64,000 nt of DNA, taken from Dimorphilus gyrociliatus (lineage: Eukaryota; Animalia; Annelida). The DNA lies in NCBI GenBank assembly GCA_904063045.1, contig CAJFCJ010000005.1, positions 1,813,988 to 1,877,987 on the forward strand, given 5' to 3'. The notes beneath the pieces are model-generated. The model was not told the DNA's origin and made no database searches. It was given only the letters and a program-made list of their open reading frames with translations. This document shows, piece by piece, positions 1 to 64,000 of this stretch; the first letter of the stretch is position 1; each line of letters opens with the position of its first letter. Both the position numbers and the translations under genes were made by a program.

Positions 1-744
1 GCTTCCACCTTCACATGCCCAACCGAGAGCGTTTAGGCCGCAAGCCTTGATTTGTACATCAGCCTTATAGCTTAATAATAATTTAACGATGTCATAGTGT
101 TTGTTATAGCAAGCAAATAACATTGGTGTCATTCCTCTCGAATTCTTTGAATTAATGAGATTCCTACACCGTTCGTCGTATAGTAAGCTTCTCATTGCTT
201 TGAAGGCGCCTTCTGTCGCCGTTGCATGTAAAATATTCTCAGAATGATTATCTTGTATTGTAGGATCGGCTCCCGACCTCAACAATAGATCAACAATCTC
301 ATCGTAATCCGCCCTTGCTGCCATAAAAATCGGCGTCCTGCCAATCATCGTTCGAGCATTTATATCTGCGCCAGCTTTCAAGATCATCCTTGCACATTCA
401 ATATTATCTCTTGTGCATGCCCAATGTAAAGCGGTAGCCCTAACTCGGAAATTGGCCTTATTAACATTAGCTCCGTGCTTTAATAGTTCTTCCACGACAT
501 TATCGTGACCATTTCTTGCAGCTAAGATAAGTGCAGTATTACCATTGGAATCGTGAAGATTAGGAGCGCATCCATTCGATAGTAACGCCCTTGCAGGACC
601 ACTATAACCCTTCCAAGCTGCGACATGAAGAGCTTTAGCCATTTCATCGCAAGCTTGATTTTTACTGGATTGCAGTAGTTTGTTTACTCCGTCTGCATCA
701 TCTCTTCTAACTAAGCCAACTAAACGACTATTTTTGTCCAAATT
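1..744 (-). CDS. Ankyrin-repeat protein, partial (runs off the window start; first exon unresolved)
   Basis: Open minus frame from an AG acceptor at 745-746 to base 1. It reads ...ALHVAAWKG...GNTALILAARNGHDNVVEELLKHGANVN...TALHWAC...GRTPIFMAAR...GMTPMLFAC, i.e. several ankyrin repeats. Absent from the ORF track because no stop lies in the window. Confidence 0.85.
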
Positions 745-1115
745 CTAATTAGTATATATGTTAATTACGTTAAGAACTTTTTCCTACCTCATTTCCATTG
801 TTTTACTTAATTGACAAGATGAGCTAAACTGATACAAAGCCATTTTTAAAGCAAAATGTAATAATTTTTCACCTTTTGCAGATCTACTGCACTACGTATA
901 TACTATCTTATCTAGGTTAAGGTGAAGGTTTAAAAACACGAAACTACAGTACCAAAGCTGATGATATATATTTTTGATTAATTTTTTTTTAATAAAAAAA
1001 AAATGTAACAAATTTTTATATCAAAAGATTTATTCTATTATATGGAATAAGTTAAATTTAGGTTATATTTTATTAACAAATGAGTAAAAGTTCTCCTTTT
1101 CTCCTTCATTAATTC

Positions 1116-2623
1116 TTATAAAGATTCTTCTGTATCTACTTCTTGATATTCTACTCTTTCTCTAGAGTATTCAATTTTAGATGGATTCTTTGTCCTTCGG
1201 AACCAGACAAGTATACCAACGGAACATATGACCACCAAAACGAAAGTGGAAATAGTTGCAACCATTTTAAGATCTACTGTTTGTAGTATATAAAGAATTT
1301 GTTTGTCTTCCATAGCCTGTAAATTCATAGAGAGGAAAAGAGAATGAGAAAGAATAAAGTATATATTAATCTATTAATCTAATTTCAACTTCTTAAGTAC
1401 AGTATGGAACCTAATTGCAACAATTAAATTATGTCAACATTACTTACAGATGGTTTAGTCATTCCTAATGCTTTGCAATTTGTAGAGGTAAAATTACAAT
1501 ACGTTTTATAGTAACTTTTCTCCTGTTGAAAAAATCCTTTCCATTGCCTAAAACTGCAAAAAAAAGGAGAAAAGGAAAAGGAAATTTACCAACAGCATTC
1601 CGATTAAATAACGTTAGGGGATTCTTTTAATTAACCTTTTTAATAAATCCATACGATGATTACATAGTTTGCAAAGGCAATGTATTTGTGACGTCATCTG
1701 GGTAATATATTTATTATATTTTAACAAGTATTAACGAACAATGAGAACATTATAAAGATATAATACCATAAAGCAATCCTTTTGGCAAGGCTTTTGTAAT
1801 TTTGATGGAAGGCAGGTCCTCTAAAACAAATATGAGAAAAGTTGTTGATTGAAAGTGATTAATAGGATGCTTCATAAATGATTAGGATGAGGGGGAAGGG
1901 TAAAATGTCAAAAAATGACTTACATTAGCACGCGTTCCATCCACCATTGTCACATGCATAATTCTTCTTACTGCTGTTTGGCATTGATTGTTGAAAACTC
2001 TTAGCGAACATAGAAATGATAAAGATTCGATTGTAAGATGAGATTCCTTTATAAATATTACAAACAATATACTAGTATATATATATATATATACAGTATA
2101 TACATTATACAGTATATAAAAATTTATATTAAATTTAGTAAAGATAAGATAAATAAGGAAATTTTTTGTTACAAACTTTGCTGATACATTGTTCTTGAGA
2201 AGATGTAAGATTATTTAAACAATCCTGTTTGTCACATAAATTTATCCATTTGTCTGAAAAACTATTTGCCGTTTCTAAACACCATTCACCCTCAGGACAT
2301 TTAGCCTTTATTAATGACAGCATAGAACGGTTGTAGATGATATTATTGACATCTAAAAGGGTTAGATTGACACTAAAGTCGTTTAATAAAGCTTTATCCA
2401 TTGGGCAAACTTGATTTATTTTAATAGATCTGTTGCAATACTTGAAAGGTGGGCTTTTACGAACACCAACCAATCTAAATGGCTTAAAGAAAGCCTCCTC
2501 AACAAATATAGCTCCTCTCCGTAAACTTCCAACGGTGTAGATAAACAATAGGAAACCGAATAGTAGAAAAGTTATTACTAAAATCGTTCCTTTAACCTTC
2601 AAATTGGACGTTTTCTTCGACAT
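1116..2623 (-). CDS. Uncharacterised Cys-rich membrane protein with N- and C-terminal TM segments (about 6 exons)
   Basis: ORFs 2135-2647, 1882-2067 and 1116-1328 join in frame through GT-AG introns and short exons (CISK|ESHL..TRAN|RTCL..CFM|MTSQ..LLK|SFRQ..KPS|AMED). First ATG is at 2623; the ORF-track start is TTG. Confidence 0.6.
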
Positions 2624-2782
2624 TCCAAAGCAAAATAGTTTAACCAAGAGTTTATTTAAAAAAAATTAAAAGAAATATGCACAAAACATATGGTATTTAA
2701 TCGATTTGGGTAAATCGATTTCGTATATAAAAACTATATCGTTTTAAATATTTCTTAAATAGAAAAAATGTTATCTAATCAT

Positions 2783-4015
2783 TCAAAAGTTTCTTCGACT
2801 TTTCATTTTGTCTATACCGATATCTATTTTAACTCTACTGGAGTTGATTTTCTTCCTTGTTGCCTTTATAATTGAATGAAGAGGATCTTCTGATGCTTTC
2901 TTTATTTCTATATCCAATTTTTCTTCTTCGCTTAATCGTCTTCGTTGCATTGATGCCAGAGTCGACTCTCCGAAACCTTGATTTCCCTTTACTATTATAA
3001 CATTGTCTGTTACATTGTCGTCGGGAAGAAATAATATTGATATATATATTATAGGAATTAGCTTTACTATTGCGACGTCTAATAACGCTAACAGAACGTA
3101 AATAGCTACTACGGCTAATGGTTCGTTTAGATTCTTAATTTTCTCTTCACAACTAGTTTTATATATAGTTAAATCATAGTTGTGATTATAATGCGCATGC
3201 GCATAATCATTTAAAATATCATATCGAACGCAAGGTCTCAACACTTCAGGGTCACAGCATGAAAATGGTACAGCTGCAAAGCTATTAATTGTCGGCAATT
3301 GGGAATGCATCCACGATTCTCTGAACCAATCAGTATAACTTTCGTAACCGCAACACCTAAATTGGTTGTAATAGATTTCAAAAATTAGTAGTTTTAATGG
3401 TAGAATCACCTTAATTACTCGCTTAAATCTTATTTGTAAACGATCAATTTCTTGCTTAAATTGTAATTCATCCTTATATTTACTCATTCCCGCCTTAAAT
3501 CCTTCACCTAAGAGGGTTTTTATCCTTGAATACCAATAAATGGTAGAACCTATTAAGAAATTATATATTAGGTTAGCCGTTAAATAGAATAATTCAATTT
3601 ATTAACCAATTCCTAGAATACAACCAAAAAAGAGCACTATAAATATAAGTTTTAATATCCTTATGAACCGAAAGCAGGCTTTTCTCGTCTCCAATGTTAA
3701 AACTAATTGGAAGAGAAAGAAACTTGGTAAATGAACTATAAGATGTAAAGTAATGACAGTAATATCGGCTTCAAAGGCAAGCATAGCTCTATCTTGACCT
3801 AAACTACTGAAACTATCCGTCCTTTTTAATTCTTTTATCAGAAGATATCCATTTAGAAGACTGAATAAAATAGATGCCATATGAGCAAATATCACAAAAG
3901 TTATCCTATTGACTCTCATATTCTCAGTGATTCTATAGGAATCTATTGAGCTTTCGTCATTCTTATGTAAAGCTTTGACATCCTGAAGTAGGCTGTCTTT
4001 AGAGAATAATGCCAT
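2783..4015 (-). CDS. Peripherin-2/ROM1 (RDS)-like tetraspanin, 3 exons (4015-3607, 3549-3423, 3356-2783)
   Basis: Four hydrophobic segments. EC2 reads IDRLQIRFKCCG..DWF..VPFSCCDPEVLRPC..C, matching PRPH2 IDMLQIEFKCCG..DWF..VPFSCCNPSSPRPC. Confidence 0.8.
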
Positions 4016-4478
4016 TTTTTTTTTGCTATTCTATTTTTAAAAAAAGAAAAACCATGTAACAATTTTTAAAAGCATTTCTCTTCCTATCTTTCTTAAATAT
4101 ATGGCGCCATCTATTACTTTTTTCAAAATAACAACTTTAAGCCTATCTAAGGAATGTTATTCTTCTACTTACGACTATAAAGTAATAAAATTTAGTATAG
4201 ATTTGCGAAAATTAAACAAAAAAGGGATTTGTATAAGTTTTTCCTTGTCAGTAGTGTATCTTTATGTTATATTAACGAAAATAGAAACTTTCACTTTGAT
4301 TTGGATTCATTTTCTATATAAAAAAAGAAGAAAAAAACAAACAAACCAATAGGGAATTTTTAATATAGACCACCCATAGGTTGTTTTCTTTTTACTAGAC
4401 ATATTTGATTGTTTTTGTTTTGCTGACCGTCATTGTAAATCATTTCTCACAGCACAAAAAATAAAATTGTACACAAAA

Positions 4479-4496
4479 CACACACACACACACACA
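4479..4496 (+). repeat. (CA)9 microsatellite
   Basis: Direct reading. Confidence 0.9.
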
Positions 4497-4747
4497 TATA
4501 CATCACTCTGCGTTTTTCTAATTTGTTTGTTTTGTTATTATTTCTTTTCAATGGACTAGAAAGAAGTACGCAGGAAGAACAAAAAAAAAGCGGCGGCAGA
4601 TAATTAAAAGAATGAAATTATAAAAATAGTTATTAAATTGACAAAAGTTTTAAAATAAAAAGAAAAGACTTCTAGGAGGAGAAGAGTTAAATTTTCTAGT
4701 TTAAAAATGAGGATTATGTTTGGTTTTTCTTATTCGTATTATTCTTT

Positions 4748-5329
4748 TCATCTAGGTTTTTTTAGTGATGCTGGTAGGGAAAATGTTGATGACTTCACCG
4801 GTAATTGGGTTGCTTTGGATACTACTGTGCAGATAGGATCTATAAGGCTAGACTTTTCGACGGCCGAAACTTCGAATAATCGAACTTTCTCTTCGCTAGC
4901 CCATTTTTGAGCCTCGTGAAATTGTACTTTTCTGGCGTTTTGTATATCGCATTTTGTACCTAGCGTCACCAATGGGGCGTCTCGTTTCTCTTTTTTACTA
5001 TCTATATCGTTTCGTAGCTTTTTCATTAATTCGTAGGAACTTGGCGTAGTGACGTCATAAACAAGTAGGTAAGCATCGGCGATCGAATACAGAAATTTAG
5101 GTAGCGATATATTTTCGTTAGTTACTCCTTGAGTGTCAAAAAATCGAACACGAACTTTTCTCTCATTTTCAATTTCCACTTCAGCCCAAAAGCTATCTTC
5201 TATTGTTGGCAGAAACATCTTACCGTCTTTTCCTACAGCGTTAATATTGTAAATAGCCTGTAAGAGCAGACAGGTTTTACCAGAGTTTTTTTCTCCACAA
5301 ATTACCACTTTTATGCTTTTATTCACCAT
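4748..5329 (-). CDS. NKIRAS: NF-kappaB inhibitor-interacting Ras-like protein (kappaB-Ras), single coding exon
   Basis: KVVICG..GKT, PTIED, RFFDTQG, ADAYLLVYDVT, LGTKCD, LFEVSA motifs; no CAAX box, as is typical of NKIRAS. Confidence 0.88.
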   Translation of the reverse strand: MVNKSIKVVICGEKNSGKTCLLLQAIYNINAVGKDGKMFLPTIEDSFWAEVEIENERKVRVRFFDTQGVTNENISLPKFLYSIADAYLLVYDVTTPSSYELMKKLRNDIDSKKEKRDAPLVTLGTKCDIQNARKVQFHEAQKWASEEKVRLFEVSAVEKSSLIDPICTVVSKATQLPVKSSTFSLPASLKKPR

Positions 5330-5948
5330 TGTTTTCTCTTATGTGATTGATAAATCATCTGATTTTGAATGTCATAAACAGCTGATTGGCTGTTGACGGC
5401 ACTTCTCACCTACAAGTACGCCCATTTATTTACATTCCATCCACGGAAACATCCAAAGATGTGACGTAGAGCAATACCATAGAGGAGCAGCGAATATTTA
5501 CTGCGGAACCGATACTCTAATTCCCATAGAAACGAATCCTTAAACAGGGAAATTAAAGATTTAATCTCCCCAGTGTGAGCTGATATTTACACTTTATAGA
5601 TATATTTCATGTGACAATTTAATAATTAGTATATCAGTTCTTTTTGATAGTTATCAATTTTGCATAGATTAAATATAACTTTTTGGACTAAAGATAATCG
5701 CTGTAGTTAATATTCAACGTAAAAAAGTATACTATAAAGCCAAATAAGAGCTCACTCTTATGGATTCATTATCAGATAAATCAGCGGTTGTTAAGATCTC
5801 TGTCGATAAATCCACAGGAAATTACGATTTACTATCCCACTACAAAGAATCGTACAAAACAATATATAAAAGTTTCAGGCCCGCTATGTAGATGGCGACA
5901 CTTTATTATTGAAAGAAACTGTTAAGCCTTTATATATTTTACTTCATC

Positions 5949-5961
5949 GTTGCCTAGTAAC
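5949..5961 (+). promoter_or_regulatory. RFX X-box about 100 nt upstream of the CFAP74 ATG
   Basis: GTTGCCTAGTAAC fits GTNRCC-N0-3-RGYAAC; a further TAGCAAC half-site lies near 6031. Confidence 0.6.
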
Positions 5962-6060
5962 AAACTGTTCGTTTTTCGTCTGTCTGTTTATTTCGCCGGA
6001 AAATTTAGGAAAACATAATTAAAACTGTATAGCAACATAGAAAAACGAAATAAACAAAAT

Positions 6061-9000
6061 ATGGATGAATTTTCGGATGTAAGACATTTTGAATTAGTTA
6101 CTTTCGATAAATTATAACTTTGACCTGTTGTGATTAATTTAGGAAGAGGAGTATGAAGTTAGTGATGATAAAGAAAATTATATAATAGAAGACAAATCAG
6201 CGGATAGCGATGAAGAAAAATCGCAAAAAGCAGACAGCTTTGATGATATATCGAGTGTAATGTAGGTTATTTGCAATCAATTTAGACAAAAAAGCTATTA
6301 TCCTCAATTTATCAATCATTTCGATTCTAAGATTTTATAAAGTTTTATTAGTTTTTTTAGTTAAAAGTTAGACTAATGCAAAATTTTTAGGACAAATAAA
6401 GAGGAAGAAGATGATTCAAACAAGATAAATCACCAGGAACAGGTGAAAATGATCCATGCAAGAAGATTTCTTGAATATCTTTCAAATAAAGTGGATGAAA
6501 AAGAATTTGAAGTTTCAAAAATTTCGTAAGTTTCGCAATCGTTGAAAAATCAACTAGAATATCGAAGATTTTCAACTTTTAATGTGGCTAACTTTTTTTA
6601 GACACGAATTAAAGAAGTGCAGGGAAAAACTTGGGGAATTAGAAACTGAACGAAACGATATATTGAATGAAATCCAAAGCGAAGAAGATGCAGGCAATAC
6701 ATCGAGTATTAATCGTTTAAGAGCTAAATTTCAAAGATGTCAAGAAGAGCTTCACAATGAACTAGTTGTCGAAGAAACCATAATGAACTCTCTTCACGAT
6801 GCTGAGTAAGTTTTCATTCATAGAGATAATCTTCTATCGTTTATATTCTCTTTTACGACTAATCATTATATAGAATGGATTTAGCAAAAGCAGTCGTTGA
6901 AAAAGGAAATCATCAGATTGTTGATTTGAATTTACAAGAGAGAGAAGAACTATTAGATAAGCAAAAGGAAGATGCCGCAAAAGTGAGATTACGTAAGGAG
7001 AGGTCGTATGCAAAATCAGCAATAAATGCAGCAAAAAAAGAAGAAAGGTTTCAAGTTTTATTTTCTTTTTTTAATTAGAAAATTTAATTAAAACTCTATT
7101 AAATTCTTTTTAAAAGAGAAAGAATGGATATGAGAATACAAGCTGAACGAGAACAGAAATTAAGAGAAAAATTAAGTTTGGACAGTCATAATAAACATAA
7201 GCCATTTTTGCAGAAAAGCATATCAGAGTCAGTTGTTTTCTGTCTTAATATTAGTAAAATGATAACAGAATATTCTAATTTTACTTGAAATATAGAATTA
7301 AATTGAGAAAAGATTTTGAAGAAAAGGAACGAATGCTCCATCACGAAACAAGGATAAAAAATATTACGAAATTGAAGAAGGATATTACTCAAAATAAGGA
7401 TAATTTAAGAGCTTTGAGAAATCGTGACAAAGCTTTTGAACAAGAAAGGGAAGAGAGGGAAAGAAAGGAGTTGGAAGAAGTTGTGTACGCTGGTGGCAAT
7501 GCGCTAGAATTTAAATTAAAGGACCAAAGAAAAAAGGATATGATACAAGATAGAAAGTAAGAATTCACCCTTTTCAATTTGATTGAGTATTATCTATAAT
7601 ACTTTACATGTTTTATAGAAAATTTGAAGAGCAACAGAATAAGAATCATATGGAAATCATGAAGAAAATATTGAAAGAAGAACATACTATCGAAGTAAGA
7701 AAGAAGCAACTTCCTTACCTCTTTGAAACGAGAAAATCAAATGAGAAAAAGTTTGTCAAACCAATTCCGAGGAGAAAGCTTCAAGCTTTCGAGAATTATA
7801 TTAAACTTACAGAACCAACGCCTGAACCTGCAAAACTTGTCCAAAGAGAAGAAGCAGAATCTTCCGATAGTGATTTCGAAATTGAAACTGGATACAACGT
7901 AGATTATCTTTTAAAACCCGCTTCGGATGATGATAAAGAAATTTTAGCCAAACCAGAATTCGAAGGATTATGGGATGTTCACAAACGTTATTCCGTGCCA
8001 ACAGGAGAGAATGAAGAATACAAATTCAATTTGAAAAATGCAACTAAAATGGAAAAGAAAATTCTACAGAAAGTACTCGAGAAGCACAGAGAGGGAAGAG
8101 TTATTCAACAAGTTGCTGCTGGAAAAGAATTTAAAGCTGTAGGATTCTATAGTAAACCATCTGTTATACACTTTAAGGATTTTGATGTTGGGAAGACCTA
8201 CAATAAAAAAGTTATTCTAACAAATGTCTCGTACTCATTGAATTACTGTAAATTGATAGACTTTACAGAAAGATTAAAAGATTTCATTAAATTATCGTAA
8301 GTTTCAACCGATTTCTATTGAATTTTTTTAAAAGAACATCAAACTTAAATGTTAATTTCTTCATGTAGATTTGATCCACCAGGACAAATGAGCGCCGGTA
8401 TGACTTGCGAATTAAACGTTACTTTTAGCCCAAAAATTAATGAAGATTTGTTTGGAGAAGTAAAATTTTTAGCTCAAACAGGACCATTTTCAATTCCATT
8501 GAAATGTACAACTAAAAAAGTTGATGTATGTAGAAGAAGATAATTTAAGATTAAAGATTAAATAATATTCCTTTCCCTTTATTGTAGTTATCGGTTGATA
8601 CTAATCAAATAGATTTTGGTACATCAGTCATCGGTGAAAAGCTAACGAGACACATTACCTTAACAAATAAAGGAGCAAAAGCGACTTTTTACCATTTTAA
8701 TAAGATAAACCGTAATTATTCTTATCTTTTATCAATTAATTAAATATTAATTGCTGTATTTATTATCATAATCTAACTAGTACTGAAAAAAGATAGACCA
8801 TCAACAGTTGAGACTTCACTAGGTGGCGTTGTATGTATATCTTTTTTTACATTGCAACTATTTTTAAATTATTTGCTTCAATTATAATTTTGAAGTCAGG
8901 GGAATTAGAGCATGATAATGAGGGGGAAAATGAAGAAATCACCATCAAAGTCGAGTCTAGTAGGCCTTCTTCTAAAATTGAATCCCCTGAAGAAAAGGCC

Positions 9001-12000
9001 GCAGATGAAGGTAGCAATAAAGAAGAAGAAATGGAGGAGGAAGAGTCGATAGTAAATGAAGTTCAAGATCAAGTTTCTTCTCCCCTAGCTTCAAATAGGG
9101 AAGAGGAGGAACTTGACGATATAGACGGTATGAAAGTTAATCCTGACAATATAACTGGAGAAATAGGACCGTTTGGTTCGGTTAAATTGACGATTATCTG
9201 GCAACCGTTGTATCCGGGAAGTTTTAGTTCCGATTTTGTTTTGAATTTTGACGAAGAAGAGGCAGAGAACATCACCGTACAAACAACAGGCAATGCAATT
9301 GACGTACCCGTTTATCTTAAAAGAGAGACTGTCGATATGAAAATTTGTATGTTTGATAGACTTTATCAAGAAACTATACACGTTTATAACAGGTAAGATA
9401 TAAAATTAAATGTAAGCCTATTATATAAGAAATTATTTACAAACAGAGCATCGTATGCCCTAAAATTAAACTTTGAAGTATGCAAACCTATGAGGAGTTT
9501 TATGGAACTTTTACCAAAAACTGGTTTCATTCAAGCTCATTCAACATTTCCGGTGCAATTAAAGTTCTTACCAACGTATGTTTTCTATCTACTGTACTGT
9601 TTATTCATATATATAAACATTTTATTGTTTTATTTAACTTAGAGAACAAATGCTAAACTGTCCTGCGGATCTATTGAACAAAGATTCAAACGTTTTTGAA
9701 TCTCTTATGACTATACGCGTTGCAGAGCAAACTAGGCCTGTAAATTTTACAGTTACAGGAGTAATAACATCATCAGATATAGTTATTCAAGAGCCATCTA
9801 TTAATTTTGGTTTTTGTACAATTTATGAATCAGTTAAAGCTGTTATTCATTTAACAAATAAGAGTATTCTTCCTCAACAATTCGGATTCTGTGGAATTCC
9901 AGAAGTATGTTTTTTATTGTTTGATCTCTTATTCTTACTAGAAATTACCTAAATCGATATAATTCATTATTCTAGTTCGTTGATATACAACCTAATGATG
10001 GTTTTGGTACTATTCTACCGGAGGAAACTCTCGAATTAGATGTGATTTTTAAAGCTCAAAAAGCGTTTGATTATAAGTTTGTACTCAACTGCAAAACTCA
10101 CATAGGGAGGTAAATAGTTAAAACTTTAAACCTAGTGATTATTTAATTAAAGTATCTTTTTCTCTTTGAAGAGTTTTTTCAATAAAATGTCAAGCTATTG
10201 GTGTGCATCCACCTTTGTGCCTCAGTCAACAATTGATTCATATGGCTGCTACGCCTTTATATGACGTTTCTGCTACCCATTTCCATGTTATTAACGAGCA
10301 CAAGAGCTCTAATGAATTTACACATCCAGTTCCAAGAATTGGAGCTAAAGGCAAAATTGCACCAGTGGGACCAACTTCCTTCGAATTCCTTTTACCAAAA
10401 AATTCTCCTATTTCATTAGCGCCTTCTGTTGGTACAGTATTGCCCGGAAAGGTTAATAATTCTCTGCATATTCTGATAAAAATATTAAATATTTCTATTT
10501 TTATTTAGAAATGTAGAATTCACGTCAGGTTTGTTCCTCGTCTTACTGATGAGGAAATACGAAAAGAAGCTGTTCGTATGGTGACGAAACGACTGGAAGC
10601 AAAGGCCAAAGAAGAGTATGAAAGGAAGCTTATCGAAAGAGAGAAAGAAGAACAGCTGGAGAAGAAGATGGCGAATGTTAAAGGTGCTAAAAATACTAAA
10701 GCCTCCCCTAAAGGAAAACAAAATAAGAAGCAAGACGATAACACAAAAGATATAAGTTTACAAGGTCCAGCACCAGTTAATCCTCCTACAGAGGACGAAA
10801 TCGATCAAAAGTAAACTCTATTAGGCGAAACTATCAATTATTTTCATATCATTTCTTTAATGTTTTTACAGTTCGGACGACTATGCCGCAGCCATTACTT
10901 CATTATTACGTCAATTTATGGGCTCATTTGAAACATTCACTATCCCATGCCACATAGCATCAGGATCATGTGTGAAAAAACCATCAAATTTGAGTTTCGA
11001 TGCAAGAAATACTCTTTATGTAAAAATCCATTGTCCATCCATAAGACCTGAGCTGGTTGTCATATCCGATAGAGGGCGATTTGTATCTGATTTCGGACAG
11101 GTTTCGGTCGGTTTAAGCCATAGTCGAGCCATAACAATACAAAATATCTCAAACGAGAGAATAGATCTGTCTGGTTCTATATTGGATACATCAGGTCAAT
11201 TGAGAGTAGTTTAATTAACCCTTCCATGTCATTAAAATTACCAAATTCTTCAGGTCCTTTCGGCATAATTAATGCTCTTCGACCACTTGATCCCGGGTCG
11301 TCTCATACTCTACAAATTTCATTTTCACCGAGTAAGGAACTGATCTTCCAAGAGGAGCTAAACCTAAGCACAGCAAAGTCATCATTGAGACTAAAACTAA
11401 AAGGTCAAGGCGTTTCGCCGGTTATACGTTTAAGTATACAAGGCAATCTTTTGAATATGGGTGCAGTTCTGGTCGATGAGTACAGGGAAGAGACATTTAC
11501 AATGGAGAACGCTTCATCGTTAGACGTTCGATTTAATATTAAGTTGGATAGTGTTTCGCCCTTAAGATTTTCAAAAGCCCAGAATTTACCAAAGTTTGTC
11601 AAACACGAAACCTTGAACTTAATAGGTGTTCAGAACATGAAAGGACGCCGAGTTTTCGATTGTGTGCCTGCCGATGGTGTTATAGCGCCAAGAGAAAAGA
11701 CAGAAATAACTGTTACATTTGCGCCAGATCATCAAAGCGACAATTTTTCCGATGGGGTACGAATTGAACTGTTCGATGCCGATGAATGCCACGCCTTTGA
11801 AATTCGAGGTCAAGCTAAAGCAAAAATTATGTACATGCAAGGGGGTGACGCGGTAGGTCCAGAGATTGAGAGTCTTGCCGCACTTCCAGTATTAGAGTGT
11901 GAAGTCGAAGACAAAGGTACGTAGAAGACCTTGGTAACAAAACAGATAAAACCTAAATTATTTCTAAAAAAACAAGAGCACCAGTTTGAGAAAAATATCC

Positions 12001-13979
12001 TCTATTTTCAATACCATATCCCATTTAAAACAATAGAATTCCTTTGATAAATTTCCAAGAAGAAAAATCTGCAAAAAATTCCATGCATTGCTTGCAGATG
12101 TGAGAAGAATAATTTCCAATTTACTAGATTTAATATTTTCTCATATATTATCTCGACAAATAGATTTTTATCTTGTAGATTATTGAAAATGGAGGATTAG
12201 TTTGCATTATTATTTTTTGTTTTTTGCACAAAATTTTTTTAACCCGTTTGCAGTGCACGCCCTTTCCCCAAAACACCAGAAAAGTGGGAAAAAGGCTAAA
12301 GGTATAAGCAATCAATTATATACAGTATAATATATGTATAAATGTATTTATACTGTATAGCCATCCTCTATTATTTGTAATGCAAAAGTTAATTGTATAT
12401 TTAATTATATAAATTTAGAAAAAGCTGAAAAGGAGGTTAAAGAAAAGAAGAAGAAAGATAGTGGAGATACGAAATCTGAGATTATACCTATTTTAGTTAC
12501 ATTGGAAAGTATTATTCAAAATGATGAATTCTTGTTAGCAAAGAGAGAAATTGAAGTTGGATGTGTTAGGACAATGGCTGTTAGTCAAAAGAAGGTTTGT
12601 ACAATTGTTCTTTTTATCCCTATGATAATTAATTTGATAAAAGAATACAATGATAGCTGTTTATTTTTCCTTTAAACGTTCAATAATTACAAAATAAGTT
12701 ATACAAATATTAAATTAAAGCGTCATTGTTTTGTGAATCCATCTTCAATAGGATCAAGTAAGTTGTATATAGAAAATGTATAAGTATGTCTTTCTTTATT
12801 TTAAATGCAATATAGTTAACACTGTACCAATTGTCTGTATAGTGAATAATGAGGAGAAGCCATTATGAACTAACCGTTGCATCATTATGAAGCTAATATC
12901 GATTTTATAAAATCACTTATATGGCTTAACAGCCAAAGGTGACTGTTTATAATACTGAAAAACACTTCTTACAAAGCCATGTTAAGTTAGCGGCTTATAA
13001 AGATCAGACAAATCTTTTTTATAGATTTAGTAACTTTTAGGGCTCTTTAGAAGTGATAATGTTTACAAAATTTGCTCAAATTCAAATAAATTAGGTCAGA
13101 AAACATTAAATATTATACAACATGGTTGATGGACTTTGTATTATTAATAATAATAATAATAATATACATATCAACACTAAATAATAGAAACAAGAGATAT
13201 TGCGTAATTTCTACTGTTGATATATAGTTGTTAAGCAACGGGTAATTCGTATCAGTTGATCCTAAAAACTATACACAGGATATGTTTATAAACATTCAAT
13301 TAAATGTTATAGTCATAATGTAATAGATATGCACAAATAGCACTTAAGAAAGTCTTAAATGTTAGATTTCACTAAGTCAAATAGTATTAATATAATTTCA
13401 GGGAAAATCAAAGGACAAATCGGTAAAAATATAGTATCAATTAGTTTGTTTACATGCTAAATATATATTGTATATACATTTATATATATACATATATGAA
13501 ATACATGTAAATATATATATATTACACCTGTTTACTGTATATATATAATGACATATTTTATAAATACTATACAATTATCCATTCACACTATACCCTCTAG
13601 ATATTATTATTAATATTTGTTATTATTATATTTTAGTCAGTAATCAAGTTTTCAATGAATTTCAGAATGGTGAATTTATCTTTGAAAATGCTTCTCAAAT
13701 AGAACAAATAGGCTTTAAAATAGATCCGATGAAAGGCATGATTGAAGCTGGTACAATAAAGCCTATTACAATTACTTGGAAGCCGTCTGCAAATCATGAT
13801 GTAAGTTTATTACTTTTATTTAAGTTACTTGTTAGTTTCTATACTGTTTTTATTAATTTCTATTTTTACAGCCCAACGTTCCTGTGGAGGCGTCCATAAA
13901 CTGTACGGTGAAAGGCGATACGACTGATATTTATAGAATCATACTAAGAGCTCTGTGTGTGACTGAATCAAGCAACTAA
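6061..13979 (+). CDS. CFAP74: Cilia- and flagella-associated protein 74 (many short introns; one intron of about 1.07 kb near 12595-13667)
   Basis: N-terminal coiled coil followed by ASH/PapD-like segments (FKDFDVGKTYNKKVILTNVSY, FDPPGQMSAGMTC, QEPSINFGFCTIYES, IPCHIASG). ATG at 6061, TAA at 13977-13979. Confidence 0.88.
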
Positions 13980-14863
13980 AGCAAAAACGAAAAAACTCTT
14001 TTTTTTTTAGGTTCTTATTTATACTAATATAATAAATGACTTGCGTAAGCGATAGCTATGGTTTCATTATATATACAGTATATATATCTATATATATACT
14101 GTATAATATATTTATATATATAATGCATAAAGGTAAGATCATTTAAGGAATATGTAAACACCTCTAAATATCATGACAATTTGAAACAAGATAGTAGAGT
14201 CTATTAAGGGAAGAATGAAAGAAAATAAAACAAACTATCGTAATAAGAAAGTAGCTGTTTTTTTCCCTTCTAAGTATAGTCAACCATGTTATTGTTTTTC
14301 AATTAGCTAAACTACTATTATTACATTTATATACCACTTTTTATTGAAGTCTTAGTACTTGTCATGGTATGGAAATATTATGCAGTGTCTAGGGTAACTA
14401 CTTAAAAACATCAATATTCATTAGCTATCGGTAATCTTATATTTCATATTACTTATCGTCGAAAAGTAAAAAGAAAATTGTTTTGGGTCTCTCCCTTCCG
14501 TTTCGTTCTAAGAAATTCTAAAGGCACAATTCCCAATAGATCTTGGTGGTTTTTTTATTATATGATCTTCCGATCAAGAGTCCCATCTATTGAAAGGAAC
14601 AGAGTCAAAAGAAGCGAGTTTCATAAAGAAAGAGTATTTAAAGTTCTTTAAAATTAAACATTTTCTTCGTTTTATGACTAAAGGATTAAAAGGATTAAAG
14701 CATTTACGTAGTAAGGAGATTTGTCATTAATATAATCATTACGCAAGTCTAGATTCAGCACTATTTTACATTGACGTCAATGCTTGATAAAAAAGAATTA
14801 GCAAATGAATCAGAGGTATTAAAGGAAACAAAGGAAAATATAAATAAGGCAAGTAGATTAAAC

Positions 14864-16690
14864 TCAGTGAGATAATTCCTCGTGTGATACGTCTACTTTC
14901 TCATCTTTATGATTTGATGAAGATGACTCTAATTTACGTTTCATCTTTTCGTACTTTTCCTTCGCTTTTTCATATTCTTCTAAAGAGCACACGTAATTTC
15001 CGATTACCCAACCATGTTGTAGAGCTTGCTTAGCTGTTAGTCTTTTAGTTTGATCGAAATCTAGCATCTTGTTAAGTAAATCGGCAAATGGTAGGGCATC
15101 CTCTGGACATAGGCAATATTTCTCGATAAGAACGTCCAATAGAGGCCAAGGCTTCAATTTTTCGATATTTTTTAAACTCCCACTAGAGTTGAAGAAGGCT
15201 TTCTTACATTTTGAATTATCGATAAGCTTCTTGGGTAAAGGTCCTAGGAGTTCTATAATGTGAGCTATATGATCTTCATCTCTGCTGTATTCATGTCCGG
15301 AGTGAGGTTGAAATAGAAAATCACCAGTAAGTAGTTCAAACGCCAAACAAGCAACGCTCCATATATCAGCAGCTGTACCATAATCAATACCAAGAAGAAC
15401 TTCTACAGCTCTATACTGTCTTGTTTGTATGTCCTCTGTAAAATGCTGAGTTATCCAACAAGCATTTCCAAAATCAGCTAATTTTACTTCAAATTCACAT
15501 TCGACAAAGGCTGGATCGAGGTCACACTCATCGCTAACTATACTTATATTTTGAGCTTTTGTTTCTATAGTCTCTTCTTCCTTATCATCAAGGGATGTAT
15601 TTTTCAAATTACACAAAAGACTTTCGGTATCGTCTTTTGTGTTCTCTGATCTAATAATATCGCTATTCTCATTAAGAGCTAGTTCATCATTAAAAATAGC
15701 TATGGAATTTGTTTCTCCCTTATGTTCAAATGTTGCTTTTTCAGCCTTTTTCTTTAATTTTTTCTTCAAATTCTTCTTTTGATTTCTAGTTAAGTTTTTG
15801 AAATGATTAGAATCCAAAATTTGATGTTTTTGATCACCTTCCTTTAAATAAGTTAAATTATTGGATAGGTTAGATATATAAGAAGGAGTTAATGTATTGG
15901 TTTTAGTAGAGTTTATTGCATCAGCAGCCATGGCACGAATTTTAGACTCTTTTACCCCTAAAAGTACGTTCTCAGGCTTAATATCCGTGTGAATAATACC
16001 ACACTCATCGTGTATGTAAACGAGGCCCTCTAACACCTGCTTTATTATACAACGAACGTTGGCAAGTGGTAGGCCTTTGTATTTAGAACGCTGTATAAGC
16101 TTTAGAACATTATCGCCAAGCAATTCGAAAACTAGACAGGCGTGCACACCATGTATACCGGCAATTTTAAAATCATCTAGCAACATCACGTTACGCAATC
16201 TCCCGTTATGTTCTTTGTTCTTTTCCCTTATTTCCGTTAGGAGTTTTATCTCATCTAATGCTGATTCCATATAGTGTTTAGAACTTTTTACTATTTTCAT
16301 TGCGACGAACTTTTTAGAATTCAGGTCCCAACATAACCAAACAGTTGAAAAATGACCCCACCCTATTTTCCTTAAAACACTATATCTTCCATTATAAAAA
16401 TCCCCTATTTGAACTGGATGATAACCCCCGATTTTGTAGTCTTTCGCCGACTCTTGCTCAGATTCTTCCATATAACTAAATTCTGAACCACAAGACGTCG
16501 ATTCATCCCTAGAATATTCGCACGAACAACCAGCTGATGAACTTTCACTTCTTTCTTCAGAATCTTCCGAAGACGATGACGAGACAGGTTCAAAATACTT
16601 CTGAGAAACAGTACTATTGATTGCTTTCGTTTTCTTCTTCATTTTCAGACGTTTACGAGCTTGCTTCGCAAGAATTTTACGCGCAAACAT
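14864..16690 (-). CDS. SRPK: SR protein kinase, intronless CDS
   Basis: YKIGGYHPVQIGD, KIGWGHFSTVWL, HTDIKPENVLL, spacer insert, KLADFGNACW, IQTRQYRAVEV, FQPHSGHEYSRDEDHIAHIIELLG. First ATG is at 16690; the ORF-track start is TTG. Confidence 0.95.
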   Translation of the reverse strand: MFARKILAKQARKRLKMKKKTKAINSTVSQKYFEPVSSSSSEDSEERSESSSAGCSCEYSRDESTSCGSEFSYMEESEQESAKDYKIGGYHPVQIGDFYNGRYSVLRKIGWGHFSTVWLCWDLNSKKFVAMKIVKSSKHYMESALDEIKLLTEIREKNKEHNGRLRNVMLLDDFKIAGIHGVHACLVFELLGDNVLKLIQRSKYKGLPLANVRCIIKQVLEGLVYIHDECGIIHTDIKPENVLLGVKESKIRAMAADAINSTKTNTLTPSYISNLSNNLTYLKEGDQKHQILDSNHFKNLTRNQKKNLKKKLKKKAEKATFEHKGETNSIAIFNDELALNENSDIIRSENTKDDTESLLCNLKNTSLDDKEEETIETKAQNISIVSDECDLDPAFVECEFEVKLADFGNACWITQHFTEDIQTRQYRAVEVLLGIDYGTAADIWSVACLAFELLTGDFLFQPHSGHEYSRDEDHIAHIIELLGPLPKKLIDNSKCKKAFFNSSGSLKNIEKLKPWPLLDVLIEKYCLCPEDALPFADLLNKMLDFDQTKRLTAKQALQHGWVIGNYVCSLEEYEKAKEKYEKMKRKLESSSSNHKDEKVDVSHEELSH

Positions 16691-16935
16691 ATTCTGCAAT
16701 TTGGTGTTTAGGATAACGCTCTGTTTTAAATATTATGCTGGACGTTATTTAAAAATTTAAAATTATGTATGATTTTTAGGATAATTTACATATTCCGTCA
16801 ATTTTCATTGCACAAATCAATGATAGTTTCGTACTAAAAAAAAAAAGCGAACTTTTTGTTTCTCTCGTAAAAAGAGAGTTATCTAAATATAAATCATATT
16901 TTAGGCATAACTCTTATATAAACATTATTTAGATT

Positions 16936-17822
<887 letters not shown>

Positions 17823-18310
17823 ATCAAAAATATCTTATAACTTCTCTATTTACAATTTTTGGAATAATAGCACGTTTTTTAAACGTAGTTATACACTATT
17901 CGTAGTTTCATTTCGCCTTATGAATGTTTTGCTTTAAAGAAATTTTTAACAGTTTTGTCTCCAACTTTATTTTAGTGTGGTATCCTATTCATTGTCATAG
18001 GAATGGCCTTTAGTTTATTAAGTAATCAGTAACCAAGCTAATGTTTATAGTTTATCATGGCGACCTTTTCTCAAAATAATTCCTGCCGTAAGTATTTCTT
18101 CGATACCATTCTATCTTTATTATACTGTGGAGCTTTTGAAGTTAACCATATTAAGAGTCTCTGTACAATAAATATTCCTGATAAAGAAATTAGTAAGACT
18201 TAGCCCATGCCGCAGATTTGTTAGTAAAGGGTGAAAGGAGTGATTTTAATGAATGGAACAAAAGTTATTTTCATATAAATAGCCTAAAATCAGTGATTAA
18301 TCCCACAGAA

Positions 18311-19214
18311 ATGACAAGTGAAGGCGAAGAGAATAATATGGACTTAGAATTGGATGGTGGTGAAGGCGAAGAGGAATACTTCGATGGTGATGAGAATGGA
18401 ATGTGCGTGAGCCTACTCTAAATAATTATTTATTTTTATGATGAAAAATGCAATGTTTAATATAGTAACGAGGATACGCGTTTCGACGAAACTATCGGTT
18501 CAATAGAGGATATCGTAATGGGTAAGATAAATATGACATTTTAGAGATGTAAACTATCAGATTAATTCTGTGAATTTTTTCGCGTGTAGACGAAAAATTC
18601 CAAACTATGCAGAATACTTTCCTTGAAAAATATTACATGGAATTTGAAAATACTGAAGAAAACAAATTCATTTACACAGATATACATAAAGAATATGTAT
18701 GATTTTAATATAATTATTAAAATTATATAAGAAAATAACGAAAATCATTTTCTTAATGTTGTTTTTCTTACAGTGTGAATTAATAGAAAAACATATCGAA
18801 ACCGAACTGCAGATTAGAATTCCAGATTTCCAAATGGATGAATTTGCAAAGGAATTAGAGTATGCAAAATCTGTCTTTTAATTTACGATAAACAATTTAC
18901 ATTTTTTCTCAATTCCAAATGTAGAAATAGAAAAGATGAGTTAGATGGTGAAATATTTGAAATGCTACTTACTTTTAGCGACTTTATGATATTTAAGGAG
19001 ATGTTTCTAGATTATAAATCCGTAAGTTTTATCTATATTCTTTTATAGCTATAATTTCATTTTTTATATTTTTATAATACACAAAAAAAACTAGGCTAAA
19101 GAAGGTAATACGGTGGATTTAAGTTCCGGCATCTGTATAAGACATTTTGGATCAGAAATTGAGCAACTCTCGCCCATGAGTTCCTTAGATTTCACTTTAT
19201 CACCAACCTCATGA
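18311..19214 (+). CDS. ARL2BP: ARL2-binding protein (BART), 6 exons
   Basis: FDETIGSIEDIVM, FQTMQNTFLEKYYMEFENTEENKFIYTDIHKEY, ELDGEIFEMLLTFSDFMIFKEMFLDYK match ARL2BP. Confidence 0.92.
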
Positions 19215-19844
19215 CTTATCTGCTCCCACTGAAAGGCTTTAACCACTTTTCTCGAGCATTTACAGAATGAGTTTATGCTGTGATATATTAACTATTTGTT
19301 TTTTTAATCATGATTTATATAATGTAAAAATTTAGCAAACGAAATTTTCAGCAGGCCTACAATTCCATGAAAAAAATGCCTATATTTAAACACGCGTCCA
19401 TATAATAGACCAGAGGAAGGTTTTATTCTTTTTTTTTTATTTCTAAAGCAGGAAATTTTTTTTTTTTCACTGATGGAGAATATCAATTTATTGAAGGAGG
19501 GAAGGGGTTTAGGGTAAATAGGTGTAAAAAAAATAACATAATATCTATAATAATATTAATATAGCAGAGAGAAAGTGATGGAAAGTATTTTGTATATTTT
19601 TTTTTTTACACAATGGGATAGTTAAATAATTAATTTATATACACAATTTACCAGAAAAAGAACTTGATAAAAAGAAAAACATACATCGGTGTCTTTTTTT
19701 TAACGGCAAAAACCGATAAAAATTTAAAAGTATATTTATTAAATATTCTTTTTCTTTTTTATATATAGAGATTTAAAAATTCAATATGTATATATGGGAA
19801 TGCTAATTTTTTCTTTTTGCCGCTTTATTTTCGTTTTGTTTATA

Positions 19845-19876
<32 letters not shown>

Positions 19877-20754
19877 ATATAAATAGACATTTTTTTCTTT
19901 TATACAAATTAATTTCTTCGTGTATTTATTTCAAAGTGAATAATATGCTTTTGAACGATAATACATGAAAAATGTTTAATATAAGATAAAAATAAAATAT
20001 AACACAATATAGTATACTGTTTGGACAATCTCTTAAATGATTGTTTTATATTAATATTGATTAGATACTAAATAAGCAAAAATCACTACGTCATAGTTTA
20101 TCTTTCATAAGTGTTTTTTTAACGAAATTGATAAAATATTTAAATCTAAAAGGAAACGAATTTTAATGTAAAAAAGAATTAGGTTTCTTTTTTATTTTTT
20201 TAAATCTTCAAAAGAAGAAAACTTTATTTGTAAAATATTCTTTGAAAAGAGGAAAATTCCATTGTTCGTTAGTTTCCTTAGATACGTTTCTGACGAAAAA
20301 TAGCCACGTAAAAAATAAAAAAAAAAGAGCATCGAGTATTTAGAACAAATCAGTCGATAAATGGTCAAAAGTTCTCTTTTACTTTGCAACTTTTTTGTAA
20401 TGTATAGGTCTTCTTAATTAGTAAAAAAAGAATGTATATATAACTCTACTCTTGGAACTGTTACTGGGTCTTTGAGAAAGTGTAATTGTCCCCTAAACTA
20501 AAACAATAAGGCAACATCAAAGTTCATTGAACTTAAACACCTTACGACTTTCAAGGCGACACTTTGCTCCTTATCAGGACATTAAATATGCCATCTATCG
20601 GTAATTTTCATTCAAATACAATCGGTCAATAGTTAGATATCGAGGGTATGCGATGGTCTACGATAGCAAGTGGCGCTGTGTGCAGTATCTGGCTCATATT
20701 CCTTTTAGAATTGAGTTATAACAAAAAGAAATTGGAATGCGCAGCCTGTGATAG

Positions 20755-20788
20755 TTCTAAGAATTATCGGCCTATTGGCTTCGTGGAA
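20755..20788 (+). promoter_or_regulatory. Tandem STAT (GAS) motifs upstream of SOCS
   Basis: TTCTAAGAA at 20755-20763 and TTCGTGGAA at 20780-20788, both TTC-N3-GAA, within 80 nt of the SOCS ATG. Confidence 0.5.
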
Positions 20789-20832
20789 TACTATATGAGG
20801 AAAAGAGAGATACTGGGTTTGTATAACTAAAC

Positions 20833-21447
20833 ATGACTCTGACGGTAGCGGTAAGGACAATGAAAAACGAAGACAGTCCCCCGCCGGACTATGATCTCCT
20901 TCAATCTCCCAATTCTCACTACGAAAATACCAAAGTATCGTCACGAGCGAAGACCATTCCACATCCGACAGTTATTAAATCGCTAAGTGAGGCCTACAAG
21001 CAAATTCTTAACTGCTCTTTCTATTATGCCTTTTTTGATCTATCGAATTCGAAAGTACTAGAAGATCAGCGGAGCGGAACTTTCCTACTACGTCCTAGTT
21101 CTCACCCGCATTATTTATATACAATCAGTGTTAATAAAAAAGGTAGAGTCATGAACATTCGTATTAGATTGACAGATCAGGGACTTTTCTCACTAGAGGA
21201 CGGTGGCCAAACAACAAAGGCACCAGATTTTACAACAATTGGCAATCTAGTGTGTTATTATATGCATAAACATGCAAAAGCTTATTATGAAGATGCGGAC
21301 GCTTTCAGGCTACTCTACCCGTACAGGAAACGTGTCGTATCTTTACAAACTTTAGCCGGAGAAGAAATTATAAGAAATACTCAAAGATCTCAATTAGGAA
21401 ATTTGTTTATCATGAAAAACTTTGGCAGTATTCATTCTATCCTTTAA
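20833..21447 (+). CDS. SOCS: Suppressor of cytokine signalling (SH2 plus degenerate SOCS box); C-terminus uncertain
   Basis: SH2 motif GTFLLRPSSHPHYLYTISV..NIRI..FSL followed by LLYP..VSLQTL, a SOCS-box start. Confidence 0.8.
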   Translation: MTLTVAVRTMKNEDSPPPDYDLLQSPNSHYENTKVSSRAKTIPHPTVIKSLSEAYKQILNCSFYYAFFDLSNSKVLEDQRSGTFLLRPSSHPHYLYTISVNKKGRVMNIRIRLTDQGLFSLEDGGQTTKAPDFTTIGNLVCYYMHKHAKAYYEDADAFRLLYPYRKRVVSLQTLAGEEIIRNTQRSQLGNLFIMKNFGSIHSIL

Positions 21448-22303
21448 GAAAGAAAACACTCTCCAAACCAACAGGTAATTTAAAATAGTTCTAAAAGAAA
21501 AACAGTGAAAAGACTTTAAATTAAACGAAAAATATCTAAAGGACAATATTAAAAATATTGATGAAGAAAGACAATAATGATAATGAATATCAAATAGTTT
21601 TTTTTTCTTCTGTTCTTTTGTTCTTTATTTCGAAAATTTTGCTTTTGTTGCAAAGAGAAAACAAAAAAAAAAGGAAAATTTTTGCAAACGTTGATAAAAA
21701 AAAATTGTCAATAATTATTAATCTTTGTACAGAAATACGGAAATGTTCTAGTCAGCAACAAAAACATAAAGAAAAGAGAGAGAAGGCAGTTGAAAATTGA
21801 ATAAAAAACAAAAAAAATACATCTAAATAAACAACAACAACAACAACAACTTTGTTCTTTTTACGTATTTTTGTTATGTTTTTTTTATTATTATTAAATA
21901 ATAAGTAAACAATGAAAAACTTTGTAAATAAGTTCTTACTAAATGTTGTAAATTATTGTAATCATCTTTTAGTCTTCATAAATTAAAATGAAAACGAGAC
22001 TTTTATTATTTATTTACTTGTTTAAATGATTTATATAGTATTATTATATATTGACATACATACATACATACGTACAGCAAAACATGACATATACGCTATA
22101 AATTCTGCATTAATATTGTGTTTTTCTTCTTTTACCTTAGTTACTGATTACGTAATAGAATACCATTATTTAATTTGTTGTTTTTTATCCTGTCAGTATT
22201 ACGAGTTTAGATAATTTCTTTAACTTGATATTTCGATTAAAAAAAGAAGAACTAAAGACGCTGAGTCAGTGTTGTTTTTCATTCGTGTAAGAAATAAATC
22301 CCC

Positions 22304-22371
22304 TTCCCGGAAAATTAATATAAGTTGGCTATAAGTAACTTATATGAAATAATATAAGAAAATTCCTAGAA
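22304..22371 (+). promoter_or_regulatory. Second pair of STAT (GAS) motifs downstream of SOCS
   Basis: TTCCCGGAA at 22304-22312 and TTCCTAGAA at 22363-22371. Confidence 0.4.
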
Positions 22372-22504
22372 AGCATCTACGCAGTTTAAGGATAAAAGAT
22401 ATGTATTCTACTAATTAATACGATATGACTATAAATTCTTAAAAGGACGTTATTAAAGCTATAAATAATTTTAGCACATACTCCTCCTCTATTTTCTAAA
22501 TATT

Positions 22505-22574
22505 TCTTCTACTACTACTACTACTACTACTACTTTTTCTTCTTCTTCTTCTTCTCTCTCTCTTTCTCTCTCTC
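22505..22574 (+). repeat. Compound (CTA)n-(TTC)n-(CT)n microsatellite
   Basis: Direct reading. Confidence 0.9.
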
Positions 22575-23691
22575 CTCGTAATCCTTCTGATTTTACGTTT
22601 CATAAATAAAATGAAATATACACACTTGTATTCTATATGTCATTATTTATTAAGAAATAGGAAAGCGAACAGTGTCGTAAATCTTTTGAATTACATAATA
22701 AAAAAATGTGTTAATCTCATAAAAAAATATAAAAGCTTCTTTAATACTATTTATCGTAAGAGAAATTTCTTTTCCATCAATTTCTTGCAATTTCTCAGCA
22801 TCTATTATATTATTCATTATAGATAAATATTGTTAAAAGTGAAATACATATTATTAATTTCCTTAGTAGTTAATCGTCTATTTTTAATTGTTCCATTTGG
22901 AGAGAAAGACCTTTTACTAATAAAAAGAAACTTAATCGATTATAGATGAATTGCAAACCAAACGAAAAAAATTAGAGCTTTTCTTTGACATTTAATGCTT
23001 ATTAACAGGATATTTTAAGTAATATATAGTGTATGTATTAAGCGTATAGAGTATATCTATAAATAGATTCTATATAAATTGTATATGTAGATAGTTCATA
23101 TTACAATTTAAATTGAAATTTTCCTTCAGAGTATTCTTGTAAGAGAATGTAAGACAAGTGCTTAAACAAAGCTATAATTAAACGACCTATTGCACTCTAT
23201 TTTAGGATAATCAAAGAATGACAGTACATCAAAAGTTATTACTCTACAATAGAATTATAGTTAAATGAAACGGTTGATCAATATAATATATATATATATA
23301 TATATATATACTAATATATATATAATATGTACTGTATATTCAGTACATCCTTCAACTCATTTAAACTAGGAGATTAAATAGTTGCAGTCTTCAATAATAT
23401 ACAATTAATCTTTATTTATTAGGTTCTTTCATCTTTATAACAGAAGAATTAATTATCATTTTCATTATTATTATTATATCAAATAAAAAAAAAAACAAAC
23501 AAAAGAAAAAGGTATTAAAATTTTTAACGTATTAATAATTAATAATAATTAAAAAGTAAACAAACAAATAAACAAACAATCAAACAAACAAACATAAAAA
23601 CTGTACAAGTAGTTTGTATAAAAAAAATAAACTTTTCTTCATTAATTTATTAATGTTAAATTTTTGTCTATGTTTCTCTTTTTAATTTAGT

Positions 23692-23696
<5 letters not shown>

Positions 23697-23728
<32 letters not shown>
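23697..23728 (+). repeat. (TC)n microsatellite downstream of the Wnt7 stop
   Basis: Direct reading. Confidence 0.9.
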
Positions 23729-23732
<4 letters not shown>

Positions 23733-23880
23733 GCTCTTTCGCTCTCTCACTGTTTGATCTATTAAATGAGGTTATTAAAAAAACATAGTTACTCTTTATA
23801 CGTAAAATATGAAGAGAAATATAAAACTTTTTTCTTCGTATTTTACATTTTTTTAAAAAAAAAAACAGAGTTAAACTTTA

Positions 23881-25705
23881 TCAATTACACAATCTTTCCT
23901 TAACAGTATTATAGCAGGTCTGACAAACAAGCTTGCAGCACCATTGGAATTTACAATGGCACTTTTCAGTTTGATTAAAAACTTGTAGAGTAAATCCACG
24001 CTCGCAGCATAAACGTCGGCAACTTGCGGGTCCCTTTAAAGAGCATCTTCTTCTTCTTGTTCCTTCAAAACCTTCTCTCTCATCAGCTTCGCAATAAGAA
24101 GGTGATTTACTTAAGTAGATTAAATGCTTTCTCAATACTTTATTTCTTTGAATTTCTGATCTTCTTAATCTCATCCTACCGTTAGATGTCGACACTGGCC
24201 TAGCTTTTTTGTAGTGTTTATATACTTTTTTACCAACTTGTCTAAAAGTCGGCAACGATTTCCAGCAAGTTTTCTTAGCGCACGAACCGGAAGTTCCATG
24301 ACATTTACATTTGGTTTCCATGCTTTTACGCATTATCTATTAAAATACATAAATAAAAAATTTGAAGAAAAAATGATCTATAAGATATAATAAAGAAAAA
24401 AATACAAACTCCCAAGCTCTTTCAAGGGCTAGGAGTTATAAGAAGAGTTTATAAATAACTTAATTAAAGCGGTTACCTTTCTTCCTACGGCGTTATTATG
24501 AATATTCATAACTTTCTCTCTGTTACTACCCGGCCTCTCTTTGGAATCGACGAAAATCTTTGTAAGTCCAAGGGAATATCTTAAATTTGGTGAACATCCA
24601 CTCCATGACCAGTCGTCAGCTCTTCGCTTTCTATCGCAACTGCAATTCGGAATATGTCCCTGACTGCAATGTTTCGCTATTGAAAATGCTACAGCTGATG
24701 ACCTCATTCCGTAAACTGCTGCTACCTCCCTCGTAGCTGTTAGTCATATATTCACCCATTTATTATTTCTATCAATTTGCCTTACGGCATTTTTCTTTCA
24801 AAAACAATCTTCTGCTTATTTGTATAAGAGGAGTCATAACTGATAATTTTTACACTACCTATATTAACTTATAAGCCTCAAGATTGAATTCTTTCATTAC
24901 TCAACTGAATAACTAGAAGGATTATAGGAGAATTAACATTTCATGAAAAGAGAGACAGAATAAGCGGGATAGATAGAAAGATAAATAGTCAGATAGAAAG
25001 GGGGGGAAAGAAAGTAGTAGAAAGAGAGAGAGAGAAAGAAGAGAAAGAGAGAAAGAGAGAGAGAGAGCGTAGTGGGGGGTGGAGGAAAGGTTGGTTATGA
25101 AAAAGGAGAAAGGAGAATAAATGAGTTTGAAAAGAAAGGCAGGCGGCGGAGTAGGAATAGGAGGAGAAAGTCGGTTAGTTTATTTTAACTCACCTCTATG
25201 ACTCTTAGAAAAATTCCTATGAGTCTTGTTGTCTGAAAATAAGCTTATATAGTATAAATATAAGCGATTTGCGACAAATCAGGCAAAAATAACAACAACA
25301 TTGACACAATAGATCTACTGATTGATATACTATACACCTTTTTCTATGAGGAGGGGAGAAATATACAGCATATTTAATTTAATACACACCTTTAATATTC
25401 AACTTTAAAATAGCATTAGATATAAATATTTAAATAATTCTTTATTTAAATAGCAAACTATTAATATATTACACATACCGGTGTAATTTTTTGGGAATAA
25501 TTCGACTCCTGGGGGAAATCTAGCACAATTCCATCTATGATTACGAAATTGATATCGGCACTCTTCCTTTGCCAATTCTTCACCTTCGATTATGGCAATC
25601 ATGGCATCCGGTCTGGAACTACAAATGCTCCTTTGTCTTCCGGTTAATCCGATAGCCTTCGAGCAAATTCGAACAGCCGAAAAACTATGTACGGACGAGA
25701 AGAAT
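23881..25705 (-). CDS. Wnt7: Wnt7-like ligand, exons 2-4 (25705-25497, about 24738-24476, about 24336-23881); tentative exon 1 at 26976-26942
   Basis: FFSSVHSFSAVRICSKAIGLTGRQRSICSSRPDAMIAIIEG matches Wnt7 [41 protein letters not shown]. The CKCHGTSGSC lipidation motif and the C-terminal Cys pattern are intact. Confidence 0.85.
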
Positions 25706-27499
25706 CTATGGGTGAAAGAGTTTTAAAGTTAAAATAATAAGAATAGTAATAATAATAACAATGATAATAATAATAATGATAAGTTTCTGTATCGAGTAAT
25801 AACCACTAGTCAATGAATATATACATTTCTACATATATATATATATACTGTGTATATACAGTATATATAAAGCACGCACTTGAAGACGTTAATTATTACA
25901 TTTATAGGACAAATTAGATCAAAACAACTAGAATGGAAATAATGAAAATACTAATAAAAGAATAAAGTAAAAATCAAAAAGTTAATAAAAACAAGTTAAT
26001 CCGGGAAAATTTTATGTTTAAAGATATTTTTAATCTTTCTTACAAGAGGATGAAGAGAATAGAACAACTCATTCCGAATGGCTCTTACTTTGCATCTGGC
26101 TAGCCTATATATGCGATGGCGCACGCATTATCGTAAAGCGCCGGAAATTTGGCATTAGTTGTGCGTGTGTGGTGAAGAAAAAAGATGAGAGGGGGTTTTT
26201 TAATTGAAAATAATAGCATACGATATAAAATCTATTAGAAAACGAAGTTTTAAATTGATAAAGGAGACTACTAGGATAGAATTATTAACATTGGAACATC
26301 AGTAAAGGTTTTAGGAAGAAAAATAACTTAAGGAAAAAAAAACAAAGCAGAGAATATGATAATTTTCTTCTTTTATATAAAGTATACTAACCGATTTGTA
26401 GCAATTATAAATAAGTAAAAGAGAAGCGGTGTCATTTTCGTATCATAGCGGCGGCGACTTCAACATCAGATAAGCGAATGAATTGAAGAAAAAAAAAAGC
26501 CCGCAGCTCGTCTTGTCGAATGTCACTTCTAAACGTTGATTGATTCTTTTCACCTTATAGATTTTCTTTTCTTATTTTTCTACCTTTTTTCAATTATATA
26601 GTAAACAAATTCCCGCAGCCTCTCTATATAATCAATTAACTGATCAATTGTGTAGTGTGTATACTCGTTTATATATATATATATATATATTGAGTATATA
26701 TACAGTATATATATATATATATTCACAATAATTATAAATATATATATGTTTTATTATTCTTTTGTTATATTTAGAAATATATGTGCGAATATATATATAC
26801 TTTATCCTTTTTTGTTTTATTTATATATATTATTATTGGTGTGGGCGTGTATACGTGCGATTCTTATTTCGTTTCTCACCCTCACCTGATTTTTTTCTTA
26901 AAAACCGGAAGCTCGTAAACTTTTTACTAGACTTAGCAAACCTATTGGTAAAAACCCCGCAATAAGTGCTAATCATACATGTGAAACATATGCAAAAAAA
27001 AAGAAGAGAAAGAATAAAAATAGTAGACAAACTTCAAGAATTATTTTAACTTTTTTTCTCTACTTTCTTTAACCTGGGAAGAGAAGGATAAAAAAAATAG
27101 AATTAAACGCTTCAAAATACTTATGTACCTGCCTTTTACTATTTATAGAATGTTTAATAATCGTACAAGTTCTAAGCCGTTGTTAAAACAGTAGGAGAAA
27201 AAGCATCTGAATTCTTCAAAAGTTTCACACTAATGTGTGATCCGAACTGAACAAACTTTATACAAGTGAAAAATGCAATAAAAACCAAGTTGTAGTCGAA
27301 AACGAAATTTTAACTAAAATCGTTCGTAAATTGTCATAGATAAAATATATAGTATATATAGTCTATTGATATTTAAATATATATATATATATATATATAT
27401 CAGTAGATATAAGATAACACAATTAGAATTTTCAACAAATATTTATATAAGATAAAAAGAAAAATCATTCTTTTAATCATAATGTAAGTGACTTTTTAT

Positions 27500-27503
<4 letters not shown>

Positions 27504-27554
<51 letters not shown>
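27504..27554 (+). repeat. (AG)25 microsatellite
   Basis: Direct reading. Confidence 0.9.
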
Positions 27555-27558
<4 letters not shown>

Positions 27559-27814
27559 AAGAAAGAAAAAGAGAGAGAGCGAGAGAGAAAAATGTATATA
27601 TTTATATGAACATCATTAATAATAAAGAAACAGATAAAAGAATATATAATATATGGATATAAACAGACTACTACTTGCTTTTATAAAATAGAAAATCTGT
27701 GCATAAAAGTAATTATTATTTTGTTGTGGTTTTTTTGCTCGTTTTCCTTAATTATCGTAAAATCCACTTTTACTAAACTGACTCATTACAGATATTATAT
27801 AAAACATAAACAAA

Positions 27815-27821
27815 TATACTG

Positions 27822-27873
<52 letters not shown>

Positions 27874-27880
27874 CAGTATA
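27815..27880. repeat. 66-bp perfect palindrome TATACTGCAA-(TA)23-TTGCAGTATA
   Basis: The flanks are exact reverse complements and the (TA)23 core is self-complementary. Confidence 0.85.
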
Positions 27881-28099
27881 CTCTTTAACACGTTTATCAG
27901 TACACACGAATATTTCATTATTAACTATTTTTTTTAAATAATTGCTTTGTGAAAAAAGTTTCAGTGCAGAAAATCTTCAAAGAGTACAAAGGAAGACAGA
28001 AAATTCTTGTTATTTTCTTTCTTTGTAATATTATACAACACTGAGAAGCAGCAGTAGATTGATATAACGTCGGTAGATGGCCTAATTAACCTTTGAAAA

Positions 28100-33921
<5,822 letters not shown>

Positions 33922-34279
33922 CTCTGCAGCGTCTCTTTTACGGTGTTGCACAGTCGATAGTGACGCTGCAAATATGGCGGCACTTTTCCCACGCCATCTG
34001 CCGTAGAGAGGAAATAAGAAGAAGTGATTGACCTTAATTGACGTGTGTTGTCGTGCACTTACAGGGAAATGCGCAACATGTTGGTGTTTAATAGGGCCGT
34101 TTAATAAGAATAAGGGTCATATATTTTAAATAGTTAAAGGTTGTTTAGAATTATTTATCCATGCATGAAAAAAAATGTAATGAAGAAGAAAATAGCACCA
34201 GTGTATTAGTAACAAACTTGGCTATACAGTAATATTGCATAACGATATTGTATATATGATCAAGGTGAATATATATGCT

Positions 34280-34318
<39 letters not shown>

Positions 34319-34683
34319 CATATATTACAAAACATCTTTGTAATAGTCTACAGTATCCACAGCAAGATACATTTAATCCATGCATGCACATGCTTCCTCT
34401 ATACGATTAAAGTACAAAAATAACTTGTATTGCATACAGGTAAAAAGCCATCAGATCACATATACATATAATATATAAATATACATATATACCGTATATA
34501 CTAATATATATATATATTTCATATGTTTTGGCTATAAAAAAAAGAATACATATGTCACTTATTAATTTAAACATTCCTTTTTGATTAATTCTAATATATA
34601 CATGGTAAAATTTATAAATATTCATACATTTTGTGTATTTTTTACTTATAGCAGAGTGAGGCTTTTGCAGTTGCCACCATTAA

Positions 34684-36197
34684 TTACCTAAAAAAGCTGG
34701 AAGTGGGAAGGAAAAAGGTTGCGATCTTAGTCAATAAACGAATATAGATATCAATGTAGAAATCTAGAGCGGGTATTAATCTAACTGGTGTCATAGCAGC
34801 GTGAGCAAGACTATGGCTAGATATTTCAGCGTAGCATGACGACCAAAAACCATCCACTATTAGGCTACCATCCCCGGTTAATGGTGCACTATATCCGTTG
34901 ATCAATCGAAAAGTTATCGAAACTACTCTTCGTGTTCCATTAAACGTGAATAACTTATCACCAATAGTAACGTCTCTTGCAAAAATGGCACCTTTTTCGA
35001 CCGTATAGATTAAATGATTTTCCGTTAACGATATTTTCCAACCGTCTTCTAATCCAATTTCCTTGTAAACTGTGGTAGAATTAGCGTTATAGTGCAGATA
35101 AGTCAGGAATCTGGTTTCGATTAAATGGCCATCTGAACTTAGAGTTAATAAGATGTCACCCCTCGCCAACTTTCCAATCTGCTTTTGTCGTCCAGATGCC
35201 GTTAGTACTGTTGAAGTTGGTGGAAAGCATCCAAATGATGTTAACGATGCTGCCGAATCTGTTAACAAAAAGATATTTGTAACAAAAGCGTTTGTAATTT
35301 AATTAATTTATTAGACTCTACGACATTTACCAGGCTTACAGGAGCAATGAATATGATATCTTGATTCATAATAGACCCAATCGAAACCTGATAGTACGGC
35401 TAATCTTGCCAGCATTCCGTATTTCGAACGGTCTCTATCAGACGTTGTTAAATCGACCGCTCGCCCCTCGTAGTGTAATGAATCTTCTTCGTGCTGGTTG
35501 TCTTCGTCGAAGGCCTCTATAACCCTCAGCCGGACGCCTTCCCATTCGTTAGCCACCATTATGGATAGGCTGACTAATTTGTCTTTGCATCTCTGTATCA
35601 GGGAATATTTTTACCGCGATTAGAAATCAAACACTCAAATTCGCCCTCTGGCTCTTTTTCGAGAGTAAAACAATACTCTCTTTTTTCGTTTTATCTACAT
35701 AAAAAAAACGTAATACAGAGAAAAAGTGGAAGAAGAAGGAGAGAAAAAGAGAAAAAAGAAAGGTGCGTTTGTTGTCATCCTGTTGCTGCTATCCTGTTCT
35801 TTCCTCTCTTATTATTTTCTATTACACATTCTCTCTTCTTCCTTTTCAATAATAAAATTTCGTTTTAAATGTGGTGTTCATTTTTTTTATATACCTGAGA
35901 CATCAGCCTGTCAGCTCCTGTACCTTCGTTATCCTTAAATAGTATATCACTACTTTTGTCCACATAGGCGAGTTGATTAAATTTCGGACTATCACGTCTA
36001 ATTTTACCGGAAAACTTTCCACTAGCGGCCACCGATTGTTCCGGGTAGTTTGGTACGTGTTGTTTAATAACGAGGGGCATTAATTTCTTCCATTTGCGTC
36101 TTTCGTAGTAGTTCTTTCCATGCAAACAACACTCCGATAATAAAACGACGGTCGATAACAAAAGTAGACTTTGCAGTATCCGACAATAGTTTCCCAT
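34684..36197 (-). CDS. hh: Hedgehog precursor, 3 exons (36197-35895, 35592-35331, 35258-34684)
   Basis: Signal peptide; [15 protein letters not shown]; [15 protein letters not shown]|RCKDKL; [43 protein letters not shown]; GCF cleavage site; LTENH; SCYA. Conserved hedgehog intron positions. Confidence 0.97.
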
Positions 36198-37846
36198 ATA
36201 AATAAACAATATATACATCTGTATATATGTATATACATATATATGTATATATATGTATATTAATATATATATACATTCGTATATAATATTTAGAAATTTT
36301 ATGATATGCTCCTCAAGGCATTACTAAAAAACAATAAAAAAAAGGCAAAACCAGCCTTGTCACTCTGCTCACGTTTATAAAATTGTAATAAAACTCTTTG
36401 CCTTTAAATCTGGCCATTGGAGAATAAAGGAACCAATCAGCGTTCACATGTAATAATTTGCATAATGATTTATACTGGCGCCGAAAAGCTTCTAAAAAAA
36501 AATAACCATCAATGCCTTTTTAATTTCAGTAATGACTGATTTAACACTTTCATATCCTTTTCTTCTTTTTTTGCTATCAATTGCTGCCAACTTGGAACAA
36601 ACTATTTTTTTAAAGATAAAGGAATATATTTTTTACCTTCTGCCTTTTTAAATATAATAAAAAAAAGCCTATACCATAAAAAGAACTACTTAAAAATTCT
36701 ATTGTCTCCCTTATCTTTCCTTTATCATTTGTTGTCTTTTACGTCTTTTAATTATATATAATTATATAGATGTACAAATTGTCAACTTTTTTTATAAAAA
36801 TTTGAATAGGAAAAGAACTAACTCGTTTACTGAACGACCATTTGACCCATTCAAAAACTGCATTCAAGCGCCATTAAACGGCTTAAATGAGAATTTTAAG
36901 CGACGGCTTCCCTTTCATCTGCCGGACAATAGTCAGCATAGAATGATTAATGCAAATATTTTCCTAATAGAAGCAATATTTATCATCGCATTACAATCTC
37001 ACTTTATTGAGGACGGTATTAGGGGCCAACAATAGAGCAGATGCACCGCAAAGGGAATATAGTTGATGATTAAAAAGTCGTTCTAATACAAGATAAAATT
37101 CAATGTTTTAAGTACTTTATAACAAATTGAAATGAAAAAGAGATTTACGTCAGCCTACCTCCCAATATTGCACAAAATAAACCACTATACTGTATATGTT
37201 AAAATACATTTCGACCCTCATCTGTCTTTGCCCCAGAAAACATCTTGAAGTGGTTCACCTTTCAAATATTCAAGTCGTTAGAGAATCTATTTTACGGCCT
37301 ATGATAAATCATTTGAAAATTACTCTTAAGCGTTTGTTTCACCACCTTCACGTTCTGTTATCTATGTGCAACTATAAGAGTTTTATAAGAATTCTCTTTT
37401 TAATTTAAGAAAAGAATGGGTTGCTCTATATACTAATATTATATAAATACACATATACAATATATATTGTAAATATGATTGCAAAAGTATGTTTCTTGAA
37501 CGATATTTGAGTGTAATATTTACCAAACTAATTTTTACTTTGTACAGCTCATTAGATTTTATAAATAACTAAATATACACTCTCTAGTCTTTAAAAAAAG
37601 GGTTATTGAATTATTTCATTGTTCACTCATATACGGTCGTATACCCCCAAAGAAAGTCGTTGCCATAGGCGATAAACGTTAAAAGTTTGAGCAGGTGGCG
37701 CATCTGGCGAATTTTTAACATTAGCACTTATAAGCCTAACTTCCCAAGGGTTTTATAATAATGCACAAAAAGTTAGTATTACGTCTTTATGGATTCTTTA
37801 AATTAGATTCATTAAAAATTATTCCATGTTTATTTTTACTCCAAAG

Positions 37847-40606
37847 TTATTCAACTGACATACTGACATCTTCTACACTATCCTCTTCTTTAGTTGTATC
37901 AAGGACAAGGTTCAGTGACAAAGCCCGAGATATTCCCGGTGTATTTAATTCGCACGAACTTGTACTACCACGCTTCTCTATTGGTATTTCATGGTCACCT
38001 ATTATTCGTATCTTATCTAAGTTTAGCTCTAACGTCTTCTCCAGCATAGTAGACGCAATTGTGTTTTCTCTCTTCACAGCCAATGACTATATAACAAAAT
38101 AAGCAAGCGTTATTAATTCAATTGAAATATAATCTCGAAAAAAAGTTGGCCACTTTTACTTACCCTATGAAAATATTCGCTGGCAACTAAATACTCCTCC
38201 ATCAGTGTATAAGTAAATCCTAAAGAACACAAGGTTGACGAGTTTTGTGGATCAATTGATAGAGATTTCTTAAAATATTCTATGGCTTGTTTATAATTTC
38301 TATGAGGTTTAATGTAATGTTCGATTAATTTTCAAAAACAATTCATCAATTCTACCATATACTTTACTTTAATCTTCGGTAAACGTGACCTAAATTTGAA
38401 AACAATGGTTCCCAGCTATCCACCGAAATGTCCTCGGCGGAATGTTCAATCTTTGATAAAGCTTCTAGAAAAAGTTTTTCGGCACTCTCGTAACTACACA
38501 AGAAGAGAAGCAAGAACATTTAAAACATTTATATTTTTTCTAGAAGAAACATTTACTCTTGCATCTCATATAGGACTACACCCATTTCGTGAAGAACTGA
38601 TGGGTCGTTAGGTGCGCAATCCATTGCTTGTTTTATATATTTGGAGGCCAATTGTAAGTTACGGTCGTTGCTATACTGTTCCATTCCCATAAAAAGTAAT
38701 GGAAAATGAGATCCAGCAGCATAACGAGCAGCAATATTATACGCAGCCATCGCTTGATCGTGCTCAGAGTGTTCAGCAAAAGAGTGTCCATATGCAATCC
38801 AAGCTGGTGCATATGATTTATCAAGACTTTTTGATTTGGTAAGAAATTTTCTAGCCTTTTCAATTTGATTTAATAGTAAATAATACACTCCAATAGAATA
38901 CCAAGAAATCTGTTAGAAAAATAACATTTACGATTACAATGTACTATAAAAGCCACATTTATAAATATATATATATATTTATATATATAAACTAACCGCT
39001 TCCTTCGGATAAACCTCAACGAGCTTGTTTGCCAATGTAAATAGAGCTGGAACAATAGTACAATTAATACAGTATACAGACGTTTTTTATGCAAATTCCC
39101 TCTTGGCTAAACCCTACCATTGACTTTCCGCAACTCGTATAAAGTTGACACAAAAACCGCTAAGGCATGTTTGTATAATTTCTCTCTTCTTAATATCCTG
39201 TTAGAAACATGATAATCAAGAATAAGCTAAAATGCATTCAAGTTTATTCTCCATATGTTTAAATAGATTTTTCTTAGAAAATATTTACTTAGATAAAAGT
39301 TTAAATGCACTTTTATACTGGCAAGTATAATACAGCTTCTCTGCTTTACAAGATAAAGCGTATAAACTCTCACTCAAAGGTTTGACACTATCTGGAGCAG
39401 CTATTTCCGTTTCAGGATTAAACTGAAAGAAAAAAAGAAAAATGAACGCCAATTTTGTTTTTAATAACCTGCAGCTATATTGATTTTATTTTCCCCTAAG
39501 AGCAACGTACTTTATCCATAGATAGGGAATATGAATAGGATATTAAGTCCTTTCCGAAACTAGTTAGTCCTTTAGTATGGGCCAGTAAGTCTTCGGTTAA
39601 ATTTTTTTCTGTAAATACAATAGAAATATTTAAAAAAATCCATTTAGTTTAATAGATACTTTAACTTACCTTGACTCGTTGTTAAATAATTATGCTGCTG
39701 TAGCCAATGTAATGCCTCATAGCAAAATACATCATGCTGTAGAGCTTGTTTATAATATTCCTCTGCGAATTTTCTATCTTCTAATGCTTCACTTATTTTG
39801 GCGAGTAATAAATATATTAAGCTTTTAACCTGAAAAGAAATATAACAAACTTTGTACCAAATATCGAATTATTATAATTAAGAGCATCACACTACATTCT
39901 TTTGTTCAACACCGGGTAAATCTTGTAATTCTTTTAACTCTAATCCGGAATCAAAGGGTTTTAAAATATTCAAGGCTTTCTCCAGCTCATTTATTTCAAA
40001 CTAATTTAAAAAATAAGACTTTGTCAGAAAAGATTATTAAACAATAGACATGTTATAATGAATGCTATATACTTATAACTTACATAGCATTTGGCGACAA
40101 GAAGTTGACAGACGTAATATTTCTAGAATAATGCAATATTTCTCAAAATGTATTAAGAATAATCGTGATAAAGTTACCTTCTCTAAATATTTTGATTCAA
40201 GAATACTTGTGCAATTGTAATATTGTTTAGTTTGATAGAGCAACAAAGCGTACGTGTATACATCTTGGGGAGTTTCTAGAAAGTGTATAAAATTTTTAAG
40301 GTCAAGAATGACTAAAATTTTTATTAAATTGACTTGCCAGATGATAGACAGACAAGCTTATCGGCCCAGAAAAGTGCTGATTCTAATTCTTGCTGAAAAA
40401 TTTGAATTTTTGAGCGATAAAATGGATTTTAATCAGAAAAGTATAAAAATTTAAGTTATCAAATATTATTCAGGGATAATGTTTTAAAATTTCAAAATAG
40501 TGTAAAGGTTACGAACAACTTCACAATATTGTTTAACAATATTCCTCAAGTATTCTAAATTTTCAGTTGAAACTTTTGGCATAGAATCTGATCTAGGCGC
40601 GGCCAT
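37847..40606 (-). CDS. CDC16: Anaphase-promoting complex subunit 6
   Basis: NLEYLRNIVKQY..SALFWADKLVCLS..PQDVY; TPR segment APAWIAYGHSFA..EHDQAMAAY..GSHFPLLFMGME..APNDPSVLHEMGV; acidic C-terminus ends at 37847. Confidence 0.93.
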
Positions 40607-40630
40607 TTTAAATTTCGACTGTTCAGCTAA

Positions 40631-40700
40631 CCAATCATAGTGTTTGAACCTATTTATCAGAAACGTCCATTGATTGGATAAAAGTCGTCGACCTGGTAAC
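40631..40700. promoter_or_regulatory. Compact bidirectional CDC16/AKAP14 promoter with oppositely oriented CCAAT boxes and an X-box-like element
   Basis: CCAAT at 40631-40635, ATTGG at 40673-40677 and GTCGACCTGGTAAC at 40687-40700, within the 161 nt between the divergent ATGs. Confidence 0.45.
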
Positions 40701-40767
40701 AGCATTAGCAGACGAATTTGCAAGCAAGTCAATTAGTAAATTAGAGAAATAAAAACATTTCATCAAA

Positions 40768-41562
40768 ATGGAAAATGAGCAGTCAAATTCGAAAACCAGA
40801 GATCCGGAGTGGGAAATGTACCGAAATATCTCATCAGAGGCTTTCGACCTTGTCGATGATGTAATAAATAAAGCTATAGGGCATTTAGAAAAAGAAATGA
40901 AGGGGAGAGAAAACACATTAGAGTCGATTAAATTTGACATGTCTAGGTCTTCAACTCTAATATATGACACAGATCCCAACGTTAAAAATATTGAATGGCT
41001 TAGCATAGCTAATTTTTCAGTGGATGACGCTGTTAAGAAAATAAATGAATTCATCCAGGTAATTGAAACAAGCTAAAATAAATTGAAATTCATGTACAAA
41101 GCGCCCTTAAATCAATGCAGACATGGGAGTTCGATCAAAGTTGGTTATATTGCATCGATTTTATAAAAGAGGAAGATTTAAAATATGACTGGCGATATAA
41201 ATTTCGTGTTCGCTGGAGCATACCAACTAGACGGCAACCTATTCCCCGAGCTAGTGCGTCTGTTTATTTCGTTTTCACCAAATCAAAGATTAAACCCGAA
41301 GTTTGTTTAATTTATTAAAATATTCCAATGCATTAATTTACAATATTACTACTTCTTTTCGTTTAGGGATATCCAGTTGATGTCTTTTACGTCTTTGAAA
41401 CTCAAAGACTCGTACACAGGTAATGAAGGAGCTGAAAGATTAATTATTTATGACAAACTCTTTTTATACTCAATTAGGCCCGGAAAGTCGAAATTTAGAG
41501 AAAAATGGCTAAAAGACATTATAGAAAGTAAGGTACTAATGCTAGAAGCGGTTGAATTTTAA
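40768..41562 (+). CDS. AKAP14: A-kinase anchor protein 14 (AKAP28 domain), 4 exons
   Basis: NIEWLS..KKINEFIQ|TWEFDQSWLYCIDF..YKFRVRWSIPTRRQPIPRASASVYF..|YPVDVFYVFETQRLVHR|PGKSKFREKWLKDIIESK. Confidence 0.9.
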
Positions 41563-42788
41563 CGTATTTTCAATGCCTTAATTGGATTCGGGAAGCCTGC
41601 ATAGCAATATTTCGTCATGAGATAATCTATTAAAACTGTCGGCAAATATGGAGACACATTCATGAGTAACTGTACAAAAAAAAGAGAATAATATTTGTAA
41701 ATATACAAAAACAAGATAATTAATATGAAAATAGTTTACTTTATCATAATCGTAAAAGAAACAACTGCCTCCTGTAGTATATCTAACATATGGATGAACA
41801 GCTGTTAAAGCTTTTAAAATGTCCATAGATACTAAATTTAAATCTTTATTTGCTGTAGGTATACTATTTTTTATAGCTTTCAAATAGTGAAATATATATT
41901 CTTTGCCGTAGGTCTCTTTAACATCGTCTGAAGACGATTCCCACATTATTTCCAATTCTCTTTCTCTTTCATTATTCTTTATAAAAGAAAGAAATTGAAA
42001 TGCGATTTATTGGTTTATTACAACTTTTCTGTGTGAATTTATGGCTGAATTATACGTACAAGTAACATTCCTGTTGACCCTCCAAAGTTCCCCGGCTCTG
42101 CTAATATTACTTTTACGTTAAATGGCTTTAATTCCATTCTGAGCTGATCCGTAAAAGTAGTTATAGCATGTTTACTCATTGTGTAGGGACCATTTGCAGG
42201 ATACGATAGTCGTCCTTTTACACTGGTAACGTTTATAAGACGACCCTGAGATTTCCTCAAAAAAGGAAGGAAAGCCTTCGACATCCTAATTGTGCCATAC
42301 ATGTTAACATTTAAGACTTTCTCAAATAGCTGAAGTGGTGTCCATTCAACTTCGCCCAAGAAGTTTAATCCAGCATTATTTACTAATGCCCATAACTCCT
42401 TTGAAGATTTGATTAAGAAACTCTCTATTATCTTACACAGATTGATCACATCTTCATCAAGGGTTATATTTAACTTTACTACTCTTAAATTTTCGGTGCA
42501 ATGCATTTTCAGGTCTAAGGCACCCTTTGATTTCTCATCAAGGCAACCGGCAAAAACTATAGCTCCTTTCGAATCCAAAAGCCTTGCGAGTTGATTGCCA
42601 AATCCACTATCGCATCCGGTAATAATGACCACTTTATCCTTTATCGTCGACTTTTTTTCTTTAAAGTAATAGAGTACAGAAAAGCATATTGCTAATAAAC
42701 TTAAGGACACACTATATGGCATAACAACTGTGGAAGATAAGAGTACAAATCCTATCAACAGAAAGTAGGCGTTGCTAAAGTAATCCAT
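41559..42788 (-). CDS. Short-chain dehydrogenase/reductase, SDR9C family (BDH1/RDH-like), 3 exons
   Basis: TGCDSGFG, LVNNAG, YTMSK (YxxxK), EPGNF. Last exon 41669-41559 reads LLMNVSPYLPTVLIDYL..KIR*. Confidence 0.9.
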
Positions 42789-43553
42789 CTTCTCATTACC
42801 CCGCAAATAATGCTTGGGATATTAATGTGGATAATTGGATTGTGATTATCTGACTTTAACTGATTAACAACAAAGTAACTTCCATATAACCTAACCTAAT
42901 AAGACCAAATAAATAATCGGTCAAAAAAATGGAACACCTTGAATTTTCATAGACCAGCTTTTAATTATCGCTCTCAAATTCTTTTTCGTGTCTAAAAAAA
43001 TCATCTTTTTTTTTTAGTGAAAGATTTTTTAATGTTAGGCCTATGAAAATTGGCGGTGTTTCATACTTTTGACAGATTACGTTATACCTTAAGTAATTAT
43101 ACAAAATTGTTCATTAGTCTGCGGTGATGGTCATACTGCTTCTAAATTTAAATTATCAACTCTTTCAACTCCCTCTCTTATCCATAAGAGACAAAAAGAA
43201 TTTTTTATCCCCTCTTTTTTTCGCAATAAATCAAATCAATTTAATCAATTTCCACAGAGTAAATACAAATTTAGACAACACAAATTCGAAATAAGGTTAA
43301 AGGTTACCCAAAATAGACGAATTATTTTTTATTTGCCTAATCCTCACAATATCAAAAGGTTGAATCGATAGTTATTAAATTTTCATATTTTATTTATAAT
43401 GAATAAACATTTATTGTTCGGCATAAGCCTCAAACGCACGATCTCCAAATTTAGAGAAATAAAGAACAAAAGCATCGTTATTTCCCAAAGTTAAATTGAA
43501 AAAAAATACAAAAGATATCTTCAATATTCAAATATTGAATTTGTTCATTACAT

Positions 43554-46500
43554 TCAACGGAATTGAAGTGGACTTATTCTCAATCCTATACAATCCTTTC
43601 CGATTTCCGTAACCTGTAAAATTTTATAAATATACTTAAATTAGTATCAACAAAGAGAGAAACAAACAAATTTACCTTGGTAATTTGACAAACTTGTCCT
43701 TTAAACTCTGGTAGGTAGCAAGCATTACTAAGAGGACATTTAACAACCGGCTTGCCTCTGTAAATAGGTATGTAACTAGAAGCGCAAACATCGAAGGGGT
43801 TATGTTCATCATATCTCAAATCGTGAGCATCCGTTGGATTCTTTTCACAAACTGCAGCAAGTTTCCTTGCCTGTAAAGCAATTTCCTGCTTTGGTCCGAG
43901 TTCCAATAGCCTTAAAACAAAAAATATGTCTTCTAAATAATCAAAATTAAGAATTCACCTCTTACCTCCTTGCAAAACTTGAGGCCAATCTAAAGTTTTT
44001 AATTTTAAATGATAAATTCATAGCATTCCTCAAAGTCAAAATCATATGGACAGGTTGCAATTTGCAATGGGTGAAATAAGCAGCCATTTCGCAGATTCTC
44101 TTTTGATCTTCTATGGAATCTTTTGGCAGTTCTTTCCTTGCCTGTTCCATACTTAATCCAAGTATATACTCTCGGCATATCTCAATAAGCTGTTGGGCTT
44201 CAGCTAACTCTTGTTTGTTGTCCACAACTAGCAAGGGAACTGACAAGAGTATTGATCTAAATTTTTCAATGGCGTCTCCGAATTTTCCACTTGTGGTCAA
44301 TTGATAAGCACTCTGGAGTCTTTGAACAAGATCACCTAATTTCAAACCAACTGCTGGAACACCTTGTCGAGGCCCAGCATCTTTCCAATTTCTATGAGGA
44401 TAACCAAAGAGAGGCTCGATAGAGGGCGTGGCTTGATAACATGTTTTGGATCGTGAGTAGGTTTGAAGAAAAAGTGATTTATACTCCTTAAACTGTACGA
44501 CACCAATTTGATCGTGTAGTAAGCGAGCGGCCGTTTCAAATGAACCCGCCAATATATGATCTACCGGAAGTTGCGAATTATTACACCAGATCTGAGATTG
44601 GGAAGTACCCTTTGTAGGAGGTACAAAGAAGCCCTCGCTGCCAGCACCACTTCCAATTTCAGTGTCTCCCAAGTCCATGTCAGGTAAATCAATGTCTGCA
44701 TCATCCGGGTCCCAGCCATCACCTTCTTTTGCTTCAACATCCTCTTCGTTCACCTCGATAATTGCACCATCCTCATCTATTATTACTTCGTTATCAGACC
44801 ATTCAGCATCTTCTCCATCATCAACGGCAATCAATTTATCTTGTCTCTGAGCCGTTCCTCCAGCCGCCCATCGTCTTTCAAAGAAACCCTTCGAAACCGT
44901 CAACAGTGGCCAGTTAGTTTCGTGTTGGGCTATTGGTGGTTGAGGTTGCAGAAGCTGGGCATCAGGCATTATTTCGGGAACTTTTTCATTTGCACTTTCA
45001 AGTTTTACTTTAAGTTGTTCAGCCTCCTCGTCTAAGCCATGAGTAGCGGCAGCTAGATATGCTAGTGATTTACGACCGCAATCTTGAAGGATTTTATGTC
45101 GTTCCTTTACATCTCCCAAGTATAAAGCGTTCTGAAATTGGGCACTACGGTCCTTTCTAATTTCTGCTATTTTCATCATCTTTTTAAGCTTTTCTAAATT
45201 TCCAGTTATTAAATAGAGGAAACTAAGCTTATCGAATGATTTTGTTCTTTGATAAGCCATCTCAACAATTTGATGATTGCCTTGCAATAAGGCAACTTCA
45301 CCTAATTTTTTCCAGCATTCAGTATCATCTAAGGCTCTAGCACTCTCTAAAGCAGTTTCAATTTCGCCACATTCTAAAGCCAAACCAAATCTCGTCTTTT
45401 CATCTTTAACGAAGTGAAGGGCCACTTCCGGGTAACCCTTTTGTTGCAAATAGGCAATAATAGATTGACCAACTAGTTTTGCGTTTCTAACCATGTGCAA
45501 TACTTCATCATACTTTCGATTGATGAGAGCTAATTTAAATTTGTATTCAGTGCAGTCAATACCGAGAACTCTTGGTCGGCATTCCCTATCCAAGCAATAA
45601 ACATTGCTACCCTTAACGCGGGTGATGTAAACAGGCGTATCCAAGGTTCTAATAATACCATGATCTCCATTATGAAGAGCATATTTAATGTGATTCGATG
45701 TCGTATATATAAGTACACCATTTTCATCCCAAGCTGCTGATTTAACTCTCACATTTTCATGAATAGAGCAAAGATTTTCTAATTTGCGGTTACAAACAAC
45801 AACGTTAACTTTTCCTAATAAGGCTACGTTGGCCATATCTGGTGACCAAACTGCATAACGTAATTTTGGTACTTTCACTTGTCCTAATTGACGTTTTTGC
45901 TGAACATCGAACATTGTTACATTATCGCCATCTTTAATGAGTAGGCAACCGGTTCCAGCATAAAATATTTCGTCACAATTAGGCAATTGAACTTTTTTAG
46001 TTATTTCATTTTTCAAGTTCTTTACAATGATAGTATGGGATCGATCAAGAACGGCAAATCTATTCCTTGCAACCCAAATGGCAGTTAATCCTGAGCTTCT
46101 TTTGCTATCAGGAGCATCTGGATTCTGAGAATCAGAATCCTTTGGAACACCGTAGAGATCATATACACTATTTTCCGGTGAGCTTGCTCTGGTGGTTAGT
46201 AAAACAGCATTCTCCGCTGGATTAAAGGACATGCTATATACTGGGGATTTAAGGCCTCCTCTCAATTGCATTACGGCTGTATCCTTGCTTGTGTTAAAAT
46301 CTAGTCTTCGTAAAAGCTTTTCTTTCACATAGTACAGTAAATTTTTTTCAACAGAGAAAGCTGGTCGTTCTCTTTCAAGCTTGAAAACGAGCATGCCTGA
46401 ATCATGACCGGCTGCAAATATATTTAGTGTGGGATGAGCGGCCAAAACCCAAAATCTATCATTTTCCCTTCTAAATGTTTGCACGGCAGTTCTTTTGGAC

Positions 46501-47793
46501 ATATCCCAAACACGGATACTTTTATCTTCACTATTAGATACAATTAATTCTTGTCTTGGGTGGAAAAGAACGCAAGAAACATTATTATAATGACCTCTGC
46601 AAGTGTCAACTTCCCAGGCTTTTGACTCGTTCATTCTCCATAGCTTAATTTGCCGATCATCTGCGCCAGATATAATTAAGGGTAGGGTAGGATGGAAGCT
46701 TACCCAGTTTACTCCCCGATCGTGTCCTTCGAGAACATGTTTTACAACGGCATCTGCTGTGCCAAAGAGATCTGTTTGCCCAGGGTGCTTCAAATGATCA
46801 TCTAATCCACCTGGACCAGGAGAAATATTTTTCTTTCGCAGCCCAGAAATATCCCAGACTCTTACAGTTTGATCAAGAGAACAGGAGACAATCAAATCTT
46901 CTGTTGGATGAAATGTGGCTGCCATAACGTAATGGCTATGTCCAGTTAACACACTAACACATGATCGATTCTGCCAGTTCCAAATGCGAATTGTTTGATC
47001 ATCTGAACTACTTAAAATCCATGGGTATTCATGATGGAATGTCGTTGTCCTAACATAATCGAGATGACCAGTTAAAGTGAATATGCATCTTTTTTGTTTG
47101 TAATTCCAAACTTTTATTTTATAATCATCTCCTCCAGAAACAAAAAGAGGTTGTTGATGGTGAAAGCAGACTCCTCTTACAGGTCCTAGGGAAAATCGAG
47201 TGAAGATCACAAGTTAAAAAAGGTTTTAAAAAAAGCAAGAAGTTAATACCATCATGTTCATCAAACTTGTCCATAAGAGTGCCCATGCGATAATCCCATA
47301 ATTGAATAACTCCATTGTGTAGAGATGCCAAAACCCAGGGTCTTTTGGGATGGAAGGAAAGACCTGGAAACAAACATCATATATTGGGTATTCAGCTTTC
47401 TTGACATAAAAAAGTCTAAATCAATGATTAAAGTAGTCTTTATGGTACTAGTTGAGCTTTTGAAAGCTACTTTATAGTAAAAGGAACACATTTGCTCTTG
47501 CAAATGAAGACAAGATAGTTTACAAAACAAGAGCTTTAATCAAAGTGAAGGACACAATTTTCTTTCAAGAACACTAAAGAGTGTAACATTAATTGAAAGA
47601 GAAAAAGGTTATGAACTGAGAGTTTTTAACCAAAACTAACATAATTAAATATCTTTAAACTGTTTTGTTTGAACCGAAAATTTATTGTCATTTTACTTTC
47701 TTATTAAATATAATTCATTAAATCGCTCAGATTCATTTGAAAAGATCACAAACCTTTAACTCTAGCACTCTTGGTTTCAAATTTCGTCAACAT
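43554..47793 (-). CDS. COPA: Coatomer subunit alpha, 5 exons (47793-47754, 47363-47250, 47185-43966, 43910-43676, 43613-43554)
   Basis: [13 protein letters not shown]|[12 protein letters not shown]40 repeats, and C-terminal [17 protein letters not shown]. Confidence 0.97.
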
Positions 47794-48081
47794 TATCTGA
47801 CGGCTCTTTCCCAAGATGAGTCTTGTTCAGCCGCAAATTCTGCCACGATGAACCGGATAAACAAAACAGGAAACAGAACGGAACTGTGGTTTTACAAGGA
47901 CCGCAGTTGATCCGACAACAACTAGTGTCACCTAACGGTTTGATATAGATATTACGATATTCGATTCAACAAATCGATAAGCTGACACAGATAGATGACC
48001 TCTGTCTCGATTTAATCATTTTACTTGAAATCTGTCAGTTATTTTGCACTATTATAACTTTTGTAACTTAAGTTGAACAAT

Positions 48082-50087
48082 ATGTCTGCAAGAATTTTCC
48101 TTAGAACGCTTAATCATATCAGCTCACGACAATTTAAGGTTTCGAGAGCATCATTTCAACCTCTCCGAAACTATACACATTATCCTATAGATGATGACAT
48201 CTTTGGCTTAACTGAAGAACAAAAACAAGTAACATATTTATTAAAGAAATTGTCTTCAATTACACAAACTTGCTATTGTAGCTTAGGAGGACTGTTTTCG
48301 AATTCGCTCAAGCGGAATTGGCTCCTCATGCTGATAAAATTGATAAAGAAAATAAGTGGGACGATTTGAGAGTTTGTATTTCCTTATAGTCATTCTTCGT
48401 TGTCGGCTTAACTTGTATTTCATTTCAGAACTTTTGGTTGAAATTGGGAAATCTGGGCCTTTTAGGAATAACTGCTCCAGGTTAATAGTCTTAAGTATTA
48501 TTAGTTGGTTATTACACCTTTTCTTCATTTAGCTAAATATGGGGGTTCTGAAGGAGGTTATTTGGACCATCTGATATGTATGGAAGAAATATCTCGTGCT
48601 GCTGGAGGAATAGCATTAAGTTATGGTGCTCATTCCAATTTGTGTGTAAATCAAATTGTTCGAAACGGTAGTGAAGAACAGAAAGAAAAATATTTGCCTA
48701 AAGTAAGAAATTTCTGTTCTGATCATAAAATATGATCCTTCATTAATATAATTATTTTAGTTAATAACAGGAGAACACTTCGGTGCTCTTGCAATGTCAG
48801 AAACAACAGCTGGTTCCGATGTAGTCTCAATGAAGTGCAAAGCCGAAAAGAAGGGAGACTATTACATTCTAAATGGTTCAAAATTTTGGATAACCAACTT
48901 CTGCGATGCAGATACTCTAGTAGTATACGCTAAAACCGATATGAATTCAGCAAAGCCGCAACACGGTGTAACTGCATTTTTAATTGAAAAAGGTATGGAA
49001 GGTTTTAGCACAGGTGTACCGTTAGATAAACTTGGTATAAGAGGATCGAATACCGGGGAATTAATATTTGAGGATTGCAAAGTACCAGGTTAATAATTTT
49101 ATTTTTTCTTTTATGACTTGTAAAGTGAGAAAAAAAAATTATGTTTAAAAGTGAAGAATGTTCTTGGCAAAGAGGGTAGAGGAATATACGTGCTCTTTAG
49201 CGGCTTGGATATTGAAAGGGTTCTTGCAAGTGCCGGTCCTTTAGGGTGAGCTCAATACGATTTCGCAAATACATTATGCATATGCATTATATACAGTGTA
49301 TGTAAATATGCATATGAGCTACTTACCAAATTTTCCGACTCTCTCGTTATTAAGACCCCGTCCATGAAATTCCACATTTTAGACATAATTATAGTTTATT
49401 GTTTTAAGATACTACTGTATTATATAATTATATATGATATTAGCTTCAAAGTATAGCCATTATTTTCTCATTAACAGAGAAAAATATATTGGGTAAAACT
49501 AACCGTGGAATTTACGTTCTATTTAGTGGTCTTGATATAGAAAGATTAGTATTATCAGGAGGACCGCTTGGGTATATGATTCTTAAATCTATATTATGAA
49601 AAAGAATAATAATATTTATAATTTTTTTAGATTAATGCAAGCTGCGTGCGATATTGCATTTAAATATGCTCATGATCGAGAACAATTTGGCGTTAAAATT
49701 GGTACGTTCCAAATGCTGCAGGCTAAAATGGCGGAAATGTATGTTAAATTAAACACCACTAGGTCGTATGTCTATACCATTGCTCGAAGTTTGGACAAAG
49801 GTCTAATACTACCAAAGGTTGGGTGTTTAGAAAATGATATATAATTGTAAATAATAACTCTAAAAAATATAATTCAGGACTGTGCTGCATCCATCCTGTA
49901 TGCTGCAGAAGAAGCAACCAAATGCGCACTTGACGCCATCCAAATTCTAGGTGGTAACGGCTATATCAACGATTACGCTACTGGCAGAATCTTGAGAGAT
50001 TGTAAACTTTATGAAATTGGAGCAGGAACAACGGAAGTTAGAAAACTTGTTATAGGAAGAGCCTTAAATTCGGAATACACTAAATAA
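48082..50087 (+). CDS. IVD: Isovaleryl-CoA dehydrogenase with a tandem duplicated internal exon (49152-49245 and 49478-49571)
   Basis: Mitochondrial leader, [94 protein letters not shown]. Confidence 0.96.
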
Positions 50088-50477
50088 TGTTTGAAAGTTT
50101 AAGTAATAAATTCATTGCGAATTTCAATCGAAATTATAAACTGACTTATTTATATACAGATCAATTAAACTGTTTAAAATATTCCCTATCCTAGTTTCCA
50201 TATCTCCTACTAAGAAAAAATGATTTTATTAATCTCTTATCTCGAAGTAAAACTTTCCCTTAACACTTATTGTCTTAATATTATTAAATTAGAAACATGG
50301 CCTGTAGTATATCCTTTCTATCATATTTAAAAGAGATATTCAAATGATTAAGTAAAAAATAGGCTAGTATTGGCCTAATAATATCAAATAAAGCTAAATA
50401 GGGAAGTTATATTGCAAATAGATTGGAATATATCACGATTTAGAATCAGATCAATCTTTGACGATCGGTAAAACAAG

Positions 50478-50756
50478 ATGCTTAAATTTCGTTGCGATGT
50501 AGAAACTATAGTTGAAAGTGAGTTTATAGAACTATTTCTATAAAAACTAGACAAGTCTATTGATTTGAAACTATATTCCAATCAACGTATTCTTTTAGAG
50601 ACCTATAATTTGCTTCACACCAAAGTATTACGACAAATCAAAGGACGTGAAGGTCAAGAAAGAGATGATATTATTCAACTCATTGAAGAATTAACTATCA
50701 ATCATGATTGTTGCAAATCTTGGATAGGAGGTGTATTCTATAAATAATTACTGTCT

Positions 50757-50788
<32 letters not shown>

Positions 50789-52123
50789 ATGTTTATTAGG
50801 ATGTTACTTCGACTCGAGCTCAATTAATCCAATCGATATTGAACCAAAGACGAGCCAGGATTCCAACTCTGGATATCTTTATATTACCAACAAAAAACGT
50901 AGGTATATTTCTTAATAATATCAATACCCGCCGTATAACTATATATTTTTTTAGCTTCCTCAATAAAACGACCATTTAGTATAGGTTTAATAATATATCC
51001 ATTATCTATTCGCATGATTATAATTCTAAAAAAAACCTATTTATTCATATATTTTATAAAATATTGCAATATTTGTATCATTTATAGTTCATTGATGAAG
51101 AATGTCTATACGCTTTTTCTATTGTTATATTATTTTTGCATGAAAAATTCTTTGCAATTTGAGATTTTAACTTTTCACTTATTCAGTTATCCCTCTAGTG
51201 TCGAAAAGTAAATTGAAGAAGTTTTGTGTTGTAAAGAATAATATACTATCAGTTTACGACAAAGAGGATTCCCTGGAAGTTAATCAAACTTATCCAATTG
51301 GAAAAGGAGGAGGTACTTTTTGAACTATGAACTTTTTCAGCTTTCTTATAATACTTTTCCAGGGTACGAAATGAAGAACTATAAAGAAGACAAGAAGAAA
51401 GCGACATTCGATTTTGTATCTCCCGGAAATTATGTTATAAAGGTTTATTTTTGCAATTTTTGTCATTGAAAATATTAAATTTTCAAAACGAAATCATTAA
51501 ATAGTGTGAGACAGTCAACAGAGAGGATGGACCACTGTGGAAACGTCTGTTAGACCCTGACAACGTGCTATTTGAGAGAGCAGAATGTACTAATTCAGAT
51601 AATCCAAGTTCCCAATCCGCGGACCCTGAGATTATGGATGATTACGATGACGGAAATTTTATAAACTCCAATTTGAAAAGAACAGATGACATTGAGTAAC
51701 AAGATACATAATTACACCATATTAGGGATGATAAATTATAGTTTTCTTTTTTTCTCAGAGACAATATTTATTACGATGTTCAAACAGTTGTCACTCAACC
51801 AACGGAAAAGAAATCTCATTTGACCAATCCTACTACAGCTCAGGTAATCTGTCCTCTTGCACAATTGATTTATCTTATTAATTCATATCCAATACTTTTG
51901 TTTCTACTAGGATGAGGAAGAGAGCTTGAGAGAAGACGACTGTGAAAATCTCTATCATGCTATTTACGATAGCTGTTGTGATGCACAGGATCAATTGATA
52001 TTTAAAAGAGGTGATATTATAAAAATAGGAAAAGATTATGGTGAATGGTTAGTTGGCTACATGAAGGGTACATATGGACTGGTTCCTAAGAGTTATCTAA
52101 GGCCAGCCTATCAAAGAGTATAA
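50478..52123 (+). CDS. Src kinase-associated phosphoprotein (SKAP)-like adaptor: PH domain, Tyr motif, SH3
   Basis: Spliced product contains DVETIV, PH-like SGYLYITNKK..KKFCVVKNNILSVY, EDNIYYDV, and a C-terminal SH3 LIFKRGDII..WLVGYMKGTYGLVPKSYL resembling SKAP2 LSFKRGDVI..WWVGEMKGAIGLVPKAYI. Confidence 0.7.
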
Positions 52124-52450
52124 GTGATATTTGATGTCAATAAGTAAATATGTTTCTTACTCTAAATTCAAAAATAATTAAGTATTTAGTAATCTAACAA
52201 TAAATCGTAACTCGATTAATCTCAAGAATATCGTTATTAAACAGTTTAGCTGTCAGATATGTCTGTAATTACAAATTATATTAATATTTTATGATGTTTA
52301 TATGTGTATTTAAAAGGAAAATGTTGAGTTACTAAATATATTCAAGTTGAAATTAATTCAAACTTATAAATTAGACTGGTTTCGTCAAATCACCAACATT
52401 GTCGAGTACAAAACAAAACGGAGCAATATACCGCTATGTTGACGTCCACT

Positions 52451-52459
52451 ACTTCCGGT
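52451..52459 (+). promoter_or_regulatory. ETS motif upstream of the LysMD3-like gene
   Basis: ACTTCCGGT, 160 nt before the ATG. Confidence 0.35.
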
Positions 52460-52618
52460 ATGCCATGCACATCCGGTTCAGTGTCAACAATGGTAAAGTA
52501 AGAACACGCAACAATCGCTTGACAATTTCACTTAAAATAGCCCTCGGAGGTTTTGTAATGTTAGGAGCTGTAGTTGCTTATCGGGAGGACGATTACTGGA
52601 TAAAACCGGCTCTGACAG

Positions 52619-53422
52619 ATGGCCGGTTTCTTAAAAAGATCCTATACAGGAGGCAAAAAAGTAAAAACTGTAAAAGGTTTACATTATACTTCAAAAGCTA
52701 AACACACTAAAGAGAAGGAGTCGGTATATACATTCCCAAACCCAGCTTTCGATGACGATGATGATGACAATGACGATGAGAATATTAAATTGACAAGCCG
52801 AGGACATCATGAATCCAAAACTAAACTTCCAAAACAGAAACAACTGATAATGATAATACCTGTTAAAAAGGACGACACCCTGCAGAATTTAGCACTGAAA
52901 TATCGACGGCCTGTTGCCGAAATTAAGCGCGTTAACAATTTACAAAAAGATCAAGATTTTTATGCTCTAACACATATCAAAGTACCTATTCTCGAAGATG
53001 GGGTTGTTAGTGAGCTAGTCGAAGACGATAGTCAAGTAAAAATCATAAATGAAGACGAAGTAAATGTCGGTCTTAAAGAATGTGATGATCCCGACATGAT
53101 AGTAAAAACAATTAGCATAAAAGATTATTGCACTCCTTCAGAAGAAGCTCGAAAGTTTATGGTAGAAATGGACAGGGATATTAGTTCCATTGTAAAGAAA
53201 ACAGAAAATTCTCGTAAAGAGCACTTAAATGACGTAATTAACATGTTAACAGCGCCTTCAATTCAACCCTTAAAGAAAGACTGGTTTCATTGGTCTGACT
53301 GTCGTTGTTCTTGGTCTTCCATTATAATTCTAATTACTTTTTTCGTTCTCGTTCCCGCAATATTTTATCTTATTTTCCGTTGTAAATGGTCAAATGGGTC
53401 TATAGAATGCAAATTTCACTAG
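52619..53422 (+). CDS. LYSMD3: LysM domain membrane protein (LYSMD3/4-like), intronless CDS
   Basis: LysM motif VKKDDTLQNLALKYRRPVAEIKRVNNLQKDQDFYALTHIKVP and a C-terminal TM segment. Confidence 0.85.
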   Translation: MAGFLKRSYTGGKKVKTVKGLHYTSKAKHTKEKESVYTFPNPAFDDDDDDNDDENIKLTSRGHHESKTKLPKQKQLIMIIPVKKDDTLQNLALKYRRPVAEIKRVNNLQKDQDFYALTHIKVPILEDGVVSELVEDDSQVKIINEDEVNVGLKECDDPDMIVKTISIKDYCTPSEEARKFMVEMDRDISSIVKKTENSRKEHLNDVINMLTAPSIQPLKKDWFHWSDCRCSWSSIIILITFFVLVPAIFYLIFRCKWSNGSIECKFH

Positions 53423-53827
53423 CATCTAAGATATTTTTGCTCAATAGAAAAAAATACAGTATATGGTCGATTTTCGGTATTTCTCAATAGATCATTGATA
53501 GAGCATATTCATATTCTTTTTCAAAGATAATCTGACATTCTATCGTTCAACAATTTTTTGAATAATTCTGAAACTACTTGAAAGATTTCAAAATAAAGCC
53601 AAATTAAAAATTGGGGATTTAAATCTTTTTGCGTAAAGTGATGTCTTATTACATTAGTATCTCTTCCCTGATTGTGATATGAAATACACTGAACTATTTT
53701 ATGTTCTAACCATTTAACTTCTGTATTTACTTTAAAATTAAAAAAAGCTATAATTTATTTGAAATATCTAATTCAAAAAAAAATCTGCCTTTTTTCATCA
53801 ATAATATCGTTTATCCTATAACTCTAA

Positions 53828-56800
53828 TCAAGATACATTAAAAGTTACTGGTGGCTTATTTATCCAAGTTGCTGGCCAATTGTCATCTCCAGGCTTATTA
53901 CTTTCAACTAGACCCTCTCCTTGTAGTTCAAAGTAGTATTTTCCAGGGCAGAGGAAGAGAACTTCTTGCGATAATTCAACGAATTGAACTGAATTAACAT
54001 TTTTAAATTCGAAATATTCTGAACCATTTATAAATACATTTGACAATTCAAAATCTTTATGATTCAAGTTTCCGTCATGCTGGTAAAACTTGGCAGAAAA
54101 TTGAACATTTTTCAAATAGAGATAATCATAGGCGCATCTCAATGATATAGTAATTTTCTCTGCCTCTCCAACCTTGCAGGTAATTTGAGTATTTTCCAAA
54201 TTTATCACAGTTTCATTAAGAACAAAGTCTAAATGGGGCATATAAAAAACAAGATAGAAGGTTATAAAAAAATAGAGTAATATATGTATTTGCAATCTTA
54301 CTCCAGTCAATAATAGGATATTTCCATAGCTTAAGACAATCTTTACTCCAAGCAATGGTATCTAAAGATATTATTCCATGCCTGCCATTCAATAATCTAT
54401 ATGTCACTTTTGAATCGTTTCTAACTTCGTGATTAATAATTTCGGACGATAATTGAGCATCATTTGAAACTGGCTTAAATTTATTTACTGGGAAGCTTAT
54501 TCTATTAATATTTGGATATTAATATCGTTAGTTATATAATTCTTAGATTATTCAATAGGAATGTTCACCTTGAGGTTTCTCCTTTACCAATACAAGCTGC
54601 ATATGAACTTTTTTCGTGACTAATCCAAACTTTTCCTATTTGTAAATTCTCAATATCAAGATGAAGTAAGAGGCTTTTCCAACTAAGTTAAAGGTAACAT
54701 TAAAGGAAAAATTACAATCATAAAACACAAAAAAATACTTACTTTAGACCATCGACTAAATTCCATTTCTTTACAATAACAGATGGCATTATAGTAATTC
54801 GAAATACAATTCCAGCTTTTCTACAATACTTATGTTTACTTTCATGATATTGAATTTTGACTAGATATTCTACAATCTGTAGAAAGAGTATTAATTCAAA
54901 TACTTTTTATGTTTTTATCTACAATATGGATAATATTTACGTGCGACTTTTCAGGAGAAAGAATTTCTCTCTTTCTAGATGAAAATTCTGAAAACATTAT
55001 AAAATTAACTTTAATATTTGATATAGTATAATTTCTATGACAAACCTTGACATATAAAATTATGAGTTCCAAATAGAGCAATCTTTTGTACAGCTTTCTC
55101 TCCAACTTTAATTGGTAGTCGAATATCCTCTGGATTTTTAAGGGAAACTACTGGCTCAGAAAAACCTTAAACACATAAAATTTTTATATAATAATAATAT
55201 GAATTATTGAATAAAGAACAAACAATAATCTGATCCTTCCACATTTTCAATACTTAAATCTAAATTATCTACATCTATATTCCCAGAGTTGAATAGTGAC
55301 ATATCAACAATCATGCTGTAAAGTAGAAGAAAAAGAAAAAAAATGTACAATAAATACATATACTGAATATAAGTATAATTACGTTTCTCCACTATACAAA
55401 TCCAAATTGTAGGCTTTATAAATGGGGCTTTCATAATCATCAGGAGAGAATATAACGCTTTGAGAATTATTTAAACTTGTTTCAATCTGTTTGAATTGAA
55501 AACATTATAAAAGTTGTCTCTAATTTACGTTATTGTTTTTAATATCGTTACATCTAAAACTGGGAGAGGATGAATTATATGGCATGAAAGGTTTTCTTCA
55601 CTTAATGCTGCCAAATCCTTTATTTTGCTTATGCTCTTTATGCCAAACATGTTAAAATGATACTCTAAAAATAGATTTCAATAGATTATTTCTTATTTTT
55701 TTAAGGAGGTTAAAAACTACCTTTTAACAAGTATTTTCCCTCTTCTTTAGTTTCTCCTTTTACCCGATATTTTCTTCTTGTTTTTGGAGGAAGTGTAAAA
55801 TTAAGAGGTACCCAATCCACATCGACTTTATCGAATACGGGAATCTAGCATAAGATACTTCTCCTTTATACGAACCATTTAAAATTATGTAAATATTTAC
55901 CAAATTTTCACAAGTTAACGGTATAAGAGTTGGATTGAAAATTTGAAATTCTACGTAGAATGGTTCGTCTACGCACCATTTGGCAGCTAAATTAAATATT
56001 AATTGATTAACAACATTATTCTAATATTTTACCGCTTTACCTTCTTTTATGGGATTTTTTTTCCTATTATTCGCTGAAGGACTAGGACTTACAATAAATA
56101 CACCAGAATCATCTTCTTTTCTTCCAGAGTCAATTTTAATTGGCTCCAGGTACTCAACTGGACGGATTAATTGAATTCGTTCAATTCGTGGAATATTTGT
56201 AAAATTTACTGCAGGCAGTTTTGTGTTATATCTTGTTACTTCAGTTGGCCTTTGAGGTTCGCTGTTATTCGTTAGTTTTTCTATATATTTACTATAATTT
56301 TCCAATTCTTTAGCGCTTAAATAAGGATATAGATTATTCAATAATAAACTAAAATGTTGAAGAGCTGCATCGCCATCTCTGGCATATTCTGCCATATAAG
56401 CTAAATCGGCTAATATTTGAACTTTAACTGGAGACGCCCATCCATTCTTCCATTGGTTACTTAAAGGATCAAACGATATAGCAAATCCTTTGTTACTGCC
56501 CAAAAGTAATTGGTGACTTTTCTTCCAAGAAGATATTAGTCTATCACTGGCCGTCATTTTTGCCGTTATATGTTTAAAAAAGGACGCTTTTCGTTCCATT
56601 TTAACTAAAGAATATAACGATGAAAGAGTAGAATATTGTTGTAACTATAGAAAGTAAATTAATAAATGACTCTGCGAAATGAGTAGAAAGTATATTAAAA
56701 TAAACTGATATTACTTTTTCATCTTCACTTAAATTCAAATTAATATATATTAATTTTTCTAAATATCTAGCTCCATCTAAGTATTTCTAGAAAAAAAATT

Positions 56801-58332
56801 ACATTGTTTTTGAAAACTGTACTGCTGATTATATATAATTAACTTACTTGTTGACTGGCAAAAAGCCGACAAGCTTTCATACAAGCTTCCATTCTAATTA
56901 CTCCTATTGTATTATTTTTTCCATAGCATTCTACAGCCTCCATATACTTTTCAAATAAGTCTGAGGGTAATAATTCACCAAATCTTCTATTTACCGCTAA
57001 ATCCAAGTCAGTAGCTACAAGTACGTTATTGAAAATAGGCTTTAATATTGTGAAAAAAGAGATGATAATAATTACCAGTTGATGATTGGGCCAACAATGA
57101 AGGAGTTTTTCCGTGCTTAACGGAAAAAGAGGAATTTCTATTGAATTGAGATCGCTCAGGTGATGGGTTATTAACTATAATATTCGTTGCACAAGTTCCT
57201 TCATAAGTAGCTATTAAAACCATTAATTTTAATAAAACATTAAGGAATGACTCTATTTTTAATCAACCTCCAAGCCAAATCCAGTCATTAACACCTTTTA
57301 AAATTCTAGCAGCAGTTTCGTAGTGAAGTAGGGCGTCCTGAGGTAATCCAGCTAGAAGACATAAGTCTCCAAGATGCTTTCTTATACGCCCTGTACACTT
57401 TTTCTTATAGTTTCTAGAAAGAAATTCTAAATTAGTAATAAATTTAAATGAATATAGAAATATTCTTCAAATAGTTTTTTTTTGTTGAATTTTCATTCAG
57501 AGAATTATTCAGACATTCTAAATTATTGAAATTATGTATAAATTATCAGGTTTTATAAAATTACTATATAGTTTGACATACCGTTCAAAAACACGTATTA
57601 AACTGCATATATTTATACACATTTTAAAGACATTCATTGAGCTTCTCGTCAGATGTAAACTATTTATAAGATGTCAACTAACCTTCCTTCACTCTCGATT
57701 CCAACTAATTCTTTTTTTTCTATTGGATTTTTTAATAAAGATAATTTATCTTGTCTTTCAATACTACGATCTTGTACTTTACTTTCCAAGATCCAAAATA
57801 AAGTTTCTGTTAATTCTTTAACAATTGCATCGCAATTTTCCAGAGCATGATCAAATGATTCGAAAACAACAGGTTCCTGGCCTGAGGATGTGCCATTCGA
57901 TGTAGGCCCATCTTTCTCAATTGACTCATAATATTTATCCTCGTTATGTTTTATTTCGTTTCCTTCATAGCATTTTATTGTAATTAACTTTGAGTTGTAA
58001 AATGTTGAAATATAGCGTTGTACGTGAGCTTCAAAATCAATTTTTAAATCACTTAACTCAGAATCGTTTTTAGCGGCACCAATGCATATTAAACCTAAAA
58101 CTCTTCTGTGCATCTGAAATTCTCCCCACTCATTGTTCTCCACTGGATAATGTCGTTTGAATCGTATATTTAAAACTCTATCTTTATCGTGAATACGGAC
58201 GAATTTAGTAAAATTAAGTTTATCAAAAAGAATTTTGAATTGATCATCGGTTAATGAACTGCCAACTTTTTGTACGTCAATTAGAATTGCACCATGATCT
58301 TCTACCCGGCAAGAAAAGTCAGGGAAGCTCAT
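53828..58332 (-). CDS. TRAPPC9: Trafficking protein particle complex subunit 9 (NIBP/Trs120)
   Basis: MSFPDFS..EDHGAIL; NNEWGEFQMHRRVLGLICIG; KKKCTGRIRKHLGDLCLLAG; ERKASFF; PYLS; introns consistent in phase. Confidence 0.93.
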
Positions 58333-58537
58333 TTTTCTGAAAGACGGTCAGATGGGAGGATGTGTCCGAGTTTAGTATGCTATCAGTGACATACGAATGG
58401 TGACAATCTTTAAATTTATAAGCAATAGGTTCAATACTTTCTAATTTCTAATTAAGTTATGCTCACTATTGCAGATGATGATAAAATGGAACTAATTGAG
58501 CACGAAAAATGTTCACTTGTATAGAAATTGATGCCAG

Positions 58538-58546
58538 ACCGGAAGT
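58538..58546 (+). promoter_or_regulatory. ETS motif in the TRAPPC9/ERH bidirectional promoter
   Basis: ACCGGAAGT between the divergent ATGs at 58332 and 58751. Confidence 0.35.
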
Positions 58547-58750
58547 TACGCGCAAATTCGACTTCGTACAAAAACATTCGCAAGAAATTAAAAAACCAAC
58601 ACTTTTACGAAAAAATATTAATAAATAGAACCCCATCCAAGTGCTTAAAATTTTTTATACGAAGACTACCTCGGTACAAATTTCCGCATCCGCTTTCCGA
58701 GATACGCCAACGGAACGCTAGAAAAATTCCCCCAGTTTTGATACATAAAA

Positions 58751-59343
58751 ATGGTACGTTTTCATTCAAAATATAAATTTAGAATTGGATGTAGAATATA
58801 TTCATGTCACTATTGATCAAAAAACCGATTAGCTGAATAAAGTTTTTATTAATTTCAGTCACATACTATTTTGCTCGTACAACCTGGGAAAAAACCCGAA
58901 ACACGAACATATTCGGACTATGAATCGGTTAACGAATGCCTCGAAGGTATACTATAGAATAATACATCTGAGCATAATTTATTATGTTATTCTTATTTAG
59001 GAGTTTGTAAAATCTATGAGGAATATCTCAAACGTCTAAATCCAGATAGCCCCTCTATCACGTATGACATAAGTCAACTATTTCAGTTTGTTGATAATTT
59101 GGCCGACCTCAGCTGTCTAGTGTAAGCTTAGATTTCTTTTTGCAGTTATTAGGAAAACTAGCCTAATACTATCTGCACCGAGATACTGTATCATGCTCTT
59201 TAGAGAAAAAAAATAATTAAAATGTTATACTAAACAATTGCAGATATCAGAAGTCTTCATCGACTTACGTACCACACAACAAGGATTGGATCAAGGAGAA
59301 AATTTACGTGTTATTGAGAAGACAAGCTGGAGGAAACAAGTGA
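58751..59343 (+). CDS. ERH: Enhancer of rudimentary homolog, 4 exons; exon 1 codes only ATG
   Basis: M|[30 protein letters not shown]|[35 protein letters not shown]|[18 protein letters not shown]. Confidence 0.97.
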
Positions 59344-59953
59344 ATGACAGTTTACTATGAACAACCAACATCTTTTGTATTTATAGTGGACCTAAACTTG
59401 TTTGTTTGCACTGTCTATCAGTAATGGTTTTCATTTATATCTCTTGAGCAAGTAATAAAGAAATTAAATCCCAAGTAGTTTTCACATAATGGATGCTGGA
59501 ATACCATTGATAAAATCGAGTGCTGATTCTGTTCAAAACACTTCCTAGCAATTTTTTTTATCTTTCGTTCTATAAATTATATAAACTAAGTTATTCCATT
59601 TTTTTTATTTTTTCTACGGTTTTGCTTAAAAATAAAAATAAGATGGCAATCGCCTGGCTTTAAATGAACAAAAGATTATTGATTTAGCTTTTATTTTCAA
59701 AAAGATGTGATAACCAAAAGTTAGCATATTATTTATTGAAAATATGCAATCTGACCGTATTAAACTTAAACATTTTTCAGCATGTCGAAACGTCGGCTTT
59801 TTACTAGCGTACTATGCTTACAATTTCTTTCTATTTTTAACGAAAGGTGAAGGTCGTTGTATTTTAGAGTGGCTCGAAAAATAATACTCTGTCGTGTGGA
59901 ATACAATAGGGTAACGATACATGTGGATTAGGCTATTCCAGTTATAAACATCG

Positions 59954-61587
<1,634 letters not shown>

Positions 61588-63878
61588 ATATTGTTCCATT
61601 GTTGCATATATATATATATATATATATGTTATACAGTGCAGCCTTTCGAAGCACTGACTTAACTTAAATTTGAATAAAAATTTTTGACATACGACTATAA
61701 CGAGTGAAGAAAAACAGTATGTTACAGTAACTTAGTGATTTCTCAAAGCCTATCAAGATAAAGGGTTTGTGAGAAAAATATCGAGATATACATTCAAGTA
61801 AATATTCATTATTTACTCTTTCGAACTGCAAATTGATCACATAGAACAAAATACGATAACACTTTCCTGTTGTTGAGAAATACTTTCCGATAAAATTTAA
61901 TGGATAAAGCAGTTATTTCTACAAATGACTATCCAGTTAATAAATTTCTCTTAATGTCTTTACATCTCTAACAGAAGAAGGAATCTGCTATATAAAATTA
62001 ATTGATATCGATTTCTTAATAACACATTAAATTGAGGCTTGAATTATTAAATAGTCGTGTGTTTTTTTCATCTTTCTTTGTCAATATAATCTTTTACTAT
62101 ATAAAAAAAAGTGACTATAACTTTTATACCTGGAAAAACTGCATCGGAGTTATATTTCATCTTGTAAAAATGCAAATGATAGGTGAGTATATTTCAATCG
62201 ATTCTCAAATTGATGTAATTTGAATAGGAAATTTGTATTGCATTGCTTAATATTCTATTGTGATCAAAGAAAAAACGGACTAACGCTGAAAATGAAAAAA
62301 ATGCACTCGTATGTTTTGTAAATTTTTTACTCCAATTATTATGTTTTACAAACTCCTCCCCATAATAATAGGGCAATGAGAGAGATTCTTACTTTTCTTT
62401 GTTCTTTCGTCTCCACCCTATATGTAACTTTATTTATTTATTGCATCTTTTTTATGAGAATTAGAGCAGGTTAGAAATGCATCAGAAAAAAATTAATATT
62501 ATATCTTTGAGAGGCAAAGTGCTCAACAGCTTGTAATTATAAAAGGGGCGTTTGAGCATATGTTTTTTCCTTATAAAAAATATACTTATATCTTTTTATA
62601 AAAGTGCTGCTCAGAGTGACCTTAATTTCGAACGCTGAAATTTTTATATGGTAAGAACAGACTTGTCTAGATTGAACAGGAAATAATGAATCGATTTTGA
62701 CGCCGCCTAGCGGGATTTCATAGAGTTGCAGCCTTAGTCGTTCTCGATGTGCAGAGTCCTACCCATCACACGATCAAATTTTTGTCTTGGTATTTAAGGG
62801 TAATATAAAATATTTTATAACATTTACAATTAATAAAAATCGAATGCTTTTACATATTTTAAAATTCGATTCGATTATTCGGAATCGGAGTATCGATTTT
62901 TTACCTCTACTATTTTGTATTTATATTCCGCCATTTTGTCGGGAATTTTTTCGTAGCTGCTTGAGGATCGAATCGGCCTTGGTAATTCGAATATATTTGA
63001 TATTTGTAGCCTTTCATCGTGTACTAGCTTAGTTAATGATTAATTTACGATCTAGTAGGCAAAATATGGGTAACAAAAGGTAGATAATATTAATAACGCG
63101 ATGCAAGTTTCCGTACCACCTGTTGGGTTTTGTTGTATTCCTCAACTACCCAGTTTAGATCTTTACAATCGCCTGATAAAAGCCTAGTGTTTTCATATTT
63201 GGTAGATATAAATTATCATTTAGATTAAACATTTTTAATAGAGGTAAAATTAAGACTAGTAATTCTTTTTTGTTTTCCACGGAAACTATGACGATCGGTT
63301 AAGCCAATAGAGCTTATCCAGAAGAGTTTAAGATAACGCCAATAATTGCTTCGTCACGTTATAAACATTTCTTCGTGGAAATCAATTTTTCCTAATGTCA
63401 GAAATTGGATATTGTATAATTCTCTACGAACTCTTGATAAAAGAAGAGATAATGAAGTAACACGCCTATGTACCGTTGAGTACACGGTGGTGATTATATC
63501 CTTTGTTAAGACCGTCATAAGCAGCTATTTCTTAGTACTTTATATTTTGTTATATGAAACGTTTGAATACGAGGATTGATCTTAAAAAAAAAAGTTCATT
63601 TTTCCTAACTCAGATAATATCTGGTTTTAGTTAACTCCGATGTATTTTAAAGACTTTAGTTTCATTTCTTACCTTAGCAGGAAATTAATTACATTACCTG
63701 CTTTGAAGCCCAATAACCTTGAAATCATTTTTGATGAAAGAACTGTTTCAAATTTATTCTATAAGACATCAAGTTTCCAATTGTGACAAATTGCATGCCT
63801 CCTTTAATATATATATGATTAGTTTCAAAGTTACAACATAATTTTAGTATTATTGTTTTTTTTTCAGGTAAAAAAATC

Positions 63879-64000
63879 ATGAGCGACAGTGAAGGAGAAA
63901 AAAACAAAGGTACTGATTATATTTCACTTAACATATGCAAATTTACAGTCATAAAATTACAGGAGTGAAGCGTGAACATGATGAGAGTGATAAACACGAA
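63879..64000 (+). CDS. 5' end of an unidentified gene (MSDSEGEKNK|GVKREHDESDKHE...), truncated by the window end
   Basis: Polypyrimidine AG acceptor at 63866-63867, ATG at 63879, GT donor near 63910 and an in-phase acceptor near 63962. Confidence 0.6.

Follow-up and report, generated by a model that had tools for sequence, protein, structure and literature searches.

Hedgehog autoprocessing begins with a thioester between Cys1 and the glycine before it, assisted by the TxxH motif; residue 46 then removes the proton from the 3-beta hydroxyl of cholesterol, and the sterol displaces the thioester (PMC9163320, PMC4695875, PMC13738340). Replacing the aspartate at this position with alanine (D46A) abolishes cholesterolysis, the second of the two steps (PMC13738340), and position 46 is thus critical to the reaction. 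The residue is referred to in the literature as "a conserved aspartate."

Zhao et al. reportedly engineered the corresponding histidine variant of the Drosophila HhC domain in 2019 (D46H, or D303H in the numbering of the full protein; PDB 6TYY) and measured its kinetics. The substitution left the structure unchanged (rmsd of 0.4 Å), with the same pKa and a similar catalytic efficiency toward cholesterol (PMC9163320), and it raised the catalytic efficiency more than 200-fold for coprostanol and more than 300-fold for epicoprostanol (PMC9163320, PMC8529194). Human SHH with D46H autoprocesses in 293T cells (PMC12054796). An earlier note on the DNA analyzed here had stated that engineered D46H stays active and tolerates more sterols, and these three sources confirm it. 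A statement about a natural His46 was not found in the literature that we searched; the primary D46H paper lay outside that search, and a prior description is possible.

Structure and transcription of the Dimorphilus gene

The window, a 64,000-nucleotide stretch of the Dimorphilus gyrociliatus genome on contig C5, contains a complete three-exon hedgehog gene on its minus strand (approximately 34530-36218; about 386 codons by arithmetic). Its features are as follows.

35895-36218, minus strand: coding part of exon 1, with the start, putative signal peptide and N-terminal Cys, and first half of HhN, ending in ...LMSQ before a GT donor (open reading frame; transcript joint 35592/35895)
35593-35894, minus strand: intron 1, 302 nt, GT..AG, low-complexity and AG/CT-rich (joints in X2 and X3 contigs)
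35331-35592, minus strand: exon 2, 262 nt, second half of HhN (RCKDKL...CSCKP; both borders from transcript joints)
35259-35330, minus strand: intron 2, 72 nt, GT..AG (joint in 999-nt X2 and X3 contigs, the shorter flank being 255 letters long)
34684-35258, minus strand: coding part of exon 3 and stop, with the end of HhN, the GCF site, Hint, and the sterol-recognition region (Pfam Hint; alignment to Drosophila Hh 247-428, the chain of PDB 6TD6; transcripts)
35227-35229, minus strand: Cys1 codon (TGC) of the GCF autoprocessing site (direct read; Cys in 220/220 aligned hedgehogs)
35092-35094, minus strand: His46 codon (CAC) at the general-base position, Drosophila D303 (direct read, HMMER, transcripts, orthologue)
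35014-35025, minus strand: TxxH motif, T69-E-N-H72 (direct read; the alignment has T/S and H throughout)
34834-34836, minus strand: second catalytic Cys (SCYA), residue 132, equivalent of Drosophila C143 (direct read; 224/224)
34687-34827, minus strand: short sterol-recognition region, 47 residues after SCYA (alignment and orthologue conservation)
34530-34683, minus strand: 3' untranslated region, at least this far (X2 and X3 contigs reach 34530)

Each exon was searched against profiles and proteins separately rather than as one joined protein. The HH_signal domain of Pfam (PF01085) was matched in exon 1 (open stretch 35865-36218, profile positions 1-81, E = 8.9e-22) and in exon 2 (open stretch 35311-35559, profile positions 90-161, E = 3.5e-39), each time well beyond the cutoff, and Hint (PF01079) was matched in the open stretch 34684-35268 (E = 1.7e-36). 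In the open reading frame of exon 1, a hydrophobic leader precedes the HhN match and may be a signal peptide ahead of the N-terminal Cys, the palmitoylation site of hedgehogs; the CGPGR motif is diverged here (C-LHGKN). The autoprocessing site at the HhN/HhC junction reads SFGCFPP. In the sterol-recognition region, HMMER aligned the first helix to residues 403-428 of Drosophila Hh and 363-386 of SHH, and the whole stretch, including its hydrophobic tail, is conserved in P0002, the orthologue from a related worm. At the level of sequence, the gene has the marks of the hedgehog family from HH_signal and the GCF site to Hint and the sterol-recognition region, and its product is predicted to cleave itself. 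The earlier note had taken it for a bona fide hedgehog, and that view held: HH_signal falls on exons 1 and 2 and Hint on exon 3, with GCF, TxxH, and SCYA intact. A pseudogene is ruled out by the open frame, the correct splicing, and the presence of all catalytic residues.

Exon 1 belongs to the gene, since transcript contigs from X2 and X3 join 35895 to 35592. The deposited model DgyrCDS3554 (P0001, 267 amino acids) is identical to the gene in the window over the part that it covers; it begins at an internal methionine of exon 2 (MVANEW...) and so comes without exon 1 and without 11 codons at the head of exon 2. Compared with this truncated model, the real gene has one more exon upstream. X2 and X3 also contained a second RNA form (window 35566-35924), in which 35593-35840 of intron 1 was retained and only 35841-35893 was removed (53 nt in one run and 82 nt in the other). 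This form probably reflects an alternative acceptor or partly processed RNA.

The codon at 35092-35094 reads GTG on the plus strand and hence CAC, histidine, on the minus strand. Counting from the Cys codon of GCF, it is codon 46 without a gap, and T69 (35023-35025) and H72 (35014-35016) of LTENH match the Drosophila numbering exactly. HMMER placed FLTYLHYN opposite ILFMDRN of Drosophila Hh (D303) and FLTFLDRD of human SHH, and in the alignment to the engineered D46H chain of PDB 6TYY (ILFMHRN) the two histidines stand opposite each other. Direct reading and HMMER thus both agree with the gap-free register from the GCF Cys through FLTYLH, and with the intact LTENH and SCYA, that the earlier note had described.

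Spliced transcript contigs of X2 and X3, two runs from two studies, cover 34530-35258 including codon 46 with 0 differing letters, as 999-nt assembled contigs from which rare variants drop out. The earlier note had called for a check of the codon in raw reads, and these assembled contigs read CAC, not GAC. The orthologue of the related worm (genomic contig L013) also has CAC at codon 46, with synonymous differences in the neighboring codons. Together with the paralog described below, these observations bear out a natural histidine at the Asp46 position.

Two other data sets touched the locus. In X12, a DNA run from 2024 labeled as the same species, contigs over window positions 34000-37000 were changed wholesale, either C>T at 173 places or G>A at 226, as is typical of libraries made by bisulfite or enzymatic conversion; because conversion is nearly complete across the gene body of the hedgehog, little or no cytosine methylation is suggested there. 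In the marine metatranscriptome X6, a 215-nt contig matched the 3' end of the gene (34609-34811) with 2 differences, and that sample therefore contained D. gyrociliatus or a strain very close to it.

Hog domains in the genome and distribution of His46

Six loci in the 77.9-Mb D. gyrociliatus assembly carry Hint above the Pfam cutoff, and a seventh match is weak and below the threshold. One of the six is a second complete hedgehog (G000:C12:151327-152707; L006, L008, L010), with HH_signal in two pieces followed by Hint. It reads FLTFLHFS and therefore has His46 too. This paralog shares the three-part layout of the gene in the window but is about 51% identical to it in the Hog part and keeps a canonical N-terminal motif, CGSGRR. 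It is sister to the gene in the window with full support in the tree of 121 sequences described below, and on this evidence the two hedgehogs are lineage-specific paralogs. A duplicated hedgehog in a miniature genome is notable against the single Hh found in the spiralians covered by a 2022 survey of the annelid Hh pathway (PMC9695228).

The other four loci are intronless fusions of a PG_binding/matrixin metalloproteinase to Hog, three in tandem at G000:C24:672133-676551 (L001-L003) and one at G000:C2:4477261-4477767 (L004). They have the same Hog autoprocessing module as the gene in the window, whereas their cargo is a matrixin protease instead of HhN. The equivalent of position 46 is aspartate in the three C24 copies and histidine in the C2 copy. 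Both residues thus coexist in the Hog domains of one animal.

The related-worm contig L013 has the same three-part layout as the window. Its called Hint fragment (P0002, 161 amino acids) is 83% identical in protein, and its 161 codons show 34 synonymous versus 26 nonsynonymous differences.

We surveyed position 46 in two aligned sets from word-based searches, the best 120 of about 1,240 matches to P0001 and the best 120 of about 1,750 matches to the Capitella protein P0005, which together gave 212 representatives. In the first set (best 120 of about 1,240), 23 sequences had histidine and 97 had aspartate. In the combined 212 (best 120 of each list), aspartate was found in 185 and histidine in 27, with no third residue. 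At the general-base position, the gene in the window thus has the sole alternative to aspartate that the survey contained. C1, H72, and the second Cys (C143) were invariant in the alignment (C1 in 220/220, H72 across 224 homologues, and the second Cys in 224/224). His46 is accordingly a common natural alternative, present in roughly 1 in 8 of the hedgehog sequences surveyed (about 13%, a figure that is approximate because only the best 120 of about 1,240 and of about 1,750 matches were included).

Among spiralians, His46 is carried by the Hh of the annelid Capitella teleta (P0005) and of the brachiopod Novocrania anomala (P0147); Capitella and Owenia were the only named annelids among the listed matches, despite the Capitella query. 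Arthropod carriers comprise the ladybirds Harmonia axyridis (Hh, P0134) and Coccinella septempunctata, the psyllid Diaphorina citri, the copepod Lepeophtheirus salmonis, the centipede Strigamia maritima (P0044), and the spider Stegodyphus dumicola. In vertebrates, His46 occurs in the majority of anuran Desert hedgehogs (Dhh), those of twelve frogs, both Xenopus species included (Xenopus laevis Dhh-A is P0041). It is present in pipids, pelobatoids, and neobatrachians (among P0020-P0097), and Ascaphus, Bombina, and Discoglossus have Asp46 (P0037, P0050, P0069). The Asp46 frogs are nested among the His46 frogs in the protein tree, a pattern that fits one switch or more.

The rarity of His46 implied in the earlier note was not upheld, as the 27 carriers among the 212 representatives include insects, a spider, a myriapod, and a crustacean as well as a brachiopod and an annelid. 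That note had itself named frequent His46 in canonical protostome hedgehogs as grounds for refutation; the residue is indeed common there, and the note's finding as posed is refuted. A residue unique to Dimorphilus is likewise ruled out by the survey.

Asp (GAY) and His (CAY) codons are one base apart. A maximum-likelihood tree of the 121 sequences required 6 Asp/His changes, of which well-supported branches force 5 or more; shuffling the Asp/His labels on the same tree gave a mean of 22 changes. A rougher FastTree of 213 rows gave 9-11 changes, with or without the column for position 46. On these trees, His46 arose several times independently across Bilateria, and Asp46 and His46 behave as interchangeable states that toggle repeatedly.

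The D. gyrociliatus genes fall in a His-only group of the 121-sequence tree together with three further sequences. The His46 sequences P0026, P0054, P0106, and P0210 cluster with Capitella and D. gyrociliatus. Capitella, itself His46, joins the His-only group and an Asp-only group, composed of the annelid Owenia, nemerteans, and molluscs, at one unresolved fork. From this topology, a single Asp/His switch inside Annelida is plausible.

Role of His46

The gene in the window is an ordinary, transcribed D. gyrociliatus hedgehog that is very probably functional, with His46 predicted to work as a general base in the manner of Asp46. Its Hog domain has all the catalytic residues that autoprocessing needs. 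His46 would activate the 3-hydroxyl of a sterol, which would attack the Cys1 thioester, and the signaling domain would be released with the sterol on its C-terminal glycine. We infer that natural His46 acts as the general base and that the adduct would be cholesterol or the main sterol of the worm. The data on engineered D46H and the occurrence in nature of only aspartate or histidine at this position make a working general base the best reading. Some functional drift of this paralog may have taken place, given the 47-residue sterol-recognition region and the diverged CGPGR-like motif (C-LHGKN).

An adaptation that lets the hedgehog take different or broader sterols, for example 5-beta stanols or annelid-specific sterols, is unlikely in our estimation. 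The gains of engineered D303H on coprostanol and epicoprostanol (PMC9163320, PMC8529194) speak for it, as do the retention of His46 in both paralogs, one metalloproteinase-Hog fusion, and a relative, and the clustering of spiralian His46 sequences, which would fit a lineage-wide trait. However, His46 spans animals with very different sterol biology, from sterol-auxotrophic arthropods to sterol-synthesizing frogs and a brachiopod; in frogs it is confined to Dhh, one of three paralogs; and three metalloproteinase-Hog domains of the same worm keep aspartate. Moreover, broader tolerance in vitro does not equal a changed adduct in vivo, where the prevailing sterols are of the cholesterol-like 3-beta type. 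The scattered distribution of His46 resembles a nearly neutral alternation between two bases that both work, and His46 is likeliest not a special adaptation. A different sterol adduct on natural His46 hedgehogs is at present speculation.

The opposite reading, that His46 disables cholesterolysis and leaves this paralog uncleaved, limited to hydrolysis, or decaying, is highly improbable. The loss of cholesterolysis in D46A (PMC13738340) would be in line with it, as would the diverged N-terminal motif and the short sterol-recognition region, but D46H, in contrast to D46A, keeps full activity both in vitro and in cells (PMC9163320, PMC12054796). The frame, too, is open, the gene is transcribed and correctly spliced, the remaining catalytic residues are all intact, and the orthologue shows more synonymous than nonsynonymous changes with the histidine unchanged. 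Still closer to nil is the chance that the codon stems from faulty sequencing or assembly, or from an uncommon allele in the strain that was sequenced. We found no point in favor of this, and against it stand the identical letters in X2 and X3 contigs, CAC in a diverged relative, and His46 in the second paralog; within what assembled contigs can show, an error is ruled out by the contigs of two studies, the diverged orthologue, and the paralog.

The import for the window itself is small: its hedgehog is a normal one, and the variant that it carries is common. The outcome is a new, ordinary member of the family and a modestly useful census of position 46. The strict Asp-or-His pattern is of some mild use for work on autoprocessing, where D46 is described as conserved, and lends evolutionary support to an acid-base role that either side chain can fill. 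Natural cases such as frog Desert hedgehog are test cases for how the base swap relates to sterol choice, and an in vitro SHhC assay exists in Xenopus (PMC13738340). It is unlikely that natural His46 Hog domains take a wider range of sterols in vivo than Asp46 enzymes do. Such a range would concern both D. gyrociliatus hedgehogs, one metalloproteinase-Hog fusion, an apparently annelid-centered cluster, frog Dhh, and others; some natural hedgehog ligands would then carry sterols other than cholesterol, and the recurrent switches between Asp and His would follow shifts in the sterols that a lineage or tissue contains.

Comparison with known hedgehogs

Measured against canonical Hedgehog, as in Drosophila Hh and human SHH, the Dimorphilus protein has the same HhN, GCF site, C1, T69xxH72, second Cys, and sterol-recognition region, with a hydrophobic leader as putative signal peptide, and the gene has the same three-exon structure with a middle exon of 262 nt. 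It differs by histidine in place of aspartate at Hint position 46, by shorter Hint loops that put the second Cys at 132 rather than 143, by a sterol-recognition region of only 47 residues, and by its diverged N-terminal CGPGR motif.

The engineered Drosophila D46H enzyme has the same residue at the same aligned position, but it was made in the laboratory by point mutation of an Asp46 enzyme, whereas the Dimorphilus His46 is natural, sits in a different background, and is known from sequence. The nearest counterparts in nature are the His46 hedgehogs of Capitella, Novocrania, Xenopus (Dhh-A), Harmonia, and Strigamia, which combine HH_signal, Hint, and His46 as Dimorphilus does. They belong to other lineages, most of which acquired the residue through independent switches, and the position that follows sets most of them apart: it is tyrosine or phenylalanine in the D. 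gyrociliatus genes but arginine or lysine in most other His46 hedgehogs.

Follow-up and report, generated by a model that had tools for sequence, protein, structure and literature searches.

Tandem copies of the catalytic exon in the IVD gene of Dimorphilus gyrociliatus are candidate mutually exclusive exons

Substrate range among the acyl-CoA dehydrogenases is split among paralogous genes. The isovaleryl-CoA dehydrogenase (IVD) gene of the annelid Dimorphilus gyrociliatus raises the question of whether a single gene of this family can encode two enzymes. The gene lies in a stretch of 64,000 nucleotides that was analysed as a whole and is referred to here as the window. Within the gene, the exon that carries the catalytic glutamate is present twice in tandem. 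The initial annotation of the window, which was made from the letters alone, proposed that the two copies are mutually exclusive exons that provide two active sites. It can be asked whether each copy is a working part of an enzyme, whether the choice between them would change the acyl pocket, and how old the arrangement is.

The IVD gene and its two copies of exon 6

The manual model of the IVD gene extends from start to stop codon at 48082..50087 on the plus strand and has eight coding exons and one extra copy of exon 6. All parts of the gene described below are given on this strand. Exons were queried singly or as separate alignment rows, and they were joined only in scripts for stop and length counts. 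Exon 1 (48082..48228) begins with the ATG at 48082 and is presumed to encode a mitochondrial presequence; relatives align to its 3' part. Exon 2 (48282..48371) and exon 3 (48429..48480) are IVD coding exons. Exon 4 (48533..48702) encodes a wall of the pocket, with the equivalents of human L127, A131, and L135, and aligns without gaps to residues 100-155 of 8sgr_A. Exon 5 (48761..49088) encodes the ACAD middle domain and is in phase 1 at its end. Beyond the two copies of exon 6 are exon 7 (49631..49817), another IVD coding exon, and exon 8 (49878..50087). Exon 8 encodes the Gly-Ala pair that corresponds to human G406/A407, aligns without gaps to residues 359-425 of 9jq4_A, and ends with the TAA at 50085-87.

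With a single copy of exon 6, the IVD model has 425 codons. An exon-by-exon Pfam scan matched PF02771, PF02770, and PF00441 (ACAD N, M, and C) in the expected order. Human IVD (1ivh, 8sgr, and 9jq4, the last being the E286A mutant) was the best solved relative for each of exons 4, 6A, 6B, and 8. The proteins of relatives share the IVD exon bounds, and their one segment at this place aligns with both A and B. Window positions 39554-51793 are identical to a 12,240-nt stretch of CAJFCJ010000005.1. The neighboring gene was identified with 100% identity as coatomer alpha (DgyrCDS3559; 43554..47793, minus strand). It is arranged head-to-head with IVD, with 288 nt between the two genes. D. gyrociliatus is a miniature annelid with a median intron of 66 bp (PMC7854359).

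The two copies of exon 6 are copy A (49152..49245) and copy B (49478..49571). Each is 94 nt in length and has its own splice sites, with AG at 49150-51 for A and 49476-77 for B and GT at 49246-47 and 49572-73, respectively. These coordinates and sites were read directly from the sequence and agree with the tandem pair of equal phase that had been described. Copy A is preceded by an intron of 63 nt (49089..49151) that contains a purine-rich tract and ends with an AAG acceptor. The spacer intron between the copies is 232 nt (49246..49477; 449 nt in a sister species that is discussed below), and the intron between copy B and exon 7 is 59 nt (49572..49630). Both copies are in identical phase relative to exon 5 (end 49088) and exon 7 (start 49631). 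The catalytic Glu codon is at 49214-49216 in A and at 49540-49542 in B. When residues are counted from this Glu, position E+4 is Ala in A (codon 49226-49228) and Leu in B (codon 49552-49554). No third copy of exon 6 was found in the 64,000-nt window.

The proteins encoded by A and B are identical at 24 of 32 residues, with the two split codons included, and they share an invariant core of 14 residues. The translations match those in the initial annotation. At the DNA level, 55 of 94 nucleotides are identical. Among the 30 full codons, seven are identical, 16 have synonymous differences, and seven have residue changes. Differences at codon positions 1, 2, and 3 number 11, 5, and 22, respectively, and synonymous divergence is saturated. 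The synonymous third-position differences had been read as the mark of an old duplication, and the counts agree with that reading. The saturation of synonymous sites also indicates that the copies have not recently undergone gene conversion.

The reading frame restricts how the copies can be used. When A or B is included alone, the frame is open to the TAA at 50085-87. When both are included or neither is included, early stops appear. With copies of 94 nt, the frame is lost on double inclusion and on skipping of both, which leaves transcripts with exactly one copy as the only ones that encode the enzyme. The one-or-the-other logic that had been put forward for this locus is thus upheld by the stop counts for all four combinations.

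Catalytic and pocket residues

Both copies align to residues 235-263 of 1ivh_A, and the Glu of each falls on residue 254. This is E254 of the mature human enzyme and E286 of its precursor, so the catalytic Glu had been placed correctly in this exon. The position that is catalytic in ACADM is Gly-Ala in the IVD of D. gyrociliatus, not Glu. The Asp and Arg that flank the catalytic Glu are kept in both A and B. In human IVD, these two residues contact CoA (PMC12369846).

The residues that follow Glu-Arg are L-V-L-S-G in copy B and V-L-A-S-A in copy A. Residues at these positions were counted in 120 full-length IVDs that span eukaryotes and bacteria. Position E+2 is Leu in 110, Val in 6, and Ala in 4, and E+3 is Val in 118. 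Position E+4 is Leu in every one of them (120/120). Position E+5 is Ser in 73, Ala in 40, and Thr in 7, and E+6 is divided between Gly (62) and Ala (58). Copy B has the Leu found in all 120 proteins at E+4 and is thus the canonical copy, with A as the derived one, as had been suggested. Copy A deviates at two near-invariant sites, E+3 (Val to Leu) and E+4 (Leu to Ala). The initial annotation had named Leu to Ala and Gly to Ala as the unusual changes of copy A. The first stands, as E+4 is invariant. The second, at E+6, does not, as Ala is present there in 58 of the 120, and the change of Val to Leu at E+3 had been missed.

The position of these changes can be compared with what is described for the human enzyme. 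In the cryo-EM structure of human IVD, L127 and L290 make up a barrier at the pocket's lower end that keeps out chains of roughly C7 or longer, and G406/A407 give space for the branched chain (PMC12369846). In medium-chain ACADM, Thr and Val are found at the L127 and L290 positions, and the path is wider for longer chains (PMC12369846). Human L290 in precursor numbering is L258 of the mature protein and corresponds to E+4. A role in the pocket had been given to L258, and the published structure names this residue, as L290, as a chain-length barrier together with L127.

The equivalents of L127, A131, and L135 in exon 4 and of G406/A407 in exon 8 are all kept in the window gene. The Leu-Leu barrier (L127 and L290) is complete in isoform B, and isoform A has Ala in place of L290. 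The L290 equivalent is the sole named pocket residue that is altered by the splice choice. Copy A is like ACADM in that the residue at the L290 position is changed, to Val in ACADM and to Ala in A. In the ACAD family at large, specificity is varied through duplication of whole genes, whereas in the IVD pair a single exon is duplicated and the other pocket residues are common to both products.

The exon pair in other genomes

The same pair was found in a sister species, which is represented by three identical contigs (L004, L005, and L008; Logan runs SRR23372216, SRR23372228, and SRR23372231). Identity to the window is 88% for coatomer alpha and, at the DNA level, about 78% for the IVD region. 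The introns of the two species are unalignable. Contig L008 contains the whole IVD gene with both copies of exon 6 in the same order, each of 94 nt and each with AG and GT, and with the same frame behavior. The head-to-head arrangement of coatomer alpha and IVD is also present. The presence of the same pair in a second species places it beyond chance. Judged from the two genomes, the dinophilid pair is older than the split between them.

Rates of change were compared between the window and the sister species. The constitutive IVD exons have a dS of 1.6-1.8 and a dN of 0.023-0.026. Copy A has 12 nucleotide differences and two residue changes (dN 0.030, dS 0.71), and copy B has 16 nucleotide differences and one residue change (dN 0.045, dS 1.18). 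The dN/dS is about 0.04 for A and for B separately. Copy A has kept its length, its phase, both of its splice sites, its open frame, and 28 of 30 residues. In a neutral simulation of copy A with 20,000 trials, the mean was 8.4 residue changes, two or fewer were seen in a fraction of 5e-5, and a stop appeared in 36%. By these rates, each copy is maintained as coding sequence in its frame by purifying selection. Such strong selection, while the introns have become unalignable, indicates that copy A is a live coding exon, and we infer from it that A is included in the mRNA of D. gyrociliatus.

These rates bear on whether copy A is instead a dead remnant, left by an old duplication and never included in functional mRNA. 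The acceptor of A is the weakest in the gene. In addition, no transcript-derived protein of D. gyrociliatus was found; a search with exon 5 gave genomic ORF fragments only, and a profile made from the exon-row alignment, which was dominated by the full-length relative in its first row, returned no Dimorphilus protein. However, copy A is intact and has kept nearly all of its residues at a dS of at least 0.7, beside introns that are unalignable. Purifying selection on A in its frame excludes the dead relic, and almost no weight is given to it here.

A similar pair is present in the IVD gene of the brachiopod Lingula anatina (L012). It has an A-type copy at 7904-7997 (E-R-A-L-G-G-A-G) and a B-type copy at 8197-8290 (E-R-L-F-L-A-A-G). 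Each is 94 nt and has AG and GT, and the A-type copy is located 199 nt upstream of the B-type copy. Stop counts demonstrate that only single inclusion keeps the frame open. The NCBI RefSeq models of Lingula already contain both forms, with X1 (XP_013382495.1) being B-type and X2 (XP_013382503.1) being A-type. The two are 430 residues each, and their 14 differences are all within exon 6. The Lingula pair is like that of Dimorphilus in its gene and exon, in its upstream A-type copy, in the Leu at E+3, and in the small residue at E+4. That small residue is Gly in the Lingula A-type copy (Ala in Dimorphilus A), and the Lingula B-type copy has Leu at E+4. The pair differs in that it belongs to another phylum and is known from automatic gene models.

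Thus, for the proposal of a mutually exclusive pair, the geometry and the frame logic have been confirmed, both copies are under purifying selection, and the Lingula pair is annotated as isoforms X1 and X2. It had also been suggested that no such case was described in IVD. A literature search for a tandem exon pair in IVD or in any acyl-CoA dehydrogenase found no paper, so this holds for publications. It does not hold for databases, as the RefSeq models show the pair in Lingula.

The A-type isoform of Lingula (X2) was modelled with an alignment of 50 sequences. Its numbering is that of the human precursor, with Glu at residue 286 and Gly at residue 290. The model has a mean pLDDT of 87.8 and a pTM of 0.87. 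Residues 261-300 have a pLDDT of 91-98, and a helix extends over 275-311. In the structural comparison, human IVD (8sgr_A) was the best match, with a TM of 0.97 (target-normalised) and an rmsd of 1.3 A. As modelled, the A-type segment is compatible with the IVD fold.

The Lingula isoforms also bear on a use of copy A that would yield no protein. As a poison exon, A would be joined to B only to trigger decay and would lower IVD without ever making protein. Transcripts with A and B would stop early, upstream of two exon junctions, and the acceptor of A is weak. However, nothing beyond length and splice sites would have to be kept in a poison exon, yet A is conserved at the amino-acid level (P = 5e-5), and an A-only isoform is annotated in Lingula. 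The purifying selection on A in its frame argues against the poison exon, which is considered very improbable.

The public annotation of D. gyrociliatus provides a different product. The NCBI gene has a range of exactly 48082-50087, and its product of 453 aa is 28 more than the 425-aa single-copy model. There are 20 open GT-AG solutions of 453 codons, and one of these retains five of the six canonical sites and shifts the donor of A alone, to the weak gtcctt at 49236. The public model probably merges a shortened A with the full B and hides the alternative pair. If this model were the real product, the enzyme would contain a tandem catalytic repeat, and both the annotated length over the exact range of the gene and the open model with five canonical sites are in accord with it. 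Against it, the internal donor is gtcctt, whereas the canonical donor gtgagc is shared by the sister species and Lingula. In Lingula, each isoform has exactly one of the two copies and is 430 aa long, and an insertion of 28 residues would double the catalytic helix within a tightly packed domain. The repeat enzyme is therefore regarded as very improbable, and either-or use of the copies is preferred.

Other loci were explored for pairs. A metagenome scan with a degenerate DNA pattern of the shared A-type signature identified a eukaryotic contig (L016; JAAUYG010248822.1) in which the exon occurs three times in tandem, each copy being 94 nt with its own AG and GT, followed by exons 7 and 8. A small residue is found at E+4 in two of these copies; the last is of the canonical type. 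The second match to the pattern (L015) was rejected as chance, with a GC of 0.68 and without IVD exons. Three further candidates with a small E+4 residue (P0022, P0023, and P0008) were rejected as pairs because they are single-copy genes. Isoforms X1-X3 of the copepod Eurytemora were rejected as an exon pair as well, as their lengths differ and the locus, which includes 623 N, has one copy.

The single-copy IVD loci are L001, L002, L003, L006, L007, L009, L010, and L014, the last being that of Eurytemora, with gaps. In two of these, the sole copy has a small residue at E+4, Ala in L001 and Gly in L002. A small residue at this position may therefore be compatible with ordinary IVD function.

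This bears directly on what the swap does. It is possible that both isoforms are made but have the same acyl-CoA preference, and that the swap tunes rate, stability, flavin redox, or regulation. The two single-copy genes are in favor of this reading. In addition, A and B differ ahead of the helix (E-G vs T-N) in both Dimorphilus and Lingula, at residues that are not described as pocket residues. However, the consistent differences at E+2 to E+4 are located one helical turn past the catalytic base, and E+4 is the named chain-length barrier (PMC12369846) and is invariant in the 120 IVDs. A shared preference is a reading to be kept in view, but it is somewhat unlikely.

A change in the pocket is preferred. 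In the proposed mechanism, the Glu exon would have been duplicated in tandem to give 6A and 6B, one of which would be included per mRNA. Isoform B would be the canonical IVD. Isoform A would keep the Glu, the residues that contact CoA, L127, and the Gly-Ala pair, with L258/L290 changed to Ala and the preceding Val to Leu. With Ala in place of the barrier Leu, the bottom of the pocket could be opened or reshaped, and A may accept longer or bulkier acyl-CoAs than B. It is considered quite likely that 6A and 6B are mutually exclusive exons from tandem duplication and that isoform A opens or reshapes the acyl pocket, which would result in two substrate ranges. From sequence, the IVD gene of D. gyrociliatus probably makes two enzymes with different pockets.

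Choice between the copies, their origin, and their meaning

The splice sites can indicate which copy is used by default. The acceptor of A is AAG in Dimorphilus, the sister species, and Lingula, in contrast to the CAG or TAG of all other acceptors that were examined. The 20 nt upstream of A contain six and eight pyrimidines in the two dinophilids, compared with 9-16 elsewhere. The donor of A is a strong gtgag (gtgagc in the window) and is kept in the sister species and Lingula. The AAG acceptor and the weak pyrimidine tract of A suggest that B would be spliced by default, with inclusion of A under regulation.

There are several ways in which the joining of A to B could be prevented, among them competing RNA structures, steric hindrance, and spliceosome incompatibility. 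Steric exclusion is unlikely, as the spacers are 232 nt in the window, 449 nt in the sister species, and 199 nt in Lingula. All of the sites are GT-AG. A frame-shifting length that leads to a premature stop on double inclusion is a known decay-based route of exclusion (PMC6071210), and the early stop of A+B transcripts has two later exon junctions downstream of it.

A candidate regulatory helix was found in the dinophilids. The motif AAATTCCAC (49367..49375, plus strand) in the spacer is the reverse complement of 49505-49513 in copy B and could be one arm of the helix. It is common to the two dinophilid spacers, which are otherwise unalignable, and is 111 and 99 nt upstream of B. In both species, it could pair with the same segment of copy B without a mismatch. 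The minimum-energy structure of the local RNA contains the helix in both dinophilids, and the helix would enclose the branch site and acceptor of B. Coincident pairing of spacer and B was found in 1.46% of dinucleotide shuffles of both spacers, in a test that was post hoc. No comparable helix between spacer and B was seen in Lingula or L016. Whole-spacer RNAduplex gave no informative pairing, and a long A/T-rich inverted repeat around copy A was rejected as probably chance. Compared with known docking/selector systems, the IVD pair has only one candidate intron-exon helix, in dinophilids.

The pairs in different phyla could come from one duplication or from several. The A-type copy is upstream in every pair. 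Dimorphilus, its sister species, and Lingula have five discriminating columns in common (E vs T, G vs N, and x-L-small vs L-x-L), and the change of Val to Leu at E+3 is common to A-type copies across phyla. These three features favor a single ancient duplication. On the other side, when the pocket columns are left out, A and B within a species match at 22 of 25 residues, compared with 16-17 of 25 for either against its Lingula counterpart. The Lingula copies are as near to the other Dimorphilus copy as to their own counterpart (also 16-17 of 25), and the E-G vs T-N columns are absent from L016. The likeness within species and the columns of L016 count against a single ancient duplication. When the copies were grouped by their non-pocket residues, deep orthology was neither supported nor contradicted. 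A single origin is slightly ahead of repeated duplication with convergence.

A broader proposal can be made from these observations. The IVD splice switch that removes the Leu gate would predate the annelid/brachiopod split and would have been kept for more than half a billion years for a second specificity, and in dinophilids an RNA helix between intron and exon would determine the choice by covering the default exon's acceptor. This proposal is offered tentatively and is thought rather unlikely.

Exons 9 and 10 of pyruvate kinase PKM are a classic enzyme example of mutually exclusive exons. Exons of this kind that come from tandem exon duplication are a known class (PMC6071210, PMC9013439, PMC8373072), and exons 7a/7b of ATE1 are an enzyme example (PMC7797038). 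Like other members, the IVD pair consists of neighboring homologous exons that agree in length and phase, and the length is not divisible by three. It is unlike the general class in that the swapped piece carries the catalytic base and the chain-length residue of a mitochondrial flavoenzyme. The IVD case adds to the known class of tandem-duplicated exons and is already visible in the Lingula RefSeq models.

As gene predictors generally choose one copy of an exon pair or merge both, the number of similar pairs in other enzymes is probably underestimated.

Should the substrate ranges of the two isoforms differ, the gene would be a natural experiment on the specificity of the IVD pocket. It would also mean that D. 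gyrociliatus, which has a very compact genome, obtains metabolic breadth through splicing and not through extra genes.

Annotated product of the IVD gene and the copy A region

The IVD gene (48082-50087, +) carries its sixth exon in two tandem 94-nt copies, the derived copy A (49152-49245) and the canonical copy B (49478-49571). In the public annotation (NCBI CAJFCJ010000005.1), a product of 453 residues is assigned to this gene, with the gene call at 1707-3712 of L013, the stretch of the NCBI record that overlaps the window. The models with one copy of exon 6, whether A or B, are 28 residues shorter. An open frame of 453 codons is reached most simply if copy A, shortened by use of a weak internal donor at 49236, is joined to the whole of copy B.

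When the window was compared with the sister species, copy A had a dS of 0.71 (49154-49243, only 30 codons), less than half of the 1.6-1.8 found for the constitutive exons (48535-49087). Over these few codons, the low synonymous divergence would fit added constraint from splicing signals within an alternative exon. The spacer between copies A and B contains a short A/T-rich palindromic block (49270-49316) in which TATGCATATG occurs twice, 32 nt apart. A counterpart of this block is absent from the sister species.

Coatomer alpha and the IVD intergenic region

The coding starts of coatomer alpha (43554-47793, -) and IVD are arranged head-to-head, and this arrangement is also present in the sister species (L008 9231-10000). 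Because just 288 nt (47794-48081) separate the two coding starts, the genes probably have a common bidirectional promoter.

Gene loss is well known for the D. gyrociliatus genome. A second coatomer alpha, P0282 (DgyrCDS461), was found in this species with only 75% identity to the one in the window, a distance similar to that of mollusc orthologues. It is an old paralogue, which is unexpected given this gene loss. Elsewhere in the window, strand asymmetry is unusually strong at 6001-8000 (GC skew of 0.21 and AT skew of 0.20) compared with the remainder.

A-type exons and apparent fusion proteins

Exon 5 was matched two times by several representatives of approximately 740-800 residues, P0001, P0010, P0069, P0077, P0079, and P0113. 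These look like tandem fusions of two acyl-CoA dehydrogenase units.

In Lingula anatina (LFEI02000948.1), a partial second IVD gene (L012 11585-13467) lies immediately downstream of the first. Either a tandem gene duplication or a repeat in the assembly may account for it. In the RefSeq product of this second gene, XP_013382531.1 (262 aa), the exon is of the A type, the type that in D. gyrociliatus and the first Lingula gene carries a small residue four positions after the catalytic Glu. The exon 6 equivalent is single in two eukaryotes, where the chain-length Leu is replaced by Ala (L001 8799-8888; GCA_045014175.1 CP138446.1) or Gly (L002 1461-1544). Thus, an A-like pocket can be the sole state of a gene.
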